Source: a virus. From it: a stretch of DNA of 64,000 nt. This document shows, piece by piece, positions 1-64,000 of this stretch. A program made the translations under genes and the position numbers. Each line of letters begins with the position of its first letter. Within the stretch, counting starts at the first letter, position 1. Under the pieces are notes generated by a model that ran no database searches, was not told the DNA's origin, and worked only from the letters and a program-made list of their open reading frames with translations. Location of the stretch: the IMG/VR virus record IMGVR_UViG_3300042545_001167, positions 52,710 to 116,709 of that record; one strand, 5' to 3'.

Positions 1-87
1 CCAAGTGGAATCCTCAGCAATTTGGCCAATCCACCAATTGAAATCTGCACCCAAAAATCCAGAATTAAATAATGTTCCTTCAGACAT
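1..87 (-). CDS. gp5: Baseplate hub/needle protein gp5, N-terminal fragment (continues beyond window)
   Basis: Manual translation from ATG at 87: MSEGTLFNSGFLGADFNWWIGQIAEDSTW, matching the cyanophage gp5 N-terminus; tail-module context. Confidence 0.75.
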   Translation of the reverse strand, partial: MSEGTLFNSGFLGADFNWWIGQIAEDSTW

Positions 88-89
88 AA

Positions 90-302
90 TCAATAATCAT
101 ATACTCTACATTCCAGTGCTTCAGGATTTGAATCACAATAAAGTTCCAAAGAAGATGGATCGTGATGATCTTCTGGATGGTTCTTAACCCACTTTTCTAA
201 TGCTTCCAATTCCTCTTCAGTATGACGACGAGATTGTGGAGAAATTAAAGGATCGTCAAGAAGTTTTTTATCATACTCTATATGCTTTTCTACACTATCC
301 AT
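90..302 (-). CDS. cp12: CP12 Calvin-cycle inhibitor
   Basis: 70 aa with C-terminal LELYCDSNPEALECRVYD, the CP12 Cys-pair motif. Confidence 0.9.
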   Translation of the reverse strand: MDSVEKHIEYDKKLLDDPLISPQSRRHTEEELEALEKWVKNHPEDHHDPSSLELYCDSNPEALECRVYDY

Positions 303-336
303 TTTAGTGATTGTATTGTACTACTATTTAACAAAC

Positions 337-1686
337 TTAAATTGCATTATAAGTTGGAGATCCCTTTTTACCTACAGAATCCCTTACTAATGTAAGTTTT
401 GTATACCCACCCTGAGCCTTATTAATATAATGACATAAATCTGCAATAAGATATGAACCACTATGAAGAGTTCCTAACTCTTGTCCAGGAACACCAGCAT
501 CAATGAAAACCAAATCTCCTGCGTGCAAACTAAAATCAGCAACTATTGTAATCGTTGTTCTTGTACTAAACAACTGATTATATCTCATTGTCGATTGATT
601 CAAGATATTTTTGGGGTCAAAGTTTTTTAATTTTGATTTTTCTATTTGCTGTTTTGTATCACCTGTAGGAAGAGCACCAGTATCAATCAACATATATTGA
701 GTTCTTGTAAAATTGGTTTTAAACTCTGGATTAAACTTTGGAAGTTCTTTCCCAGCAAGTTTAAGATTTCCTTCAGTAATCTCAGTTTTTGGTAACACTA
801 CCTCATAGTAACAGTTAAATGGATCAAACAGTATTGTTTTTGTTGAGTATGTTCCTATTTCAAGTTTTGTTTGAACATTTCCACTTACGTCATCAACATT
901 ATGCTCCAATATTTTTGCACTATATCCAGGTGGAATATTTTGCCCAGAACCATCTGGAGTCTGATTGTAAATTAAACTTTTAATGTCCTTTTTATTACCA
1001 GTTTTTGAATCTGTAGTAGATAAAAGATTATCAACAGATTTGAATTTAAATCCATCAGATGTCTCATAGAAAAAATAACCTGCAGTATTTCCTGGTTGAA
1101 TTCCTTTTGGTACTGCTTTTTTTGACAACCAGATGGCAGCATAAAAAGGTTTCTTATTATTGCCTATAAAATTATAAGTATTATTAGTTTCTTCAATATC
1201 AATATTTTTTTGAGTGTTCAAATATTTTGAATCAGTCAAAATTCTTGAAATATGATCAGATATTTTTCCATCAAATCTAGTATTAATTCTTATTTGATGA
1301 TTTAAGATTCCTTCTTTAGAAATTAAATCAAGTCCTACAAAAGACTTTGTGGTGTCTTGTTTTACTGGGGTTATTTTATTAACATACAAAGTTAGTTTTA
1401 ATTCAACATTATTAGCATCTTTTATTGCCAAAGATACTTTTTCTTGTCCAACAATAGGCAATCCCTCAAGAATTGTCTTTTGTTTGCCATCCTTTTCAAT
1501 AGATGTACCAGCATCAACATACATTACAGATGCTCTGATCGTTTCCTGCAAGACACTTTCATAGTAGTAGATGTCAGTCCAAACATCTCTAATATCTGCA
1601 TTTGTTTTTTGATCATTTGAAATCACATTGATGGTTGGAACATCAATACTTCTAACGTCTCTTGTAGTTAATACTTGATTATTCAT
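337..1686 (-). CDS. Conserved tail/baseplate hub protein (gp27-like)
   Basis: 449 aa; position next to gp5; C-terminal SGSYLIADLCH...TKLTLVRDS typical of hub proteins. Confidence 0.55.
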   Translation of the reverse strand: MNNQVLTTRDVRSIDVPTINVISNDQKTNADIRDVWTDIYYYESVLQETIRASVMYVDAGTSIEKDGKQKTILEGLPIVGQEKVSLAIKDANNVELKLTLYVNKITPVKQDTTKSFVGLDLISKEGILNHQIRINTRFDGKISDHISRILTDSKYLNTQKNIDIEETNNTYNFIGNNKKPFYAAIWLSKKAVPKGIQPGNTAGYFFYETSDGFKFKSVDNLLSTTDSKTGNKKDIKSLIYNQTPDGSGQNIPPGYSAKILEHNVDDVSGNVQTKLEIGTYSTKTILFDPFNCYYEVVLPKTEITEGNLKLAGKELPKFNPEFKTNFTRTQYMLIDTGALPTGDTKQQIEKSKLKNFDPKNILNQSTMRYNQLFSTRTTITIVADFSLHAGDLVFIDAGVPGQELGTLHSGSYLIADLCHYINKAQGGYTKLTLVRDSVGKKGSPTYNAI

Positions 1687-1708
1687 AAGACTTTATTTCC
1701 TACACTAT

Positions 1709-4438
1709 TTAATGGCCCATATAAGTTGAATCATAATCAGAATCTACTGCAGAAGACCCTCCTGGCAGCATTCCACCACCAACAGGAACTGGTACAGGAA
1801 CATATGATACTTGTGGTGCAGGAACTTTGACTTTAATTCTTTGTCTTCCACCTGCCTCATATCCTGCATAGAACTGAAGAATACTCATCAGTTGTTTTGC
1901 TGAATTTTTTCTTTGTGCAACACTTTCAGTTTGGTTGATTATATCAAAGAAATCAATTCCAAAAGCATCTACAGAATCTTTATCAATAATATATTCGCCG
2001 GGGTGTGTTCTTACAATTCCACCCTTTCCAGTCGAACCACCACCAAAGAATGCTACGTGGACATGATTGTAGTGTGTGCTAGCAGCAATTGGAGGAACTT
2101 TCTTTCCATCCTTTATACTAAATCCAAGTGGAGTATAAAAAATTTCTTTTGCTGTGGCACCATATCTCTTGATTAGTTCTTTAGCCAGAGAAAGTTGTTG
2201 TGGTGTTCCATTACCAACACTGTCATTTGAAAAATCCATTGCTCTTCCATCATAATGATAACTATCCGGATTATCTTTCCTTACATGAGAATATAAAGGA
2301 ACTCCCATACTTTCAGCAAGACTTTTTACTACAGAAAGATTTCCTGCACCAGCACCAAGAGCAACACCGGTTGGAATATTATAACCACTCTTAGTTTTAT
2401 ATTTTTCCAAACTAGCAAGATATTCTCTGTGTATTCTTGGACCTTCTGTATTTTGAATATATTCTGCAGGTCTTTCCCATTTTCTCATAAACCAATCTGC
2501 TGCTTCTTGTGGAGAAGAAAATTTTGTAGAGAGATATTGTTGTCCAGGTTCACCCGGTTCTCTCAGTGCATAATCTATTTGCCCCTTCCAGTTTGTTGCA
2601 TAATCAGGAACTGCCTTTAGGAAAGCATCTTTTCTTCCACCACTTGAATATTGGAATAGACCAACTCCAGGTCCTCCAGCTTCAGAAACTCCAGGTCTAA
2701 ATCCACTTTCTCTGGATATGTTTGCCATAAGACCTAATGCATGAGTGTCACTCATTCCCTTTGAGAGAAGGTATTGATATATTTCGCCCTGAAGTCCTTC
2801 TGGAGAATATTGTCCACCAACATCTGGAGTGGTAGATGGAACATTTTCTTTCTTTTCACCTTCAGCAGGTTTTAGCATCATCTGCTTCATCAAATCTTGG
2901 ATACTTCCTTCAAGTTGTGATGAAATATTATCTTGCAGAGACTTGGCAATTACTTGAGTTAAGTCTTCACCCCGTAAAAACATATCGGCATTTACTTCAC
3001 CACCACTAGCAAATGCACCACCTCTCAATACACCAGAACTGAATGTCATATTCATCCAGGCATTAAGTCCTTGTGCAGCAATACTATAGTCTAATGGTGT
3101 TGGTTTTTGACCAACTAATGCCTTGTCCCTGAGAGATAATAGTGCTCCAAAGAATGGTGCATTCTTAATTTTTTCATTGGATTTTTTAATATATCCAAGA
3201 GGATTTACTTGCTTATTTTTATCTTTACCTTGAGGAGATGGAAAAACTTTTTCAACATTTTTTTGACCACCAATGTCAGCACCTGGTTTTAATTTTGTTG
3301 GTTGTGCAGTTACTCCTCTCTTTTTAGTTTTGGAAACTCCTCTTTTTGCAGGACCACCAGTAAACTTTCCACCTCTTGTTATTGCTCCACCTTGAGCACG
3401 ACCTTGAACTTTTGGTTTTTGTGGGGTTTTATTTCCAAAAAAAGTATCGTATAAAAGTCCACCTAACCAATCACCAACACTACCACCGGCAATACCACCA
3501 ACAATATTTCCAAAGAAAGGAATTGCAGAACCAAGTGTTACACCAAGAACCGCTCCAAGTGTAGCACCAATAGATTTAAATGCTGCTCTTCCAAGTGGTT
3601 CTTTAAAAATAAAATAATTTATTGCAAAATCAATAAGACCTCCAATTATAGGAATTGCTTTTAAAAGTGGTCTTGCGGCCCTGAGTGCTACTTTTGCACC
3701 GCCCCTACCAAGTGTTCTTATTAATGTTCTTTTGCCGAATCTTGATGCTGTTTGACCAGATCCTGATGAGGGAACACCGCCAGATGGTTCAGTTTTAGGC
3801 CTATCAAATGAGGGTAATTGTGTTGCGGCAATTGCAGCAATAATAACTGCATTAACAGCATTATTAAATCCATCAAAAATTTTAACTGCATTATCCCCAC
3901 CCACGGTCTTTAGAAATCCACGAGTTTGTTTTGATGCTTCATCTGTTTTTTGAATAAAAGTTCCCAGTGCATCAATCAATCCTACAGAAAAATCTGCAGC
4001 AAATTCAACACCAGTACTAACTACTTTTACTACTCCAAGTAACTTTGGAAGATTTGGAAGCATCTTAACAACAAATCTTCCAAGTAAAACTGCGAAGATA
4101 ATATTTTTAATTCTTTCTAAAAATCCCAATTTGGGAACCCCAGGAACTTTAACTTTTTCTGTTCCTGGTTGTTCTTTTTTTGTTTCAAGTTCTGCTTCTT
4201 TTTTTGAAAATTTATCCCTCTCTTCTTGTTTTCTTTTTTTGGTTATTTCTACTTGCTTTAATAAAGTAGAACTTTTGATCAAGTTTTTTACTTCTATAAC
4301 TTGAGTTTTAATAACTACCAAATCACCTTTTTGAGGTCCAATATTGTTTGATACACTAATTTTTTTAATTGCAAAGGAGGAACCACCTAGAAGTTTTGTT
4401 GGATTGATTTTTGCAGGTGCTAGTGCTTTTGGTTCCAT
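1709..4438 (-). CDS. Tape-measure/hub-like virion protein with phage tail lysozyme domain and C-terminal Zn-peptidase (M15-like) domain
   Basis: 909 aa; Gly/Ala-rich amphipathic N-half; ALGLMANISRESGF...GVGLFQYS...WKGQIDY (tail lysozyme); HYDGRAMDF...HYNHVHVAF. Confidence 0.65.
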   Translation of the reverse strand: MEPKALAPAKINPTKLLGGSSFAIKKISVSNNIGPQKGDLVVIKTQVIEVKNLIKSSTLLKQVEITKKRKQEERDKFSKKEAELETKKEQPGTEKVKVPGVPKLGFLERIKNIIFAVLLGRFVVKMLPNLPKLLGVVKVVSTGVEFAADFSVGLIDALGTFIQKTDEASKQTRGFLKTVGGDNAVKIFDGFNNAVNAVIIAAIAATQLPSFDRPKTEPSGGVPSSGSGQTASRFGKRTLIRTLGRGGAKVALRAARPLLKAIPIIGGLIDFAINYFIFKEPLGRAAFKSIGATLGAVLGVTLGSAIPFFGNIVGGIAGGSVGDWLGGLLYDTFFGNKTPQKPKVQGRAQGGAITRGGKFTGGPAKRGVSKTKKRGVTAQPTKLKPGADIGGQKNVEKVFPSPQGKDKNKQVNPLGYIKKSNEKIKNAPFFGALLSLRDKALVGQKPTPLDYSIAAQGLNAWMNMTFSSGVLRGGAFASGGEVNADMFLRGEDLTQVIAKSLQDNISSQLEGSIQDLMKQMMLKPAEGEKKENVPSTTPDVGGQYSPEGLQGEIYQYLLSKGMSDTHALGLMANISRESGFRPGVSEAGGPGVGLFQYSSGGRKDAFLKAVPDYATNWKGQIDYALREPGEPGQQYLSTKFSSPQEAADWFMRKWERPAEYIQNTEGPRIHREYLASLEKYKTKSGYNIPTGVALGAGAGNLSVVKSLAESMGVPLYSHVRKDNPDSYHYDGRAMDFSNDSVGNGTPQQLSLAKELIKRYGATAKEIFYTPLGFSIKDGKKVPPIAASTHYNHVHVAFFGGGSTGKGGIVRTHPGEYIIDKDSVDAFGIDFFDIINQTESVAQRKNSAKQLMSILQFYAGYEAGGRQRIKVKVPAPQVSYVPVPVPVGGGMLPGGSSAVDSDYDSTYMGH

Positions 4439-4442
4439 TTAC

Positions 4443-6584
4443 TTATCTTACTCCATATATCTTTGCATTTCTGACTGCATTATTAGATGCATGAACATTA
4501 CTAAATGATGGTACTTGAGGAGAACCACCAAGACCACCTACAGATGGTTTTGTTGAACTTGGAACAGCAACTTCATAAACTATTTCTGGCATAAAATTAG
4601 TTGGTGCAGAAATATTTCTTTGAGATGATCTAGATTTTGAAGCAGAGAAAGTCATTGTTGGAATTGATGATGACTTTCTCTGAGAAGAATCTGGAGAAAG
4701 TCCACCTGCAAATCTTGGTTTAGGTTTGGAAACTGGTTCTGCTTTTGCTGGTTGATTTAATCCAAACATAGATGCAATACCAGTTCCAACTTTCTGCAGA
4801 ATATTTGGTTGCTGACCTTTTGGTTTTGGTTTTGATGCAATATTTGCAGATGAACTTGAATTTAATATTCTTTTAGCCGCTGCCATTCTTGCAGATTCGT
4901 GCGGTACGCTTGGTGCTTCATATCCAAGCATAAAATTCTTGGTTGCTTCACTTAAATTTTTTGAACCTAACCAAGCACTCTTCGTTTCTCTTCCCCAAGG
5001 AAGTTGAGGTCTTCCTTGAGAGTCTGGATTGCCAGTATCCATTTCATACTTAACATAATCCATTTGTTGCTTCAGGTTATTAAAAACTCCAGGACCATAT
5101 CTCTTTACTGCAGTATCCCATCTTCCAGGAGTTTCCCATTGTGCCACTCCTCTACCAGGACCTCCACCGTCTTGAGCAGTATTTGGTTTTAATCCAGGTG
5201 CCTCAATTGAGAAATTGCCAAGAGCAGCAGCAATATGATAAGGTTTTGCTGATGGGAAATTTAATTTGAGTTGATTGTATGCAATTTTTTCATTTCCGCC
5301 CAATGGAGGATCAACACTACGAGTTCCAATCTGCCCACCACCTGCAGCATAAGTTGTTCCAGTAATCATTCTTGGTCTGTTTGTTCCTCCACCAGAAGCA
5401 TTCATTGCCTCTAAAGTGCTTGTACCGTACTTCTGGACAGCACCACGCGACATAACAAATTCACCATCACTCAACATTGCGGGAATTTTATCTACACCCT
5501 TTTGTCCACTGATGTATCCAGGTCTTGTACCACCACCAAAAAATCCAAATAATTTTTTAAAGTTTGCAAGTCCACCACCAGCAAATTTAACTCCACCAAA
5601 ATCTTCAATGCCTTTACTCAGTGCCATAGTACCGGCAACTGCTGTACCAATTTCTAATCCAGCACCTAATAGTTTCCCACCTCTACCGCCAAGGAATCCT
5701 GCAACCTTACCAGCACCTCTCAATCCTGCTCTTGCTGCCAATCCTGCTGCTGCTTGAACAAGTCTTAAAGTTCCCCTGATTAGAAGTGAAGATAAACCTC
5801 CAATAAATTTACCAAGACCTGTTCCAAATCTTAGATACAGTGCAAGTAGTTTTGGCCAATGTTCACCAAGAAACTTAAAGATGCTCTTGACTTTTTCTTG
5901 ATTATCTTTATTACCAAACCATTCAATTAGTTTTACAATAGACCTTCCAATAAAAATAGCAATGATTGCATCAATAATTTTATCAAGTAATGACTTGATA
6001 GGTGCCAACATCTTTTGTGCTGCACCAAGTGCCTTAGTAAATCCTTTTTCTAAAAGTGCTTCTGCTCCTGCTCTTTTTTCCTTTTCACTCTGTATTCTTT
6101 CTCTTTCTAATATCTTTTTCTGAATTTTATTCTGTTCTGTTAAATTGGCAATGATTTGAGATAGAGCATTTTTAATATTATTAATATCATTTGCCCCAGA
6201 CATATTATCAATCGCTGAAGGCAATGCCAATCTTTTAGTTGATATTCCCTTAAGTAATTTTTGTTTTCCTAATTGGATTCCTACAGCACTTCCTTTTTTA
6301 AAACTTTCTACACTAATTTTTTTTGGTTTAAATCTACCTTTCTTTGATTTTACTCTCTTCCATTCATTTGTGATTAATTCTGTTTCCAAGGTTGAATATC
6401 TAGTTTTAGACATTCTGGAAGCAACCATTGCTTCTTTTAAATGTCCAGAATATTCATCATAGGACAATTCATATTCATCCTGAAGACCAAGCAGTTCTAA
6501 AATCCTTTCATCAATTTTTTCAGTAGATACCTTCTTCCCATTAGAGAGAACTAGAGAACTAATTTTAGAAGGATTGACCGCCAT
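4443..6584 (-). CDS. Tape-measure/hub-like virion protein with phage tail lysozyme domain
   Basis: 713 aa; coiled coil, DKIPAMLSDGEFV motif, AAALGNFSIE...GRGVAQWE...QMDYV. Confidence 0.65.
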   Translation of the reverse strand: MAVNPSKISSLVLSNGKKVSTEKIDERILELLGLQDEYELSYDEYSGHLKEAMVASRMSKTRYSTLETELITNEWKRVKSKKGRFKPKKISVESFKKGSAVGIQLGKQKLLKGISTKRLALPSAIDNMSGANDINNIKNALSQIIANLTEQNKIQKKILERERIQSEKEKRAGAEALLEKGFTKALGAAQKMLAPIKSLLDKIIDAIIAIFIGRSIVKLIEWFGNKDNQEKVKSIFKFLGEHWPKLLALYLRFGTGLGKFIGGLSSLLIRGTLRLVQAAAGLAARAGLRGAGKVAGFLGGRGGKLLGAGLEIGTAVAGTMALSKGIEDFGGVKFAGGGLANFKKLFGFFGGGTRPGYISGQKGVDKIPAMLSDGEFVMSRGAVQKYGTSTLEAMNASGGGTNRPRMITGTTYAAGGGQIGTRSVDPPLGGNEKIAYNQLKLNFPSAKPYHIAAALGNFSIEAPGLKPNTAQDGGGPGRGVAQWETPGRWDTAVKRYGPGVFNNLKQQMDYVKYEMDTGNPDSQGRPQLPWGRETKSAWLGSKNLSEATKNFMLGYEAPSVPHESARMAAAKRILNSSSSANIASKPKPKGQQPNILQKVGTGIASMFGLNQPAKAEPVSKPKPRFAGGLSPDSSQRKSSSIPTMTFSASKSRSSQRNISAPTNFMPEIVYEVAVPSSTKPSVGGLGGSPQVPSFSNVHASNNAVRNAKIYGVR

Positions 6585-6741
6585 TTGCTTGTTGTTTGAG
6601 TTTCTCTTCTTCCAGATGTTGCTTCAATAATTCAACATAAACATCCCTTTCCCAAGGAATCATATTTTCAATCTCTGTTAATGAGTATTTATGATACTGC
6701 ATTAAAGCAAAGTTAAGTCTGAAGTAGTTCTCAAGGTCCAT
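6565..6741 (-). CDS. gp51: Baseplate hub assembly catalyst gp51-like (58 aa; absent from ORF track)
   Basis: Manual translation MDLENYFRLNFALMQYHKYSLTEIENMIPWERDVYVELLKQHLEEEKLKQQANGGQSF. Confidence 0.85.
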   Translation of the reverse strand: MDLENYFRLNFALMQYHKYSLTEIENMIPWERDVYVELLKQHLEEEKLKQQANGGQSF

Positions 6742-6752
6742 ATGGACCAGTG

Positions 6753-7472
6753 CTATGCGAAAAAAGATGCTAACCCTTCTAGAACTACTTCACTCTCTAC
6801 TTTAGTTTTTGGATTTGTAACTGTAATTTTATGAGAAAGTCTTGGCATTGTTTCAAAGAATTTTTCAATTTCTTTGAACTGAGCAGAATTCATCTGCTCT
6901 AAAAATTCAAGAAGTTCTTTTTTAGTTACATCAGATGCTGCCCACACTTCATCTTCAGTATAAATTTTATCAATACAAGATGCAATCAATTCAAATGATT
7001 GATCCATTGCATTATCATTTTTAAAATCAAAATTAGTCTTAATAAATTGATCCAATGAAGGATACTTCATTTCCATTATAATAGTAGGATCTACTTTAAT
7101 TTTATTTGTATGAGTTTCTTCCTTTTGAACTTTAATGTCGTCTAGATTGATACTGACGGCAACATTAGTTTCTTCGTCGTCAGGACAAATAACATTAACT
7201 TCGATTTCTTCTCCTACCGACTTTCCACGAATATTTAAGAACAAATATTCAATATCAAAAGTAGGAAGAGATTCTACCTTAACACCTTTTGTGATAATGC
7301 AATTTTTAATTACTGTCTTAATAGCAGTAGTAATTTGCTTAGTATCTTCACTCTCTAAAGCAATTACTAGTACCTTTTCTTCTTTTACTAGAAATGGTCT
7401 GTATTGAACTGTTTCCCCTGTTGATGGCAATTCAAGTTGATAAATTGGCGTACTAATCTTTGGTAAAGGCAT
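6753..7472 (-). CDS. gp26: Baseplate hub assembly chaperone gp26
   Basis: MPLPKISTPIYQLELPSTG...YRPFLVKEEK...FDIEYLFLNIRGKSVGE...LEGLASFF. Confidence 0.9.
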   Translation of the reverse strand: MPLPKISTPIYQLELPSTGETVQYRPFLVKEEKVLVIALESEDTKQITTAIKTVIKNCIITKGVKVESLPTFDIEYLFLNIRGKSVGEEIEVNVICPDDEETNVAVSINLDDIKVQKEETHTNKIKVDPTIIMEMKYPSLDQFIKTNFDFKNDNAMDQSFELIASCIDKIYTEDEVWAASDVTKKELLEFLEQMNSAQFKEIEKFFETMPRLSHKITVTNPKTKVESEVVLEGLASFFA

Positions 7473-7516
7473 AATGTCCTATAGAAAATTTCAGGTATGA
7501 TTATTTATTCTCAAAA

Positions 7517-8365
7517 TCAAAGATTAAGATTTGCTGCCTGTTGCAAATTAATAGAATTTCCAGATAACTGAGATGCTGACAAAGAAACTCCACCAATTGT
7601 TTGGTTTGGAATAATCTGTGGATTTGTAAATACAGATTGATTGAATATTAAACTATTTGCTGCCGCAAGTTGTTGTGGACTTGATCCATTTACATTAGTA
7701 TTTGGGGTAATGACAGGATTTACAACATATCTAAGATATGTAAGAGAAACTGTACATTTTAATAAGGAAGCAGTATCGTAAGATACAGGTATTGAAGAAA
7801 CACTGATAGGGAATACTTTTACAAAAGTATACTCCAAAGACCCACCAGTATAGTTTGAGTTTTTACCAGTTCTTTCAAATTTTGTAACTTTCATTCCATC
7901 AGCAACATATCCACCACTTGGATTTTTTCCACCAGTTCCCTCAGGATAGTTCATTCTATAAAAATAATTACTACCAGTTGTTCCCACTCTACCACCTTCT
8001 TTTTCTGAAATATTTTCCCCAACAATATATTTCATCCAGGTTTCAAAGTATCTGATAGGAAGATAATTTTCTGCATCAACATAAAAACTTAAATCAATTC
8101 TATCATCATATAATCTTCTATATACATGTCTTTCAGTTACTCCTGTAAAATCATTATTGATTTCGTGAGTTGCTAGACTTGACCCAGGAAGAGAAGCCTC
8201 AGAACACAATAAATTTAATTTGATTTGATCATACTTGACTCCATTACTCGACAAATAATCTGACGTTAATCCACCAGGTCTTGGAATACTTACCTCAAAA
8301 TGAGAGGTAAGAGCAGGTTGTAGAAGGTTTGCCTTAATTTGGTCTACTGTCCTATTAGTAGGCAT
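7517..8365 (-). CDS. Tail tube initiator (gp54/gp19-fold)
   Basis: LCSEASLPGSSLAT...FPISVSSIPVSY...KCTVSLTY; position between gp26 and gp4. Confidence 0.6.
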   Translation of the reverse strand: MPTNRTVDQIKANLLQPALTSHFEVSIPRPGGLTSDYLSSNGVKYDQIKLNLLCSEASLPGSSLATHEINNDFTGVTERHVYRRLYDDRIDLSFYVDAENYLPIRYFETWMKYIVGENISEKEGGRVGTTGSNYFYRMNYPEGTGGKNPSGGYVADGMKVTKFERTGKNSNYTGGSLEYTFVKVFPISVSSIPVSYDTASLLKCTVSLTYLRYVVNPVITPNTNVNGSSPQQLAAANSLIFNQSVFTNPQIIPNQTIGGVSLSASQLSGNSINLQQAANLNL

Positions 8366-8407
8366 CTATAAATACTTTTTGATCCGTTATATTATGTAGT
8401 AAGGATA

Positions 8408-8851
8408 ATGGCAGAAAGTATTAAAAGCAAATACAAACCATCATTTCCACAAAAGTATAAAGGTGATCCTAATAATATCATATGCAGAAGTAGTTGGGAA
8501 AGACGATTTTGTCATTGGTGCGATTTAAACGAAAATATTATTGAATGGGGAAGTGAAGAATTTTGGATTCCATATCTTTCTCCAGTTGATAATAGGGTTC
8601 ATAGATATTTTCCAGACTTTATAATTAAAGTAAAAGAAAGTACTGGACAGATTAAAACATATGTGATTGAAGTCAAACCAAAAAGACAAACGGAACCTCC
8701 AAAGAAAAAAACAAGAGTGACTAAATCATATCTTTATGAAGCAAAAACATATGCAGTCAACCAGGCAAAGTGGAAAGCTGCAGTTGAATGGTGCGAAGAT
8801 AGGAGATTGGAGTTTAAGGTGATAACCGAAAACGAATTAGGCATCAAGTAA
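8408..8851 (+). CDS. gp4: Head completion nuclease gp4
   Basis: KYKGDPNNIICRSSWE...HRYFPDF...IEVKP...NQAKWKAA. Confidence 0.9.
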   Translation: MAESIKSKYKPSFPQKYKGDPNNIICRSSWERRFCHWCDLNENIIEWGSEEFWIPYLSPVDNRVHRYFPDFIIKVKESTGQIKTYVIEVKPKRQTEPPKKKTRVTKSYLYEAKTYAVNQAKWKAAVEWCEDRRLEFKVITENELGIK

Positions 8852-9237
8852 TGGCACAAGGATTTGGACAGTATGTTGGATCTACTCCAAGAGTCAGAGA
8901 ACTTAAAAAAAGAATTGATAAAGCAAATACAAAAGATCCAGAAGACTTAATGCTCATCATCATGGATGTTCTTAAGGAAGAAGTTTTATATCCAGAACCA
9001 GGAAAATTCTATACCTTTATATACAATCCAAAAACACCAAATATTAGATATGACCAGCACCCACTAATTGCCTGCATGGAGTTACAAAAATGGGGATTTA
9101 AGGCAATCAATTTTCATTGGAGAAAATCTAGAAACTATACTTGGGAAGAAATTGCAGGAAAACTTCATGTTGTTAAATATGAAGAACTTGATGAATTACT
9201 CTCAATACCTTATGCAAAATTTCGTCTAAATAAATAA
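8851..9237 (+). CDS. gp2: DNA end protector gp2-like
   Basis: PGKFYTFIYNPK...YDQHPLI...GFKAINFHW; follows gp4. Confidence 0.7.
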   Translation: MAQGFGQYVGSTPRVRELKKRIDKANTKDPEDLMLIIMDVLKEEVLYPEPGKFYTFIYNPKTPNIRYDQHPLIACMELQKWGFKAINFHWRKSRNYTWEEIAGKLHVVKYEELDELLSIPYAKFRLNK

Positions 9238-9309
9238 AAACTATGTGTCAATGTTTAGAACAATAAGACAACATATTCTAAACATCCTCTCTTCTGGGGA
9301 GGTATCTTA

Positions 9310-10680
9310 ATGCCAGCAACGAGTTATAGTTTTAAAGATGGTTCTTCTCCTGGTGCCAAAGGATATACAAGCGACCCCTTTCGAGTAAAAGTTGGAAATA
9401 CTGTAACCAATTACACAGTAAAAACTGATGCGAATGTAGATAAAGATGGTAATATTATTGCGTCAAAATTGACATTACAAGATACTGTAACTGCAAGAAG
9501 TGGAAAAACAGAAAGGGCTCTTGCAGTTTCTTTTGATGGTGGAAGAAATTGGTACGATCCCTCTTCTGGTGGAAAATCTAATCTAGTTCCACTTAAACAG
9601 GAAATTTTAACAGCAGAACAAATTAAAGCATTAAAACCTGGAGGATCATTATATACAGGATCTAGACAAGCTGGGCAAACATCTGCACAAAAAGCAGAAG
9701 CAAGCAAACCTCAACAAGAACAATTGGGAGTTGGAAATGTTGCGGAATTGCCGAAAAAAGATGAACAATCAAAAAACTTTGAGGAGACAGAGAACGAAGT
9801 TAATAAAGGTCCTGCGGAAGGAACAAGAGAAAATTACAATGGAACAACTATATTAAAATATCCAGAAAATCTTCAATTAGAACACCAAGATTGTATAAAA
9901 TTTAGCATATTTAAATATGATCCAAGGGGATTGGGTCTTGTAGAAAATAGAGAGAGAAGAAGACTAAACAAAAAAACTCCAATAGGAACAATTGTTCTTC
10001 CCGTCCCTGCAGGAATTAGTGATTCGAATACTGCCGATTGGCAAAAAGATGATCTAGATCTTGCAACTGCAGGAATTTCAGACTTCATTACACAATTTGT
10101 CTCTAAGGGCAAAGATGCGGGTGTTGCATCGGCAAAAGAAACACTTGGTGCATTGAGTGATACTGATTCAAAAACTCTTGCATCAATCGTTGCAGTAAAA
10201 ACTGCCCAAGCAGTAACCAATACAAATGTTCTTTCAAGAGCATATGGGCAGGTCTTAAACCCAAACTCAGAACTATTATTCAGTGGACCATCATTGAGAA
10301 CCTTTAGTTTCTCATTTAGGTTATCACCAAGAAGTGAAAGTGAAGCAAAGATAGTTAGAACTATTATCAGATACTTCAAACAGGCAATGTCAGTTCAAAG
10401 AAGTCAATCCATTCTTCTTCTAAGAGCACCAAATACTTTTGGTATAGAATACCTAACTAGTGGTCAAAATTCACACCCATACTTAAATAAATTTAAGGAG
10501 TGTGCATTAACTCAATGCAATGTTAATTACACTCCTGATGGACAGTACATGACTTATGCTACTGAAAAATCAATGACTTCTTATGAGATGCAATTACAAT
10601 TCCAAGAACTTGAGCCAATCTTTAATGATGATTACACTGACGCTGATAATGGTAAATCAGATTCAAACATAGGTTACTAA
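9310..10680 (+). CDS. gp48: Baseplate tail-tube cap gp48
   Basis: NPNSELLFSGPSLRTFSFSFRLSPRSESEA...VNYTPDG...LQFQELEPI. Confidence 0.9.
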   Translation: MPATSYSFKDGSSPGAKGYTSDPFRVKVGNTVTNYTVKTDANVDKDGNIIASKLTLQDTVTARSGKTERALAVSFDGGRNWYDPSSGGKSNLVPLKQEILTAEQIKALKPGGSLYTGSRQAGQTSAQKAEASKPQQEQLGVGNVAELPKKDEQSKNFEETENEVNKGPAEGTRENYNGTTILKYPENLQLEHQDCIKFSIFKYDPRGLGLVENRERRRLNKKTPIGTIVLPVPAGISDSNTADWQKDDLDLATAGISDFITQFVSKGKDAGVASAKETLGALSDTDSKTLASIVAVKTAQAVTNTNVLSRAYGQVLNPNSELLFSGPSLRTFSFSFRLSPRSESEAKIVRTIIRYFKQAMSVQRSQSILLLRAPNTFGIEYLTSGQNSHPYLNKFKECALTQCNVNYTPDGQYMTYATEKSMTSYEMQLQFQELEPIFNDDYTDADNGKSDSNIGY

Positions 10681-10681
10681 A

Positions 10682-11380
10682 ATGGCAAATCCATATTTCC
10701 GTCAAGTTCCAAATCTTGATTATGTTAGCAGACTTCCAAATGCTAAGATAGGAGACTATATTCAAGTAAAAAATCTTTTCAAGAAAGGAAAATTAAGAGA
10801 AGATATTTTTCAGAACTTAGCATTCTTTGAGAAATACAAGATTCTTGGAGATAACAGACCTGATAATGTTGCATTTGAAGTCTATGGAGATTCAACATTA
10901 GATTGGGTAGTTCTTCTATCAAATAATATTGTAAATATTCAATCAGAATGGCCATTAACACAAAATTCATTTGATGATTGTCTTTTTAACAAGTATATGC
11001 AACAAGATGATTATACTGAAGAAGATGTTTATAATTCAGTCTACAATGGAATACATCACTACGAAACAACCGAAGTAAAAAATAGTCAAGGAGTAGTCAT
11101 TGTTCCTGCAGGTCTCCAAGTCTCTTCAGACTATTCAGTAAGTTATTATGATTACTTTATTGACAATCAAGTTGATAGTGGAAATATTGCAGTGCCTGTC
11201 ACCAATTATGAGTATGAAGAAAGATTGAATAATGATAAAAGAAATATCTACCTTCTCAAATCTACGTACTTAAATATTATTCTTGATGATATGAATGATA
11301 ATATGCAATACAAAAAAGGGTCTTCGCAGTATGTTAGCGAGACCCTTAAGAGAGCAGATAATATCCGTTTAACTAGTTAA
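10682..11380 (+). CDS. gp53: Baseplate wedge gp53
   Basis: YFRQVPNLDY...RPDNVAFEVYGDSTLDWVVLLSNNI...WPL...IHHYET...VTNYEYE. Confidence 0.9.
   Translation: MANPYFRQVPNLDYVSRLPNAKIGDYIQVKNLFKKGKLREDIFQNLAFFEKYKILGDNRPDNVAFEVYGDSTLDWVVLLSNNIVNIQSEWPLTQNSFDDCLFNKYMQQDDYTEEDVYNSVYNGIHHYETTEVKNSQGVVIVPAGLQVSSDYSVSYYDYFIDNQVDSGNIAVPVTNYEYEERLNNDKRNIYLLKSTYLNIILDDMNDNMQYKKGSSQYVSETLKRADNIRLTS
11312..11347 (-). terminator. Intrinsic terminator downstream of gp32, within the 3' end of gp53
   Basis: AAGGGTCT(C/T)...AGACCCTT stem with T-tract on - strand. Confidence 0.55.
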
Positions 11381-12328
11381 TCACTCTTCCGCCAATTTTT
11401 GGAAATAGGAAAGAGCATCATCTTCATCATCATCAACTTCCTTAGTAACTACAGGAAGTGAAGGAGACTTAGAACGAGCATAGGACTGCTCCAGTTCTTC
11501 TACGACACGACTTTCTGCAGTAGGAGTTACTGAATAGGACTCGTAATCATCCTCTTGCTCAACAACAGCACGAGACTGTGCAGGAGCAACTTTCTGACCC
11601 AGAACCATCTTCAGACGACGCTCAAGATCTTCATAAGACTTGAATTGGTCAGGAGCAGTTACTGCAGCAAGAGAATACTCTTTCTTCCAAAGTGCTTCCA
11701 GAGCATCATCGTCATCCAGTAGGGGTTCTACAGGACCAAACTCAGACTTATCATAGTTCCAGTAACCATCTTTCTTGACAATCTTCAGTTTGAAGTTTGC
11801 ACCTTGCCAGAAGTCAAAGGGATTGATAGGAGTCTCATCTTCAAACTCAGGTTGCATAGCTTCCATAACCTTATCAAAGATTTTCTTACCATACTTAAAC
11901 AGGAAGACTTTACCTTCATTTGCAGGATTTACGGGATCCTTTACAACATAGATGTTGGAGTAGTAAGACAGTTTACGCTTCTGCTTACGGACAGTTTCTT
12001 TATTTGATTCAGTGCCAGTGTTCCACAGTTCGCGGTTGTATTCACCAAGAGGATCTTTACCTCCAATGGTGGTGAGAGAGTTCTCAATATACCAACCACC
12101 AGGACCTTGGAAAGCGTGAGAATACATCTTTGCCCAGGGAAGTTCTTCACCTTCAGGGGCGGGCAGGAAACGAATCACTGCGAATCCGTTACCAGTTTTA
12201 TCCATCTCGGGTTTCCAGAGACGCTCATCAGCACCACCAGAAGTAGTGCTCATCTTCTCAACTTCCTTTACCAGTTTGGAAGTGAGGGAACCCAGTTTGG
12301 ATTGTTTTTTGAGATCAGAAAAAGACAT
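11381..12328 (-). CDS. gp32: ssDNA-binding protein gp32
   Basis: DKTGNGFAVIRFLP...GGWYIENSLTT...FKYGKKIFDK...GANFKLK; acidic tail. Confidence 0.95.
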   Translation of the reverse strand: MSFSDLKKQSKLGSLTSKLVKEVEKMSTTSGGADERLWKPEMDKTGNGFAVIRFLPAPEGEELPWAKMYSHAFQGPGGWYIENSLTTIGGKDPLGEYNRELWNTGTESNKETVRKQKRKLSYYSNIYVVKDPVNPANEGKVFLFKYGKKIFDKVMEAMQPEFEDETPINPFDFWQGANFKLKIVKKDGYWNYDKSEFGPVEPLLDDDDALEALWKKEYSLAAVTAPDQFKSYEDLERRLKMVLGQKVAPAQSRAVVEQEDDYESYSVTPTAESRVVEELEQSYARSKSPSLPVVTKEVDDDEDDALSYFQKLAEE

Positions 12329-12375
12329 TTGTATACCTCGGATTAATTGGATTTGGCTTTTGGTACTTCGTTATT

Positions 12376-12720
12376 CTACTTGTCAGAACCAGTTTTGTCA
12401 ATCTGTTCTTTCATTACTTCAAGCATCTTGGACATATTGTTCAAGATGATATTCATATCAGTGCCTGGTGGCATACCCATCATAATTGCAGATTGCGTAA
12501 TGCGTTCTTTCATTTCAATTGCTTCAGGGTCATCAGAAAGACTTAAGCGAGTATAAAGAACTTGCTGTTTACTTAGAAGTTTATCTAAAAGATTAACATG
12601 ACGAATTTTATCATCAGTTGTCATTGTGGGAAATTTAAAGACACTTCCATAAACTTCCTCTTGCAGTTCGGATATTTCTGCCATCTCTGCACGAACAATT
12701 TCAGAATTAAAGAAACTCAT
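12376..12720 (-). CDS. Conserved cyanophage hypothetical protein (DUF1825-like)
   Basis: MSFFNSEIVRAE...RLSLSDDPEA. Confidence 0.6.
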   Translation of the reverse strand: MSFFNSEIVRAEMAEISELQEEVYGSVFKFPTMTTDDKIRHVNLLDKLLSKQQVLYTRLSLSDDPEAIEMKERITQSAIMMGMPPGTDMNIILNNMSKMLEVMKEQIDKTGSDK

Positions 12721-13313
12721 GAATCTCCTAAAATTACTTCTTTCAAAATCTTCCTATAACGAAATACATCAATATTTAGAAAAGGGTTGTACTTTTTAAT
12801 TCTACGACTGACGGTTTCCCATACTGGGTCTTTGAGTTTCTTATCAAAGTTATTACCGTACTGGAAGATTCTATCACAAATCACCAGTGTCTCTAGAGAA
12901 ATCTTCCCGCTCAGGAATTTTTTAAGAAGTGGTGGGTGTCCTTTTGAACAATCAAAGACTTCCTCAAACTTATTTTCTTCAAATATCTTTTGAGTTTCTT
13001 CCTTAAAGACATAAGATAATGATTGAACTTTCTTCTGCCATTCCTTATATCTTGTTTCCCCTTCTTTCATAATCTCTCCAATCCAAAGAGATTCTGGATC
13101 ATTACAAGATACAAAATTTGCAACAAAGAATTCTACGATTTCTTTATCGGTCTTTTGGCGAGTAACCTTTTCAAACCAGAAACGATCTTTACGCTTATAG
13201 AAAGATTGAAGAGTTGCTCTACTTTTACCGCAGTACTTATGATAGTCATAAGAATCTTTTGTAAAGTGATTCTTTAGAGCAAGATATTCGCGATAGGCAT
13301 CAAAGGGCATCAT
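12717..13313 (-). CDS. gp59: Helicase loader gp59
   Basis: YLALKNHFTKDSYDYHKYCGK...FYKRKDRFWFEK...ISLETLVI. Confidence 0.9.
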   Translation of the reverse strand: MMPFDAYREYLALKNHFTKDSYDYHKYCGKSRATLQSFYKRKDRFWFEKVTRQKTDKEIVEFFVANFVSCNDPESLWIGEIMKEGETRYKEWQKKVQSLSYVFKEETQKIFEENKFEEVFDCSKGHPPLLKKFLSGKISLETLVICDRIFQYGNNFDKKLKDPVWETVSRRIKKYNPFLNIDVFRYRKILKEVILGDS

Positions 13314-13367
13314 TAAAAAAGTAATATAGTGATTTTTTGCCGGGAAAAATTTCGCCCCTAAAATGAA

Positions 13368-13625
13368 TTAGAGGGGTAATTTTGCCCTGGAACTTCTCTT
13401 GAGAAAATTAAGTTCCATTGCTTCGTACTTAATCTTTTCCTTAAGAGGTTTAGAAATAAGTTTAGGGACTGACTCCACATCAATACTATTCAGTTCACAA
13501 AAGTGAATGATTGCATCAATGTAACTCATATCCCCATTAATTTGAACAAGATTTTCAATCTCTTGAGCGAATCTTGACGGGCAAAAGAATTTACTTTCCA
13601 GTACCTTTTCTAGTTCATTCTCCAT
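13368..13625 (-). CDS. gp33: Late transcription co-activator gp33
   Basis: SYIDAIIHFCE...KLISKPLKEKIKYEAMELNFL; start taken at MENELEK. Confidence 0.9.
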   Translation of the reverse strand: MENELEKVLESKFFCPSRFAQEIENLVQINGDMSYIDAIIHFCELNSIDVESVPKLISKPLKEKIKYEAMELNFLKRSSRAKLPL

Positions 13626-14295
13626 CTGACCCAGTATTGTGATGTACAAATTTTTTGATATACCGAACTAATAACTTAATATAATCGCCTTTGTTCCTTT
13701 TGTCAAATACTTTAACTTCACCACTAGGAGTAACCATTAAAGTAATCAATTTAACTGGAGCAATATCCGTTAGTTCGTAATAGGCAGCAGCATAAAATGT
13801 TTCTTGAACAAAGTAATTTTCAATCCACTCTTCAGGTTTAATCTTATCCGATGTCTTAAAGTCTATAACTGCAAGTTCTCCTTCATATTCAGCAATACAA
13901 TCAACTCTTCCAGCGAGTCCAAAATATTCTGAGTATAAAGTCCTTTCAATTGCATGAATATTATTTATCTTATCAAGATAAGGCTTAGCATGAATGAACA
14001 TAATCTTTGTCATTGGTTGGTAATTGTTCCAATCCAATTCCTTGTTTTCCAAATAATCCTGACAGACTTGGTGAAAATCTGTTCCTCTTGCAGTTGCTCT
14101 TTTAGTAATACGGTTTGCTTCTTCAAGACCAACTCTTTGTCTCCACTTAACAAAGATGTCCTTGTTATAAAAAGAAGTTACAGAAGTAATAGAAGGCACC
14201 CATTCTCCATTGGGTAGGTTATAGAGACGGATGCTTTCTGTAGTTTTACATTCTAGTTCAATGTCACCCAGATAATTATGATGAATAAAACTCAT
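13615..14295 (-). CDS. RecB-family PD-(D/E)xK exonuclease
   Basis: PSITSV...RGTDFH...AGRVDCIAEY...IDFKTS...YFVQ. Confidence 0.85.
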   Translation of the reverse strand: MSFIHHNYLGDIELECKTTESIRLYNLPNGEWVPSITSVTSFYNKDIFVKWRQRVGLEEANRITKRATARGTDFHQVCQDYLENKELDWNNYQPMTKIMFIHAKPYLDKINNIHAIERTLYSEYFGLAGRVDCIAEYEGELAVIDFKTSDKIKPEEWIENYFVQETFYAAAYYELTDIAPVKLITLMVTPSGEVKVFDKRNKGDYIKLLVRYIKKFVHHNTGSDGE

Positions 14296-15044
14296 AGACC
14301 AGATTCCATTTTTGCAATAATATACTCTTTAACAAATCCAGAGCGGACAATATCTCCTACACCAAATTCAACAATATCAATTGAAGGCATTACACGGAGA
14401 ATCTTCATAAAATCAATAATACCATTCTTTTCGTTTGTTTTAACTAAGTCAGATTGAGTGGCATCACCACAGAACATAATCTTAGAATTTTCACCAACAC
14501 GAGTAATGATACTATCAAGTTCGTGAAAGTTTAGATTCTGAAACTCATCTACAATAATGATTGCATTGTCCAGAGTAGTTCCCCTAATAAAAGAAGTACT
14601 CCAAAAACTAATCGTTCCTTGAGTTTTGAGGTTTCCATATAGCATTTCGAACGATGCTTCATCAGGCAACTCAAACATATACTTCACCATATTCTTATAG
14701 GGAATTTGGTAAAGAGAAGACTTATCTTCATGGTCTCCAGGAAGGAAACCAATCTCACGAGTTGCAACAAGAGACCTTACAATATAGATTTTCTCATAAG
14801 GAGTTTTTTCATCAAGAACATCTTTTAGAGCATTATACAAGGTAATAAATGTCTTACCTGTACCAGCACATCCATAAGCAACAATATTTTGTTCTAACTT
14901 ATAAGACTTAAATAGTGCTTCTTGATTATCTGTGAGAGGTTCAATATCTCTTATAATATCAAGACTAATTGGTTTTTTCCTTTTCATTTGCCTATTACTC
15001 ATACCAAAAGGAACTGGATTCTTGGGAGTATTTTTTCTTGCCAT
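14292..15044 (-). CDS. phoH: PhoH family ATPase
   Basis: Walker A GCAGTGKT, REIGFLPG, FIRGTT, VDEFQN, GDATQSD, DIVRSGFV. Confidence 0.95.
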   Translation of the reverse strand: MARKNTPKNPVPFGMSNRQMKRKKPISLDIIRDIEPLTDNQEALFKSYKLEQNIVAYGCAGTGKTFITLYNALKDVLDEKTPYEKIYIVRSLVATREIGFLPGDHEDKSSLYQIPYKNMVKYMFELPDEASFEMLYGNLKTQGTISFWSTSFIRGTTLDNAIIIVDEFQNLNFHELDSIITRVGENSKIMFCGDATQSDLVKTNEKNGIIDFMKILRVMPSIDIVEFGVGDIVRSGFVKEYIIAKMESGL

Positions 15045-15052
15045 AATAAGAG

Positions 15053-15373
15053 TCAGATAGATTTTACTTTTGAACCAGGAACCTTTGATGCTCTATGAAG
15101 AACATCATTCCAGCCTGGATGGGATTTCTTCAGTCTATCATAAACTTCTCCCAGTTCTCCTGAACTTGGGCAAGTAGATGGATCAGACCAATCTCTATCC
15201 CACTCTGGATTGTCCTTTTTCCATTGATCCCAATCATGAACACTCATTACAACATCTTTTTGTTCACCAGTTTCTTTATTAATAACAGGATAAGTTGCCA
15301 ACTTTATTACTCCATAGTATGTAAGGGTATTTATTCTATGCAAATAGAGGGTGCATCCACACATTCTGTACAA
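15053..15373 (-). CDS. Conserved cyanophage hypothetical protein (true start probably ~15301)
   Basis: ATYPVINKETGEQKDV...PGWNDVL. Confidence 0.55.
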   Translation of the reverse strand: MYRMCGCTLYLHRINTLTYYGVIKLATYPVINKETGEQKDVVMSVHDWDQWKKDNPEWDRDWSDPSTCPSSGELGEVYDRLKKSHPGWNDVLHRASKVPGSKVKSI

Positions 15374-16044
15374 CCTTCACGAGTCCATTCAAGTGCAGAA
15401 GATACAGCAGGAAACTGACAAGTAAAGAGGCAACGAATTGCTTCTGCAATATCCTTATGTTCTTTCTGAGTACCGTGTGCTGAGCGAAGGTCGATATAGT
15501 GAATCCAGGACCTCACAGAACCCGTCATATAGAGGCGTGTAGGCGTTGCAAGAGGCAGGACGAACCTTGCACACTCCTTTGCCACTCCTGCCTCTAGGAG
15601 GCGGTCATAGAGTCTCTGAGCAGCAGCAAAATGAATCCTAATATCTTCAAGCAATGTCAGTTTCAGATAATCGCCCATATCATTAATTGAGTTCTGGCGA
15701 TTCTTTGTATCCTGACGACGAAGTTCTGGTAGAGGAATAGTTCCACCAAGCAGATTCGTATCTGCATATCGTTGAGAAAACTCCTGAAATGTAAATGACC
15801 TGTGTCGCAGTATCTGAGCTGCAATACCACGAGTCGTATTAATCTCAACAGTCATTGTTGCCTGTTCAAAAATACTCCAGTGTTGGTGCTTAATACAATA
15901 CTTAAGTAATCCAGAGAAATTATCATTCTCTTGATTGTTTGGATTACTTACACGAGCACAATATGCCATGTGCTTCTCTGCATCAGGAGTAACACTAATT
16001 AGTTTTACTTCTGGTTTCATAAGTTCGTAGTCTTCAAACTTCAT
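15331..16044 (-). CDS. thyX: Flavin-dependent thymidylate synthase
   Basis: HWSIFE, QILRHRSFTFQEFSQRY motif, KECARFVLP, TQKEH; start approximate. Confidence 0.95.
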   Translation of the reverse strand: MKFEDYELMKPEVKLISVTPDAEKHMAYCARVSNPNNQENDNFSGLLKYCIKHQHWSIFEQATMTVEINTTRGIAAQILRHRSFTFQEFSQRYADTNLLGGTIPLPELRRQDTKNRQNSINDMGDYLKLTLLEDIRIHFAAAQRLYDRLLEAGVAKECARFVLPLATPTRLYMTGSVRSWIHYIDLRSAHGTQKEHKDIAEAIRCLFTCQFPAVSSALEWTREGCTECVDAPSICIE

Positions 16045-16207
16045 CGTCATAAAATACTTCGTCGTAATCTGCAATGTACTGAGAAATCTGTTCGTATGGT
16101 AGAGGTTTATATTCATCTACATCTACATCAGAACAAATCTCTGACTTAAGACATTCTACCAGAGATTCAAGATTTTGTACAATTAACTTAAGCTTTTCTT
16201 GATCCAT
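16034..16207 (-). CDS. Small acidic hypothetical protein (57 aa; not in ORF track)
   Basis: Manual translation MDQEKLKLIVQNLESLVECLKSEICSD...YDEVFYDDEV; TTGACT/TATAAT promoter upstream. Confidence 0.6.
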   Translation of the reverse strand: MDQEKLKLIVQNLESLVECLKSEICSDVDVDEYKPLPYEQISQYIADYDEVFYDDEV

Positions 16208-16239
16208 TCATATCAACCCGGACAAAGGTAATTATACAC

Positions 16240-16270
16240 AAAAAAAGAGGGGTAGTCAAGTACCCCTCTT
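16240..16270 (-). terminator. Intrinsic terminator
   Basis: AAGAGGGGTA-loop-TACCCCTCTT followed by T-tract on - strand. Confidence 0.7.
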
Positions 16271-16272
16271 TC

Positions 16273-16593
16273 TCAATCTCTTTGTCTCCAGTCATCTGGT
16301 TTATCTTCAGTGAAGAAATCTATAATATCATCAACTGTATTAAATCCAGATACTCCTTTGGACTCATGACCAATTCCACCAATATCAAGTTGGTTCAAAA
16401 AATCATCTAATCCACCTTCTTGCATATCAGGATTTTCTGCTTTACGTCTTGCCTGACGAAGCAGTGTGCCAGCACTTCTATTTGCCTGAGCAAGTTTCTC
16501 TGCCCAGATCATCTCACTTAATTCTACCGATTCACCTTTTACAATTCGTTCACATATTGCTTCAAGTCGAAGACGATATTGTGTAGAGAGCAT
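16273..16593 (-). CDS. Conserved cyanophage hypothetical protein
   Basis: 106 aa MLSTQYRLRLE...DDWRQRD. Confidence 0.6.
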   Translation of the reverse strand: MLSTQYRLRLEAICERIVKGESVELSEMIWAEKLAQANRSAGTLLRQARRKAENPDMQEGGLDDFLNQLDIGGIGHESKGVSGFNTVDDIIDFFTEDKPDDWRQRD

Positions 16594-16622
16594 AAACTTT
16601 ACCAGATATAGTGTTATTTATT

Positions 16623-16949
16623 TTAGCGTTCAATATAACTCAGAGTATGATTCTGAGCATAAAGTTGTTGGATAATGATGTCACAACCAATCTTAGGATT
16701 GCAATCACCACAAGTGTAGACATCAACTGCTGCTTTACCTTCTTCAGGCCAAGTATGAATTGAGATATGACTTTCTGAAAGCAAACAAATAACGGTGACT
16801 CCTTGTGGTTCAAACTTCTTTGAGATAGTCTGAATCACAGTAGCACCGCTTGCAACTGCTGCGTTTTCTAGTAAGTCTATAAGACAACGCTCGTTATCCA
16901 AAAGGACAAACGAGCATCCGTACAAGTTAAGTAAGTAATGCTTCCCCAT
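16623..16949 (-). CDS. speD: S-adenosylmethionine decarboxylase proenzyme
   Basis: GKH...FEPQGVT...LSESHISIHTWPE...DVYTCG. Confidence 0.95.
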   Translation of the reverse strand: MGKHYLLNLYGCSFVLLDNERCLIDLLENAAVASGATVIQTISKKFEPQGVTVICLLSESHISIHTWPEEGKAAVDVYTCGDCNPKIGCDIIIQQLYAQNHTLSYIER

Positions 16950-16953
16950 CAGA

Positions 16954-17139
16954 CTATGGATTCTCCTCTGCTTCTTTAATTAGTTCACTCACATATGTCT
17001 CAGTTCCATCCATAGTCCTAACTGTAAACAGAGGAGACTTCATATATTTTTTGACTTTTTTATACTTCTTCAGTAATTTTTTAACTTCATCTTTATAGAT
17101 TGATACTTCAATCTTTTCTTCACTAAAACCTTCACTCAT
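16954..17139 (-). CDS. Hypothetical protein
   Basis: 61 aa ORF packed in operon. Confidence 0.55.
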   Translation of the reverse strand: MSEGFSEEKIEVSIYKDEVKKLLKKYKKVKKYMKSPLFTVRTMDGTETYVSELIKEAEENP

Positions 17140-17504
17140 TTTCTTTTCTTTTTTTCTTCAGGTGCTTTGTAACCCCATAGTTTGGGATTAACTCTTCCAT
17201 AACCAAAGTCAATTTTTTGAATAGAACCTGGACCATATTTGTCATAGTACATATCAAAAAGACTTACTTTTTTCGCTGCACGACAAAGATCAATACATTC
17301 TTTACCATCAACAACATACCAAACTAGATATGCATCGCTGGGAAAAGAAGCATCTTTTGTTTTTTCAATTGCAGTTTTTTCTAAAAGAATCTCACAACCA
17401 TACTGAGAAGGAACAATATAATTTTCATTTACCTTATCCAATTGTTGCTCCTCCTGTTCATTTCTTACAACATTACGAAGTCTGCTCACGAACGACCACC
17501 CCAA
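17136..17504 (-). CDS. Hypothetical protein
   Basis: Tightly packed ORF; start uncertain. Confidence 0.55.
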   Translation of the reverse strand: MGWSFVSRLRNVVRNEQEEQQLDKVNENYIVPSQYGCEILLEKTAIEKTKDASFPSDAYLVWYVVDGKECIDLCRAAKKVSLFDMYYDKYGPGSIQKIDFGYGRVNPKLWGYKAPEEKKKRK

Positions 17505-18064
17505 GTAATTTCAGGATATGCACTCTTTACAATTTCATGATTGATTTTATATTTATCAACAAGTCTTCCATCTTTAACAAGAATCAAAAGTTCTGCTTCT
17601 TTCGGATGAAGACCCTGAAGAAGATTGATAAACATCATCTCTCTACGAATAGTAGAAAGTGTATTATTACCACCCTTTACATAGTGATAAAGATTTTGAT
17701 ATTCTTTACGCAAAGAAGTGCGTCCCCTACCATCTAAATCTTGTCCAGTAGCAGATTCGCCACCAACTGCTTCTCTAGATAGATTTTGTGACAGAGTTCC
17801 AGAATATACATTCTGATCCTTTAGGTCTCCATAAGGAACATCTCCTTCAGGAAGAAGAGAGATTACAGTATCATCAAAATTCCAAATAAAAATAGTCTTA
17901 AGAGAATCGTGTTCGTAGGTTTTAAGAACCTCAATTTTCTTTTCTGTAGAACGTTGCTTAGAAGCAAGTTCTAGAATTTCAAAAACAAATGGATTGGAAG
18001 GAAGACTGTCAATAGGTTTTTCAGTCGTCTTCTTCGTCTTCGTCGTAGTCATAGTCATTCTCAA
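17486..18064 (-). CDS. Conserved T4-like hypothetical protein
   Basis: LPEGDVPY...RREMMFINLLQGLHPKEAELL. Confidence 0.65.
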   Translation of the reverse strand: MRMTMTTTKTKKTTEKPIDSLPSNPFVFEILELASKQRSTEKKIEVLKTYEHDSLKTIFIWNFDDTVISLLPEGDVPYGDLKDQNVYSGTLSQNLSREAVGGESATGQDLDGRGRTSLRKEYQNLYHYVKGGNNTLSTIRREMMFINLLQGLHPKEAELLILVKDGRLVDKYKINHEIVKSAYPEITWGGRS

Positions 18065-18251
18065 ATCGTACTGCTAAAATTTCATCAGGAATAATATTCC
18101 CATTTTCATCAAACATCTCTGGATGTGTGTTTAGTGAAGCAATATAATTTCTTTCATAGAAATGTTGCTTTGCCATCCATCCTAACATACCACCAACAAA
18201 AAAGAACATTATTGAAACTAATGTGCCGATGGTTAGAGTTACTGCTAACAT
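18021..18251 (-). CDS. Small membrane protein with HPEM motif
   Basis: N-terminal TM, HPEMFDENGN. Confidence 0.6.
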   Translation of the reverse strand: MLAVTLTIGTLVSIMFFFVGGMLGWMAKQHFYERNYIASLNTHPEMFDENGNIIPDEILAVRFENDYDYDEDEEDD

Positions 18252-18269
18252 TTTTCTTTCTCCAGAGAG

Positions 18270-18512
18270 TTATTTTTTTCTAATATCGAAGTGAAATTCA
18301 ATGAAGAAATGAAACTCTCTACGAAAGAGAGAAATCATTTTACCAAACTTCACTTGAAAAGTTTTTGGCTTTGATGACTCTCTCTTCCTCCTATTCCTAA
18401 GTAACAGTTCAACACCCCGATTAATCTGGGGTTCTGGTTTATTTAGTTTGTTTTTTCCTTCTTCCCGGTCGTTTATCATAATTATATTTCCAAGCGTCTT
18501 CAAGAATTGCAT
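18270..18512 (-). CDS. Hypothetical protein
   Basis: Basic ORF; start uncertain. Confidence 0.45.
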   Translation of the reverse strand: MQFLKTLGNIIMINDREEGKNKLNKPEPQINRGVELLLRNRRKRESSKPKTFQVKFGKMISLFRREFHFFIEFHFDIRKK

Positions 18513-18798
18513 AAAGATAATTTCTTATCTTTCTTGCTTGCGGTTTTGGAATATGACCATAACCTTCACGCAATTGTTTATGTATTTCATCAGCACCACC
18601 TTCTAGGTATTCGTCCAGATCCATAACAAGATTACTAATCTCACTTGCGGTGGCACTTTCAATAAACTCTTCTACCTCACGCCTAAGTGTTCCACGAATT
18701 TTTAAGTAATCATAAAACTTCAAAACAAATTGTCCATTGAAAGCAAGATCGATTGCCTTTTCAACATCAAAATAAACTTCGTGAAAAGTAGATTCCAT
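18439..18798 (-). CDS. Hypothetical protein
   Basis: 119 aa, adjacent to glutaredoxin. Confidence 0.6.
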   Translation of the reverse strand: MESTFHEVYFDVEKAIDLAFNGQFVLKFYDYLKIRGTLRREVEEFIESATASEISNLVMDLDEYLEGGADEIHKQLREGYGHIPKPQARKIRNYLYAILEDAWKYNYDKRPGRRKKQTK

Positions 18799-19037
18799 TA
18801 GACTAGATTTTGCTCCTTAAGATATTGAACAGTGTCTGTACATCCACCAAGATGTGTTTGATCATTCAGGATAACTTGAGGAAATGTAGAACCTTCTCCA
18901 AATTCAGAATAAAATCCTTCACGATCAAAATTAGTCCCTAGGGTATAAACTACATGCTCAAGATTTGCCAACTCTAACACCTGCTTAATTTTGCTGCAAT
19001 AGGGGCAACCGTCTTTTGAATAAACTGTAAATTTCAT
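18798..19037 (-). CDS. nrdC: Glutaredoxin
   Basis: CPYC, TFPQV, LGG. Confidence 0.92.
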   Translation of the reverse strand: MKFTVYSKDGCPYCSKIKQVLELANLEHVVYTLGTNFDREGFYSEFGEGSTFPQVILNDQTHLGGCTDTVQYLKEQNLV

Positions 19038-19060
19038 GATTGTTAAGTATATAAGATAAT

Positions 19061-19348
19061 TTATACGATTACAGGTTCTGCCATACTTTCGGGCAAAACA
19101 TTTTGTGCTTCAAGTTGTTTATCATCTTCCATTCTTGTTGATGGAATATTTACAACTTGATCAAGAAGAATTTTAACTTGCTTGTAAGTCCTCCCCTCTG
19201 CAAAAGATACCATCAGCATGGCATCATGAATTGTTGCAGTATCACAAATTTTCTTACCATTCCTATCAAAGACTGAATAGTGATCAGTATATTCAATCTG
19301 TTGAAGTTTTTGTATCTGATTCATTTGATGTAGATGGTGGCTTCTCAT
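19061..19348 (-). CDS. Hypothetical protein
   Basis: 95 aa ORF. Confidence 0.5.
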   Translation of the reverse strand: MRSHHLHQMNQIQKLQQIEYTDHYSVFDRNGKKICDTATIHDAMLMVSFAEGRTYKQVKILLDQVVNIPSTRMEDDKQLEAQNVLPESMAEPVIV

Positions 19349-19432
19349 TATAGGTCTTTTTTGGCATATTGTAAAGACCAGGCCAAGTGTCTCTAATAAT
19401 TTCTGCGAGTTTGTATGGAGTTGTTGAATTTA

Positions 19433-19804
19433 TCATGAAGCATTATTCCTTCTTGGGCGATAACTATAAAGATTTGTGGGTTTTGGTGGTTTCATCCAGT
19501 CCTCTATTTTATCCAAACTATCTTCATTATAGAAGTCTTGTTGGACATACCACAACTTCCAATATTCATGTCCTTTGGATTGATTGCAAGAATGACAACA
19601 GCATACCACATTTCTTGTAATATCTAAACCACCTTTTGATTGTGGAACAACGTGGTCTAATGTTAGATTTTCTTCAGAGTTGCAGTAAGCACATTTATGA
19701 TTCCAACTTTCTTTTATGTGTTTTCTCCATAATCGTTTTGCTTCAGATGAACTTGTTGTCTGCAAATTAAACAAGTATTCTTGAGGCGACTGGAGAATAT
19801 CCAT
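19433..19804 (-). CDS. HNH endonuclease
   Basis: CAYC...LTLDHVVPQSKGG...NVVCCCHSCNQSKG; TAAATA late promoter at the gnd stop; start at MDILQSP. Confidence 0.85.
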   Translation of the reverse strand: MDILQSPQEYLFNLQTTSSSEAKRLWRKHIKESWNHKCAYCNSEENLTLDHVVPQSKGGLDITRNVVCCCHSCNQSKGHEYWKLWYVQQDFYNEDSLDKIEDWMKPPKPTNLYSYRPRRNNAS

Positions 19805-19832
19805 AAGTACCTGCGACTTGTGAATATTTATT

Positions 19833-20885
19833 TCACCTAACGTGGTGTCCTCCAAACATATAACGCATTCCGTTCAGGATTTTTGCTCCGAAGGATCCGA
19901 GATTGCGTGAGTTAAATCTTTCAAATAGTGCAGTAGTAATGACAGGAGCGGGAACCCCCAAATCCACAGCGGCAGAAACAGTCCAACGACCCTCACCGCT
20001 GTCGGATACGCCTCCAGAGAACTGTTTAAGGCTACCATCCCTGCGTAGCACATCAGCAGTAAGGTCAAGTAACCAAGACCCAACCACGCTACCACGACGC
20101 CATAACTCAGCAACCTCAGCAACATCAATATCATAGCAATAGGATTCTGGGTCTGCCATAGGGGCAACCTCTGCATCACCTTCTCTAACATACTGAGCAC
20201 CTGCATTAGCGTTCTTGATGATGTTAAATCCTTCTGCGTATGCTTGCATAATACCATACTCAATACCATTATGCACCATCTTTACAAAGTGTCCTGCACC
20301 TGGACCACCACAATGCAACCATCCATATTCAGCAGAAGTTATGTCTGAGTCAAACTGAGTCCTGGGGGCAGCATTGATTCCTGGGGAGAGTGCGTCAAAA
20401 ATGCGCGAACAAGTGGAGACTGCAGTATTTCCACCTCCAACCATAAGACAGTATCCACGATCCAAACCATAAACACCACCGCTAGTGCCACAATCAATAT
20501 ATTGGATACCAAGTTTTGCCAAGCGTTCTGCTCTCTTCCGACTGTCCTTAAAATTGCTATTGCCATGATCAATAATAATATCTCCTTCGTCACAATATCG
20601 TAGTAACTCATTGATTGTCTCCTCTACTGTTTCTGCAGGCACAACCATCATGAAGATGCCTGGACCATATTTGTCTGATACTCCGCTCTGAGTATGTTTT
20701 ACTACTTGAGCAAGGCTTTGTATAGAAGTTGTAACACCGTTAACATATCCGTTTTCGTATGCTTCTTGCGCTTTTTCATAGTTCCTACGATAACCCCAAA
20801 CTTCTATTCCTGCCTTCATCATACGACGGGACATACCTTCACCCATTCGTCCCAGTCCAATCAATCCAACTCTCATTTTTCCCAA
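19833..20885 (-). CDS. gnd: 6-phosphogluconate dehydrogenase
   Basis: GLGRMG, IDHGNS, DCGTSGG, GAGHFVKMVHNGIEYG, DSGEGRW, FGGH. Confidence 0.95.
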   Translation of the reverse strand: MGKMRVGLIGLGRMGEGMSRRMMKAGIEVWGYRRNYEKAQEAYENGYVNGVTTSIQSLAQVVKHTQSGVSDKYGPGIFMMVVPAETVEETINELLRYCDEGDIIIDHGNSNFKDSRKRAERLAKLGIQYIDCGTSGGVYGLDRGYCLMVGGGNTAVSTCSRIFDALSPGINAAPRTQFDSDITSAEYGWLHCGGPGAGHFVKMVHNGIEYGIMQAYAEGFNIIKNANAGAQYVREGDAEVAPMADPESYCYDIDVAEVAELWRRGSVVGSWLLDLTADVLRRDGSLKQFSGGVSDSGEGRWTVSAAVDLGVPAPVITTALFERFNSRNLGSFGAKILNGMRYMFGGHHVR

Positions 20886-21079
20886 TCCTCGTAAATTTTT
20901 CTAAAATAAACATCAACTTTTGACAAACTATCTAAATGAATATCACAAACATAATTATGATCATCACACCACTGAAGTGCAATCTCATGAAACTTTTCTT
21001 CACTTATAACTCTTTTAACACCATACAATCTGGAGAACGATGACATCACAAAATGCCAACATTGATCTTCAGATTTCAT
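20873..21079 (-). CDS. Hypothetical protein
   Basis: 68 aa overlapping both talC and gnd ends. Confidence 0.55.
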   Translation of the reverse strand: MKSEDQCWHFVMSSFSRLYGVKRVISEEKFHEIALQWCDDHNYVCDIHLDSLSKVDVYFRKIYEDWEK

Positions 21080-21734
21080 CTTTCTTATCTAAAACAGATT
21101 CCCAATCCTTCTGAAAAAGTTCTAGACCCTTATCAGTCATAATGTTCTTATACATTGCCCAGAATACAACGGGAGGAATTGTAACCACATCAGCACCAGC
21201 AAGAGCAGATTGTTCTACCTGCCTTACATCACGAAGAGATGCTGCAAGAATTTGTGTAGATGTTCCTGAGTAATCAAATGCCTTACGAATGTTTTTGATG
21301 AGTTCAATTCCATCTACAGAATTGTCCATCCAACGACCAACGAAAGGTGAGATGAATGTTGCTCCTGCTTTAGATGCAAGAATTGCCTGTGCCACTGAGA
21401 ACACAAGAGTTACATTAACTTTAATTCCTTTATCGGAAAGTGTCTTACAAACCTTAAGTCCCTCTACAGTACAAGGAACTTTGATTGTAACTGGAGGAGC
21501 AATTGTGTAATAATTTTGTGCTTGGGAAAGCATTTCTTCTGCGGTATCAGCAACAACTTCTGCAGAAATACTTTCTAGTTTTGAAAAAGAATTTGATATT
21601 TCTTCAATAACTTCTTGAAGTTGTCTACCACTTTTAAGAATCAAAGTGGGATTTGTAGTAACTCCATCTAATAGTCCAGTCTCATATGCTGGACTAATCA
21701 TTGAAACATCTGCGGTATCTAAAAAGATCTTCAT
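21069..21734 (-). CDS. talC: Transaldolase (TalC/fructose-6-P aldolase family)
   Basis: MKIFLDTAD, GVTTNP, IKVP, NVTLVFS, SPFVGR, LAASLR. Confidence 0.95.
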   Translation of the reverse strand: MKIFLDTADVSMISPAYETGLLDGVTTNPTLILKSGRQLQEVIEEISNSFSKLESISAEVVADTAEEMLSQAQNYYTIAPPVTIKVPCTVEGLKVCKTLSDKGIKVNVTLVFSVAQAILASKAGATFISPFVGRWMDNSVDGIELIKNIRKAFDYSGTSTQILAASLRDVRQVEQSALAGADVVTIPPVVFWAMYKNIMTDKGLELFQKDWESVLDKKDEI

Positions 21735-21812
21735 AAAAAAGTAAGAACTCATAAGTAATTATACGGAGTTCTTTCTAAGGTGTCAGATTTTGTTATGAAT
21801 TAAAGACATAAT

Positions 21813-21834
21813 AAAAAAGACCCCGAAGGGTCTT
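21813..21834 (-). terminator. Intrinsic terminator after psbD
   Basis: AAGACCC-TTCG-GGGTCTT followed by T-tract (UUCG tetraloop). Confidence 0.8.
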
Positions 21835-21840
21835 ATAAAA

Positions 21841-22902
21841 TCAAAGAGCATTTCCTCTAGGAAGAACTTCCTCAGGAAACACAAAGTTTTCGTGAGGTTG
21901 ATCTGCGGGTGCCATCCAAGCACGTAAACCTTCATTCAGAAGAATGTTCTTCGTGTAGAAGGTTTCAAACTCAGGGTCCTCTGCTGCACGAATCTCCTGA
22001 CTTACAAAGTCGTAAGCACGAAGATTAAGAGCCAAACCAATAATACCAATGCTACTAGTCCATAACCCCATGACAGGTACAAACAGCATGAAAAAATGAA
22101 GCCAACGCTTATTACTAAAAGCAATGCCGAAAATCTGTGACCAAAAACGATTTGCTGTAACCATTGAATAGGTTTCTTCTTCCTGGGTCGGTTCAAACGC
22201 TTTGAATGTATTTGCTTGCTCACTATCTTCAAATAGAGTGTTTTCTACAGTTGCTCCATGAATGGCACAGAGAAGTGCTCCACCCAGTATACCAGCAACT
22301 CCCATCATATGAAAGGGGTTAAGAGTCCAGTTGTGGAAACCTTGTAGGAACAGCAGGAAGCGGAAGATAGCAGCGACACCAAATGAAGGTGCAAAGAACC
22401 AACTGGATTGCCCCAGAGGATACATTAAGAATACAGAAACAAATACTGCGATAGGACCAGAGAATGCGATTGCATTATAAGGTCTGATACCTACCAGACG
22501 AGCAATCTCAAACTGACGAAGCATGAATCCAATCAGACTAAAGGCCCCGTGGAGTGCCACAAAAGTCCAGAGTCCCCCAAGTTGGACCCAGCGGACGAAA
22601 TCCCCCTGAGACTCAGGACCCCAAAGTAGAAGAAGAGAATGACCCATAGCGTCAGCAGGCGTTGACACAGCTGCTGTGAGGAAATTAGCGCCCTCAAGGT
22701 AACTAGACGCCAACCCGTGGGTGTACCAACTAGTAACAAACGTTGTGCCAGTAAGCCAGCCACCAAGCGCCAGATAAGCAGTGGGAAAAAGAAGTAATCC
22801 AGACCAACCAACAAAGACAAAGCGATCTCGTTTAAGCCAGTCATCCAGGACATCAAACCATCCTCGTTGTGAAATAGGTTGTGAAAGTGTTGAAGAAGTC
22901 AT
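21841..22902 (-). CDS. psbD: Photosystem II D2 protein
   Basis: [23 protein letters not shown]...[10 protein letters not shown]; GAGG RBS before MTSSTL. Confidence 0.98.
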
Positions 22903-22922
22903 AACCTCATATGTATTTCTCA

Positions 22923-22956
22923 TATTTATCTTAACATAAGTTAACAAAGGGGTCAA
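22923..22956 (-). promoter_or_regulatory. psbD promoter: sigma70-type TTGACC-17-TAAGAT with overlapping T4 late TAAATA
   Basis: - strand TTGACCCCTTTGTTAACTTATGTTAAGATAAATATG. Confidence 0.6.
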
Positions 22957-22969
22957 TGAGTGATTCTAC

Positions 22970-23089
22970 TCATTCATAAATCATCCCAACAGTCAGTAAG
23001 ACAAAGCAGAGTATGGTGAATACCATCATACCTACACCTGCCCAGATCACCCAGTTAGGCATAGGTTCGTGTTGAGTATTATGAGACAT
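22970..23089 (-). CDS. Small single-TM protein (39 aa; not in ORF track)
   Basis: MSHNTQHEPMPNWVIWAGVGMMVFTILCFVLLTVGMIYE. Confidence 0.5.
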   Translation of the reverse strand: MSHNTQHEPMPNWVIWAGVGMMVFTILCFVLLTVGMIYE

Positions 23090-23513
23090 TGAGATATTGA
23101 ATCATTTTTTGTAAGGTATCTATATTATCTCCTACAAGACCCAATGCGGTATTGCAATGATGACAAAGTAGTTTTCTTACTTTACCAGTATTGTGGCAGT
23201 GGTCTACAACAAAATAATTGCTCGTATGTCTACCACCAGGTTCAGTTGTTTTGCAAATAGCACACTGATTATTTTGTTCTGCAAGCATTACATCATAATC
23301 TTTCTGGGTGATACCATACATTCTTTTAAGTGCTTGTTCTCTTTTTATGATAGATGGAGTTGCAGAAACTCTTTTTTTAGTGCATTCTTTACAATGGTTA
23401 TGTCTGGTGTTTGGCGATTGCTTTCCACCTCTTTTATAAAACTCTACAATATCTTTTGTCATCCCGCACTTGGTGCAAGTTTTAGTTCCAGTAGTTTGAG
23501 TAGGTCTAGACAT
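23079..23513 (-). CDS. Free-standing endonuclease VII-family homing endonuclease (F-CphI-like)
   Basis: CTKC...CKEC; YGIT...QNNQCAIC...VDHCHNTGKVRKLLCHHCNTALG; lies between psbA and psbD. Confidence 0.88.
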   Translation of the reverse strand: MSRPTQTTGTKTCTKCGMTKDIVEFYKRGGKQSPNTRHNHCKECTKKRVSATPSIIKREQALKRMYGITQKDYDVMLAEQNNQCAICKTTEPGGRHTSNYFVVDHCHNTGKVRKLLCHHCNTALGLVGDNIDTLQKMIQYLNVS

Positions 23514-23545
23514 TCGTGTATTATATTCGTGTATTATTATATATG

Positions 23546-23572
23546 AAAAAAGGGACTTTTGCAAGTCCCTTT
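23546..23572 (-). terminator. Intrinsic terminator after psbA
   Basis: AAAGGGACTT-GCAA-AAGTCCCTTTTTT. Confidence 0.75.
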
Positions 23573-23596
23573 GAGTATTATTCAGTTTTAGGAAAC

Positions 23597-24679
23597 TCAA
23601 CCAATGGAAGGAGCAGTCAGAGCAACAGGAGTTGCTTCGGCAGCAGCGAGGTCCAGAGGAAAATTGTGAGCATTCCTTTCATGCATAACTTCCATGCCCA
23701 GTCCAGCACGGTTGAGAACATCAGCCCAGGTGTTAACTACACGGTTCTGACTATCAACGATTGATTGGTTAAAGTTGAAACCATTCAAGTTAAATGCCAT
23801 CGTAGAAACACCAAGAGCAGTGAACCAGATGCCAACTACAGGCCAAGCAGCAAGGAAGAAGTGCAGCGAACGTGAGTTATTAAAGGAAGCATATTGGAAG
23901 ATAAGGCGACCAAAGTAACCGTGAGCAGCTACAATGTTGTAGGTCTCTTCTTCTTGTCCGAACTTGTAACCGTAGTTCTGTGACTCATTTTCTGTAGTCT
24001 CACGTACAAGACTAGAGGTGACAAGAGATCCGTGCATAGCAGAGAAAAGAGAACCACCGAAGACACCAGCAACTCCCAACATGTGGAAAGGATGCATAAG
24101 AATGTTGTGTTCTGCCTGGAAAACAAGCATGTAGTTGAAAGTTCCCGAAATCCCCAGAGGCATTGCATCAGAGAAGGATCCTTGACCGAAGGGATAGACC
24201 AGGAACACTGCAGAAGCAGCAGCAACGGGTGCAGAGTAGGCAACACAAATCCAAGGACGCATACCAAGTCGGTAAGAAAGTTCCCATTCGCGTCCCATGT
24301 AAGCATAGATGCCAATCAGAAAGTGGAATACGACCAGTTGGAAAGGTCCACCATTATATAGCCATTCATCAAGAGAAGCAGCTTCCCAGATGGGATAGAA
24401 GTGAAGTCCGATTGCATTAGAAGAAGGAATAACAGCACCAGAGATGATGTTGTTTCCGTACATGAGTGAACCAGCAACGGGTTCACGGATACCATCAATG
24501 TCCACAGGGGGAGCACCAATGAATGCAATGATGAAACAAGTAGCAGCAGCAAGCAGCGTTGGAATCATCAGAACACCGAACCAACCAACATAAAGACGGT
24601 TATCGGTTGAAGTAATCCAGGAACAGAATTGTTCCCAAAGGTTTTCGCCAGAACGGCGTGAAGCGATTGAAGCAGTCAT
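23597..24679 (-). CDS. psbA: Photosystem II D1 protein (intronless)
   Basis: NRLYVGWFG...[10 protein letters not shown]...[14 protein letters not shown]; continuous 360 aa. Confidence 0.99.
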
Positions 24680-24699
24680 TTGTTTAAAAGGGTAAGTAA

Positions 24700-24803
24700 A
24701 AGTCCAGGGGGGACTGGATGGTTACAGTATATCCCACAACACCCTCCATTGTGGGTATGAGAGACGTTTTTATACACCCCATAGGTCTCGGTTAGTGGGT
24801 GTT
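24700..24803 (-). ncRNA. PhotoRC-II-like structured RNA in the psbA 5' UTR
   Basis: ACACCC...GGGTGT stem with GAGAC/GTCTC pseudoknot pairing, CCCACAA/TTGTGGG and TCCAG/CTGGA stems; location upstream of psbA; name from recollection of the motif. Confidence 0.7.
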
Positions 24804-24847
24804 TGTCAATGTTAAGAATTATGAGAATTCCGTAACATTTGTTTACC

Positions 24848-24881
24848 TATTTATCATAACACTGTTAGCAAATACTGTCAA
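24848..24881 (-). promoter_or_regulatory. psbA promoter: TTGACA-17-TATGAT plus overlapping late TAAATA
   Basis: TTGACAGTATTTGCTAACAGTGTTATGATAAATA on - strand. Confidence 0.75.
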
Positions 24882-24960
24882 GAGGTCCAATTTCCTAGGT
24901 GGCACACGATAAATAAGAACCATTTTTCATAAATATTCTTATACCATTCGGAGTAATGCA

Positions 24961-25074
24961 GTGGCAAAATCTGCAAACAAAGGTAAGAAAGGATCTGCTG
25001 GTGGTAAGCAATCTAAACAAAACCAAGGTAATGCGACTGCGAAGAAAGCAAAAAACGGTGGTAAGAAAAAGTGA
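24961..25074 (+). CDS. Small highly basic peptide (37 aa; not in ORF track)
   Basis: GTG start, GGAG RBS, TAAATA at 24930; MAKSANKGKKGSAGGKQSKQNQGNATAKKAKNGGKKK. Confidence 0.65.
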   Translation: MAKSANKGKKGSAGGKQSKQNQGNATAKKAKNGGKKK

Positions 25075-25080
25075 GGATGT

Positions 25081-25272
25081 ATGCCAAGAGAGTGGAATAC
25101 TCCCAAACGTGAGTGTTGGAATGCTCCGATTCATAACATTCTAAAAGCAATAGACAATCACACTCAAGAATACTTCAAGAGTGGTGATGTTTGGCATCTA
25201 GAAAAAGCAGATATGCTAAGGAAATATCTACACGAACTTAAGACTTGGATACATAAAGAAGAAGGAAGATGA
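25081..25272 (+). CDS. Hypothetical protein
   Basis: 63 aa, GAGG RBS. Confidence 0.6.
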   Translation: MPREWNTPKRECWNAPIHNILKAIDNHTQEYFKSGDVWHLEKADMLRKYLHELKTWIHKEEGR

Positions 25273-25335
25273 AAAAATTATTCTTAATTGGTCTATTAAT
25301 TATAAGATTGATTACCAATGATGGAGTATTTTTAA

Positions 25336-25656
25336 ATGCCAGAAGAATACCACCAAGAAAACAATTCCCCGAAATCATCAGATTCATCAGAAGACCAGCC
25401 AAAAAAGGTAGGAAAAAATTTTCGTACTTTAGATAAACTTATTGCGTCTTTAGTGATATGTACCTTAGGATATATTGGAGTTACTTTTTTAAATTGTAAC
25501 TTTATGGTTCCAGGTTCACTGGAAAGAGCAGATGCTTTAGGTGGTTTAGTAAATCCCCCACCATTAGATTGCAAAGAATCTGAAAGTAGAGCATACAATG
25601 CATTGTTTACTCTACTCACTGCTCTGTTAGGTCTTAAAGCGAAGATGGAAGATTAA
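25336..25656 (+). CDS. Two-TM membrane protein, possible holin
   Basis: Two hydrophobic helices; convergent with the lysozyme gene. Confidence 0.4.
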   Translation: MPEEYHQENNSPKSSDSSEDQPKKVGKNFRTLDKLIASLVICTLGYIGVTFLNCNFMVPGSLERADALGGLVNPPPLDCKESESRAYNALFTLLTALLGLKAKMED

Positions 25657-26135
25657 GATACCCAGAGGTTCCCTTCCGCTTTTCTGCGTCTCGCTAATCC
25701 TGCCTCTACATTGCTACCAGGATTGCGGTAGAGATATAAAGCATCTGGAACTAAATTCCACTCTTTATTCTTCAATCTGCTCGTGATAGTATTAAACCCA
25801 CCAGCACCATAGAAATCAGCACCGAGATTGTAAGCAAAACTGAGAAGTGCTCCACGTTGATTATCATTCATTTCATTCCAATAAGGTATCTTTTGCAAAG
25901 AGGGTAGAAATCTATTTTCAACATCAAATAGCAATAAACTATCAGCATATTTTTGAGTAATAGTTCTTCCCATCTTAAAATAAGAACCATTAAAATCTCT
26001 AGTGCTTCCCCATCCTATTGTGATAGGAGGACCGCCAGTTTTTGGATCTGGATAGGCATTTAAATGACATCCCTCAAATTCTTTGATTAAATCAACACCA
26101 CATTGAGGGACTTTTAACTGTGATGTTGATTCTAC
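25653..26135 (-). CDS. GH24 phage lysozyme domain; lacks own start upstream of catalytic Glu, probably made by -1 frameshift from the upstream ORF
   Basis: Open frame VESTSQLKVPQCGVDLIKEFEGCHLNAYPDPKTGGPPITIGWGST...ALLSFAYNLG...GLARRRKAE; TGA at 26145-26147 closes the frame upstream. Confidence 0.85.
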   Translation of the reverse strand, partial: VESTSQLKVPQCGVDLIKEFEGCHLNAYPDPKTGGPPITIGWGSTRDFNGSYFKMGRTITQKYADSLLLFDVENRFLPSLQKIPYWNEMNDNQRGALLSFAYNLGADFYGAGGFNTITSRLKNKEWNLVPDALYLYRNPGSNVEAGLARRRKAEGNLWVS

Positions 26136-26833
26136 TTTTTTACATCAAAGATTCTACCCCATCCAGTTTTATCTTTACCATTTTCCAACCAACGATAAGT
26201 CAAATCAGACTTCTTATATACAGCACCTTTACCATTTGTTACTGGTCCAGTATATCCATCGTTCAGAGAACCGTAAGGATCATTTACAACATAGTCTTCA
26301 CCTTTCTTACCAATCACTACAACCATGTGCCCACCAGAAGGTGCAGATAGAGTACCGCGATGATAAATCCCGATAACAACAGGTCTCCCAGCGGCAAGCT
26401 CACGATCAAGATCAGAAAACCCAAGATTGTAACTAAAGTGTGACTTAACTCCATAACCATCCAAAACTTTTGTTTGGACAGAGTGATCAGTTGTATCACC
26501 AACTGCAAAGACTTTTTGGACGTAGGCGTCATCGCCCTTTGCTCCCTGAAGAGTTCCTGGTTTAAAGTACTCTAAACACATCGCACAAGAAGATGAATTA
26601 CAGGTTCTCTGTGCGTCTCTGTAATTATCTGTTTGTGGGAAATAAGGAACATTAAGAATTCCAGGAATTACTGGTTCTAATTTTGTTCTAAAAATTTTTA
26701 CCCAATTTGAAGTATCCTCAATCAAATCTGGATTCTTAATCGCAAGATCAACTTCAAGTTGTTCTACTGCAGCAACGTGCTTTGGATTCTTTGGATCGTA
26801 GTATTGAAAGAAGTTATGAAGATCTACTCTCAT
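26132..26833 (-). CDS. C39-like cysteine peptidase (endolysin N-terminal part)
   Basis: LNVPYFPQTDN...CNSSSCAM...GGHMVVVIG...VVNDPYG. Confidence 0.85.
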   Translation of the reverse strand: MRVDLHNFFQYYDPKNPKHVAAVEQLEVDLAIKNPDLIEDTSNWVKIFRTKLEPVIPGILNVPYFPQTDNYRDAQRTCNSSSCAMCLEYFKPGTLQGAKGDDAYVQKVFAVGDTTDHSVQTKVLDGYGVKSHFSYNLGFSDLDRELAAGRPVVIGIYHRGTLSAPSGGHMVVVIGKKGEDYVVNDPYGSLNDGYTGPVTNGKGAVYKKSDLTYRWLENGKDKTGWGRIFDVKK

Positions 26834-26864
26834 TGTTCCTAACCGTTCAGTAAATCTATTTATT

Positions 26865-26889
26865 AAAAAAGGAGGGATAAACCCTCCTT
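26865..26889 (-). terminator. Intrinsic terminator after peroxiredoxin
   Basis: AAGGAGGG-loop-CCCTCC followed by T6 on - strand. Confidence 0.7.
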
Positions 26890-26893
26890 CTCA

Positions 26894-27421
26894 TCAGACC
26901 AATTCTTCTTCTAGAATAGTAGATTTAATATAACTATAGACATTTTCGGGAGTAGTCTCTTCATAAGGATCAGAGTCAGCATTATCACGCTGTCCTGCTT
27001 CAACAAACAGTTTTTCAATAATACCTTTGTCTACCACAGCAGCGTAACGCCAAGAACGCTCACCGAAGCCAAGATTTGACTTGCTAACGAGCATACCCAT
27101 TGAACGGGTGAAGTATGCATTTCCATCGGGAATCAGTTTTACGTTTTGAATATTTTGATCTTGTGCCCAAGAATTCATCACAAAACCATCATTAACAGAG
27201 ATGCAGTAAATAGCATCAATACCCAGTGCTTGAAACTCTCCAAACTTTTCCTCAAATCCAGGAAGTTGATATGCAGAGCAAGTAGGAGTAAATGCCCCAG
27301 GCAGTGAGAAAATCACAACACGCTTACCATCAAAAAGTTCTGAGGATGTACGAATTACGAATTCTCCAGATTCACGAAATACGAATTGGACTTGTGGAAC
27401 TTGATAACCTTCTTTACGCAT
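26894..27421 (-). CDS. Peroxiredoxin (Prx5/type II)
   Basis: SLPGAFTPTCS, SVNDGFVM, PDGN, GFGERSWRY; GGAGG RBS before MRKEGY. Confidence 0.92.
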   Translation of the reverse strand: MRKEGYQVPQVQFVFRESGEFVIRTSSELFDGKRVVIFSLPGAFTPTCSAYQLPGFEEKFGEFQALGIDAIYCISVNDGFVMNSWAQDQNIQNVKLIPDGNAYFTRSMGMLVSKSNLGFGERSWRYAAVVDKGIIEKLFVEAGQRDNADSDPYEETTPENVYSYIKSTILEEELV

Positions 27422-27432
27422 TTTAACCTCCA

Positions 27433-27552
27433 TCAGAATACGCCAGGGATGATTTGACCAGTAGTGGCGTAAGTACCCATTGCAACGATAACTCCGATCA
27501 TTGCTGCCCAACCGTTAATACGTTCGGCACGTTCAGTAAAAAGATTTTTCAT
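27433..27552 (-). CDS. hli: High-light inducible protein (39 aa; not in ORF track)
   Basis: MKNLFTERAERINGWAAMIGVIVAMGTYATTGQIIPGVF. Confidence 0.9.
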   Translation of the reverse strand: MKNLFTERAERINGWAAMIGVIVAMGTYATTGQIIPGVF

Positions 27553-27824
27553 TTTGTTTCTCCTTGATAAGAATGGTGTTGTTTAAGTTCAGGATTAGAT
27601 TGAGAAGAAACCACAGGGTTTCTAGTTTTATTTTTGATGACGATAAACGCATCGTTCTGGTAAGTTACAGTTCCGTATGGTTTCGCCCACTTTGGATTAG
27701 CGTTGGGATTAGTAGCAGTTCCCGTAACTGCCACGCCACCAATGTTGACTTCCAATTCATCGTTAGTGTCCCATCCAAGTTTCTCAAGAGCAATCGCAAA
27801 TTGCCCTAACATTTCAGCACTCAT
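27549..27824 (-). CDS. Conserved cyanophage hypothetical protein
   Basis: 91 aa in hli operon. Confidence 0.6.
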   Translation of the reverse strand: MSAEMLGQFAIALEKLGWDTNDELEVNIGGVAVTGTATNPNANPKWAKPYGTVTYQNDAFIVIKNKTRNPVVSSQSNPELKQHHSYQGETK

Positions 27825-27909
27825 CAGTAAGTTTCTGCGACTTTCTCTACAGCATAACCCAAAAGTACAAAAAAGGCAACTGCAGTGAGTGTGAAGATTA
27901 CTTCAGTCA

Positions 27910-28119
27910 TCAGAATACACCGAAGAAAAAGTTACCAGTTGCTGCATAAGAAATAATGCCTGCTACAAATCCCAGCATTGCCCAACGACCATTAGCAAGT
28001 TCTGCTCGTTCGTTGTGCGTCATCATCCCATACTTAATAGCATCAGCATCAGAGATGTACATTTGGGGTTCGCGGGCAAACATATTTTGTTGTCCACGAT
28101 CATTAGTCGTTACAGTCAT
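27910..28119 (-). CDS. hli: High-light inducible protein
   Basis: MTVTTNDRGQQNMFAREP...AELANGRWAMLGF. Confidence 0.92.
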   Translation of the reverse strand: MTVTTNDRGQQNMFAREPQMYISDADAIKYGMMTHNERAELANGRWAMLGFVAGIISYAATGNFFFGVF

Positions 28120-28146
28120 TTTCGTTTTATTACGAATTGTTACACA

Positions 28147-28175
28147 ATTATATAGGAAAAATAAAGAGGTGTCAA
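28147..28175 (-). promoter_or_regulatory. Consensus sigma70 promoter of the hli operon
   Basis: TTGACA-17 nt-TATAAT. Confidence 0.8.
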
Positions 28176-28193
28176 GCACCCCCCTGTTATGAT

Positions 28194-29159
28194 TTACTTA
28201 CCGATACGACCAACAGCAATCTTTGCCTTGTTCAAGATAGACCCACTCAAAGGAACATAACCCAAATCATCAGCAAGCATCTGTGCCTTTCCACTTAGAG
28301 CATACTTAAGTGCTGATTGAATGTCACCAGTTTTGGCACCATTACCACTCTTATATGCAAGAACCCAAGTCAGAGTGGAGATTGGATAAGCACCAGCACC
28401 AGAAGGATTAGGATTTTCACCTGCAAGGTTGCTATCTAGAGTAATACTATTCAGAGCAGCAGCACCAGAAGTAGCAGAAGGAAGAACAAACTTACCTGCT
28501 TTGTTTTGAATTGCAGCAGCCTGGAGTTTGTTTACCTTTACAAATCCAGTATTCACATAACCAATAGAACCAGGAGTGTTACGAATGGTTCCTGCAACAC
28601 CTTCATTACCTTTACCACCAACCCCAACTGGCCAAGAAACAGACTTACCAACAGTCTTCCAAGATGCATCAAATGCGTTCAGAGAGTTGGTAAACGCAAA
28701 AGTAGTACCAGAACCATCAGAACGATGAACAACCCGAATAGGACCATTACCACAGTTAGGGAGTTGTTTCCAATCCTTAATCTCACCTTGGAAAATATCA
28801 ACCACTTGCTTCTGTGTCAGTTTCAGAGAGCATCCAGGTTTGTTGTATGCGACAGCAATCGTTCCACCCACCATAGGAATTTGAACGACACCACGCTTCA
28901 CTTGCTTTGCTTCTGATGCTTTGATGGGTTCATCGCTTGCTGCGAAGTCAACTGTGCCCGCAATGAATTGACGAACACCAGCACCAGAACCAACGGACTG
29001 ATAATTAACCCTACTCCCAGAAGTTCGTGCATAATCTTGGAACCATCGTTGATAAATCGGTGCTGGGAAGGTGGCACCAGCACCATTCAAAGCAGGTCCA
29101 GCAAATGCTGCAACAGGAGCAGCAACCAGACCAACAGCAATAAAGTTTTTGAGTTTCAT
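28194..29159 (-). CDS. pstS: Phosphate ABC transporter substrate-binding protein
   Basis: Signal peptide, GAGATFPAP, YQSVGSGAG, RSDGSGTT, YPI. Confidence 0.95.
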   Translation of the reverse strand: MKLKNFIAVGLVAAPVAAFAGPALNGAGATFPAPIYQRWFQDYARTSGSRVNYQSVGSGAGVRQFIAGTVDFAASDEPIKASEAKQVKRGVVQIPMVGGTIAVAYNKPGCSLKLTQKQVVDIFQGEIKDWKQLPNCGNGPIRVVHRSDGSGTTFAFTNSLNAFDASWKTVGKSVSWPVGVGGKGNEGVAGTIRNTPGSIGYVNTGFVKVNKLQAAAIQNKAGKFVLPSATSGAAALNSITLDSNLAGENPNPSGAGAYPISTLTWVLAYKSGNGAKTGDIQSALKYALSGKAQMLADDLGYVPLSGSILNKAKIAVGRIGK

Positions 29160-29199
29160 AAAAAGTGAATAACTTCGTAAGTAATGATACTGGAAGACA

Positions 29200-29228
29200 A
29201 TCGTAAAGTCCACTAAGATTTGGTTAAG
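29200..29228 (-). promoter_or_regulatory. Putative Pho box upstream of pstS
   Basis: CTTAACCA-aat-CTTAGTGG-a-CTTTACGA resembling cyanobacterial PyTTAAPyPy(T/A) repeats; TATCAT -10 at 29184-29189. Confidence 0.55.
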
Positions 29229-29244
29229 GTTTTGATTGCCTAAT

Positions 29245-29271
29245 AAAAAACCACCCCAGAAAGGGGTGGTT
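29245..29271 (-). terminator. Intrinsic terminator after porin
   Basis: AACCACCCC-loop-GGGGTGGTTTTTT. Confidence 0.8.
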
Positions 29272-29294
29272 CTACTCATTTTATGAGTTACTTA

Positions 29295-30797
29295 TCAGAA
29301 CGTGAACTTGGTCTGAATTACACCACCCCAACTAGAGGCATTGTCAACCAGACGTTGGTTGTCACTTGCATAGAAGACTGCAGGAGTGATGCTGATATTG
29401 TCAGACACTTGATACTTGTAGAAGACTTCAAGCATCGTTGCTTTTTCAAGATTAGTTCCTGTAGGAGCTTGACCAATAGCAACACCAGCAGAGTTACCCT
29501 TAGCAAATACATCTGCCCACTGAAGACCAGTGAACCAGGAGTCGCTATTGGTAGCATCGCTAACCGTACCACTTACATTATTCCAACCGTAGGCAGCAGA
29601 GATAGAAGGGACCCAACCAGACTGCTTAGGTTGCCAGTAAGCGTTGATAGCATAACCATTGGAGGTTTGACCAGGAACCAGAGTACCACCAGCACCGTTC
29701 AGACCGTTGTAGGTACGAACACGAGTACCTTCAGTACCATAACGATAACCAAAAGCAATACCGTAGTTAGTACCACGATAACCAATCTGTGCCAGAGTAT
29801 TCAGAGCACCAGATTCATCAAATTCACCTTTAGAAGAATCAGAACCATTCTGAGCAATGTAGTTTACACCAGCAACCAGACCTTGCTTACCTTTTTGCTT
29901 CCACATAGCACCGAAACCAGCACCAGTTGCCTTGTTATAGACACCAGGAGCGCCAGCAACTTGGAAGAAGTCAAGAATCTCAGACTTATAAGCAGTGGGC
30001 ATCCATGCCATCTCAGTGTTACGAACCTTAGCACCAGCAGTTAGAGTAGTGGTGTTATTGAACGCAGGGAACTGATAGTACAGACGATCAATAACTACGT
30101 TATCACCATTAGCACTTGAGAAGTTGTCTGCCTTGTCCAGTTTGAACAGTGAAGAAGAACTGCCGAACGGATCAGAACTGAAGTTAGAAGAACGAAGACG
30201 AGTACGAAGCAGGTCTTGTCCAGTAAACGAGGTATCAAAGTTCAGACGAACATCATAATTGAAAGCAGTTCGTGCGACATCATCAGTTGTAACATCAGTA
30301 GCACTACCTGCCTTAGTGCGGTAATCATCTACACCACCAAGAACAAAGGTTGCTTCACCACGAAGTTTGGTAGTGGTAGAGAATTGTTGTGCTTCTAGTT
30401 GACCAACTTGTGCTTCCAGTTTATCAACACGACCACGAATGACAGCAAGTTCCTGAGCAAATTCTGTTTGAAGACGCTTAAGTTCATCAGTAACTTCAGT
30501 CACACGGTCAAGACAAGCATTCAGAAGTGCTGCTGCTTCATAGCGAGTCATTGCCTTAGTGCCACCATAGGTGCCGTTAGGATAACCAGCTACGCAACCA
30601 TAACGCTCTACGAGGTTGCTGAGTGCCTGATATGCCCAATCGGAAGGTTGAACATCAGAGAATTGAGTGACGCTTGTTGCCTGTTCAGAGGAGTATTGAT
30701 TGACTGCTGCAATATTAAGGTCTGCGGCATTCGCAACAGCAGGAGCAACCATTCCCAGAGCAACAGGTGCAAGCATCAGTTGTTGAAAGAATTTCAT
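29295..30797 (-). CDS. Cyanobacterial outer-membrane porin (SLH domain + beta-barrel, Som type)
   Basis: FSDVQPSDWAYQALSNLVERYGCVAGYP, FSTTTKLRGE, C-terminal TKFTF. Confidence 0.92.
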   Translation of the reverse strand: MKFFQQLMLAPVALGMVAPAVANAADLNIAAVNQYSSEQATSVTQFSDVQPSDWAYQALSNLVERYGCVAGYPNGTYGGTKAMTRYEAAALLNACLDRVTEVTDELKRLQTEFAQELAVIRGRVDKLEAQVGQLEAQQFSTTTKLRGEATFVLGGVDDYRTKAGSATDVTTDDVARTAFNYDVRLNFDTSFTGQDLLRTRLRSSNFSSDPFGSSSSLFKLDKADNFSSANGDNVVIDRLYYQFPAFNNTTTLTAGAKVRNTEMAWMPTAYKSEILDFFQVAGAPGVYNKATGAGFGAMWKQKGKQGLVAGVNYIAQNGSDSSKGEFDESGALNTLAQIGYRGTNYGIAFGYRYGTEGTRVRTYNGLNGAGGTLVPGQTSNGYAINAYWQPKQSGWVPSISAAYGWNNVSGTVSDATNSDSWFTGLQWADVFAKGNSAGVAIGQAPTGTNLEKATMLEVFYKYQVSDNISITPAVFYASDNQRLVDNASSWGGVIQTKFTF

Positions 30798-30890
30798 AAA
30801 TTTGTTTTTGTTTGTACTATAGGACAAATGTTAAGAATTACAACTGAATTCTTAAGTACTTATTTAGTATAGAGGATTTCTTTTTGAATG

Positions 30891-31700
30891 TCAAGGATTT
30901 TGTTGGGCAGCAGAGTTTTCAGTGATGCGACCAAGATAAGGATCATAATTCATATAGTCTCGAATATCAATATTTGCCCCATTCTGTTCCCAGAAATTCG
31001 ATAGTGCCTTGTAGTTGCCTACATGGAAAGCATCAATATGCTCAGGATGAATTGAAGAACCCAATTCAATTCTATAGATTAGAAGTGGAATTGAGTAAGT
31101 ATTCCCAGAATTATAAATCAAATCGTCTGCAACTGGGCGAGGTTTAACTCCATTATCGAGACGATACTTATCACCTTTAACATGATATTTCAGTAATTTT
31201 TCTGCATGATGGCGATTAATCAAATAGCAAGCTGTAGAAAAATCATTCACAAATCTCTTGTGAAGTTTAACATGAATATCTCCAGTGCAAATAATTGCGA
31301 TTTGTACAACATCCCAATCATAAGGAATATGTGCATAGAAATCATCCCAAGTAAAATTCCAATACTTGACAAGATCTAAATTACAATCATCCTCCATAAT
31401 GATTGCATAGGGACTATCAGATGTCTCATACCAATACTTAATTGCTTTTAGGTGAGAAGTGATGCACCCAATCTCACCAGAAGTCATCATCTCAGGATAA
31501 CGACCAACTAAAATATCACTCAAATCATCATCTCTACCATCATATGCAGAGATACGAGTATAGTTTTCAACTTCCCAATATTTAAACTGAGACTCCATAT
31601 ACTCTTTCCTTTCAGGTTGTCCATCAAGGTTTAAGTAATAAATTGGACCTATATTATTGAGTTTGTATGTAGATTTATTTTTATCGTTTAATTCAAACAT
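30891..31700 (-). CDS. Glycosyltransferase family 25
   Basis: YYLNLD...R, GEIGCITSH, IIMEDD. Confidence 0.85.
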   Translation of the reverse strand: MFELNDKNKSTYKLNNIGPIYYLNLDGQPERKEYMESQFKYWEVENYTRISAYDGRDDDLSDILVGRYPEMMTSGEIGCITSHLKAIKYWYETSDSPYAIIMEDDCNLDLVKYWNFTWDDFYAHIPYDWDVVQIAIICTGDIHVKLHKRFVNDFSTACYLINRHHAEKLLKYHVKGDKYRLDNGVKPRPVADDLIYNSGNTYSIPLLIYRIELGSSIHPEHIDAFHVGNYKALSNFWEQNGANIDIRDYMNYDPYLGRITENSAAQQNP

Positions 31701-32409
31701 GATATTTGGAATTATTTTTTGCTAAGTGTACTATCTTTGGTTCAAATTCACAATACTCAGTAAATACTTCAGGATATGCATACTCAGAACCTAAAACATT
31801 TAGATGTTCTTTATTTTCGATGAAGAATTTATTCAAATGACTCTCATCATGCCAAACAGCAATTACATTATTCTTTAAATCAATATTGACTCTCTGCTCA
31901 AGTTCATCAATCATTTCAAGGATATTAGGAACTTTTCCTCCCCAAAGACAACCTTGATAATATACTGATAAATCATCATCCTCAGTTATATGGGCAACTG
32001 AAAGTGGATTAGTCTCAAATGCTCCAGGATATTGATTGTGTGGGGGCATTTGGAGAAAATGGCAAGGATGATGCACACCAAAGAATGATTTTGTAGTATC
32101 AAAAAATTCTTCTTCAGTAATGGTGTCCACAACTAAAGCATCAGCATCAATAAAGACAAACCAATCATTCTTTGCAATTTCTTCCTTTGCCTTTTGAATA
32201 ATCTCAAATCGTTTAAGAGTAACGTAAGGCCAGTCTAGATGTTCTTGCTTATATACCTTTACATCTTCAGGGAAATCACCTTCTCCATCCGTAAAAACTA
32301 AAAAAGTTTTTTCACTGTTAGGCAGAAAATACTCTTGAATATTCTCATAATACTTTGGAAGAAAATTTAAATATTTTCCAGTTCCAATAAAACAAATAGC
32401 AACTTTCAT
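31693..32409 (-). CDS. Glycosyltransferase family 6 (ABO-like alpha-1,3-Gal/GalNAc transferase)
   Basis: FIGTGKY, VFTD, WPYVTLKRF, FIDAD, YYQGCLWGG, AVWHDESHLN. Confidence 0.9.
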   Translation of the reverse strand: MKVAICFIGTGKYLNFLPKYYENIQEYFLPNSEKTFLVFTDGEGDFPEDVKVYKQEHLDWPYVTLKRFEIIQKAKEEIAKNDWFVFIDADALVVDTITEEEFFDTTKSFFGVHHPCHFLQMPPHNQYPGAFETNPLSVAHITEDDDLSVYYQGCLWGGKVPNILEMIDELEQRVNIDLKNNVIAVWHDESHLNKFFIENKEHLNVLGSEYAYPEVFTEYCEFEPKIVHLAKNNSKYHV

Positions 32410-33203
32410 CAAATAACCATCCAAGTTTCAGGAATTAAATCTTTAGTATCTAGGTGCTCATTGTCAGAACCCAAAAACCATCCAGACGGGGCAATAACAT
32501 TATTATTCTTTGCTAACCAAGCACCCCACCAAGAGAATGAGGAATTTGCAATAATATGTCCTGAGCAAAGAGTCATCAAACACAAATCAACATAGTTTGT
32601 ATTTCCCTCAGCAATTAAAAATCTATCACTAGAAAATAACTGCTGCTCATTACACCACTTAGGGTCATCAGAGAAAACAAGAACTGGAACTTCGCTGCCA
32701 AATTGCTCTAGTGCTTTTTGATAATATTCCAATCCAAGTGCAGTATGATTTGGATTTGTAATATAATCAGTTCTGCGAATATGCAAAGCAATTGGAGATT
32801 TATCTAATTGAGATATCATTTCCAAACAAGGAGTTAGAATTTCATCTCTAAATTCAAAGTCTTGTTTAATCTCGTCTTCAATGTGCTTAAAGTATTTCTC
32901 GGACTGAAAAAATCCCTGAATAGAAACCCAATCAGGACATCCATTAAATAACTTTTCGTCAAAAGAAAAACTTCCTTCAGAAATAGTTGGTCTATCCAAA
33001 TCGATGAATTGTACATTTAGTTGAGTAGTATTATTCAACTTAAATGGATTGAATAATTGATGGTCTACCCATTCATTTTGATTTTTTGTGGGGGGAAAAC
33101 AATATTCATACCCCATATTCCTAGCAATACCTTTAAGAGCAGCAAATTGAAACATCTGATTTCCAAGTCTGCCCATCTGCCCTAGTGCATTAAATCCAAT
33201 CAT
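32409..33203 (-). CDS. Glycosyltransferase family 11 (alpha-1,2-fucosyltransferase)
   Basis: GRLGNQMFQ, HIRRTDY, FSDD, IIANSSFSWWGAWL. Confidence 0.92.
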   Translation of the reverse strand: MIGFNALGQMGRLGNQMFQFAALKGIARNMGYEYCFPPTKNQNEWVDHQLFNPFKLNNTTQLNVQFIDLDRPTISEGSFSFDEKLFNGCPDWVSIQGFFQSEKYFKHIEDEIKQDFEFRDEILTPCLEMISQLDKSPIALHIRRTDYITNPNHTALGLEYYQKALEQFGSEVPVLVFSDDPKWCNEQQLFSSDRFLIAEGNTNYVDLCLMTLCSGHIIANSSFSWWGAWLAKNNNVIAPSGWFLGSDNEHLDTKDLIPETWMVI

Positions 33204-33217
33204 TTTATAAATGGCAA

Positions 33218-34165
33218 TTAATTAGTTTGAATTATTGTTTCTACATTTGGAAGATAGTGGGTTTTAATAATATTAACCCAATCAAATTCTCTCGAATACT
33301 CTAAAATTTCCTCACGGTTGTTTATAGAATAATTTCTATTTTCAAGAATTTTTTCTTCAACATATGCAATATCTCCAATCTTACTCTCAGGAATAATTGT
33401 AATAAATTGTTTCGATGCATCCAGATTTGCCTTACCCCATTCAGTAACAACAACACCTAAGCCAGCAGATAATGCCTCCATACAAACAAGAGGATGTGCT
33501 TCACCGTCGCTTAGAAGAACAAGATTACCATAATCAGTTAATTGATCGTGGAGTGTTGGTTTGTTCCACTCACCAAGATAGTTTTTAGAAACATCAAATC
33601 TAGAGTCTGCATTATTACCAGCAAACCACAGACTTTCAATAGATTGGAACATATACTGACGCTTACGATAATCAATCTTAGCAAGATAGATTGAGCGATC
33701 CGAATGTCTTGGAGTATTAGTGTATCTAAATGCCTCACAATTAACACCATTTGGAGTTACAAAAAGTTTCTCCTCAGGAATATTCATCAAGATTTTATAT
33801 ACATTCTTAATTCCTGCAGACAAACAAAAAACATTTGGTCTAATCTGCCCAAATGCATTTGCGATATTTACATATCCACCAAACATTTCAGGTCTTTCAA
33901 GATACCCAAAGTGACTTGTAATTGCCTTTGGGTATTGGATATATGGATAAACTCCAATAAATTCATCATAATGAACATGAACAAAATCTGGTCTAAATGA
34001 ATTTATTTCATTAATAATCTGATTAGGGTCTTTGGTGTTCACTATTTGAACTTCATGACCCAACTTTTTAAGAGCATTTCTTGTATCCCAAACAAGAATT
34101 TCTACTGCACCCCACCCCGTAGGTGGAATTGGCATAATCCCAGGACCAACTAAAGTAATTTTCAT
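33218..34165 (-). CDS. GT-B fold glycosyltransferase (GT4-like)
   Basis: PIPPTGWGAVE, PNGV, EAHPLVCMEALSAGLGVV. Confidence 0.8.
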   Translation of the reverse strand: MKITLVGPGIMPIPPTGWGAVEILVWDTRNALKKLGHEVQIVNTKDPNQIINEINSFRPDFVHVHYDEFIGVYPYIQYPKAITSHFGYLERPEMFGGYVNIANAFGQIRPNVFCLSAGIKNVYKILMNIPEEKLFVTPNGVNCEAFRYTNTPRHSDRSIYLAKIDYRKRQYMFQSIESLWFAGNNADSRFDVSKNYLGEWNKPTLHDQLTDYGNLVLLSDGEAHPLVCMEALSAGLGVVVTEWGKANLDASKQFITIIPESKIGDIAYVEEKILENRNYSINNREEILEYSREFDWVNIIKTHYLPNVETIIQTN

Positions 34166-34971
34166 CTCTTGCCTAACTCCTCAAACAATGCCATATGCTT
34201 ACCATTATGACGCTCAAAAACTTCAAAATCATCTGGATATTGTTTAAGAATATATCCAAGAGCAATTTGCTCATTATTCACAAATCCATCACCAATCATT
34301 TTATTCAAGAAAGTATTTTCAATTTCTGTTGATACTTTTTGAAGTGCATTGGATGTACCACCAAACATAGAACCAAGCACATATGATCTATTATCCAAAA
34401 GATAGCTCTTAGGAAGAATAGATGCATTTGCAAGATCTTTGTAATATTCCATATTCATTTGTATAAGGAATTTATCCCCCATACCCTCCAATGCTTCAAG
34501 AGCATTCTCACTCGGATATTCTAAATCCAAATCATATTGACCAAAGAACCTAGACCCGCCAGCGTCCATCCAAAAGAAAAACTTACTATCAAAAGGATTT
34601 TCTTCAATTGCCTGAGATATCCACTTAAACTTGGAATATTGGACAATAGAATACATTGAGTACTGACATTCAATTCTATCTGGATCAGAAATCTTATTCC
34701 GATATTCTTCAGTAGAAATTAATTCATCTAACTGATCTTTAAGATAATAATAAGGTATCTCCTCAATCTTTTGAGAAATTACTTTGGTGGGAAGATCCCC
34801 TCTTTTTTCTGCAATGAAATCAACAAGATCCTCAGTGACAAACAGGATCATTGGGCATTTTAATTTGAGAGTGATTTCGAACCAGTCAAGATAGTCTTTC
34901 CAGGTTCTACCGTCCATACCTTCTCTTTGAATATTAAAGAGAGAGGAAACTATAACAAAATCTTTATTCAT
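34162..34971 (-). CDS. HtrL/WlaTC-family glycan-modifying protein
   Basis: Y..VQYSK, NPFDSKFFFWMDAG, GSMFGG, NNEQ. Confidence 0.7.
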   Translation of the reverse strand: MNKDFVIVSSLFNIQREGMDGRTWKDYLDWFEITLKLKCPMILFVTEDLVDFIAEKRGDLPTKVISQKIEEIPYYYLKDQLDELISTEEYRNKISDPDRIECQYSMYSIVQYSKFKWISQAIEENPFDSKFFFWMDAGGSRFFGQYDLDLEYPSENALEALEGMGDKFLIQMNMEYYKDLANASILPKSYLLDNRSYVLGSMFGGTSNALQKVSTEIENTFLNKMIGDGFVNNEQIALGYILKQYPDDFEVFERHNGKHMALFEELGKR

Positions 34972-35698
34972 AATAAACTTTAAATTGATGAACTAATGGA
35001 TTGGGTTTTGAGTGCCAGTTTGCGTCTCTATTACACTCTATAATTTCAGGATTAAATGTTTCTTCTTCTCCTACAAGTGCGAATAGAGTTGGGAGTAATA
35101 AATCATGAGCAAACATTGCATAATACTCCATTGATAACCTATCAAGGATTGTTATATCAGATTTTAGCACATTAAGTGCTTTAAGGAAAGTCTTTGTTTC
35201 AAAGATTGCAGGAGTTGCCCCCCAACAATCTATAACTTTCGATTTACCAACTGATGATAAAACTTTTTTAAATCCTTCAGGAAGACCACTATTAATTCTA
35301 GATCCTAATAACTTTACTCCTTTAGGAATAGTAAGTTTTCCTCTCACTAAGGCATCTGGGTCTAACATTAGAATATAATCAGTTTTGCAATATTCTATTG
35401 CTCTTTCCAATCTATCCAAAACTGCGAGAGCACATTTTTTAATTGCTGTCTGATTTTCCTCTTCCCTAAAATTACCAGTTACTTGGTCACCAGTAATTTT
35501 AAATGTAGCAGACATTGTATCCTCTTCTAAAGATACAAATATATTACCATCAGACTCTTTTAAATAAGAAAAATCCAATCCCCCATCAGATACAAGATAG
35601 ATTGGAGAATCTGGATAGTACTTTCTTAATTCAGATAGAGAATATTCTACCGCTTTCTTTTCGGTATAACAACTATAAAAAAATCCAAGACTACTCAT
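34964..35698 (-). CDS. Putative GT-A glycosyltransferase
   Basis: IYLVSDGG, YILMLDPD (DxD). Confidence 0.55.
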   Translation of the reverse strand: MSSLGFFYSCYTEKKAVEYSLSELRKYYPDSPIYLVSDGGLDFSYLKESDGNIFVSLEEDTMSATFKITGDQVTGNFREEENQTAIKKCALAVLDRLERAIEYCKTDYILMLDPDALVRGKLTIPKGVKLLGSRINSGLPEGFKKVLSSVGKSKVIDCWGATPAIFETKTFLKALNVLKSDITILDRLSMEYYAMFAHDLLLPTLFALVGEEETFNPEIIECNRDANWHSKPNPLVHQFKVYYE

Positions 35699-35700
35699 AA

Positions 35701-36666
35701 CTAAAGAATTGATAATAAACTATGTATTCTGTTGATGTAAGTATGATTTTCTTTAACATACTGCATACCTTTTAAAATGAGGTCATAATTTTCTTTGTTA
35801 GAAATTCCGTCATAGAAAAGTTGTTCAGTATCTTGATTATAGATACAATTTCCATCAAGTTCTTCATAGAGTGCTTTTGAATTTGTTAAACCAAGATGTC
35901 CATAACTGATATTCTTAAATAATCTACAAGTTAAAAGACCTTGCTTCAAATGCTGCGGTCCACGAATATCAATACCTAGAAGAGATTTTTTTGCTCTAGT
36001 AATAACTTCCTCAGTGGAAAGTGGATTTGCCCAAGGGTCATTATGCACAAATCCAATATTATTTTCCTGACACGCTTTTATAAAAGGAATAAAGTTGGAA
36101 TAGTTTTCACAAACTCCATGGCCAGAAATTGTACCAGAGTAATATATTACATTTTCTCTTTCTAACCGAATATCATTTTCATTAAACTCGTCAGGAAGAA
36201 GATTGGTTGCCCAACTAATATAAACCTTATCATAATCATCCATTTCATAATCAACATAATCGTTGTTGACTCTTACTTTTCTTGATTGCTTAGGGTCAAA
36301 ATAGCAGGCAGGTCCAAGTTTGATTGCCTTTGTTTTGTCTAAAGAATATTCTTGAATATGATCCTTAAAATTGACAGCAGACATCCTAATATCAACATAC
36401 CTCTCCGCATTTTGATATTTAATCGGAGAAGGGCAATACATTATAAAGTAGCAACTAGTATCATTGATTGGAATATTTTTATCAGCAAACCCCTCTCCAA
36501 TAAACAAAGAATTGCTGTAATCAAAGTCTTCTGGATAATCTCCATCGTGGAACCAATATACATCATATCCAAGATGTTTAAATGCCTTATAGTAAGCATC
36601 ATGAACATATGAATGTGTATGGGAATAAAGAGGATGTCCCCAAATAATCACCTTAGAATACTTCAT
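35701..36666 (-). CDS. Putative glycosyltransferase-like protein
   Basis: C-terminal CRLFK...ENHTYINRI; cluster context. Confidence 0.5.
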   Translation of the reverse strand: MKYSKVIIWGHPLYSHTHSYVHDAYYKAFKHLGYDVYWFHDGDYPEDFDYSNSLFIGEGFADKNIPINDTSCYFIMYCPSPIKYQNAERYVDIRMSAVNFKDHIQEYSLDKTKAIKLGPACYFDPKQSRKVRVNNDYVDYEMDDYDKVYISWATNLLPDEFNENDIRLERENVIYYSGTISGHGVCENYSNFIPFIKACQENNIGFVHNDPWANPLSTEEVITRAKKSLLGIDIRGPQHLKQGLLTCRLFKNISYGHLGLTNSKALYEELDGNCIYNQDTEQLFYDGISNKENYDLILKGMQYVKENHTYINRIHSLLSIL

Positions 36667-37598
36667 TTTAAACTATCATAACAAGTATTTTCAGTAAACC
36701 ACTGATAAGTTTTAACGAGTCCCGAAAGAAGACTATGCTTTGGTTTCCATCCAAGTTCAGACATCTTTGAATAATCTAAGGGACGATTAGGAGTTCCATT
36801 TGGACGGGAAGAATCCCAATTAATTACACCACTATACCCAACAACCGCTGCAACAGTTTCTGCAAGTTCTTTGATACTTACATTATATCCAGAACCAATA
36901 TTAATCAGCTCAGCATTTTCAAATTTATCCATTGCAAACAAACACGCATCTGCAAGGTCATCAGAATAAAGAAATTCCCGCATAGGAGTTCCATCACCCC
37001 AAAAAGTCACATTCTTTCCATTAGAATTATTAAACTTAGTCATCATCGCAGGAATTACATGCCCATTTTCTGGATGGAAATTGTCACCAGGACCATACAG
37101 ATTTGAAGGCATAAGAGATACCGATTTAAATCCATACTGCTTACGATATGCCTGGAGCATTTTAATTCCAGAAATCTTAGCAACAGCATACGCATCATTA
37201 GTAGGTTCAAGGTATCCAGTAAGAAGAGATTCTTCTTTTACAGGAACTTCTGCATACTTAGGATAGATACAAACTGACCCAAGAAACAAAAACTTCTCTA
37301 CACCATATTTCCAAGAACTGTGAATCAAATTAGTTTGTATTTGAATATTCTCGTAGATAAAATCCCCAGAGAATGTATCATTTGCATAGATTCCACCTAC
37401 ACGAGCAGCAGCATCAAAGACATATTCCGGTTTTTCTTTTTCAAAGAAATTCGCAACATCTTGTTGATTGAGAAGATCAAGTTCCTGACGAGTTTTTGTA
37501 ATGATATTCGCATACCCACGATCCTTAAGGGCTCTGACAATAGAGGAACCAACAAGACCTCTATGCCCAGCTACAAATATTTTAGAGTCTTTTTTCAT
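36663..37598 (-). CDS. fcl: GDP-L-fucose synthase
   Basis: AGHRGLVGS, AAARVGGI, FLGSVCIYP, LEPTNDAYAVAK, NLYGP. Confidence 0.95.
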   Translation of the reverse strand: MKKDSKIFVAGHRGLVGSSIVRALKDRGYANIITKTRQELDLLNQQDVANFFEKEKPEYVFDAAARVGGIYANDTFSGDFIYENIQIQTNLIHSSWKYGVEKFLFLGSVCIYPKYAEVPVKEESLLTGYLEPTNDAYAVAKISGIKMLQAYRKQYGFKSVSLMPSNLYGPGDNFHPENGHVIPAMMTKFNNSNGKNVTFWGDGTPMREFLYSDDLADACLFAMDKFENAELINIGSGYNVSIKELAETVAAVVGYSGVINWDSSRPNGTPNRPLDYSKMSELGWKPKHSLLSGLVKTYQWFTENTCYDSLK

Positions 37599-37602
37599 AA
37601 CA

Positions 37603-38853
37603 TCAAGGAATTACAACTTCAGGATTGGGGAGAGGGAACAGTAATTTTTTGCCTTTAAACTTTGGATTGTTGACGAAGAAGTTTTTAAAGTGCCAAGGAA
37701 GAATCACAAAGACATCATACTCATCAATTACAGAATCTTCACTCTTAATAGGAATCCAAGTTCCTGGAGTAAATGATCCATCTTTATCAGGATTAACATC
37801 ACCAACAACTTCAATAAATTTCGAAGTAATTTCCCAAGTTTGAAGAGTTACATTACCCTTAGTGCTTGCTCCAAGAGCAGCAATTTTAAGACCATCTTCT
37901 TTAAACTGGCGAATCAGATTCCAAAATCTAACTTTACACTCATCAATACGGAAAGAAAAATCTTGCCAAGGTTGAGTTGTATCAAGTTTAAGATCAAGTT
38001 CTTCTTGCACCAAATCATTAACTTTAATAGTTGCTTCATCATACTTACTATTCTTATTAGCAACTACAACAGAAATACTTCCACCATTTACATCATTAAA
38101 TTCAAAATCAATAATTTTTAAGTCTGCACTATCCATAATGTATTTTAGTTGCCTCATTCCATAATAGGAAAGATGCTCGTGACATACGGTGTCGAAGGAA
38201 TTGGCACGAATCATCTCTGGCATATAACTCTGCTCAAGAACCCAGATACCTTCATTTGGATCTAGAACTGAATTAACTTCTCTTGCAAATTGACAAGGAT
38301 CTTCCAAGTCATAGAACATTGAGAATGAAGTTACTAGTTTTGCTTTTTCTTCACCGAAGTAAGTTCTATAAGTTTTTTCTGTAAAGAAATCTGCAATGTA
38401 ATCTACATGCTCTTTATAATATTTCGAAAACTTCTTAGCAGTAGGGTCAATGCTAACAAGTTTTAGTTCTGGAGAAAAGAATCCTAGAAATGTTCCGTCA
38501 TTTCCTGCAATGTCAATTACAAGGTCCCTTTTTTTCAAATCAAGGAAATTGACAATCTTTTCATACTTTCCTTGAAGATGCTTCACCATGCTGGCATTTA
38601 GGCCAGAACGGTATCCATATTCTTGCCCATACATTGTAGGCAAGTCAAAGGTATGCTCCAATTGAACATGTCCACAACCACCTGTTGTTTCGTTGCATTT
38701 AACAAGTTTTAGTGGACCCCGATACATTTCAACATCCACAGTCTTAGGGAAAATCCCTGACAAGTATTGATTACCTAAATCCAAAACTGTGACAAGATGC
38801 TCATTGCCACATACTCGACATTTTTCAATTTTATAAAACATATCAGTGCTCAT
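37603..38853 (-). CDS. NDP-sugar C-methyltransferase
   Basis: CRVCG Zn site, [30 protein letters not shown]. Confidence 0.85.
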
Positions 38854-39844
38854 TGATACACATATCCTCAACTAATTGTTTAAATGAAGTCTTAGGTTTC
38901 CAACCCAGTTTCTCCTTTGCCTTAGAGGCATCACCCAATAAAGTTTCAACTTCAGAAGGGCGGAAATATTTAGGATTTACACGAATGACCTCATTTCCAG
39001 TGAATACATCATATCCAACCTCATCCAATTCTTCACCTCTCCATGTAATTTGCATTCCAAAATAAGGTGCTGCTTCATCAATAAAATCACGAACAGAATA
39101 TTGCTCACCCGTAGAAATAACAAAGTCATCTGGAGAATCTTGCTGTAGCATCATCCACATTGCTTCCACAAAATCTTTGGCATGACCCCAATCACGCCTT
39201 GCATTTAGATTGCCAAGATGAAGAATATTTTGTTTTCCCTCAGATATTGCTTTCAGACCTCTAGTGATTTTACGAGTTACAAAAGTTTCACCCCGTCGTG
39301 GAGATTCGTGATTGAAAAGAATACCAGTGCAAGCATACATTCCATAAGACTCCCGATAGTTCTTTGTAATCCAGTATCCATAGAGTTTCGCTACCCCATA
39401 AGGAGAACGGGGATAAAAAGGAGTAGTTTCGCGTTGAGGAGTTTCTTGAACCAATCCATAAAGTTCACTTGTAGATGCCTGGTAAATGCGTACACGCTCT
39501 TCCATGCCCAGGAGACGCACTGCTTCAAGAATACGGAGAGTTCCCATGCCATCCACATCAGCAGTGTATTCAGGCATCTCAAAGGATACTTTGACATGAC
39601 TTTGAGCACCAAGATTATAAATTTCATCGGGTTGTACTTTTTGAATAACTCTTACTATATTAGTAGAATCTGTTAGATCTCCATAGTGAAGATGCAACCT
39701 ATTGTAAATATGATCAATTCTATGAGTATTAATTAAGGAAGATCTCCTAATAATACCATGAACCTCATATCCTTTTTCCAAAAGAAGTTCTGCAAGATAA
39801 GATCCATCTTGCCCAGTAATACCTGTAATTAATGCTTTCTTCAT
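38843..39844 (-). CDS. gmd: GDP-mannose 4,6-dehydratase
   Basis: [46 protein letters not shown]. Confidence 0.97.
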
Positions 39845-40584
39845 CCGTGATATACCATTAAGTCAATTAATAAAGGTTTAATTTTATTGTTTTGTATGTG
39901 ATGTTTAATTAACAATTCATTACACCACCAACCATCAATTTCATTTGATTGTTTTACCAATTGCCCAATGTGGTTATATACTCCACAAAAAACATTCATA
40001 GAATTATTAGTTCCAATTGCAAACCAATCACTATACATTCCATAGGATAGTCTAGAATCGTGACATATTAATGTGTCATCGTCCAAATTAATAGCATCAA
40101 AATTAATAACTCCATAAGGAGAAAAATCCATTCTGCTACGAATTACTAAATCATATTCAATATCATTCGAAACTGAATATTGTTCTTTTAGTAGATTAGA
40201 CATCATTATACTATAGAACATACTATTTGTCATATCACTAAGGTATCCTTTAGCAACATCCAAACCCTGTTCCACATCTAATGCCCAACTAGGTCCATCA
40301 ACAAAGCATTTATCTGGAAAGTGATATTTTCTTTTCCAAGTTTTTGGTTTTTCAATATAAATCTGCTTTGGATTATAGTACTGAGCAATTTTTTCTATTG
40401 CATCAGCAGAGAGAGTTTTTCCTACTCTATCAGGAATAACTGAGTTTGTACTCAGATTGTTTGGATCAAACCAGGTATGAACAAAAACATCGACATCGTT
40501 ACCATCCAATATTGCCTGTTTTATTTTTGGGAAAGTAACATCAATATCTCTTGGTTGTCCAGATAAACACAATGCAATTTTCAT
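39841..40584 (-). CDS. Glycan-cluster hypothetical protein ([12 protein letters not shown] type)
   Basis: [24 protein letters not shown]. Confidence 0.55.
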
Positions 40585-41369
40585 CAGTATCCCTCCTCAT
40601 CCCATCCCTCATAAAGAGGATCATAGGGTAAACAATAAATGTTATTCTTTGGCCAAATAAAATCAACTCCCCTTCTTGGAAATGATTTAAATGCCTTTTG
40701 CATTACTTCTTTGCTTATAATTTTTGCTTCTTGCCAGTTAGGTGCATTATCATAAAGATATTGTTCTTGATTTTCTACCATTTTCTTAACTCTATCATCA
40801 AACCTACTGCAATAGTATGCTCCAATATAAGTTTCTGGGCGAGTTAATAAATGCATGTAACTGGCGGCGTTGCTTCTATCAACACCAAGTTTTTGACACA
40901 AATCATTTACTTCAAATGGGATATCAAAAAGATTAATCATATCTTCTTTATATCCCCAGAACACATGGTCTCTTGGATGAAATAGAAAAGAAAAATAATC
41001 TCCACAAATAAAAATTTTTTCTTTCTTCTTGTTGCCAATGAAATAATCAAACATATTCAACATACCTTGATGATTGAATTTTTGATCACTTCGCATCTTT
41101 CCAACCAAATTAGAAGAAGATGCTTTAACTCCAGCAAGAGATGTAATAAGTTGTAAGTTGATATTCATAACTCCAGAATATGGAGGATATTCACTATTCC
41201 TTATATAACTTACTCTATTAGATTGGTATTCAGTTTTCTTATCATTTTCCCAACAAGAAACAATAATATTATCTACAAAATTAAGTTGCAAATAAGAGTC
41301 AATAATTTCATCAGTAAAATCTGTATATGGACCCTGAAGTACCAAATCCATTTTTTCTTTTGATGTCAT
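40584..41369 (-). CDS. WavE-like LPS synthesis protein
   Basis: LVLQGP, IIVSCW, NINLQLITSLAG, KMRSD, FHPRDHVFWG, PETY. Confidence 0.7.
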   Translation of the reverse strand: MTSKEKMDLVLQGPYTDFTDEIIDSYLQLNFVDNIIVSCWENDKKTEYQSNRVSYIRNSEYPPYSGVMNINLQLITSLAGVKASSSNLVGKMRSDQKFNHQGMLNMFDYFIGNKKKEKIFICGDYFSFLFHPRDHVFWGYKEDMINLFDIPFEVNDLCQKLGVDRSNAASYMHLLTRPETYIGAYYCSRFDDRVKKMVENQEQYLYDNAPNWQEAKIISKEVMQKAFKSFPRRGVDFIWPKNNIYCLPYDPLYEGWDEEGY

Positions 41370-41800
41370 AACAGAGAAGGATAATCAGTACAAATTGCGT
41401 AAGGAACTCCATTTAAAGACTTATCAAGAGAACTATCATCAAGTAATGGAATGATAGTATTTTCATCAATTTGCATATCTAAATCATGTAACCATATCTT
41501 TCCAGTTGAGGTGTAAATAAAAGGATCTTGAGTGTGGCAGAATGACTGATATTGCCAACATTCTTTTGCGGATTCTAGATTTTTACAATGCAACCAAAGA
41601 CAATCTCTGCGTTTTTCTAACCAGGTATGTTCAACTTTATATTGAGGTTCATCATGTCCCAACCAAAGTTCTCCATTAATTGAGCGAATATCAATCTCAA
41701 CATCATACCCATTGCCAATGGCACAATCAATATAACTTGGACGATTTTCTTGATTTGAGATTATGCCTCTAATATTACCTCTATGAGAAATAATTTTCAC
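41366..41800 (-). CDS. Short GDPD/PLC-like phosphodiesterase
   Basis: ISHRGN, EN, DVEIDI, LGHD, LHCK, ICTD. Confidence 0.7.
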   Translation of the reverse strand: MKIISHRGNIRGIISNQENRPSYIDCAIGNGYDVEIDIRSINGELWLGHDEPQYKVEHTWLEKRRDCLWLHCKNLESAKECWQYQSFCHTQDPFIYTSTGKIWLHDLDMQIDENTIIPLLDDSSLDKSLNGVPYAICTDYPSLL

Positions 41801-42108
41801 AATTCTTCAATCCTCAACGATTTGTCTTCAATAAAAAGATCATAGAAGGGTTTATTAACCTTCAGTTCATGATATTTTGCACCCCACTCTTCAAGTTGCT
41901 TTTTTGTCAACTCTGTCCAGTCAATTTGTTTACGACTACCACGAGCAGTCCAATAAACAATAGTATGACCTTCATCATACAGATTGTTAATCTTTTCTAT
42001 GTTTTCTAGAATTGGTTTTGCTTTAGTATAATCATGGGTCGTACCAAAATCAACACAAGTTTCTCTATGACAAATAGTTTCATCAATATCAACATAAATG
42101 ACTTTCAT
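41797..42108 (-). CDS. HAD-family phosphatase (capsule biosynthesis type)
   Basis: VDIDETIC, WTARG, KP..DLFIEDK. Confidence 0.8.
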   Translation of the reverse strand: MKVIYVDIDETICHRETCVDFGTTHDYTKAKPILENIEKINNLYDEGHTIVYWTARGSRKQIDWTELTKKQLEEWGAKYHELKVNKPFYDLFIEDKSLRIEEL

Positions 42109-42785
42109 TGATACATATCTCTCCTATAGTTTTCATTGGGGCAAGTATCAACTGCAGCAACCTCTTGTTTGGTGAGAAACTTAACTCCCCCCAATAACTT
42201 TGCACCAATAAAAATCTCTGCAGATTTTTCACACATCAAAGTAGAAGCTGCACAATCTTTTTGAGATGCAGATGCTGATATTATACCGTGATTCTGCAAC
42301 AAAATCAACTTAGGAAAATATCCCTCAGTATCTACAAACTTTGAAACATGCTCATCAACTAACTTTAGAATTGCTTCACCGGGAGGAGCATAAGGAACAA
42401 CACACGACTTGATTCCATTTCTTACAATCTGGTCAGGAAACCATCTATGATCTGCAAAATCATAAATTTCTTCTGAGCAAAGAATTTTTGTCGTGTGTGG
42501 TGGATGAGTATGAGAGATGAAATTAATCTCAGGAAATGTTTTCATAATCCAAGCATGAAAAGAAGTTTCAATACTTGGTTTTTTGTGGAGTAATTCTATT
42601 TGTGCTCCGTTAGTATTACATAAAGTTAAGTCTTCTTCTGATAAAGTATGAAGACTTGTTCCACTTGCTTTAATCAAAAAGGTGTCTTCACTTTGCCTAA
42701 CTGAAACATTTCCTTCTCCACAGATAGTAAAAGGACTTACAGTGTGTGCAAGAGATAATAGTTCATCAATTTGTGAAATAGTCAT
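42105..42785 (-). CDS. Class II aldolase/adducin family protein
   Basis: EGNVS, IKASG, KPSIETSFH, HTHP, LLQNHG. Confidence 0.85.
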   Translation of the reverse strand: MTISQIDELLSLAHTVSPFTICGEGNVSVRQSEDTFLIKASGTSLHTLSEEDLTLCNTNGAQIELLHKKPSIETSFHAWIMKTFPEINFISHTHPPHTTKILCSEEIYDFADHRWFPDQIVRNGIKSCVVPYAPPGEAILKLVDEHVSKFVDTEGYFPKLILLQNHGIISASASQKDCAASTLMCEKSAEIFIGAKLLGGVKFLTKQEVAAVDTCPNENYRRDMYQ

Positions 42786-44322
42786 TGTCGTAAGAATAAG
42801 GGTGCCAGTCTACTTTATTAAAAAATGTTTGCCAATATTGATAAGTTTTTAAATCATTAGGAGTTCCCCAACAGATATACTCATCAATCTCGAAGTTCTT
42901 TACAGTATAACCAAGTTTAATAGATTCATTAATAAGGTTATCAATATAAAACTCTCCATTAGTTTTAATATTTTTCTCGTAGAGTTTTTTCAAAGAACTT
43001 AGGTATATATTCTTATTGCGAAAGAACATCGTTCCAACTACTGCATATTCTTCAACAGGATTGTTTCCAATAAAATTCTTTACATCCACACAACGCACAT
43101 ATCCATCACTATCAACATCCAACCAAGAATACATATTCGGATTATGATGACTTGTATAATTATTGCGATAACTCCAAATAATTACATCATTATTTTCATC
43201 TTTGACTAGTTCGAGAAATTTATCCGAATCATAAAACATTCCATTGTCACATGCAGAGATAATAATTGATTTATCATCAACAATATTCACTAACCTCTCT
43301 GTTGTACAAGCTTGACCAGGAAGCACATCCTCAATCCATACAATATTTCCTGCAGGAACAGAATTATTATGTCCACTTAGGCATCCATAAATTATATCAT
43401 CAGTCTTTGGAAGGCATCTAACTGCCTGATCGACCATAGGTTTGCCATTAACAGGAATAAATGGTTTTGGAACAGTATAACCTATTTCAGAGAATCTACT
43501 TCCATATCCTGCCATAGGCAGAAGAGTCACGCAGTTAGAAATTTCAACTTCTCTCTGTCCAACAAGTGCCTTACGATAGTAATTGGACCACTGCAAATAC
43601 ATATCAAGGTCAAGAGGAGTTCCCCACTGAAGCATATATGGAACTTCATAAACAAAAGAATTTAAATTATCTTTGTTTAAAAGATTATAGATTAGACTTA
43701 CATAATATTCGCCACTTAAATTGACATCATCATCCATCATTTTTTGAAAGTACTTTTTAATATACTTTCCCTTTTTAAAGTAATAAGTTCCAGTAGAAGC
43801 AAACTCTGACATTTTATTATCAGTAAACGGTTGCTTCTCACGAACTTCTAAAATTTTATTATTATCGTCTACCTTACAAAAAGCATAATTATCACTACCC
43901 AACATGTGAGGATGGAATCCAGTATAACAAATTACACACCCATCACATTCAGTTTTATTTACAAAATTTTCAAAATCTCCATAATCCCAATACATTGAGA
44001 AATCGCAATAATTTACAACTACTTGCTCATCATCATCAATCAGATCAAAAATTTTAGATACTGTAAATACAGGACCCTTTTTATGAGATGGAATAGTAAT
44101 TATTTTTTTATTATCACAAAGTGTTTGTAAAAGATCTAATATGTTAGTCTGTTCTGCGTGTTTATCATTTACAATAAAAACAAATTCAGAGTCTGTTGGA
44201 TAAAGATTTACGATATGCTCAATTACAGTTTTACCATCTATTTCCAACAAGTATTTTGGTAGTTGATATCCCACTGCAGAAAATCTACTGCTCATCCCAG
44301 ACATGGGAATAATAACTTTCAT
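42766..44322 (-). CDS. Tandem two-domain sugar-phosphate nucleotidyltransferase
   Basis: IIPMSGMSSRF..PK and LPMAGYGSRF..PK; two GE(Y/F)Y and WGTP motifs. Confidence 0.85.
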   Translation of the reverse strand: MKVIIPMSGMSSRFSAVGYQLPKYLLEIDGKTVIEHIVNLYPTDSEFVFIVNDKHAEQTNILDLLQTLCDNKKIITIPSHKKGPVFTVSKIFDLIDDDEQVVVNYCDFSMYWDYGDFENFVNKTECDGCVICYTGFHPHMLGSDNYAFCKVDDNNKILEVREKQPFTDNKMSEFASTGTYYFKKGKYIKKYFQKMMDDDVNLSGEYYVSLIYNLLNKDNLNSFVYEVPYMLQWGTPLDLDMYLQWSNYYRKALVGQREVEISNCVTLLPMAGYGSRFSEIGYTVPKPFIPVNGKPMVDQAVRCLPKTDDIIYGCLSGHNNSVPAGNIVWIEDVLPGQACTTERLVNIVDDKSIIISACDNGMFYDSDKFLELVKDENNDVIIWSYRNNYTSHHNPNMYSWLDVDSDGYVRCVDVKNFIGNNPVEEYAVVGTMFFRNKNIYLSSLKKLYEKNIKTNGEFYIDNLINESIKLGYTVKNFEIDEYICWGTPNDLKTYQYWQTFFNKVDWHPYSYDNDYFTN

Positions 44323-44355
44323 AGACAACAATTTTGTTTATACTATGTATTCTAT

Positions 44356-44385
44356 AAAAAAAGAGGGGTTGTGTAAACCCCTCTT
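44356..44385 (-). terminator. Intrinsic terminator 3' of the manA-like RNA
   Basis: AAGAGGGGTT-loop-AACCCCTCTTTTTTT. Confidence 0.75.
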
Positions 44386-44391
44386 ATGTAA

Positions 44392-44790
44392 TTCAGGCTC
44401 GCCACCAATTCTTTGGCTGGAAATTGGAAACCAGGCGGGAGAGAGTCCCATCCGCACCACCAATTTTTTAAGGAAATTGGAAACCTAATGGGTCATTGAC
44501 TCCACCACCTAGTTTTAAGAAACTAGGAAAAGTTGGGACAGTTTTGCAAGTTCATTCACAGAAAAGAATGCACATAAAACTAAGACATCGTAGAGTTTTA
44601 GTTTAATTGCAAATGGTATAGTTAAAGAGCCACCAATAAACTTTACCAGTAGTCCATATTTAAAATCTCCCCATAGCATGATTTGATAACCAATAATGAG
44701 AAGAATATTGCCAAGATATCGTAGGATACTTGTTTTAGACATAAGGGGTTTTGCTCCCGACCAGGGCTAGTTTTAAGTCATACCGAGACT
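44392..44790 (-). ncRNA. manA-like structured RNA, interrupted by a 75-codon ORF
   Basis: 5' part AGTCTCGGTATGACT...CCCTGGTCGGGA, then three TTTCC-stem-loop-GGTGG modules ending GGTGGCGAGCCTGAA; name from recollection of the cyanophage manA motif. Confidence 0.65.
44515..44742 (-). CDS. Small membrane protein inside the manA-like RNA
   Basis: 75 aa, 2-3 hydrophobic segments, GGAG RBS. Confidence 0.55.
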   Translation of the reverse strand: MSKTSILRYLGNILLIIGYQIMLWGDFKYGLLVKFIGGSLTIPFAIKLKLYDVLVLCAFFSVNELAKLSQLFLVS

Positions 44791-44795
44791 ATTAT

Positions 44796-45566
44796 TTACA
44801 TCAACCACTGAACAAAACCAGTACGCTCTTTTCCATTGCTGGGAGTTACGCTATGGTATGATAAATCATTACTCAAATCACAAATAAAAACTCTGTTGTA
44901 TATAGGGAGTATTTGATCAATTAGAACCAAATCATGGACTTTATTATCAGCAAATCCTCCACCTGGACAATCAGTTTGAATTCTTTTATGAGTTGTTAAA
45001 AAATCCATCCTAGATTCTGGATTAATGTTATTAATTTTAAATGACGATTCAGAACATTCTTCATCAACTCTCCATAATTGTAACATGCCGCCATCTTCAT
45101 ATTTCCAATTTTTATTGAAGTAGCAAATAACTACAAGTTTTCTAGAAAAACTATCAGTATGAATCCAAAATCCATTTGCATATGGTCTGTGATACCTAAG
45201 TTTAATTTCAGTATGACATGGATGATTCAATTGATAGTTAGAATTTACCAATCGAACAAGATATTCGTGCCATTCTGGATTAAAAAATAAATCAGATCCA
45301 ATATGAATTTCTTGATTTGCAAATACAACAGATCCATCATAAGGAAGAAGTTCTGAATCAGTGTCAGACCTTCTATCAAGATATTCACTGAATTCTAAAG
45401 TTTGATGCTGCTTGATTAGTTCTTCTAACTTATCTTCTTTAAAGAAATTATCTAAAACTAGATATTTAATATCTGGTTTTGATTTTACAGTTTCCTGCAA
45501 TTGTTCAAAGTATGAAGAATTGAGATATTGTGGATTTATCCAATTAGAAAGAGTTTGCATTATCAT
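44796..45566 (-). CDS. 2OG-Fe(II) oxygenase (prolyl-hydroxylase-like)
   Basis: HTD, GGMLQLW, YHSVTP...R motif. Confidence 0.85.
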   Translation of the reverse strand: MIMQTLSNWINPQYLNSSYFEQLQETVKSKPDIKYLVLDNFFKEDKLEELIKQHQTLEFSEYLDRRSDTDSELLPYDGSVVFANQEIHIGSDLFFNPEWHEYLVRLVNSNYQLNHPCHTEIKLRYHRPYANGFWIHTDSFSRKLVVICYFNKNWKYEDGGMLQLWRVDEECSESSFKINNINPESRMDFLTTHKRIQTDCPGGGFADNKVHDLVLIDQILPIYNRVFICDLSNDLSYHSVTPSNGKERTGFVQWLM

Positions 45567-45799
45567 TCTTCAATATCATCAGGATCAATATAACATGGTT
45601 GATCAGTCAACCATTTCGCATACTCAATATCCTCCATTGCAAGAGAAAATTGCATAGAATTATCGAACAAATAAACGTCATTCCACCTCTTAGAATAATA
45701 ATCTTGCATTTGAAGACGGTAATCTGGTTTGCCGTTCAGTTCAATAATTCCCCGTTCAACAAACCTAAATCCCTCACGTTCAAGAAGAACTTTTGTCAT
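45563..45799 (-). CDS. Conserved cyanophage hypothetical protein
   Basis: 78 aa; ATGA overlap with upstream gene. Confidence 0.6.
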   Translation of the reverse strand: MTKVLLEREGFRFVERGIIELNGKPDYRLQMQDYYSKRWNDVYLFDNSMQFSLAMEDIEYAKWLTDQPCYIDPDDIEE

Positions 45800-46011
45800 G
45801 CAACCTCGATTGTTTCTAGATCAGAAAGAACATATTCCATAAGCATTTCATAATCATCCAGAGGATCACCAGAGAATACTACACCTTCTTGCTCATAAAA
45901 ACGGCGAACTTTTTTAAAGAGTTTTGGATTCTTTACATCAAGATAGAATTCACCATTAGCAGCACCACGAAGGGTTTGAACGTCTTTCTTAAATTTAGAA
46001 GTGAGAGTCAT
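45796..46011 (-). CDS. Conserved cyanophage hypothetical protein
   Basis: MTLTSKFKKD...LDVKNPKL; TTGACT-17-TATAAT upstream. Confidence 0.65.
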   Translation of the reverse strand: MTLTSKFKKDVQTLRGAANGEFYLDVKNPKLFKKVRRFYEQEGVVFSGDPLDDYEMLMEYVLSDLETIEVA

Positions 46012-46087
46012 TGTTTTGAATGTTGACCTTGTTATTATAGGAAAAATAGTGTTGAAAGTCAAGTAGGACAGTTCGGTTTCTGTCCAG

Positions 46088-46160
46088 TGCTGGTTGCGAG
46101 GATCGAACTCGCCTCCCATCGATTATGAGTCGATTGCATTCGCCAGATTGCTAAACCAGC
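46088..46160 (-). tRNA. tRNA-Met/Ile2 (CAT), elongator type
   Basis: Cloverleaf, loop CTCATAA, GTTCGA. Confidence 0.88.
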
Positions 46161-46183
46161 ATTCGCTATTCGCAAATAGCGAA

Positions 46184-46255
46184 TGGGGATACTGGGAGTT
46201 GAACCCAGACTAAGCCCTTATAAGGAGCCCGCTCTAACCATTAAGCTATACCCCC
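46184..46255 (-). tRNA. tRNA-Ile (TAT)
   Basis: Cloverleaf, loop CTTATAA. Confidence 0.88.
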
Positions 46256-46294
46256 ATAAATCCAGGTCTATTCTAGAGGACCTGGAACTCTTTG

Positions 46295-46528
46295 TCAAGA
46301 ACCTTCTTCGTGATCGGTGTGGATTTTAACTATATCATCAATATCCACATTTGCGTCTTCACATATCTGCACAACTTCATTGTAAGGAATCATAACTACA
46401 TTTCCATGCTCACTTGTTATGATAAATGATTCTCCTTTTTCAACTCTATCTATCAAGTTATCAAAATCTGCTTGAAACTCTTCTACTGTAAATGATTTAA
46501 GTTCGTTAATTTCTTGATACATTTTCAT
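46295..46528 (-). CDS. Phd/YefM-like antitoxin-domain protein
   Basis: FTVEEFQADFDNLIDRVEKGESFIITSEHGNVVMIPY. Confidence 0.7.
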   Translation of the reverse strand: MKMYQEINELKSFTVEEFQADFDNLIDRVEKGESFIITSEHGNVVMIPYNEVVQICEDANVDIDDIVKIHTDHEEGS

Positions 46529-46546
46529 AAAGTCAATTTTTATGAG

Positions 46547-46620
46547 TCGGAATGACAGGATTCGAACCTGCGGCATCTCGCTCCCAAAGCGAGTGCTCTA
46601 CCAAACTGAGCTACATTCCG
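46547..46620 (-). tRNA. tRNA-Pro (TGG)
   Basis: Cloverleaf, loop TTTGGGA. Confidence 0.93.
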
Positions 46621-47154
46621 TTACTTTTGTTTTGTTTGATGTATAACCATTATACCCAAGACTGGAACCATTGTCAAGAGGTAGCAAAGGATAAAAAGCG
46701 AAACCTGATTATCCAGAATTAAATGAGCAAAGTCTCTCATCGTACTCTATCTATAACAGCAAGAACCCCATGGGCATAGAAGAAAAGCAAAACCGAACCG
46801 ATTGTTGCTGATATTATTGTAGCAGTTTTATTGTGTTTGTCAATTGCTTTTGCAACTGATTGGTCAATCATTTCCTGTACTTCATCAGGAGTCATTTTTC
46901 ATCTCCAAGAAATTTTGCAAGAGGGTCGCGACCTGTCTTAATAATTTCACAGGCTCTACGATAAAACATATTACTGGTATTACCAGATTTCTCAAAAGTT
47001 TCTTTTATTTTTACCCAGTTATCAAACGTATGTTCGTCCATGGGTTTTCTGCGTAGTACTATTATATAATAGTTTTCAAATTTTGAATGTCAATGAAATG
47101 TGTCCATTATGTAACACTACTGAAGAAATTATTAAATTTTGGTATCAATTATAG

Positions 47155-47239
47155 CGGAGAGGGTCGGATTCGAACCCACGGAAGCTTTCACTTCGGCAGT
47201 TTTCAAGACTGCTGCCTTAAACCACTCGGCCACCTCTCC
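47155..47239 (-). tRNA. tRNA-Ser (TGA)
   Basis: Long variable arm, loop CTTGAAA. Confidence 0.93.
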
Positions 47240-47249
47240 AATATGAGAT

Positions 47250-47501
47250 TCAACGAATCTCGAAGTCCAGTTTACGAACTTTACGTTGTCTTCTTGCTTC
47301 CTGAAAAGCAAGATCTTGATTAGAAAGCACATTTGATTTTTGTGTTTCCTTTAATGAGTTTAGCATAACAACTCTAGATAAGTCAAGTGCTGAAATCTTA
47401 TCTCCGCGAATTGTTGCCATATTTGAACATCCACAAGTTATAGTTTTTGTTGGGTGTCCAAGTAATTCTTTGTTACAATCTTTGCATCTTATTGATAACA
47501 T
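47250..47501 (-). CDS. Small Cys-rich hypothetical protein
   Basis: CKDC...CGC. Confidence 0.6.
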   Translation of the reverse strand: MLSIRCKDCNKELLGHPTKTITCGCSNMATIRGDKISALDLSRVVMLNSLKETQKSNVLSNQDLAFQEARRQRKVRKLDFEIR

Positions 47502-47516
47502 TGTTCTTCATCCTAT

Positions 47517-47951
47517 TCACTGTAAATGTGATCTTAACATCCATACAAATTTGCCGTGGGATTCCATTAAGTCTTGAACCAAATTAGCAGTTGCATATTG
47601 CTTTTGTGCTTCTGATTCTTCCGAAATCTCTACCATTAACTCACAAAACTTGATGTTATTATCAAGAAGTTCCTGAAGCATTTCTCCTGCTCCTGTTGAA
47701 CTTGCTGCCTCTTTGATTTGAGTTACCTCAAGCATTCTTGAGAGAGAACTTAAAGGTTTAATATTTAGATATCTCATATGCTCAGAGAGTCTATCAACCT
47801 CTTCAAACATAGTCTCATACTGTCCGCCAAAGAGTTGATGAAGTTGAGTAAAATCACTTCCTACAACATTCCAGTGAAATGCCCAAGTTTTATGAAATAA
47901 AACAAAAAGTGACGATTGAGCATCACTTAAGAGTTTAAACAATTTCTCCAT
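47517..47951 (-). CDS. dps: Dps family ferritin-like DNA protection protein
   Basis: FHWNVVGSDFTQLH...F...Y...DRLSE; C-terminal KFVWMLRS. Confidence 0.92.
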   Translation of the reverse strand: MEKLFKLLSDAQSSLFVLFHKTWAFHWNVVGSDFTQLHQLFGGQYETMFEEVDRLSEHMRYLNIKPLSSLSRMLEVTQIKEAASSTGAGEMLQELLDNNIKFCELMVEISEESEAQKQYATANLVQDLMESHGKFVWMLRSHLQ

Positions 47952-47978
47952 TATACTTTTTTTCAAGTATTTATGCAA

Positions 47979-48051
47979 TGGGCAATCGCAGATTCGAACT
48001 GCGGACTTTCTGCGTGTAAAGCAGACACTCTAACCGCTGAGTTAATCGCCC
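47979..48051 (-). tRNA. tRNA-Val (TAC)
   Basis: Cloverleaf, loop TTTACAC. Confidence 0.93.
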
Positions 48052-48074
48052 GAAAGGTGATGAGTGGCCACCAC

Positions 48075-48178
48075 CCGCAGAAGACACTTTCTGCAATTTC
48101 ACCGTGTTAGAGAACGGTGAATAAGAGAAAACACCAAACCTTATTCTTCCTGTTTTCAGGAACGCACCAAATGGGTTG
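48075..48178 (-). ncRNA. wcaG-like structured RNA
   Basis: Two TTTGGTG motifs, each followed by stems (TTCCTG/CAGGAA; GAATAAG/CTTATTC); name from recollection. Confidence 0.5.
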
Positions 48179-48257
48179 GGAGACTCTAGAGATTTTACCT
48201 CCGAAGTTTGTCCAGCATTTTCAATTTGAAAGAATCAGACATTTCCAATCCTTCCAA

Positions 48258-48329
48258 CTCCCCCGACAAGATTCGAACTTGTGACCTGGAAATTAACAGT
48301 TTCTCGCGCTACCGCTGCGCCACAGGGGA
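48258..48329 (-). tRNA. tRNA-Asn (GTT)
   Basis: Cloverleaf, loop CTGTTAA. Confidence 0.92.
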
Positions 48330-48350
48330 ATAAAGAACCCGAAGGTTCAG

Positions 48351-48422
48351 AGCGGAGTATCGGAATCGAACCGACGACATCTAACTTGGAAGGATAGCGT
48401 TCTACCGCTGAACTAACTCCGC
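48351..48422 (-). tRNA. tRNA-Gly (TCC)
   Basis: Cloverleaf, loop CTTCCAA. Confidence 0.92.
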
Positions 48423-48462
48423 TTATAAGACAATCATAAACTATTTTAGTTTGATTGTCAAG

Positions 48463-48544
48463 TGTCGATGAAAGGACTTGAACCTTCACAGATTAATCTA
48501 CTGGAACCTAAACCCAGCGCGTCTACCAATTCCGCCACATCGAC
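48463..48544 (-). tRNA. tRNA-Leu (TAG)
   Basis: Long variable arm, loop TTTAGGT. Confidence 0.92.
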
Positions 48545-48639
48545 TTGATGGATTAAGTGTGATATACCTCATAAGGGTATAACAGTGACTTAACCTCTAT
48601 CACTTTTATATAGTAACAGATTCTTATGAATCTGTCAAG

Positions 48640-48713
48640 CGTCCTTTGAGAGATTCGAACTCCCGACACATAGGTTCGTAGCCTACTGCTCTGCTCCACT
48701 GAGCTAAAAGGAC
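48640..48713 (-). tRNA. tRNA-Arg (ACG)
   Basis: Cloverleaf, loop CTACGAA. Confidence 0.92.
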
Positions 48714-48716
48714 AAA

Positions 48717-48788
48717 TTCTGAGAGTAGGATTCGAACCCACGAATGGCGGGACCAAAACCCGCTGCCTTACCACTTGGCGACCTCAGA
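48717..48788 (-). tRNA. tRNA-Gln (TTG)
   Basis: Cloverleaf, loop TTTTGGT. Confidence 0.92.
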
Positions 48789-48860
48789 AGCCCTCAGTCG
48801 GATTTGAACCAACGACCTACTCATTACTAGTGAGTTGCTCTACCACTGAGCTATAAGGGC
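48789..48860 (-). tRNA. tRNA-Thr (AGT)
   Basis: Stem ACTCA/TGAGT, loop CTAGTAA. Confidence 0.9.
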
Positions 48861-48862
48861 GG

Positions 48863-48933
48863 GGTGCCGTATGGGAATTGAACCCATCTAGTCGGTTCCA
48901 CAAACCGATGCCTTACCACTAGGCTAACGACAC
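48863..48933 (-). tRNA. tRNA-His (GTG)
   Basis: Cloverleaf, loop TTGTGGA. Confidence 0.9.
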
Positions 48934-48934
48934 A

Positions 48935-49017
48935 CGGAAGATGTTGGATTCGAACCAACGGAGGTGTTACCCTCACGGTTTAGCAAACCGCTGCATTAAC
49001 CGCTCTGCCAATCTTCC
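48935..49017 (-). tRNA. tRNA-Ser (GCT)
   Basis: Long variable arm, loop TTGCTAA. Confidence 0.92.
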
Positions 49018-49019
49018 AA

Positions 49020-49092
49020 TGGAAACAACTGGACTCGAACCAGTGGTCTTTCGATTATCAGTCGAATGCTTTACCAACTAAGCTATGTTTCC
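49020..49092 (-). tRNA. tRNA-Ile (GAT)
   Basis: Cloverleaf, loop CTGATAA. Confidence 0.93.
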
Positions 49093-49096
49093 ATAG

Positions 49097-49168
49097 TATT
49101 CCTAACGGGATTCGAACCCGTGCTGCCACCTTGAAAGGGTGGTGACCTAACCGCTAGTCGATAGGAAC
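49097..49168 (-). tRNA. tRNA-Glu (TTC)
   Basis: Cloverleaf, loop CTTTCAA. Confidence 0.92.
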
Positions 49169-49235
49169 TTGATATGAAGGCAGGTGCGGTATCTCCTTTC
49201 GGTTCCCATGCTCCTTTTTCTTTCCTTACCTTCAA

Positions 49236-49309
49236 CGACCCATACGGGATTCGAACCCGTGATCTCCACCGTGACAGGGTGGCGTGATAGACCGCTACAC
49301 TAATGGGTC
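49236..49309 (-). tRNA. tRNA-Asp (GTC)
   Basis: Cloverleaf, loop CTGTCAC. Confidence 0.93.
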
Positions 49310-49313
49310 AAGG

Positions 49314-49395
49314 TGGGAGGAGCAGGATTCGAACCTGCGAAGGCAGAGCCGTCTGATTTACAGTCAGATTCCTTTAGCCACTCGGAAATCCTCCC
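49314..49395 (-). tRNA. tRNA-Tyr (GTA)
   Basis: Long variable arm, loop CTGTAAA. Confidence 0.93.
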
Positions 49396-49399
49396 ACGA

Positions 49400-49472
49400 T
49401 GGGTCTGGTGGGACTCGAACCCACGGTACGCTGGTTAAAAGCCAGATGCATTCGCCGCTATGCTACAAACCC
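49400..49472 (-). tRNA. tRNA-Lys (TTT)
   Basis: Cloverleaf, loop CTTTTAA. Confidence 0.93.
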
Positions 49473-49473
49473 A

Positions 49474-49890
49474 TTAAATAAGTCCAAAGTACTGGAGTCG
49501 TTTTCTATTACCATTTCCTTTATTGAGAGCCTTATAGTTCTCAGTCAAAGAGTGGCAGTTAGGACACAATACCCTTAAGTTTTCTTCCTTATTATTGGAA
49601 CAATCACCATCAATATGGTCTATCTCCAAAGGAGATTTTCCAGTAGATGGATTTATTTTATTCCAACCACAAGAAGAGCACTGATGATTGTTTTTTTCTA
49701 AAAGATATTCCCTAACACCAGATTTAAGTCTGTATCCAGCTTTAACACCAGTATTAGGATTTTCTTTCCAATCATCAATAACTTTTTTCTGCTGATACTT
49801 TTGTTGGCATTTGTTAGAGCAATACTTACCAGTCTTTTGGGATGGTCTGAAAGAAACCTCAATGCCACAAGTCAAACAGTTGGACTTCAT
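49474..49890 (-). CDS. HNH homing endonuclease at the head of the tRNA array
   Basis: CLTC..YCSNKC; CSSCG...LEIDHIDGD..NN..ENLRVLCPNCH. Confidence 0.9.
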   Translation of the reverse strand: MKSNCLTCGIEVSFRPSQKTGKYCSNKCQQKYQQKKVIDDWKENPNTGVKAGYRLKSGVREYLLEKNNHQCSSCGWNKINPSTGKSPLEIDHIDGDCSNNKEENLRVLCPNCHSLTENYKALNKGNGNRKRLQYFGLI

Positions 49891-50075
49891 TTTAGTTAGG
49901 TTAGAGTAGTTGTTATTATTTATTTTACTCTAACTTTACCAAAATGTAAAGTTATGATATAGGATAAATATTCGGTTGTCGATGTGCTGGTGGTCTCTCA
50001 ACCACCCTTTAAGAATACCACCGTTTGGTCTCTGGGGGGAGATTGGTGGGCACTTAGGAAACTGTCACAGGCAAT

Positions 50076-50109
50076 AAAAAAGAGGAGGAAACTTTTGGTT
50101 TCTCTCCCC
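50076..50109 (-). terminator. Intrinsic terminator of the putative attenuator
   Basis: GGGGAGAGAAAC-CAAAA-GTTTCCTCCTC-TTTTTT. Confidence 0.8.
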
Positions 50110-50135
50110 TGTCTTTTGCTTTTATGGATTACATC

Positions 50136-50234
50136 TTACATATGTCTTTCCATATTCGCAAACAGGGGAGTTCCCTCAATATGCCAATAGCGGCAATCAA
50201 GAGTACTAATCTGTTTGTTCATTTGGAAAGACAT
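50136..50234 (-). CDS. Putative attenuator leader peptide (32 aa; not in ORF track)
   Basis: MSFQMNKQISTLDCRYWHIEGTPLFANMERHM; AGG RBS-like; TATAAATA late promoter at 50256-50263. Confidence 0.65.
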   Translation of the reverse strand: MSFQMNKQISTLDCRYWHIEGTPLFANMERHM

Positions 50235-50288
50235 TGTTTTCGACCTAAGTGTGTTTATTTATAAGACTTTTTTTGTTAAAAAGTCTAA

Positions 50289-50362
50289 CGCCTCAGGTTG
50301 GATTCGAACCAACGGCTAACCGCTTAGAAGGCGGATACTCTAGTCCACTGAGTTACTGAGGC
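50289..50362 (-). tRNA. tRNA-Arg (TCT)
   Basis: Cloverleaf, loop CTTCTAA. Confidence 0.93.
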
Positions 50363-50367
50363 ATAAA

Positions 50368-50432
50368 GTAGGTTCCTATCGCCGCCACTCCTGAACCTAC
50401 CGAAGGGGAGTGCCGCAGTTGATTTCTCAACT
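50368..50432 (-). ncRNA. Unnamed compact hairpin + pseudoknot RNA 5' of tRNA-Arg
   Basis: AGTTGA-GAAA-TCAACT; CACTCC/GGAGTG stem whose loop GTAGGTTC pairs with downstream GAACCTAC. Confidence 0.6.
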
Positions 50433-50443
50433 CTGATATTATA

Positions 50444-50845
50444 CTACTGCTTGGGGCAGTCGTCAACCCATGGAGCACAGATTCTCATTTCACCTCCCAA
50501 CAATCTTGATTCTCCAGTTTGGATTTCAGTATTGATAGGTTTCTCTGAGTATCGTGGTGAAGGTATTCTAACCTTTCCATCGTCTCCTGTCAAGCGTTCA
50601 TACTCTGCTATTGCTGCATCAACATCACGCTTGATTCTTCTTTCAAGTTTCTTATCATCCTTAATCACAAACTCATTAAGTATTGTGCCTGGAAAATATT
50701 TTCTTTGAATTTCGTCTAGTAAGTCCCAAAGACCAGTCTCAGAAACTCCTGTACATTGTGAGAGTGCTGCAATAATAGAAGATAATATTATACCGATTAT
50801 TGCGTATTGTTTTATATCTGGTTTCTTTTTTCCAAATTTAAACAT
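50444..50845 (-). CDS. Hypothetical membrane-anchored protein
   Basis: 133 aa, N-terminal TM; TAAATA upstream. Confidence 0.6.
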   Translation of the reverse strand: MFKFGKKKPDIKQYAIIGIILSSIIAALSQCTGVSETGLWDLLDEIQRKYFPGTILNEFVIKDDKKLERRIKRDVDAAIAEYERLTGDDGKVRIPSPRYSEKPINTEIQTGESRLLGGEMRICAPWVDDCPKQ

Positions 50846-50891
50846 AAGAAAGGGGAGGTCTGCAGCACTCCCCTCTATTTATTCTATTGTA

Positions 50892-51524
50892 TTAAACTTC
50901 TACCGGAATCAGTCTGGAAGCATAATCATGAGCATACGAAGTACGAGCACCATGATGCCCCCAACCAATCCAACTATACGCATAGTCCATGTAACTATTG
51001 ATAGACTTACCAGGAATTTTCATCCTGTCTTCAATTCGTTTCCATTGAACTTCAGTCGTTAGATAACGAAGTTGCGTTGGAAGTGCTGATGGAGAACCAC
51101 CATACCTCTTAGCAAAATCACCCAATCCATAATAACGATCGGCAGATGTCCATTGAATCAGTCCGTAACCACGGCCGCAGTTACTCCAACTGGTTCTACT
51201 ACCACCTTCACAAATGTTAGGAACAAAAGTTGATTCCTGACGAATGTTACCCATGATGGTAGCAAGGGCGTTTCTGTCTTTAATACCACGATCCTGGAAG
51301 TACGCCAGGGTAGCATTCTCATGTTCATTACACCCTTTACAAATTAGCCTTTTCTCTTTTGGCTTTTCGGGAGCAACCTCTTTGGTCGCTGTCGTAGTTT
51401 CAAACTCCTTAATAACAGAAAACGGCACTGGAGGTGTCGTCAGAGGAGGAAATACCGGCAGTGTTGCCATATTGGTTGTAACCGATGCCAGAAGAGGCAG
51501 GGCTACAGTAAAGAATTGTTGCAT
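50892..51524 (-). CDS. Secreted phage tail lysozyme-family cell-wall hydrolase
   Basis: Signal-like MQQFFTVALPLLAS; ALATIMGNIRQESTF, GYGLIQWTS. Confidence 0.8.
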   Translation of the reverse strand: MQQFFTVALPLLASVTTNMATLPVFPPLTTPPVPFSVIKEFETTTATKEVAPEKPKEKRLICKGCNEHENATLAYFQDRGIKDRNALATIMGNIRQESTFVPNICEGGSRTSWSNCGRGYGLIQWTSADRYYGLGDFAKRYGGSPSALPTQLRYLTTEVQWKRIEDRMKIPGKSINSYMDYAYSWIGWGHHGARTSYAHDYASRLIPVEV

Positions 51525-51655
51525 TAATTTTAATTGAACTCTACATCCGTATAGAAAGGGGGTACACCACTTCTCTCGAAGGGCACTTTCCACGGCTCTA
51601 ATTGTCACTCAAAGTCTCATAATAAAAAAAGATTCACATAGTTGTGAATCTTAAC

Positions 51656-51684
51656 ATTATAAGTTTTTATTTAGATTTTGTCAA
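51656..51684 (-). promoter_or_regulatory. Consensus sigma70 promoter with embedded late TAAATA
   Basis: TTGACA-AAATCTAAATAAAAACT-TATAAT. Confidence 0.8.
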
Positions 51685-51854
51685 TCTTCTGGTTCCAATG
51701 AGACAATTTCAAGTTCATCACCTTCAGGTTCAATCCATTCATAAAACTCTGCAAGAATAGCACGAGCATTCTCTTCAGAAAGATTTCTATCTGCTGCCCT
51801 CTCAAGAGACCACTCCCTCACATGTGCGACGATATCTTCAGTCGTTGTTTCCAT
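51681..51854 (-). CDS. Hypothetical acidic protein
   Basis: METTTEDIVAHVREWSLER...; start chosen at end of upstream gene. Confidence 0.5.
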   Translation of the reverse strand: METTTEDIVAHVREWSLERAADRNLSEENARAILAEFYEWIEPEGDELEIVSLEPED

Positions 51855-52281
51855 AATAATCTTTTCGGAAGTACCTGTTGAGGATATTGCTATTGTAGTA
51901 TCTTGGAGTTCCGTCGTCAAGTCCTTCTGCGAGGACATTATTTCCGAAGAGTTGTCTTGTCTCTTCGAAGTTTGTTTTGCCCTTTGTTTTATGTAATGAT
52001 ACGATAGTTCTACTAAAATTTTCTCTGCCAAATTTGATAATGTCTTCTTTAAGTTCCGGACAAGACCCATAGTATTTTTTCCAATCTGATTCTGATTTTA
52101 CTTTTCGTTTTTTCCCTTTAGGAGTTCTAAACTGCCAGAAATATTTCCTACCAATATATTTCCTGTTATTAAGATTATTCTGGATAAGATAAACAAAACC
52201 AAAAAAATCTTGTATATCATCCGAAATAAAAGGTTTTCCATTATAAACCCAAGGATTTTCATAGTCAATATCTATACTCAT
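51838..52281 (-). CDS. GIY-YIG family nuclease-like protein
   Basis: GFVYLIQN...KYIGRK...YYGS...E...YYN. Confidence 0.8.
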   Translation of the reverse strand: MSIDIDYENPWVYNGKPFISDDIQDFFGFVYLIQNNLNNRKYIGRKYFWQFRTPKGKKRKVKSESDWKKYYGSCPELKEDIIKFGRENFSRTIVSLHKTKGKTNFEETRQLFGNNVLAEGLDDGTPRYYNSNILNRYFRKDYYGNND

Positions 52282-52577
52282 TAACAATATCAAGAACTTC
52301 GTTAAGATATTTATTAGCAAGTCCTTTCATATCCATTTCAGGACGGATATGTTCTTTGTGAAGTTTGTCTTTTAATTTTAAGACACGAACCTTTAGTTCA
52401 TCTTTCGTAAGTTGATTTTTAGGCATAAAAAAAGGAGGATTAACCTCCCCTATCTATGCAACATCATTACTATTTGTTCCTTTCCAAACATAAGAGTAAT
52501 CATAATCACCAAATAAAAAAAGATCTGTTTCCGCAGCATCTTTATATGCGTTCAGGATTTCCTGCTCACACCATTCA

Positions 52578-53768
52578 TCATAGTTTGAATCCTGAGAAAG
52601 TATTTTTGGTAACATCCTGCTTAATGCCCCCTACAACATAAGATTCTACTTCAGTTTCCTGTGGAGCAACCTGAAGACCTTTGGAAGAAATCCAGTGTTG
52701 AGTCCAAGGAAGTGGATTATTATTAGCTGAGATATCATATTGTGGTTTTAGACCAATCGCTTTAAGTCTACGATTTGCAATCCATTCAACATATTGCTGA
52801 AGAAGTTTATCATTAAGTCCAATCATGCTTCCATCTTTGAACAGATAATCTGCCCATTTCTTTTCTTCATTTACCGCACGATCAAACATTTTATAGACCC
52901 ACTCTTCTTCTTCTTTTGCAATTTGTTGCATTTCAGGATCATCACCTTCTCTCCACTTATTCAGAATATTCTGAGTAAGTGCTAGGTGTTGATTTTCGTC
53001 TCTTGCGATGAGACTAATGATTTTAGCGGATCCTTCCATAAGCTTAAGTTCACCAAAGGCGAAACTACAAGCAAAACTAACGTAGAAGCGAATACCTTCA
53101 AGAATATTAACGTTTGCGACTGCTCTGTAAAGTTTTCGTTTGACATCATTGATTGTTTCTTTTGCGTATGAGACTCCCTCAAGTCTGTGCATCCAAGTAT
53201 CAGATACACCATACTGTTGTGCTGATTGAATAAAGTCATCATAAGACTCTGTAACGCTCTTAGCACGCTCTAGAATGCGGTTGTCGTTGATGATAGTATC
53301 AAATACCTCTGAAGGGTCCGAATAGATGTTTTTAATGATATAGGTATAGGAACGACTATGAATCATTTCCATAAAACCCCACACTTCCATACATGCTTCC
53401 AATTCAGGAAGTGAGCAATATGGAAGAAATGCCATACCAGGACCACGACCCTGAACACTATCAAGCATGATCTGATACTTCAGATTGGAAGTATAGATAT
53501 GCTTCTGTTCAGGACGAAGAGTTTGATAATCTCCACGATCCTTCTGGAGAGATACCTCTTCAGGTCTCCAGAAGTATCCTAGCTGCTGAGTTGTAAGTTT
53601 TTCAAAGATAGGATATTTGTATGAATCATATCTTTGAACTCCAAGAGGAGCACCAAAGAACATTGGTTGTTTTTTTCTATCAATGTTCTCGGTATTAAAA
53701 ACTGTCATTCCTTTGATTTGGGTTGGATTTTCTTCAACTGAAGAAATTTTAAACTGCACAGGATTCAC
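52578..53768 (-). CDS. nrdB: Ribonucleotide reductase class Ia beta subunit
   Basis: FWRPEEV, LDSVQG, EMIHSRSY, LEGIRFYVSF, RDENQH, APQETE. Confidence 0.97.
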   Translation of the reverse strand: MNPVQFKISSVEENPTQIKGMTVFNTENIDRKKQPMFFGAPLGVQRYDSYKYPIFEKLTTQQLGYFWRPEEVSLQKDRGDYQTLRPEQKHIYTSNLKYQIMLDSVQGRGPGMAFLPYCSLPELEACMEVWGFMEMIHSRSYTYIIKNIYSDPSEVFDTIINDNRILERAKSVTESYDDFIQSAQQYGVSDTWMHRLEGVSYAKETINDVKRKLYRAVANVNILEGIRFYVSFACSFAFGELKLMEGSAKIISLIARDENQHLALTQNILNKWREGDDPEMQQIAKEEEEWVYKMFDRAVNEEKKWADYLFKDGSMIGLNDKLLQQYVEWIANRRLKAIGLKPQYDISANNNPLPWTQHWISSKGLQVAPQETEVESYVVGGIKQDVTKNTFSGFKL

Positions 53769-56046
53769 ACTCTCCCTCCTCTACTGAACTTAATTCGTTA
53801 ATCAAATCTTGCAAATTGGGTTTCTCTTCAACTACCTCATCAGTCTTAATATCATAAGTGTTTTGGTAGTAAGAAGTTTTCCACCCGTACTTGTATGTAG
53901 TCAAAAAGTCATTTGCCATCACTGACACAGGAACTTCATTGTCGGCATAATTTTCTGGATTATAAGACCAGTTTCCAGAAATCGCTTGATCAAAGAATTT
54001 CTGCATAACGGCAACAACATTAATATAACCAGTATTGCTAGGCATATCCCAAAGAAGCGTATAATTGTTCTTAAGAGTTGCATACTGAGGAACGATTTGC
54101 TTAAGAGGCCCCTTCTTTGACTTTTTAATGGACAGGTATCCACGAGGAGGTTCGATTCCATTAGTTGCGTTTGACACAACGGAACTGCTCTCCGATGGCA
54201 TCTGTGCGGACAATGTTGAGTGCCTGAGACCGTGTTCCAGGATAGATGCTCTAAGAGTTTCCCAATCATGCTGAAGTGGAATAGAAGAGATTTCGTCTAC
54301 ATCAGTTTTGTATGTGTCAATAGGAAGAATACCATCCGCATATTTTGTACGACCAAAGTATTCACAATGACCCTTCTCTTTAGCAACTTGATTAGATGCT
54401 TTCAGTAGATAATATTGGAAAGATTCAGAAAGTCCATGAACTGCATCCCATGCTTCTTGAGAATCATATTTGAACCCAAGTTTTGCCAAATAATGGGCAA
54501 GACCAATATAACCAATACCAAGAGAACGACGTGCCTTGGTGCCGATTTCTGCAGCAATTACGGGGTATTTTTGATAGTCAATCAACTCATCCAATCCACG
54601 AACAGAAAGATCGCAAAGTTCTTCTAGTTCTTCATCAGACTTCACTTTACCAACATTGATGGCAGAAAGAATACAGAGAGCAATTTCCCCATTAGGGTCA
54701 TCAATATGCTGAAGAGGATAAGTTGGTAGAGTAATTTCTTGACATAGATTGCTCATCTCAACCTTATCCTTAAAGGAAGAGTGAGAGTTGCAATGGTCAA
54801 TATTCATAATGTAGATACGACCCGTTTCAGCACGTTCTTTGAGGAGACTAAGAATGAGTTCCTGTGCCTTAACAGTTTTCGACGGAATGGACGAATTGTT
54901 TTCGTATTCAACATATAAATCGTCAAACTTGTCTGTTCCGAAAGAATCATAAAGTCCAGGTACATCGTGCGGAGAGAAAAGTGTAATCTCACCGTCCTGA
55001 ATAAATCTTTCATAGAACAGTTTGCTAATTTGAATTGAGTAGTCCAGTTTACGGACACGATTATCTTCAGTACCTTTATTGTTCTTAAGAACTAGGATGT
55101 CTTGGATTTCTTGGTGCCAGATTGGGAAGTGGACAGTTGCTGATCCACCTCGGATGCCATTTTGAGTGCAGCATCGGACAGTTGCTTCAAACTTCTTGAG
55201 GAAAGGGACAACACCTGTGTGCTGAACTTCTCCGCCTCTGATTTTAGCGTTGATGCCACGGATTCTGCCTGCGTTGATACCGATTCCTGCCCTTTGTGCA
55301 ACATAGCGACCAATAGCCATATCGCTACTAAAGATACTATCGAGGGAGTCATCAACATCAACAAGAACACAGCTCGCAAATTGTCGAAGTGGAGTTCGCA
55401 CTCCTGCCATGATAGGTGTGGGAATGTTGATTTTGTGCTTTGAGATTGCGTCATAATACTTCTTGACGTAAGAGAGTCTTGTTTCTTTTGGATATTCGGC
55501 AAAGATAGTAAGAGCAATCATTGCATACATGAACTGGGGAGTTTCATATACACCACCAGCACTCCTATCCTGCACAAGATACTTATCAACTACCTGACGA
55601 AGACCTGCATAGGTGAAAAGAAAATCGCGATCATGGTCAATAAAACTATTTACTTTATCAATTTCTTCTTTAGAATATTTGTTAAAGATTTCATTATCAT
55701 ACACTTCTTGATTTACACAAACATAGATATGATGCTCTAGATGCGGTAGTTCCAACATCTTTCCATAGAGTTGCTTACGAACTGCAAAAAGGAGCAGACG
55801 AGCAGCAACATATTGATAGTTAGGATGATCCAAATCAATCAAATCACTAGCACTACGAATCAAAATTTCTTGAATCTCTCCAGTACTGATTCCATCATAA
55901 AACTGAATGCCCGATGTCATCTCAACTTGACTCGCAGAGACGCCTGCAAGACCCTTACACGCCTCTTCAACCATCAAGTGCATCTTGTCTAGGTCAAGAG
56001 ACTCAATTCGTCCATCACGCTTTTTAACTTTGGTGCCGTTGGTCAT
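53749..56046 (-). CDS. nrdA: Ribonucleotide reductase class Ia alpha subunit
   Basis: ATP cone, PTPIMAG, SNLCQEI, MPSESSS, KTSYY, CESC. Confidence 0.98.
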   Translation of the reverse strand: MTNGTKVKKRDGRIESLDLDKMHLMVEEACKGLAGVSASQVEMTSGIQFYDGISTGEIQEILIRSASDLIDLDHPNYQYVAARLLLFAVRKQLYGKMLELPHLEHHIYVCVNQEVYDNEIFNKYSKEEIDKVNSFIDHDRDFLFTYAGLRQVVDKYLVQDRSAGGVYETPQFMYAMIALTIFAEYPKETRLSYVKKYYDAISKHKINIPTPIMAGVRTPLRQFASCVLVDVDDSLDSIFSSDMAIGRYVAQRAGIGINAGRIRGINAKIRGGEVQHTGVVPFLKKFEATVRCCTQNGIRGGSATVHFPIWHQEIQDILVLKNNKGTEDNRVRKLDYSIQISKLFYERFIQDGEITLFSPHDVPGLYDSFGTDKFDDLYVEYENNSSIPSKTVKAQELILSLLKERAETGRIYIMNIDHCNSHSSFKDKVEMSNLCQEITLPTYPLQHIDDPNGEIALCILSAINVGKVKSDEELEELCDLSVRGLDELIDYQKYPVIAAEIGTKARRSLGIGYIGLAHYLAKLGFKYDSQEAWDAVHGLSESFQYYLLKASNQVAKEKGHCEYFGRTKYADGILPIDTYKTDVDEISSIPLQHDWETLRASILEHGLRHSTLSAQMPSESSSVVSNATNGIEPPRGYLSIKKSKKGPLKQIVPQYATLKNNYTLLWDMPSNTGYINVVAVMQKFFDQAISGNWSYNPENYADNEVPVSVMANDFLTTYKYGWKTSYYQNTYDIKTDEVVEEKPNLQDLINELSSVEEGECESCAV

Positions 56047-57017
56047 ATTTTCTTCCAGGTAGTAAATTTAAGTTTTGCTTCTAAACCAGAGTAAGTATTT
56101 AATTCTATCACAGACTGCACATTCAGTCCAGCAATAACCATATCATTAATATCCTTCTCTTTTATTGAGGAAGGCCAGATTACAACTTTCTCTCCATTTG
56201 AAATACATTTTTCGATTCTGTTGTGGATTTCTCCATTACGTGGTTCGTTATCATAAATCCAAACGCGATTGCTAATACCCCACTTACCAACATCACCATC
56301 AGCTCCACAAAGAGCAATTGAGTTGCGAATGAAAGTTGAATCGAAGGGTCCTTCCGTGATGTAGACAGTTTCATTTTTTTGTACTTCATCGAGACCATAG
56401 ATTTTTGGTGCATCATCATTAATCATCACAGTGATATATTTAACCTTGCTTGGACCAAGGGATCTTCCTTGAAATCCAATAAGTGTATTTTGATAGAACA
56501 AAGGAATAATAATCCTTGGTTCATCATATTTCATACTATCAAATGTTTTCTTTAAAGAGTTGGACCACTCCTTAAATTTTTCAGTGTAATAGAATTTATT
56601 TGGATTTATTTTTCTTTTTACCAAATAATCATTAGCATCAGGATTTTCCGATGCTTTTGGTAAATCAAGTTTTGGTTTAAATATTGGAGTTTCGAAATTA
56701 AAGACGGGTTCTTCTGCAACAAAGTTTTTACCAGTTTTTCCCTCTTTAAATTTTTCAAACGTGTATTGTTTGTGAATTACTAAATCTATCTCTTTAAGAA
56801 AATTATTGAAAGAGATATTAACACCACAATTATGGCATTTATAATTTGTATTGTTTTTTACCTGATACAAATATCCCCTTGCTTTACTTTTGTTTCTCTG
56901 AGAATCTCCACAGATAGGACAGCGAAAGTTGTAGAGATTATTCTTTATCTTCTTGAACTTCTGAAAGCGAGAAGATATCAAATTGATGTACTTAACATCA
57001 ACAAAATCCATAATCAA
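56043..57017 (-). CDS. gp61: DNA primase gp61
   Basis: FRCPICGDS...CHNC, QGR, TEGPFDS, DNEPRN, KDINDM. Confidence 0.95.
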   Translation of the reverse strand: MIMDFVDVKYINLISSRFQKFKKIKNNLYNFRCPICGDSQRNKSKARGYLYQVKNNTNYKCHNCGVNISFNNFLKEIDLVIHKQYTFEKFKEGKTGKNFVAEEPVFNFETPIFKPKLDLPKASENPDANDYLVKRKINPNKFYYTEKFKEWSNSLKKTFDSMKYDEPRIIIPLFYQNTLIGFQGRSLGPSKVKYITVMINDDAPKIYGLDEVQKNETVYITEGPFDSTFIRNSIALCGADGDVGKWGISNRVWIYDNEPRNGEIHNRIEKCISNGEKVVIWPSSIKEKDINDMVIAGLNVQSVIELNTYSGLEAKLKFTTWKKI

Positions 57018-57177
57018 ATTTTAATCTGTTTACGTATTCTATCAGACTATCGTGCTTTGTCAAGGCAGAGGGAAGTCATTATTCCCGTCCATTTTATAAC
57101 AGAATTTGTTATTTTTTGTAGAGAATAAATGGACGGTTTCTTTTGTGTCTTCATGGCAGCAAGTGCCAAACTCAATA

Positions 57178-57594
57178 TTATTTATTTTTTTCAATCGTTA
57201 TTTGTTGAGAATTATCTGGGGTTAAAAAATCTATAACAACTCCAGACTGAGAAAATGCAAAAGTGCATACAGCAAAAATTCCAACTACAATCCAGCGATA
57301 TTTTATAATCTCTTCCAATTTTACTTCTATTTTATCAATTCTCTCAGATACTGCTACATGTTGGTCTCTATTTCCATCTTTTAATTCATTGAGCATTCGC
57401 GAAATCATATCATCAGTTTTTCCACATTGCTCTATTCTTTCATCATGAACGGCAAGCATTTTACTAATATTTTGACTCGTCTTACCCATTATCTGAATTG
57501 CTTCATCAATTTTTTTCATCATGATTTCATAAGAAGAAAGCCTTTCTTCCAAAACGGCAATTTTAGTATCTGCAGAAGTATTTTGATTGAACAT
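57178..57594 (-). CDS. Coiled-coil protein with C-terminal TM
   Basis: IAVLEER...MLAVHDERI; hydrophobic C-terminal segment. Confidence 0.6.
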   Translation of the reverse strand: MFNQNTSADTKIAVLEERLSSYEIMMKKIDEAIQIMGKTSQNISKMLAVHDERIEQCGKTDDMISRMLNELKDGNRDQHVAVSERIDKIEVKLEEIIKYRWIVVGIFAVCTFAFSQSGVVIDFLTPDNSQQITIEKNK

Positions 57595-57650
57595 TTTTTT
57601 GAAGTCTATTATTTCTTTATTACGAAACAAATACTTCAATAGATTTAATA

Positions 57651-57848
57651 TTATTTATTTGACCACCTTTTTCTGGAACCTGGTGCAAGTTTAATTTGAG
57701 GACCTTTTCTTTTTTTCAATCCCATAACAGGGTCAAATCCAGCAACAGGTCCTTTTGGATCTGCAGAACCAGTAAATCCACCAGCACCCGCTGCCATCAT
57801 TTCTTCTCTAACTATTGAAATAATCCAATCAAGTTTCTTGGGATCCAT
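57651..57848 (-). CDS. Small hypothetical protein
   Basis: VREEM...GPVAGFDPVM. Confidence 0.55.
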   Translation of the reverse strand: MDPKKLDWIISIVREEMMAAGAGGFTGSADPKGPVAGFDPVMGLKKRKGPQIKLAPGSRKRWSNK

Positions 57849-58221
57849 TGTAGATTTTATAAAGTTCGGAAAGACAATTAACATCCACTTTAATATCATG
57901 AATTGTAGATTTTGGATATTCTGGGAGTCTACCCAAAAATATAATAAAACTTTTCATAGCAGACCAAAGATCTTTTTCAATTTTAAAAAACAACATAGGA
58001 GTTGTTGCTTCTCCAAAAATATTATAAAGAACAATAAAGTGATTAAGAAGAAGGTGAGTTTTGAGCTCACCTGTATTCTTATACCGTTTCAAAAGTCTTT
58101 TGATATATTTAAAATGATTTAAATCTTTATCAAAATCTTCTCTAGTTACTGCTTGAGGGTTTTCATAATGTTTAATTGCAAACAAGAGAAAATTATCAGG
58201 ATTCAATTCATTAAAAATCAT
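57829..58221 (-). CDS. Conserved T4-like hypothetical protein
   Basis: FAIKHYENP...FKYIKRLL...LLNHFIVLYNIFG. Confidence 0.7.
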   Translation of the reverse strand: MIFNELNPDNFLLFAIKHYENPQAVTREDFDKDLNHFKYIKRLLKRYKNTGELKTHLLLNHFIVLYNIFGEATTPMLFFKIEKDLWSAMKSFIIFLGRLPEYPKSTIHDIKVDVNCLSELYKIYNGSQET

Positions 58222-58227
58222 ATATTA

Positions 58228-58989
58228 TCAAACTAATGGATTGCTGTCATACAGAGGAGTATTTCCAGTAGTGATTCCGGACATTGCAACAAGTGTCTCT
58301 TTCTTAACTCTCAGATTACCCTCTGCATCAATATAAGTTTGAATACCAACCCAACCCTCATGACTTAATTCATATGTGGTAGTTGCAGCAGAATCCATTC
58401 CACCTTCAGCAACACCGTAAATTGATGCTTCGTATCCACCAGTTACTCTTGTAAAATTTATAAGACTTCCAGAAGAAATTGCAGATGCAATTGTAGAAGC
58501 AAGGGAGACAGTTGTTGATGCAATAGAAGCAACAACCTTTGAGACCCCGCTACTAACTAAAGTATCTCCAACAATAATTCCCAAAGTACTAGCGATTGCA
58601 ACAATATTGGTTCCAATACCAGCAGTCAATGATGCAGATGTCGTAGCAATGAGTGAAGTTTCTGTTGAATCAGTAAAGAATTGCTGGTATCTCTTATCTT
58701 TAATTGTATATTTTGGAAGCTCACTAATATCAAATTGAACTCCAGAAATAGCAGCACCACTTAACCCACATGTTCTTCCAATAGAAAGTTGAGTTGTGCT
58801 TGCGATACCAACGATTACAGCATCTCCATAATAAGTACCAGTTCTGCTACCAAATCTAATTACATCACCAGTTGCAGCAGCACCTACTTGACCAAAAGTA
58901 GTTCCTGAACCAGTTACAACACCAGTAGCATAATCTAAAGATACTGTTCCAACGGAACCTTTAGCGTCATTATTTCCCCAGAGTGCCAT
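58228..58989 (-). CDS. Virion structural protein
   Basis: MALWG start; HEGWVG...RVKKETLVAM; late promoter TATAAATA upstream. Confidence 0.65.
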   Translation of the reverse strand: MALWGNNDAKGSVGTVSLDYATGVVTGSGTTFGQVGAAATGDVIRFGSRTGTYYGDAVIVGIASTTQLSIGRTCGLSGAAISGVQFDISELPKYTIKDKRYQQFFTDSTETSLIATTSASLTAGIGTNIVAIASTLGIIVGDTLVSSGVSKVVASIASTTVSLASTIASAISSGSLINFTRVTGGYEASIYGVAEGGMDSAATTTYELSHEGWVGIQTYIDAEGNLRVKKETLVAMSGITTGNTPLYDSNPLV

Positions 58990-59078
58990 GTTCTTTCTTC
59001 CGTAAAAGTTATTTGCTATAAGATATTTATAAAAAATAGAGACCCCAGAAAGAGGTCTCTATTGATATTTGATTTAAC

Positions 59079-59258
59079 TCAAGGAGTGATATCTGTAGCA
59101 CCTTTCTTCTTCAGTGCTGCTTGAGCCTGAATAAGAATAAGTGACAAAATACCATTAGCTTTGATTTTGGGGTTTGCTCCAAGTGTTTCCGAAACTGCAA
59201 AAAGAACAGTTGCGATAAGTGCTTGATTGGCAATTGCCCATGCGATTAATGCAGACAT
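59079..59258 (-). CDS. Small membrane protein
   Basis: Hydrophobic 59 aa, GGAGG RBS. Confidence 0.55.
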   Translation of the reverse strand: MSALIAWAIANQALIATVLFAVSETLGANPKIKANGILSLILIQAQAALKKKGATDITP

Positions 59259-59296
59259 AATAACCTCCATATGAAGAGTATCCTGTCCTATTTAGA

Positions 59297-61147
59297 TTAG
59301 TCAGCCTCTAAAGGCAGTCTTCCTTGTCTCTGAAGATTAAGTTTTTGTCTTTGAAGTTGTTGTTGCTTTTGTTGCACCATTTTCAAATTCGAATATTTTT
59401 GCTTTTCAATTGCAGTATCAAGTGGTTTTTCTTTTGGTTGTGGTTGAGTCTTTGGTTGCAGTTCCATTGCCTGCTCTGCAATTTTCTTTGCCATCTTTGT
59501 GGCGGTTGCATACATCACTTCCTTACCACGACCAGGATATCTCTTTTCAAAATCTGCCGACTTATCTTTCATCGACTTTACAATTCTTTCCTTTTCTTTA
59601 GTTTCAGCAGAACTTAATGTTTTTTCAGAAAGTTGAGTTTCTTCTTTAGTAACCGCTGCTTTTAGTTTATCAAGTGCATTCATTCTATAAGCGTCCTTTC
59701 CAGTTTTTTTCTTTATTTGTCTTGATGCTCTTTCTTCACCCTCTTCACGACCAAGAACTCTCATCTTTTCTCTATAAGTAGCAGTTCCTTTGTCCCATTT
59801 TTTATTTAAAACTTCCCTGTCTTTTTCTGCAGCATTTTTATATGCAAGCATCTTTCTTGTGGAAAGTTCATCAATTTGCTGAACTTGCTCACTTCTAATA
59901 TCAGCAAGCAAACTATCTAACTTTGATTTTTTCTTTTTCTTTGCAGTTGATGCTGCAGCAGGTGCTTTTGCTTTTGGTGCTGCTGCCTTTTTAGTTGTTG
60001 CTTTTGGTTTTGCAGGAGTTGTTGCACTACCTTCCCAAGGATCAGCAGGCTTTTCTGCTTTTGGTTTTGGTTTTGATTTTTGAGGAACTGTAGAACTTCC
60101 CTTCCAAGGATCAGCAGGTTTTTCTGCTTTCTTTTTGGTAGGTGGTGTATAAGAACCACTACTTACTCTTTCTTTTTGACCAGCACCTGCACCACGATAT
60201 GTTGATGGTTTTCTTTCTGCGGTGGTTGATTTTTTAGCACCACCTTCCACCTTACGAGCAACACCTAATGCACCTTTAGCAACCTTTCTTGCGCCAGTTG
60301 CTACTGCCTGTTTTGCTGCTGTTTTAGCACCACGAACTTTGCTAGAGAGTTTTTGTCTTGCAAGTCTTCCAACTGCTTTTAGAAGATTTCCACCCTTCTT
60401 TTTTGCTGTTGGAGTATCGTGACCAAAAGTAACTGTTGCTTCAGTTAGTGCATATTCGAGTGCTTCTTCAATATCATCTTCCTCATACCCTTCATCTAAA
60501 AGTTCATCATAAACACTTTCAACAATATAATCTACCTCATCAATCTCTACCATCTCAAGAAGAGTTCCACCCAATTCTTCAACTGTTTCTCCAAGATCAA
60601 GTTTTGGATTGATATTAACTTTATTATTAATTTGCTTTTCTACAATTTTTGGATTTCCACTTTTACCTTTAATTTTAACTTCACCAATTACCTCAAAAAG
60701 ATCTTCTCTCCAGTTAGAGAAACCTTCTTTCACTGCCTTTTTCTTTTTCTTAAACTTACCAGAAACTTCACCTTCCTCATATCCCTTTCCATCACCATCA
60801 TCATCCCACCATCTCTTAACTTCTTTTGCTTCTTTTTGTGTTGAGATTGATTGTGAGATTGCTTGTCTACGATTTAAAAGATATTGGTCTTTCTTGGTAT
60901 TCTTCTTACCATCATTATCAACATCAGCATCCTCTTTTCCTACGGGATCAAGTGCTTCAGTTTTAATACCTTTCTTTGCTCGAATTGCTGCTGCTTTTTC
61001 GAGTGTTCTTTTTCTTGCTGATTCACGCTCATCCTGAGGAATAGCAGTTACAGCACCAAGTTTCTCTGCAGGTTTTCCTGGAACTACAGACTCTGAAACC
61101 TGTTCCAAATAAATTTTGGAAATATCGTTAAGAGGATTCATTGACAT
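59297..61147 (-). CDS. Lys/Glu-rich protein, probable internal head protein
   Basis: 616 aa low complexity; LDPVGKEDADVDNDG, YATATKMA; many (I/L/V)xE possible prohead-protease sites. Confidence 0.55.
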   Translation of the reverse strand: MSMNPLNDISKIYLEQVSESVVPGKPAEKLGAVTAIPQDERESARKRTLEKAAAIRAKKGIKTEALDPVGKEDADVDNDGKKNTKKDQYLLNRRQAISQSISTQKEAKEVKRWWDDDGDGKGYEEGEVSGKFKKKKKAVKEGFSNWREDLFEVIGEVKIKGKSGNPKIVEKQINNKVNINPKLDLGETVEELGGTLLEMVEIDEVDYIVESVYDELLDEGYEEDDIEEALEYALTEATVTFGHDTPTAKKKGGNLLKAVGRLARQKLSSKVRGAKTAAKQAVATGARKVAKGALGVARKVEGGAKKSTTAERKPSTYRGAGAGQKERVSSGSYTPPTKKKAEKPADPWKGSSTVPQKSKPKPKAEKPADPWEGSATTPAKPKATTKKAAAPKAKAPAAASTAKKKKKSKLDSLLADIRSEQVQQIDELSTRKMLAYKNAAEKDREVLNKKWDKGTATYREKMRVLGREEGEERASRQIKKKTGKDAYRMNALDKLKAAVTKEETQLSEKTLSSAETKEKERIVKSMKDKSADFEKRYPGRGKEVMYATATKMAKKIAEQAMELQPKTQPQPKEKPLDTAIEKQKYSNLKMVQQKQQQLQRQKLNLQRQGRLPLEAD

Positions 61148-61148
61148 C

Positions 61149-62438
61149 TTAATAAGTACTTACTTTCTTTTCCTTATACTTATTTATGAAATTCAAGAAC
61201 GCTCTACCACCTTTTTGGAGGTTTTCTTTTCCTAGAGTGGATCCTGGAGTTTGTTGTACTGCATATTTTAAATATCCAGTAGTTCCAAGTAATGTATTTG
61301 GTTTTCCTGGTAATCTATATTTCCTATCCATCTTAACTTCAGTATATTCCATCACATCTTTAATCCAAGATTTAAACATTCTCCCCTCAGAGGTTAAACA
61401 AATTAAATGATTTGTTCCTCTACGCATAATTTTTCCAACCAATCCAGTATTTAAATTTTCTACAATATCACCAATCTTAAAAACTCTTCCTTTGATATAA
61501 TTTTCACGAAGAGTCTTTTGGTCATACTTTGGAGCAATCTCCCAGAGGCTATAACTTTCTTTTTTTACTTTAGATTTCTTTGTGCCCATTCCTTGACGAA
61601 CAGCATCAAAGAGTGCTTGAGTTTCTCCATCATCTAAAGACTTTGGAGTTCCTTTTCTAAAGGATTCGAAGTCATTATCCAATACTGCCTTTCTCATCTT
61701 AGATGCAGACATTCCCTCAATACCTTCTGCATCAGCATCACGAACTCCAGCAGATACTACGCGAATCAAATCAAACTGATAGAGATCGTCATTATACTTT
61801 TGTGCAAGATTCTCAAACTCAGATTGTCTATCAGATCCAACTACAATATTGACACTTGAATACCCATCTTTATCCGCATTCACGAGAACATCAAAGATAG
61901 ACCTCATATCAGGGTCATTAATAATCGTTTCCTCAAATTCAGGGAACATCTTTCTCATATAAGAAACTTTGGTATTTGGATCCAAAGGATTCTTTTTGGG
62001 GTCTTGAGTTCTTGATGGATAAATTTTAATATTACCGCCGGCAGAAATTCTCTTTGCAGACTTTAAGAGTTTTTCGTGTCCTACTGTTGGTGGATTAAAT
62101 CTACCAAACACTATTGTTAGAGTATCGCCATCTTCTGCTGCCGTATCTTCTGGAGCAGCTGCTGCCCCTCTTGGTGCTTGAGGAGCAGGTGCTGGTGCTG
62201 CTGCTTGGGGTTGTGGGGCGGCGGCAGGTGCTTGCTGTCTTCCTGCAGAGGGTTCTTCTGGTCCCTTTGCTTGACGACCATCAATATACTTAAGTTTTCC
62301 TTTATCAGTTCTCGCAACAAGTTTGCCAGAGCGATCTAACCAACCGCCGTGACCATCTCCGGTATATCCAAGTTTCTTCGCCTGCATTGCTGCTTGCGAC
62401 TGTGTTGCCTCTGATAAAAATCTAGAAAAACTCTTCAT
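61149..62438 (-). CDS. Cytidyltransferase-like (HxGH) nucleotidyltransferase
   Basis: FGRFNPPTVGHEKL, KNPL, VVGSDR, MSASKMR. Confidence 0.85.
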   Translation of the reverse strand: MKSFSRFLSEATQSQAAMQAKKLGYTGDGHGGWLDRSGKLVARTDKGKLKYIDGRQAKGPEEPSAGRQQAPAAAPQPQAAAPAPAPQAPRGAAAAPEDTAAEDGDTLTIVFGRFNPPTVGHEKLLKSAKRISAGGNIKIYPSRTQDPKKNPLDPNTKVSYMRKMFPEFEETIINDPDMRSIFDVLVNADKDGYSSVNIVVGSDRQSEFENLAQKYNDDLYQFDLIRVVSAGVRDADAEGIEGMSASKMRKAVLDNDFESFRKGTPKSLDDGETQALFDAVRQGMGTKKSKVKKESYSLWEIAPKYDQKTLRENYIKGRVFKIGDIVENLNTGLVGKIMRRGTNHLICLTSEGRMFKSWIKDVMEYTEVKMDRKYRLPGKPNTLLGTTGYLKYAVQQTPGSTLGKENLQKGGRAFLNFINKYKEKKVSTY

Positions 62439-62464
62439 ATTGTTTCTTTATATACCTTTATTTA

Positions 62465-63643
62465 TTATTTCTTGGAATATGCCAACTTACCAGTTTCAAT
62501 CATAATCTTTTCAACATACTGGCCAGATCCATCTTTATAATTTCTTCTTTTAAATCTAAACTTGAATAAAAAATTAGTTGCTTTTTCTCCTTCAGGAAGA
62601 ATTCTTATATCAGAGGCACTTTTCTGTGCTTTTAGTTTTACTGGTTTCCCAGCATTACCATATTTTCTATACGCTTTAAATTGTCCAGGTTCTATCTCCT
62701 TCACTTTTCCACCTGATGATGTCAAATCTATAACTTGAGCCATATCATCACCAAATATTGCCTCCTCTAAAAAATTAAATGCTCTATTGGTAAAATCAGA
62801 TCCAGATGCATTGGATAAATTTTCCCCAAGCAAATCAAACATAGCAGAAACATATTGAAGTTTTGCTTCCCCTTTTGCCTTAGCAATATCTTCCATTAAC
62901 TTTTTAGCCATAGATGATTTAGATTTTGGAGGTCCTATCACATCATACATTGATTGAAGTCCTTTTATAATACCAGCATTTTGTACTGTAGTAGAATCAC
63001 TTTTAACAGAAATATTAATTTGATCCCTCACAAGTTCCCTACCATTGGCAATTATCTTTACCATAATATCCGCTTTAATATTTCCATCTGCCTGTTCCCC
63101 AGTCACACCATCAGCAAGAACTTCATATCTAACTACATCTATATTTTTATTCAGCAAAAATCTCCTTTTTGCCTGTATAATCTTTCTAAACAAAATTGAT
63201 TTTTTAGATGCAATCATAGTATCAATTTTTTTCGCCAACTTACCATAATCTTTCTTTTGCTCGGCATACTTATCATATTCGTCACCAAATCCAGGATAAA
63301 CTTCTGCAGGTTTTAAATAAACTTCCAAAGCAACTTGAATAAAATCCGCAGGTTTTCCTTCCCTTTGTTGTATGATATATGGTTGCCCTTGTTTCATATT
63401 AGGATTGACTTTAGGATCACCAACAGCAATATCATATCCCAAATCATCATCTTTAGGAAATTCTTTTTTTATACCTATTCTCGGGTTTAATCCTTCTTTA
63501 AGAACAGTTTGCTTTCTAAATTTATCAATATTACCCTTTAATTCATTAATATTATTACCATCGTTTGGATCTGCAAGTATCATAGCAATATAAATTGCTA
63601 AAATACCCTCCATTATACTTCCTTCCTTTACACCAGAAGCCAT
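62465..63643 (-). CDS. Hypothetical protein, possible PD-(D/E)xK-like nuclease
   Basis: 392 aa; EG near N-terminus and KADI...ISVK; late promoter upstream. Confidence 0.45.
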   Translation of the reverse strand: MASGVKEGSIMEGILAIYIAMILADPNDGNNINELKGNIDKFRKQTVLKEGLNPRIGIKKEFPKDDDLGYDIAVGDPKVNPNMKQGQPYIIQQREGKPADFIQVALEVYLKPAEVYPGFGDEYDKYAEQKKDYGKLAKKIDTMIASKKSILFRKIIQAKRRFLLNKNIDVVRYEVLADGVTGEQADGNIKADIMVKIIANGRELVRDQINISVKSDSTTVQNAGIIKGLQSMYDVIGPPKSKSSMAKKLMEDIAKAKGEAKLQYVSAMFDLLGENLSNASGSDFTNRAFNFLEEAIFGDDMAQVIDLTSSGGKVKEIEPGQFKAYRKYGNAGKPVKLKAQKSASDIRILPEGEKATNFLFKFRFKRRNYKDGSGQYVEKIMIETGKLAYSKK

Positions 63644-63672
63644 ATCAGTAATACTTTTTTAAGTATTTAGAA

Positions 63673-63745
63673 TGGAGAATAGGAGACTCGAACTCCTGAC
63701 TTCCTGCTTGCAAAGCAGGCGCACTACCAACTGTGCTAATTCCCC
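63673..63745 (-). tRNA. tRNA-Ala (TGC)
   Basis: Cloverleaf, G3:U70, loop TTTGCAA. Confidence 0.93.
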
Positions 63746-63812
63746 GATTTAGATATTATAAAACCCCTCGACTAAAAAGTCAAGGGGTCAAATCAACCTT
63801 CTGACTTATTTA

Positions 63813-64000
63813 TCAGTCGTGCTCACCCATTGCCTTTTGCTTACGGAGTTTCTTGGGGTTCTTGGTTACTGATCCAGATCCATATGAAGTCTCCAAATCG
63901 AAGGCACGTTCAGACCTTCTTTCTGTTCTATCATCAGCAGTCATTTTACCTCTTCCATGATGAGGTCCACCTCTAAGAGATCTCCACATATGCTTCTCAG
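63813..64000 (-). CDS. C-terminal fragment of a basic hypothetical protein
   Basis: Open frame ending SVTKNPKKLRKQKAMGEHD*. Confidence 0.55.
   Translation of the reverse strand, partial: EKHMWRSLRGGPHHGRGKMTADDRTERRSERAFDLETSYGSGSVTKNPKKLRKQKAMGEHD

Follow-up and report, generated by a model that had tools for sequence, protein, structure and literature searches.

How can a phage lysozyme be produced from a reading frame in which none of the usual start codons precedes its active site? This question is raised by the IMG/VR virus record IMGVR_UViG_3300042545_001167, positions 52,710 to 116,709 of which we analysed as a stretch of 64,000 nucleotides, hereafter called the window. The virus is a T4-like cyanophage of fresh water, a relative of Kyanoviridae, and on the minus strand of the window its lysis-enzyme locus has the gene of a predicted cysteine peptidase followed by a GH24 lysozyme in the -1 frame (Table 1). 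According to the original prediction, ribosomes slip at a heptamer A AAA AAG placed before an H-type pseudoknot and thereby read from one frame into the other. Comparison of the homologous loci leads us to regard it as very probable that a programmed -1 ribosomal frameshift yields a peptidase-muramidase fusion; the slippage itself and its efficiency we infer from the sequences.

The two frames and the enzymes they encode

The peptidase frame ends GTA AAA AAG TAG, and the coordinates proposed for this end and for the heptamer (26141-26135, minus strand) are correct to the base. Read from G26135, the -1 frame gives VESTSQLKVPQCGVDLIKEFEGCHLNAYPD... and continues for 160 codons to a stop at 25655-25653; in the window the two open frames overlap by 13 nt at the junction. 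Both the TGA that closes this frame ahead of the heptamer and the lack of any ATG, GTG or TTG before the catalytic Glu, as had been claimed, can be read directly from the sequence, and the sole ORF listed in that frame indeed starts at 25973, downstream of the active site. The predicted trans-frame junction peptide is ...DVKKVESTSQLK. As for the two products foreseen for the locus, the 233-aa peptidase stands and the fusion is supported by sequence comparison, but its predicted length is 393 aa (233 + 160), not exactly the approximate 390 aa proposed.

Table 1. Coordinates, in the window, of the features of the lysis locus and of the tRNA gene discussed in the text
Feature	Position	Strand	Basis and remarks
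Peptidase ORF	26132..26833	-	233 aa + TAG; ORF list, PF13529, phrog_3617 positions 1-235
N-terminal helical domain	26678..26833	-	Residues 1-52 (DLHNFF..NPKH..); predicted homodimer interface
Slippery heptamer A AAA AAG	26135..26141	-	In 0-frame phase, GTA AAA AAG at 26143-26135
0-frame stop TAG	26132..26134	-	Adjoins the heptamer; bases shared with -1 codons GTA GAA (Val-Glu)
TGA closing the -1 frame upstream of the heptamer	26145..26147	-	Read from the sequence
Stem 1, 5' arm AATCAACATCACA	26119..26131	-	Sequence, RNAfold, covariation
Stem 1, 3' arm TGTGGTGTTGATT	26090..26102	-	On lysozyme codons C-G-V-D-L; sequence, RNAfold, covariation
Stem 2, 5' arm TCCCTCAA (candidate pseudoknot arm)	26103..26110	-	Within the loop of stem 1
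Stem 2, 3' arm TTGAGGGA	26070..26077	-	On catalytic-motif codons F-E-G
GH24 lysozyme frame, -1 relative to the peptidase	25653..26135	-	160 codons + stop; PF00959
tRNA-Lys(UUU)	49398..49473	-	ARAGORN; context, role in the mechanism only hypothetical

That the -1 frame holds a complete GH24 lysozyme was borne out by the Pfam search (PF00959: E 1.2e-21, 77.7 bits, cut-off 22.3). Its translation shows the E-x8-D and TIGWG motifs and covers positions 243-404 of phrog_3617, a profile of 405 positions that spans both halves, and the model of a related natural fusion (L129) matches GH24 endolysins with TM 0.75-0.82 on target. This is the sole PF00959 match in the record, which is 53% complete, and from the PHROG "lysis" families and the annotations of the records we infer that the enzyme is the endolysin of the phage. 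In the public records of phages S-PM2 and S-CAM7 the annotation gives a truncated "putative lysin" in place of this lysozyme, with the active site missing. Small ORFs beside the lysozyme have no match in Pfam or PHROG.

The peptidase matches PF13529 (E 1.1e-12, 49.2 bits, cut-off 24). It was modelled separately, since the fold search with the model of the whole fusion gave mostly lysozyme matches; the resulting AF2 model (pLDDT 83.8) matches the C39 domains of PCAT1, ComA and 6mpz (TM 0.62-0.74 on target) and further 3erv, Alr0975 and PeiR. Across 26 sequences the residues C83, H169 and D185 never vary. A sequence search of the PDB with the peptidase as the query returned nothing meaningful (top match a ribosomal protein, E 0.93). 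By its modelled structure the protein is a papain-fold, C39-like cysteine peptidase, of predicted activity; roughly its first 52 aa form an N-terminal domain.

Conservation of the slippery heptamer and the arrangement of genes in relatives

The heptamer occurs 63 times in the record of 116,709 bases and 59 times in a reversed control, i.e. at chance level; it is not significant alone, and its significance has to come from phase, position and conservation. We compared 167 loci, namely the window, six named phages and 160 loci from IMG/VR; the latter are the best 80 of about 595 matches in each of two scans, and the fractions derived from them are not population frequencies. Of these loci 162 could be analysed. 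We assigned a locus to the heptamer class when 0-6 nt separated an in-phase heptamer X XXY YYZ from the downstream peptidase stop and the -1 frame was open for the lysozyme. When the homologues were examined for the heptamer, as the original prediction had suggested, this class comprised 91 of the 162 analysable loci (best 80 of about 595 matches per IMG/VR scan), the phase following from the construction of the test. The sequence is A AAA AAG in 90 of the 91 and T TTT TTT in the remaining one; in S-PM2 the junction reads GCA AAA AAG TAA. The codon that contributes the first base of the heptamer is GTA in 36, GCA in 28, ATA in two and GTT in one of 67 unique junctions: the residue ahead of Lys-Lys changes (V, A or I in GTA, GCA and ATA), but the third base stays A, while the codon one further upstream alternates freely between GAT and GAC. 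As judged from these junctions, the invariant third-position A is a mark of selection at the nucleotide level, the signal being conserved beyond the requirement of the protein. The stop adjoins the heptamer in 60 of the unique junctions, and the -1 frame opens with GTAGAA in 44.

The same protein would result if RNA polymerase slipped on the run (six A, or T8 in S-CAM7) and added a base, part of the mRNA then encoding an in-frame fusion. Homopolymer runs are a known substrate for this, but RNA polymerase slips efficiently only on runs of about 8-9 bases or longer, and here the run has exactly six A in all 90 A-type loci, never more. T TTT TTT is found at the same site in S-CAM7 and two metagenomic relatives, with a hairpin 5 nt downstream in each, and the run of S-CAM7, which is 8 T long, would suit a slipping polymerase; such slippage is the mode used by Thermus dnaX, as described in PMC5009743. 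Conservation specific for phase, together with a downstream RNA structure linked to the heptamer (see below), is a feature of ribosomal slippage, and we regard polymerase slippage as highly improbable.

A further explanation, to which we assign an extremely low probability, is an error of sequencing or assembly in the homopolymer, or else a fusion gene broken recently, i.e. a pseudogene. One added A would indeed turn the locus into a plain in-frame fusion, and relatives do possess such fusions. Against this, the same arrangement recurs in the 91 loci, from many samples and including the Sanger-era S-PM2; the lysozyme frame is intact, with Pfam scores well above the cut-off; and the homopolymer error, looked for in DNA contigs, did not appear, the A-run at 26135-26141 being bridged without an indel by contigs of three runs from three studies (run X19 has no cover of 26093-26252, and two RNA-labelled runs, which matched 0.05 of the words, were left out). 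Contigs lose rare variants, so a minor subpopulation with seven A is possible.

At least ten relatives have a complete peptidase-to-lysozyme fusion in a single ORF (L129, L132, L169-L172 and L174-L177), and in one more (L173) it is cut by the contig end. The two frames of the window tile these natural fusions without a gap; the in-frame fusions read AK-VE at the place of the junction, where K-VE of the window aligns with K-VE, and the linker that holds the fusion junction has a pLDDT below 50. L129 and L132 are in-frame fusions that retain the heptamer and the hairpin, and their -1 frame has room for a single codon before a stop, so that both forms would again be made. In L194 and L201 the same cassette runs into a different, GH19-like domain. 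A further arrangement, an ATGA overlap that supplies the lysozyme with its own ATG (translational coupling), was found in 23 of the 162 analysable loci (best 80 of about 595 matches per IMG/VR scan).

The last arrangement lends some weight to the view that the lysozyme is translated alone, by reinitiation after the TAG or from a non-canonical start such as ATC, the Lys-Lys codons and the hairpin serving otherwise. There is an in-frame ATC at Ile17 of the lysozyme frame, four codons ahead of the catalytic Glu, and some ATG, GTG or TTG is present in the -1 frame of 31 of the 91 heptamer loci, where separate initiation is possible; most of these are GTG or TTG inside a hairpin arm, and in a few cases start and stop share bases as ATGA, GTGA or TTGA (such overlaps are seen in L013, L015, L012, L017, L001 and L160). 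However, the other 60 heptamer loci have no ATG, GTG or TTG between the heptamer and the catalytic Glu, and a start at ATC would cost most of the helix before this residue, of which free-standing relatives keep about 11 residues (L082, MTLKAGIDLIKKFEG). Separate translation also leaves unexplained the invariant third-position A, the existence of a second heptamer type and the conservation of the junction Val-Glu codons, which align with those of the in-frame fusions. Moreover, the hairpin is missing exactly where the lysozyme has its own ATG. Taken together we find this explanation improbable, and prefer the programmed -1 frameshift.

RNA structure downstream of the heptamer and the proposed mechanism

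The first stem of the proposed structure, 13 bp with one G-U, is present as described (26131-26119 with 26102-26090), and RNAfold lengthens it to 14 bp (dG -17.7 kcal/mol, z -2.84, 1 of 200 shuffles as good). We also folded the 75 nt after the site in all classes of loci and compared z between them. The heptamer class (n=71 unique) has a mean dG of -17.3 and a mean z of -2.40, with z<-2 in 50 of 71; the corresponding values are z +0.06 and 0 of 15 for the ATGA-overlap class, z -0.10 and 1 of 7 for in-frame fusions without the heptamer, and z -0.81 and 7 of 34 for separate genes (Mann-Whitney p 1e-11, the loci being related and hence not independent samples). Among the weakest folds of the heptamer class are L001 and L160, both of which have their own ATG. 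Covariation of both stems had been proposed as a check, and the first stem shows it: in 25 relatives its 12 pairs are paired in 89% of cells and four of them changed on both sides, one being AU in 15, GC in nine, GU in one and unpaired in none of the sequences of the window's clade. Between clades the arm sequence differs and complementarity is kept. We therefore regard stem 1 as well supported by the comparison of sequences. In the window it begins 2-3 nt past the heptamer; typical frameshift spacers measure 5-9 nt, and with the shorter spacer the basal A-U pairs must be open at decoding.

No Rfam family was found at the site at a permissive threshold, and a scan of the region 25200-27100 gave no terminator and promoter-like sites at or below the level of shuffles. 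A hairpin GGAGGG..CCCTCC followed by T6 (about 26889-26867), absent from the list of that scan, was seen by eye.

The second stem, by which the loop of stem 1 would pair with downstream sequence, is present as the exact 8-bp complement proposed (26110-26103 with 26077-26070), or 9 bp with a G-U; the duplex has -13.5 kcal/mol and 3 of 501 loop shuffles are as good (p ~0.006). In a sister group (L007, L009, L023 and L026) it reaches 11-13 bp. In the 25 relatives, however, 73% of cells are paired, a change of both partners is seen in only one of 13 pairs, and an uncompensated C-A breaks the stem in eight. Thus, of the "textbook H-type pseudoknot" stem 1 is well founded and stem 2 is statistically unusual, but the latter has hardly any compensatory change to its credit. 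A universal stem 2 was rejected: in other clades the loops have 5-10 nt and their pairing with downstream sequence does not exceed that of shuffles, and plain hairpins are used there. A pseudoknot is plausible only within this sub-lineage, at about even odds.

The programmed frameshift is supported by the conserved in-phase heptamer, including its synonymous third-position A, and by the second heptamer type found elsewhere; by the covarying 3' hairpin, present only where the heptamer is; and by natural in-frame fusions colinear with the predicted product, with no indel in independent assemblies. We propose that ribosomes would make the 233-aa protein, i.e. the N-terminal domain and the C39-like peptidase, and the majority would terminate at the TAG. 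In a fraction of them both Lys-tRNAs would re-pair together one base back on A AAA AAG; these ribosomes would go on with GTA GAA..., cross a disordered linker and enter the GH24 muramidase, giving a 393-aa enzyme of two activities. The slip would be promoted by the hairpin of 13-14 bp, perhaps with a contribution from the stop codon next to the heptamer, and in the window's sub-lineage the second stem may, with about equal chances for and against, convert the hairpin into an H-type pseudoknot. The phage does encode the tRNA-Lys(UUU) attributed to it; that lysis is coupled to the status of tRNA-Lys is speculation, and a second host Lys-tRNA would lower slippage at AAG.

Implications and comparison with known systems

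The N-terminal domain is common to both predicted products. A homodimer model of the peptidase scored 0.62 against 0.01 for the best of three controls, with residues 1-52 as the interface, contact agreement of at least 86% between runs and partner pLDDT of at least 85; among proteins of known structure 20 of 30 one-chain pairs and 1 of 23 single chains attain this score mark, counts that hold only roughly, as an alignment of our own was used. The model thus supports binding, and a homodimer formed via the N-terminal domain is predicted. The same domain also heads separate lysozyme genes in other phages: the lysozyme gene of DSL-LC03 starts MARIDLHNFFKFYDE, and similar starts were found in several class C loci. 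It is conceivable, although we consider it rather unlikely, that the short and the long product form mixed dimers through this shared domain, the efficiency of the frameshift setting the stoichiometry of a two-activity endolysin. If so, the peptidase would be physically tied to a glycosidase by four interchangeable genetic routes, i.e. fusion in frame, fusion by a -1 frameshift, its mirror image with a truncating shift, and separate genes sharing the N-terminal domain, and the frameshift cassette would be a portable junction able to accept a non-homologous (GH19-like) partner.

In the full-text literature, with subscription journals mostly beyond reach, we found no description of a lysis enzyme made by frameshifting. 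Endolysin, lysozyme and cyanophage are unmentioned in the first 300,000 characters of a large recoding review of 2016, and the word "frameshift" is absent from a survey of endolysins made of two polypeptides (PMC9430671). A frameshift signal for a lysis enzyme does not seem to have been described, though many related phages have it. Little is understood of lysis genes in T4-like cyanophages; if the locus is read as a frameshift, a complete enzyme of two domains is recovered, and many annotations would be corrected. Natural series of this kind are rare: within one family the same two proteins are linked through fusion, through a frameshift in one direction or the other, through overlap of start and stop, or through a domain they share. 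For recoding research a single homologous site offers dozens of covarying hairpins and one lineage in which a pseudoknot is about an even chance, and a fixed ratio of peptidase-only to bifunctional product is a hint that these viruses, an abundant aquatic group, have a regulated or multimeric lysin.

The Escherichia coli dnaX gene (tau/gamma) likewise combines A AAA AAG with a 3' stem-loop and yields two products with a common N-terminal part. Its slippage depends on weak pairing of tRNA-Lys(UUU) with AAG, as stated in PMC5009743. L129 and L132 are its direct analogues, as their shift leads to a nearly immediate stop and a shorter product. In the window, unlike in dnaX, the shift gives the longer product, the stop abuts the heptamer, the spacer is shorter, the gene encodes a lysis enzyme, and there is no demonstrated upstream SD-like stimulator. 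Lambda gpG/gpGT and other shifts in tail-assembly chaperones resemble our locus in that a phage -1 shift adds a C-terminal domain in a fixed ratio, and the slippery site of gpG/gpGT also contains a Lys codon. This site is not known to have a strong 3' structure. The gpG/gpGT ratio responds to the modification of tRNA-Lys(UUU), according to PMC4810235. The lambda heptamer is G GGA AAG, however, and the products are structural-assembly proteins rather than enzymes.

In the IS3 family (IS911, IS150), A AAA AAG or a related heptamer followed by a 3' hairpin or pseudoknot directs the synthesis of OrfA and OrfAB, the active two-domain enzyme being made by the shift; the product is a transposase with no sequence relation to the lysis enzyme. 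The coronavirus pseudoknot of the IBV type has a similarly long stem 1 (11 bp in IBV, 13 bp in the window) and a shorter stem 2 between loop and downstream sequence. It tolerates a connecting loop of 8 nt, and the loops of the window's candidate pseudoknot have 8, 0 and 12 nt. Unlike in IBV, the setting is bacterial, and stem 2 of the window shows weak covariation and is absent from sister clades, the structure as a whole not being in Rfam. Among lysis enzymes, Lys170, CTP1L and CD27L (PMC9430671) offer a parallel, as one locus gives rise to a full-length and a shorter, domain-sharing product that assemble with each other; the counterpart of this assembly in our system would be the dimer predicted to form through the shared N-domain. 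In those endolysins the shorter product comes from an in-frame internal start and the shared part is a C-terminal wall-binding domain, whereas in our locus the two products have their N-terminal part in common, and the second would arise by recoding.

The peptidase–lysozyme junction

The peptidase ORF of the window (residues 60–187: Peptidase_C39_2, PF13529, Pfam E-value 1.1e-12, 49.2 bits, cut-off 24) ends in the slippery heptamer A AAA AAG, and the -1 frame leaving the heptamer encodes a lysozyme (Phage_lysozyme, PF00959, Pfam E-value 1.2e-21, 77.7 bits, cut-off 22.3) with the motif EFEG-x7-D...TIGWG. Reading this frame from the TGA that closes it upstream, we found no ATG, GTG or TTG ahead of the catalytic Glu; the lysozyme frame has a single listed ORF, which begins past the active site, at 25973. 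The coordinates of the original prediction, including those of both stems of the RNA structure, were all correct on the minus strand, and its fusion of about 390 aa comes to 393 aa here.

The best reading of this junction, which we consider highly probable on comparative sequence grounds, is tandem -1 slippage: both Lys-tRNAs would slip together on A AAA AAG, promoted by a 3' hairpin or possibly a pseudoknot, and perhaps aided by the stop codon abutting the heptamer. The majority of ribosomes would terminate and release the 233-aa protein, and the shifted fraction would continue into the 393-aa peptidase-muramidase. The run of A residues had raised the question of a homopolymer error; contigs from three studies (sequencing runs X11, X6 and X7) span 26135–26141 with no inserted or missing letter, a check made on contigs, from which rare variants are dropped. 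X7 is near-identical throughout and could be the source from which the window itself derives, and a fourth run, X19, has no coverage of the site. A sequence error or a pseudogene is very improbable.

Several neighbouring features were observed in passing. The upstream gene encodes a peroxiredoxin (phrog_2281, E-value 5e-70), which likewise precedes the peptidase in phages DSL-LC02 and DSL-LC03, there together with ferredoxin and hli genes. Between it and the peptidase start lies a GGAGGG-TTTAT-CCCTCC hairpin with a run of six T after it, which looks like an intrinsic terminator and is absent from the terminator scan output. Facing the lysozyme in convergent orientation, and overlapping the end of its frame at the stop, is a 106-aa ORF with two hydrophobic segments; next to the lysin of the IMG/VR locus L201 there is a conserved counterpart of 110 aa. 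Neither has a Pfam or PHROG match; the ORF might encode a membrane protein of the lysis module and is a holin candidate.

Coordinates of features in the window and in related loci
Feature	Position	Strand	Remarks
Peptidase ORF	window 26833-26132	-	233 aa, end GAT GTA AAA AAG TAG
Lysozyme, -1 frame	window 26135 (G of AAG) to stop 25655-25653	-	160 open codons
TGA closing the -1 frame upstream of the heptamer	window 26147-26145	-	sequence
N-terminal helical domain	window 26678-26833 (-); L004 2276-2400		~52 residues (DLHNFF..NPKH..)
Peroxiredoxin gene	window 26897-27511	-	
Terminator-like hairpin	window ~26867-26889	-	
Small convergent ORF	window 25336-25656; L201 606-938	+	
Heptamer and hairpin retained in fusion	L129, L132 ~982-1120		same contigs as L193, L192
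GH19-like cassette	L201 938-1498	-	heptamer, stop, hairpin, -1 domain; same contig as L194
Annotated lysozyme from internal ATG	L002 (S-PM2) 2454-2672; L006 (S-CAM7) 2254-2526		public records

Distribution of the heptamer among relatives

BLASTN searches of phage records yielded 59 records, all of Synechococcus phages. S-PM2 reads GCA AAA AAG TAA, followed by a start-less lysozyme in the -1 frame; in S-CAM7, where the junction is GTT TTT TTT CCA CAG TAG, the -1 frame again encodes a start-less lysozyme, and a hairpin of 13 bp, interrupted by one bulge, lies 5 nt downstream. Public records of these two phages list a 'lysin' of 72–90 aa without the catalytic Glu (in S-PM2 only a 72-aa 'putative lysin'), annotations that the frameshift reading would correct. 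S-SRM01 possesses both the heptamer and an ATG overlapping the stop, S-CREM1 a single ORF with the lysozyme preceding the peptidase, and DSL-LC02 and DSL-LC03 separate genes.

Two IMG/VR scans, with peptidase and lysozyme queries, gave 595 and 593 relatives, respectively; from each set we combined the best 80 with the named phages and the window, and 162 of 167 loci could be analysed (L081, L085, L141, L149 and L162 have one partner out of reach). An in-phase heptamer with an overlapping -1 lysozyme occurs in 91 of the 162 (A AAA AAG in 90, T TTT TTT in one), an AAATGA overlap with its own ATG and no heptamer in 23, and other arrangements in 48, namely separate genes, five fusions in swapped order and two in the same order. 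In 84 of the 91 the stop abuts the heptamer; it comes one codon later in six and two codons later in one. Because some contigs were found in both scans, we also counted unique 140-nt junctions, which number 67, 15 and 41 for the three classes. Among the 67, the codon that supplies the first base of the heptamer is GTA (36), GCA (28), ATA (2) or, in the T-type, GTT (1), so the amino acid varies and the third base is constant; the codon before it varies freely (GAT 34 vs GAC 14). The 116,709-base virus record that contains the window has 63 copies of AAAAAAG vs 59 of the reversed control; the heptamer alone is thus no more than chance, and the weight of the case rests on the comparison with relatives.

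No ATG, GTG or TTG lies between heptamer and catalytic Glu in 60 of the 91 heptamer loci; the remaining 31 have start-like codons, mostly GTG or TTG within the hairpin arm. None of the 162 loci has an overlapping -1 lysozyme with neither heptamer nor its own start. Against this background we regard production of the lysozyme by reinitiation or from a non-canonical start as improbable. A possible start also exists in a variant cassette (L194/L201), which reads GTA AAA AAG TAG, has a G+C-rich hairpin of 8 bp placed 6 nt downstream, and whose -1 frame opens onto a GH19-like domain in place of GH24 (Glyco_hydro_19, PF00182, E-value 2e-5, 25.0 bits, just below the cut-off of 25.5): 32 codons downstream this frame contains a GTG.

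RNA structure downstream of the heptamer

Stem 1 of the window forms a 14-bp helix (dG -17.7 kcal/mol, z -2.84, equalled by 1 of 200 shuffles). We folded the 75 nt 3' of the site for each junction against dinucleotide shuffles; the Mann-Whitney p-value of the comparison, 1e-11, overstates independence because the sequences are related.

Folding of unique junctions by class
Class	n	Mean dG	Mean z	z < -2
Heptamer	71	-17.3	-2.40	50/71
ATGA overlap	15	-9.4	+0.06	0/15
Separate genes	34	-9.1	-0.81	7/34
In-frame fusion, no heptamer	7	-15.9	-0.10	1/7

RNA structure accompanies the heptamer, and L001 and L160, the two heptamer junctions with an additional ATG of their own, are among the least structured. 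The hairpin mostly begins 0–10 nt past the heptamer in the first data set. Its arms are wholly unlike between clades and still complementary (AGTTCTATTC/GAATAGAACT, GCCAACTAAT/ATTAGTTGGC, ATCTCCCCG/CGGGGCAGAT). The covariation sought for stem 1 was found when 25 sequences of the window's clade were aligned: 89% of cells are paired, both sides have changed in 4 of 12 pairs, and one pair is AU in 15 sequences, GC in nine, GU in one and unpaired in none. Beside such heptamer-linked structure, slippage during transcription instead of translation seems quite unlikely.

For stem 2 the evidence is divided. Pairing of the stem 1 loop with downstream sequence in the window (-13.5 kcal/mol) is reached by 3 of 501 loop shuffles (p ~0.006), and exceeds shuffles solely in the window's sub-lineage (p 0.03 in L010; p 0.002 in L007, L009, L023 and L026). 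The latter four have a stem 2 of 10–13 bp (GACATCCCTC with GAGGGATGTC) and a stem 1 down to 6–8 bp; two sister groups have lengthened a common CCCTC/GAGGG core in different directions, which speaks for selection on stem 2. Within the 25 sequences 73% of stem 2 cells are paired, both sides have changed in 1 of 13 pairs, and eight sequences carry a GAAGG variant with an uncompensated C-A; the 3' arm lies on Phe-Glu-Gly codons and is therefore protein-constrained. Other clades have loops of 5–10 nt with no downstream pairing above shuffles, and no Rfam family matched the recoding site. Thus, both stems of the predicted 'textbook H-type pseudoknot' are present, but the covariation and distribution of stem 2 do not bear out the epithet: in the window's phage the sequences leave a pseudoknot about evenly balanced, and it is not general to the family.

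Natural fusions and comparison with known systems

At least ten loci (L129, L132, L169–L172, L174–L177) encode complete same-order fusions in a single ORF, and a further one, L173, is interrupted by the contig end. Apart from members of the S-CAM7 lineage itself, the matches listed include no nearer relatives of the S-CAM7 peptidase than eight of these ten, which lack the heptamer and have the junction ...IFDAK-VEEKK.... In a 39-row alignment the two frames of the window tile the natural fusions without gaps, and the first -1 codons, GTA GAA (Val-Glu) in 44 of 67 junctions, align with the Val-Glu of the fusions. The 405-position profile phrog_3617 covers the peptidase at 1–235 and the lysozyme at 243–404. 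Judged by sequence, the product predicted for the frameshift thus corresponds to a protein that occurs naturally as a single ORF. In an AlphaFold model of the L129 fusion (pLDDT 82.6) both domains are folded, the lysozyme half matching GH24 endolysins (TM 0.75–0.82 on target), and the recoding signal falls in the linker between them (residues 239–247, pLDDT below 50). The peptidase modelled separately (pLDDT 83.8) matches C39 domains of PCAT1, ComA and 6mpz (TM 0.62–0.74 on target), a C39-like protein of Bacillus anthracis (3erv), the gamma-glutamyl peptidase Alr0975 (E-value 6e-5) and the pseudomurein endoisopeptidase PeiR; all 26 sequences compared have Cys83, His169 and Asp185.

Modelled as a homodimer, the 233-aa protein scored 0.62 vs 0.01 for the best of three controls. 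Of 30 proteins solved as one-chain pairs, 20 attain this mark, as does one of the 23 solved as single chains; these counts are rough because our own alignment was used. Contacts agree in at least 86% between runs, partner pLDDT is at least 85, and the predicted interface is limited to residues 1–52; the modelling supports homodimerisation through this domain. Phages of the DSL-LC03 type, which have the lysozyme as a separate gene, carry a further copy of the domain at the head of that gene, which suggests that the two enzymes may always be held together, by fusion, frameshift or a common dimerisation domain. Many ATGA-class lysozymes (L031, L061 and similar) have an N-terminal extension of ~45 aa (MTIKFIDA..NHKDL.HQN.AW.FLQ...), which may be a diverged copy of the peptidase N-terminal domain.

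The predicted -1 frameshift is thus favoured at the sequence level by the in-phase heptamer, the heptamer-linked hairpin and the colinear natural fusions. Its weakness is the spacer between heptamer and stem base, only 2–3 nt in the window vs the usual 5–9 nt, so that the lowest A-U pairs would need to be open during decoding. Twenty tRNA genes were found (window 46087-50363 and 63673-63745 (-)), nineteen of them in one cluster with tRNA-Ile(UAU), tRNA-Met and, as predicted, tRNA-Lys(UUU). Passages of two articles report that AAG slippage in E. coli depends on tRNA-Lys(UUU) (PMC5009743) and that in lambda its modification state shifts the gpG:gpGT ratio (PMC4810235); a coupling of lysis to tRNA status in this phage is speculation.

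The -1 frameshift mechanism itself is classical. Its use to add a catalytic domain to a lysis enzyme, and its spread in cyanomyoviruses, appear undescribed in the literature searched: full-text searches gave no account of a frameshift-built lysis enzyme, and the literature covered includes passages of the PRFect paper, of a 2025 frameshifting preprint, of the first 300,000 characters of the 2016 Atkins recoding review and of a two-polypeptide endolysin survey. Among the frameshift cases referenced in the PRFect paper is a lactococcal lysin publication of 1994, and an earlier precedent among lysins is therefore possible. The fusions L129 and L132, from two samples and with several base differences, are in-frame, 401 aa long, and keep both heptamer and hairpin, with a TGA one codon after the -1 shift; the same two products would therefore be made with the long form as the default and the short form from the frameshift, as in dnaX.

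What the first reader, a model, noticed from the sequence alone, without database searches (positions are those of the whole stretch)
50076..50263. Candidate pan-amino-acid attenuator controlling the phage tRNA array (general tRNA-depletion sensor)
Seen: a late promoter TATAAATA (50256-50263) precedes a 32-codon ORF, MSFQMNKQISTLDCRYWHIEGTPLFANMERHM, which contains 19 of the 20 amino acids (all but Val) within its first 26 codons. It is followed by an intrinsic terminator (50076-50109) and then the HNH gene and tRNA array. Mutually exclusive helices are present. Antiterminator: CTCCCCTGT (50162-50170, codons 22-25) pairs perfectly with ACAGGGGAG (50104-50112), the terminator's 5' arm, and extends via TTGC/GCAA. 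Protector: ATGTCTTTCCA (50224-50234) pairs perfectly with TGGAAAGACAT (50142-50152), with inner CATATT/AATATG enclosing the antiterminator strand. All ten tRNAs of the first downstream block (Lys, Tyr, Asp, Glu, Ile-GAT, Ser-GCT, His, Thr-AGT, Gln, Arg-ACG) have a cognate codon in codons 4-20, including AGT, ACT and CGC. Known: trp/his attenuators have this layout but use runs of one amino acid. Inference: a ribosome stalled at almost any starved or cleaved-tRNA codon frees the antiterminator and switches on phage tRNA supply, a feedback counter to anticodon-nuclease defence or starvation. Caveat: a possible downstream promoter may give basal expression.
Basis: partly seen in the sequence, partly recalled or inferred. 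Interest (0 to 1): 0.92.

Follow-up and report, generated by a model that had tools for sequence, protein, structure and literature searches.

The report
Leader-peptide attenuator before cyanophage tRNA genes
A small translated reading frame, two competing RNA hairpins and a terminator sit in front of the tRNA gene array of many S-PM2-like cyanophages, laid out like a classical attenuator that could let the phage make more tRNA when translation slows.

Summary
On the minus strand the order is TATAAATA (50263-50256), a 32-codon ORF (50234-50136), an intrinsic terminator (50110-50076), then the tRNA array.

- **Family.** The same unit occurs in S-PM2, in 115 IMG/VR loci and in divergent relatives. 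All 109 loci with at least 400 nt of downstream flank have a same-strand tRNA within 800 nt, usually tRNA-Lys(UUU).
- **ORF.** It stays at 31-35 codons, with in-frame indels and synonymous variation.
- **RNA folds.** Covariation supports two mutually exclusive folds. A closed hairpin buries the AUG. A second hairpin pairs ORF codons 22-26 with the terminator's 5' arm.
- **Promoters.** In S-PM2 and L121 the scans found no promoter between the terminator and the next 12 or 18 tRNA genes. The leader's TATAAATA is the only one in each tRNA region.

My best reading, at 0.55, is a ribosome-dependent transcription attenuator gating the tRNA array.

The "pan-amino-acid sensor" idea is only partly supported. 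Amino-acid diversity alone is not significant. The match between leader codons and the downstream tRNAs is: 10 of 10, reached by none of 14,807 control windows.

Predicted equilibrium favours the terminator in most members, so antitermination would have to be kinetic. Nothing was tested experimentally. I found no description in print.

The parts
50288..50363 (-). tRNA-Arg(TCT), the gene upstream of the leader. An early-type promoter TTGACG-17-TATAAT lies at 50466-50438.
   Evidence: an upstream tRNA (Arg, Ala, Asn or Gly) is seen in most relatives
50264..50286 (-). A/U-rich hairpin AGACTTTTT-AAC-AAAAAAAGTCT between tRNA-Arg and the late promoter
   Evidence: read; conserved in the alignment; function not examined
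50256..50263 (-). T4-type late promoter TATAAATA, the only one on this strand between 45500 and 52000
   Evidence: kept in nearly all rows of the alignment (L032 has CATAAATA)
50243..50246 (-). Shine-Dalgarno-like AGGT, 8 nt before the ATG
   Evidence: present in most relatives but replaced in L031, L036, L041, L052, L077
50136..50234 (-). Leader ORF of 32 codons plus TAA: MSFQMNKQISTLDCRYWHIEGTPLFANMERHM
   Evidence: 62 distinct peptides of 31-34 aa in relatives; indels in multiples of three and synonymous variation
50224..50237 (-). Closed hairpin, outer helix 5' arm (includes the AUG)
50138..50152 (-). Closed hairpin, outer helix 3' arm (last codons of the ORF). It alternatively pairs with 50134-50123.
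50211..50217 (-). Segment 1 (CAAACAG, the Asn/Lys/Gln codons), which pairs with segment 2 in the closed state
50169..50207 (-). Apical hairpin covering the codons for ..TLDCRYWHIEGT
   Evidence: a different sequence but the same hairpin in L122
50158..50170 (-). Segment 2 (CTCCCCTGTTTGC, codons 22-26). It pairs either with segment 1 or with the terminator's 5' arm.
50123..50154 (-). Small hairpin with the stop codon in its loop, forming the inner part of the antiterminator hairpin
50104..50119 (-). Segment 3 (GCAAAAGACAGGGGAG). It is both the antiterminator partner and the terminator's 5' arm.
50076..50110 (-). Intrinsic terminator: a 12-bp stem with one bulge, loop CAAAA, and T6
   Evidence: a terminator was found in 78 of 78 relatives folded
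49983..50075 (-). Conserved structured spacer (CCACC...GGTGG and GGTGGT...ACCACC hairpins) between the terminator and the array
   Evidence: shortened in group B and L121
49954..49982 (-). Sigma-70-like promoter TCGACA-17-TATCAT. In relatives it ends 1-2 nt before tRNA-Lys.
49474..49890 (-). HNH-like endonuclease ORF, inserted between that promoter and tRNA-Lys. Most relatives lack it.
   Evidence: HNH_3 at 24.4 bits, cut-off 24.8
46087..49473 (-). tRNA array: Lys, Tyr, Asp, Glu, Ile, Ser, His, Thr, Gln, Arg, Leu, Gly, Asn, Val, Ser, Pro, Ile, Met

Best explanation
This is a ribosome-dependent (leader-peptide) transcription attenuator that gates transcription into the phage tRNA array.

Transcripts start at the late promoter TATAAATA, or read in from the early promoter ahead of the upstream tRNA. 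They carry a 31-35 codon ORF and can take one of three states.

- **No ribosome.** The whole ORF folds into one long closed hairpin that buries the AUG. The terminator then forms and transcription stops.
- **Ribosome runs through.** A ribosome that has passed about codon 18, or sits at the stop codon, covers segment 2 or sits between segments 2 and 3. The terminator again forms.
- **Ribosome held up.** If the ribosome is delayed within about codons 3-17, segment 1 is covered and segment 2 (CUCCCCUGUUUGC) is free. Segment 2 pairs with the terminator's 5' arm as soon as that arm is made. Polymerase then reads on into tRNA-Lys and the rest of the array.

Shown here: the parts, their conservation, covariation for both competing folds, the conserved ORF and the tRNA context. 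Inferred: that stalling causes read-through, and that the stall signal is a shortage of the tRNAs the array supplies.
For: **1. A conserved family**
- S-PM2 has the same unit.
- A degenerate motif scan of IMG/VR gave 117 loci, of which 115 are true relatives.
- Divergent relatives L120/L121 and L122 also carry it.

**2. Context**
- 109 of 109 loci with at least 400 nt downstream have a same-strand tRNA within 800 nt. Five more had too little flank.
- The first tRNA is usually tRNA-Lys(UUU).

**3. The ORF is kept**
- 115 of 117 records have an intact ORF. One is cut by a contig end and one (L108) is frameshifted.
- There are 62 distinct peptides of 31-34 aa.
- Within the ORF, indels are 3, 6 or 9 nt. 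After the stop they are 1-5 nt.
- Synonymous variation occurs at K, Q, R, I, G, Y, P, L and A. AAA CAG changes to AAG CAA, which keeps Lys-Gln while the pairing changes.
- Codon-position entropy is 0.357, 0.397 and 0.517 for positions 1, 2 and 3.
- L122 keeps 33 codons although the peptide core changes from DCRYWHIEG to DCLNGHPNK.

**4. Closed fold plus terminator**
- 90.3% of cells are paired.
- 22 pairs and 107 cells show changes on both sides. Shuffles give 14.9 and 32.9, and 0 of 500 reach the observed values.
- Slid controls give 34-49% paired.

**5. Antiterminator fold**
- 89.9% of cells are paired.
- 8 pairs and 31 cells show changes on both sides. Shuffles give 4.6 and 6.8, with 6 of 500 and 0 of 500 reaching the observed values.
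- Slid controls give 41-60% paired.

**6. Three-way concerted changes**
- The main group has segment 1 CAAACAG, segment 2 CTGTTTGC and segment 3 GCAAA.
- 8 of 8 S-PM2-type and group-B rows have AGCAAGCA, TGCTTGCT and GCAAG instead.
- All 3 rows with ACAAA in segment 3 have TTTGT in segment 2.
- The 5' arm, the 3' arm and the post-stop segment change together, for example ATGACCTACC, GGTAGGTCA and GAACCAAACCAT.

**7. Energy order**
- In the window the closed hairpin is -39.7, the antiterminator hairpin -29.4 and the terminator -19.1 kcal/mol.
- In 78 of 78 relatives, RNA made up to the terminator's 5' arm folds with 5-11 bp between the ORF and that arm. That fold is more stable than the terminator core, mean -27.7 against -17.7.

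**8. Obligatory read-through in some members**
- In S-PM2 no sigma-70-like site was flagged between the terminator and the next 12 tRNA genes.
- In L121 none was flagged before the next 18.
- The only TATAAATA of each tRNA region is the one before the leader.

**9. Leader codons match the array**
- In the window the match is 10 of 10, reached by 0 of 14,807 control windows.
- Across 45 unique loci mean coverage is 0.85 against a null of 0.50, with a median per-locus P of 0.008.
Against: - **Predicted equilibrium favours the terminator.** With the ribosome-covered 5' part removed, the mean terminator pair probability stays near 0.78. It drops below 0.5 in only about 19% of the 78 sequences. The window itself falls to about 0.33 for P-site codons 3-17. 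Antitermination would therefore have to work by forming first, not by being more stable.
- **Many members bypass the terminator.** 42 of 77 unique spacers, and the window, have a sigma-70-like site after the terminator. Part of the array's expression can therefore bypass it.
- **The peptide core is nearly invariant.** K, Q and DCRYWHI are invariant in 69 unique ORFs. That also fits a functional peptide or an arrest peptide.
- **No runs of one codon.** This is the hallmark of classical amino-acid attenuators, and it is absent.
- **Amino-acid diversity is not significant on its own.** P is about 0.008 with 57 comparable ORFs in the window. Column shuffles show no sign that it is actively maintained.
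- **Leader codons and tRNA content do not clearly co-vary.** Variable leader residues against tRNA gene content are confounded by relatedness. Independent pairs were underpowered, with median p of 0.25 to 1, and Tyr goes the wrong way.
- **Covariation counts are not independent events.** They rest on few independent events in closely related sequences.
- **No direct evidence** of translation or of regulated read-through exists.
Confidence: 0.55

Rival explanations
1. It is a small late gene. The 31-35 aa peptide, with its conserved core KQ..DCRYWHI(E/A)(G/Q)xP(L/V)(F/L)A, is the functional product. The terminator simply ends the gene, and the hairpins tune mRNA stability or the timing of its own translation by burying the AUG.
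For: - The peptide core is invariant in 69 unique ORFs, with synonymous changes at R, I, G, K and Q.
- The unit has its own late promoter and terminator.
- A profile search of 1.84 billion representatives found only small ORFs of 32-38 aa, plus one unrelated repetitive protein of 182 aa.
- A metatranscriptome contig of a relative spans about 50252 to 50063, roughly the predicted start-to-terminator unit. This is a weak hint only, because contigs do not show transcript ends.
Against: - This reading does not explain why ORF segment 2 stays complementary to the terminator's 5' arm through concerted changes in three clades and in L122.
- Both ends of the peptide vary freely and follow the RNA pairing.
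- In L122 seven core residues differ while every RNA element and the 33-codon length are kept.
- No Pfam or PHROGs family matches.
- In S-PM2 and L121 the tRNAs behind the terminator have no recognisable promoter of their own.
Confidence: 0.2
2. It is an attenuator, but the stall signal is the nascent peptide, not tRNA supply. The conserved DCRYWHI..P core would act as an arrest peptide that responds to some ligand or state of the ribosome.
For: The central residues are strongly conserved at the amino-acid level while both flanks vary. All the structural evidence for switching listed under the best explanation applies equally here.
Against: - L122 (core DCLNGHPNK) and L121 (core DCGRTWQHI) change the core yet keep the architecture.
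- A stall at or after the P-L-F codons would cover segment 2 and favour termination in the masked folds. Such a stall would not switch anything.
- No similarity to a known arrest peptide was tested or seen.
Confidence: 0.1
3. It is a stable structured small RNA made from the late promoter, comparable in position to the stable RNAs of the T4 tRNA cluster (recalled from memory). The ORF would be incidental.
For: - The fold is very stable: z -7.2 in the window, -3.9 in S-PM2, -4.8 in L121 and -7.0 in L122.
- It is a discrete promoter-to-terminator unit inside a tRNA cluster.
- The antisense frame is also open in 65 of 69 unique ORFs, so openness of a frame alone is weak evidence for coding.
Against: - The ATG is invariant and the stop sits at the same place.
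- Indels inside the ORF come only in multiples of three, whereas 1-5 nt indels occur just after it.
- The third codon position is the most variable, and synonymous changes preserve Lys-Gln while the helix changes.
- No Rfam family matches at E up to 1.
Confidence: 0.08

Closest known systems
Leader-peptide transcription attenuators of amino-acid operons (trp, his, leu, thr, ilvGMEDA, pheA of enteric bacteria; recalled from established knowledge)
   Same: A short translated leader ORF sits ahead of the regulated genes. Pairings 1:2, 2:3 and 3:4 are mutually exclusive and end in an intrinsic terminator. The closed state forms when nothing is translated. The terminator is thermodynamically favoured, so the antiterminator must form first. 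Sensing of two or three amino acids is known for thr and ilv.
   Different: There are no runs of a regulatory codon; the first 18-20 codons hold 12-16 different amino acids. The regulated genes are tRNA genes, not biosynthetic genes. The element is phage-encoded and driven by a T4-type late promoter. An extra outer helix buries the AUG. The antiterminator is a long hairpin with the stop codon in its loop.
Tn916 tet(M) leader peptide and antibiotic-responsive ribosome-mediated attenuators such as bmrB-bmrCD and mef/msr leaders (recalled; PMC4335068 seen only as a search listing)
   Same: The leader ORF reports the general speed of translation, not the supply of one amino acid, and gates a downstream terminator.
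   Different: Those systems control resistance genes and respond to drugs. Here the output would be tRNA supply, which would make it a feedback loop on translation itself.
T-box riboswitches
   Same: Functionally, they also link tRNA status to read-through of a terminator.
   Different: T-boxes bind uncharged tRNA directly and have no leader ORF. No T-box or other Rfam family matched here.
Stable RNAs encoded in the T4 tRNA cluster (species 1 and 2; recalled)
   Same: They are small structured transcripts encoded among the tRNA genes of a T4-like phage.
   Different: No sequence comparison was made here. The present element carries a conserved ORF and a switchable terminator.

Membership tests
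Leader-peptide (ribosome-mediated) transcription attenuators | Short ORF with a start codon in the leader transcript, conserved as an ORF | tested here: met
   ORF 50234-50136. It is intact in 115 of 117 records at 31-34 codons. Indels are in-frame and synonymous variation is present.
Leader-peptide (ribosome-mediated) transcription attenuators | Intrinsic terminator between the leader ORF and the regulated genes | tested here: met
   Stem plus T6 at 50110-50076. A terminator was found in 78 of 78 relatives folded. The scan flagged it in S-PM2 but not in the window.
Leader-peptide (ribosome-mediated) transcription attenuators | Antiterminator pairing that shares a strand with the terminator and a strand with the ORF region | tested here: met
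   50170-50158 pairs with 50119-50104. Covariation is above the controls. It is present in 78 of 78 relatives and in L122.
Leader-peptide (ribosome-mediated) transcription attenuators | Anti-antiterminator pairing (1:2) that forms when the leader is not translated | tested here: met
   The closed hairpin has 22 covarying pairs. Three-way concerted changes are seen.
Leader-peptide (ribosome-mediated) transcription attenuators | Runs of codons for the regulating amino acid(s) | tested here: not met
   No amino acid is repeated in tandem. The sensing part holds 12-16 different residues out of 18-20.
Leader-peptide (ribosome-mediated) transcription attenuators | Read-through depends on ribosome stalling in the leader | not testable with these tools
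   Only masked-footprint folds are available. They predict a switch in the window but leave the terminator favoured at equilibrium in about 80% of relatives.
Any curated Rfam family (riboswitch, T-box, known leader) | Match to a covariance model | tested here: not met
   cmscan of 45500-52000 at E up to 1 gave no match over 50076-50255. Only tRNAs and chance hits were found elsewhere.
Known protein families (Pfam, PHROGs) for the peptide | Profile match | tested here: not met
   0 families for the window and S-PM2 peptides.

The most novel reading that the evidence does not exclude
The element is a phage-encoded tRNA-supply homeostat. The leader ORF samples, once each, the codons served by the phage's own tRNA genes, with the invariant Lys codon sitting in segment 1 and tRNA-Lys as the first gene downstream. 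A shortage of any of these tRNAs would stall the ribosome and open the terminator, so that the array is transcribed from the only late promoter in the region. The shortage could come from codon-usage mismatch with the GC-rich host, from host shut-off, or from tRNA-cleaving defence. This would be the first attenuator whose output is tRNA itself, and the first leader built to sense many tRNAs at once.
Probability: 0.3. Interest if true: 0.9.

Novelty: new variant of a known kind. Interest (0 to 1): 0.78.

Why it matters
- **How phages control their tRNA genes.** Phage tRNA genes are common, but how their expression is controlled is largely unknown. If this reading is right, a large group of T4-like cyanophages couples tRNA synthesis to the measured speed of translation, using an attenuator of a new design.
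- **Why tRNA-Lys comes first.** It would explain why tRNA-Lys and its followers sit behind a terminator without a promoter of their own in S-PM2.
- **A testable system.** S-PM2 and Synechococcus WH7803 can be cultured, so feedback control of tRNA supply during infection could be tested directly.
- **Annotation.** S-PM2 records lack the ORF and instead carry an antisense ORF that overlaps tRNA-Arg.

Tried and rejected
**Searches that found nothing relevant**
- Rfam at E up to 1 gave nothing on the element.
- Pfam and PHROGs gave nothing for the peptide.
- tblastn of the peptide against 50,697 phage records found only the three S-PM2 records. The Pseudomonas and Acidovorax hits (E 0.3-7) are chance.
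- blastn of the 391-nt region likewise found only S-PM2 above chance.

**Amino-acid diversity as evidence**
- I rejected it as a stand-alone argument.

**Association of variable leader residues with tRNA gene content**
- Raw Fisher tests look strong for Pro and Leu (odds ratio about 20). They are negative for Tyr and null for Asn.
- Independent-pair tests on a tree of the flanks are underpowered, with 4-6 pairs each. I do not count this as support.

**Public RNA runs**
- Only contigs were available.
- In X3, a 193-nt contig of a relative covers 50071-50252 with 8 further unmatched letters.
- In X4, a 222-nt contig covers 50047-50268.
- In X1, which is near-identical to the window, a 602-nt contig covers 49477-50053 and none covers the leader.
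- Contigs show neither transcript ends nor levels, and DNA may be present in these libraries. A part without cover proves nothing.

**Other points considered**
- The antisense ORF (window 50124-50264, + strand; S-PM2p162) is open in 65 of 69 unique sequences. It has stops in 4, overlaps tRNA-Arg in S-PM2, and is disfavoured by the codon-position pattern.
- RNAalifold on the spacer alignment gave no consensus structure. The hairpins there were read by eye only.

**Literature**
- Five full-text searches and passages of PMC10690425 and PMC3037559 gave no description of this element.
The catalogue of candidate viral RNA structures in PMC10690425 may list this region in supplements I could not see.
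Full report
**What is in the window.**
All features lie on the minus strand, in this order:
- tRNA-Arg(TCT) at 50363-50288
- an A/U-rich hairpin
- TATAAATA at 50263-50256
- AGGT, 8 nt before the ATG
- a 32-codon ORF at 50234-50136
- a bulged 12-bp stem followed by T6, at 50110-50076
- about 93 nt of conserved spacer
- a sigma-70-like promoter at 49982-49954
- an HNH-like ORF at 49890-49474
- 18 tRNA genes from 49473 down to 46087

The RNA from 50250 to 50060 folds at -66.4 kcal/mol, with z -7.2. The whole ORF lies inside one long hairpin whose outer helix pairs the AUG region with the last codons.

**It is a conserved family.**
- S-PM2 has the same unit between tRNA-Arg and tRNA-Lys, without the HNH gene. 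Its ORF is 34 codons and differs by in-frame indels of 3 and 9 nt.
Of these, 115 are true relatives; L045 and L094 are chance hits.
- Among isolate genomes only S-PM2 matched. Records of the window's own genome may have been withheld.
- A profile of 16 peptides searched against 1.84 billion representatives found six small ORFs of 32-38 aa and one unrelated repetitive protein. I see no sign that the peptide is a domain of larger proteins.
- Two divergent forms were recovered with their DNA:
  - L120/L121 have core DCGRTWQHI and 35 codons.
  - L122 has core DCLNGHPNK and 33 codons counted from the family ATG.

**Context.**
- All 109 loci with at least 400 nt downstream have a same-strand tRNA within 800 nt. 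Five had too little flank.
- That tRNA is nearly always tRNA-Lys(UUU), followed by Tyr, Asp and Glu.
- Among 56 unique leader-plus-array combinations with at least 2.5 kb downstream, the most constant tRNAs are Arg(ACG) 54, Ile(GAT) 53, His 53, Lys 53, Asp 52, Glu 51, Gln 50 and Met 50.

**Is the ORF translated?**
The evidence is indirect but consistent.
- The ORF is intact in 115 of 117 records. L081 is cut by the contig end and L108 carries a 2-nt insertion.
- Indels inside the ORF are 3, 6 or 9 nt, while just after the stop they are 1-5 nt.
- The third codon position is the most variable, with entropies of 0.357, 0.397 and 0.517 for positions 1 to 3.
- Synonymous alternatives occur at K, Q, R, I, G, Y, P, L and A.
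- AAA CAG becomes AAG CAA in the S-PM2 and group-B clades. This changes the helix but keeps Lys-Gln.
- One caution: the antisense frame is open in 65 of 69 unique sequences, so openness alone proves little. That frame has stops in 4 sequences, its first position would be the most variable, and in S-PM2 it overlaps tRNA-Arg.

**Two competing folds, both supported.**
The counts below were made on 79 unique leaders (alignment A2).

| Fold | Cells paired | Pairs changed on both sides (observed vs shuffled) | Cells changed on both sides (observed vs shuffled) | Shuffles reaching observed, of 500 (pairs; cells) | Slid controls, paired |
|---|---|---|---|---|---|
| Closed hairpin plus terminator | 90.3% | 22 vs 14.9 | 107 vs 32.9 | 0; 0 | 34-49% |
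| Antiterminator hairpin | 89.9% | 8 vs 4.6 | 31 vs 6.8 | 6; 0 | 41-60% |

The antiterminator hairpin joins ORF segment 2 to the terminator's 5' arm. It encloses a small hairpin that has the stop codon in its loop.

Because the structures were derived from the window's own sequence and the family is close-knit, the paired percentages are inflated. The concerted changes are the real evidence:
- The main group has CAAACAG, CTGTTTGC and GCAAA in segments 1, 2 and 3. All 8 S-PM2-type and group-B rows have AGCAAGCA, TGCTTGCT and GCAAG.
- The 3 rows with ACAAA in segment 3 all have TTTGT in segment 2.
- The AUG arm, the pre-stop arm and the post-stop segment change together, for example ATGACCTACC, GGTAGGTCA and GAACCAAACCAT.
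- Group B has a different terminator (GGGGGGC...GCCCCCC), and its segment 2 is correspondingly GUCCCCC.
- L122 keeps the closed fold (z -7.0) and a 12-bp antiterminator (-26.7 kcal/mol, z -4.6), although seven core residues of the peptide differ.

These are few independent events, so I treat the covariation as good but not overwhelming.

**Energetics and the predicted switch.**
- In the window the closed hairpin is -39.7, the antiterminator hairpin -29.4 and the terminator -19.1 kcal/mol.
- In 78 of 78 relatives, RNA made up to the terminator's 5' arm folds with 5-11 bp between the ORF and that arm. That fold is more stable than the terminator core, mean -27.7 against -17.7.
- Without a ribosome the terminator pair probability averages 0.95.
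- With a footprint masked and only the downstream RNA folded, the window's terminator probability is about 0.33 for P-site codons 3-17 and above 0.9 from codon 19.
- Against the model, the family mean stays near 0.78 and only about 19% of sequences drop below 0.5. At equilibrium the terminator therefore wins in most members.
- The antiterminator could act only by forming first. From memory, this is also true of the trp attenuator.

**Does the array need read-through?**
- In S-PM2 a perfect TTGACA-17-TATAAT precedes tRNA-Arg, and the leader terminator is flagged (14 pairs). No plus-strand sigma-70-like site is flagged until 4339, after 12 tRNA genes.
- In L121 none is flagged between 5238 and 7300, a stretch that holds 18 tRNA genes.
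- In S-PM2, L121 and the window, the only TATAAATA in the tRNA region is the one before the leader.
- By contrast, 42 of 77 unique spacers have a sigma-70-like site. The commonest is TAGACA-N-TATTAT, ending 1-2 nt before tRNA-Lys. By the usual spacing, transcripts from it would start inside tRNA-Lys. That is my inference.
- In the window the HNH cassette is inserted exactly there.
- The attenuator would thus be the sole route into the array in some phages, and the late-phase route in others.

**The 'pan-amino-acid' idea.**
- Nineteen different residues in 32 has P of about 0.008 by composition, and occurs in 0.65% of real 32-residue windows.
- With 57 comparable ORFs in the window, of which 2 reach 19, this is not significant alone.
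- The family averages 18.6 different residues in 32.7; four peptides have all 20 and S-PM2 has 15.
- Column shuffles show no active maintenance, and L122 has 16.
- The more specific prediction fares better:
  - All ten first downstream tRNAs have a cognate codon in leader codons 4-20. None of 14,807 control windows reaches 10, and 40 reach 9.
  - Across 45 unique loci coverage is 0.85 against 0.50, with a median per-locus P of 0.008. These loci are related, so this is essentially one observation, confirmed across the family.
- Tests of variable residues against tRNA content were inconclusive.

**Verdict.**
The attenuator architecture is well supported by comparison of relatives. The multi-tRNA feedback reading is plausible but unproven, and the link to anticodon nucleases is speculation. 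I found no description of the element in five full-text searches and two papers read in passages. Supplements were closed. I file it as a new variant of ribosome-mediated attenuation. It meets the structural criteria of that class. It does not meet the 'runs of regulatory codons' criterion, and the functional criterion could not be tested.

Noticed in passing
window 49983-50075 (- strand); L001 3207-3324: A conserved, apparently structured spacer lies between the leader terminator and tRNA-Lys. It holds the hairpins CCACC...GGTGG and GGTGGT...ACCACC and a small CTTG...CAAG stem. It is shortened to one hairpin in group B and almost absent in L121, so it seems dispensable. Its function is unknown.
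   Followed up: partly
window 49954-49982 and relatives: A sigma-70-like promoter has its -10 box ending only 1-2 nt before the 5' end of tRNA-Lys in at least 25 unique spacers. Transcripts from it should start inside the tRNA. The HNH cassette of the window (49953-49474) is inserted exactly between this -10 box and tRNA-Lys. L033 has the same insertion, and L077 keeps a short remnant.
   Followed up: partly
window 50264-50286 (- strand): An A/U-rich hairpin AGACTTTTT-AAC-AAAAAAAGTCT sits directly between tRNA-Arg and TATAAATA, and is conserved across the family. It could be a weak terminator or a processing signal for the upstream tRNA.
   Followed up: no
L001 2864-3220 (S-PM2p162) and L119 215-571 (S-PM2d160): The annotated 118-aa antisense ORF in S-PM2 overlaps tRNA-Arg and the leader, and is probably spurious. 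The leader ORF itself is not annotated.
   Followed up: partly
L108 478-668: One family member has a 2-nt insertion where others have 3 nt, which puts the ATG out of frame with the DCRYWHI codons. The shifted frame is still open for 34 codons. It could be an assembly error or a real frameshifted variant.
   Followed up: no
window 45500-52000 (- strand): There is an unusually dense set of near-perfect sigma-70-type promoters among the tRNA genes and small ORFs. The scan found 31 where shuffles give 15.0, and nine of them match 11-12 of 12 positions.
   Followed up: no
L122 153-1968: The most divergent relative has a rearranged array: Lys, Pro, Met, Asn, Val, Ile, Gly, Asp, Glu, Phe. Its leader core has gained Asn, Pro and Lys codons and lost Arg, Tyr, Trp, Ile and Glu codons. 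This is a single case, and it only partly fits the idea that leader codons follow array content.
   Followed up: partly
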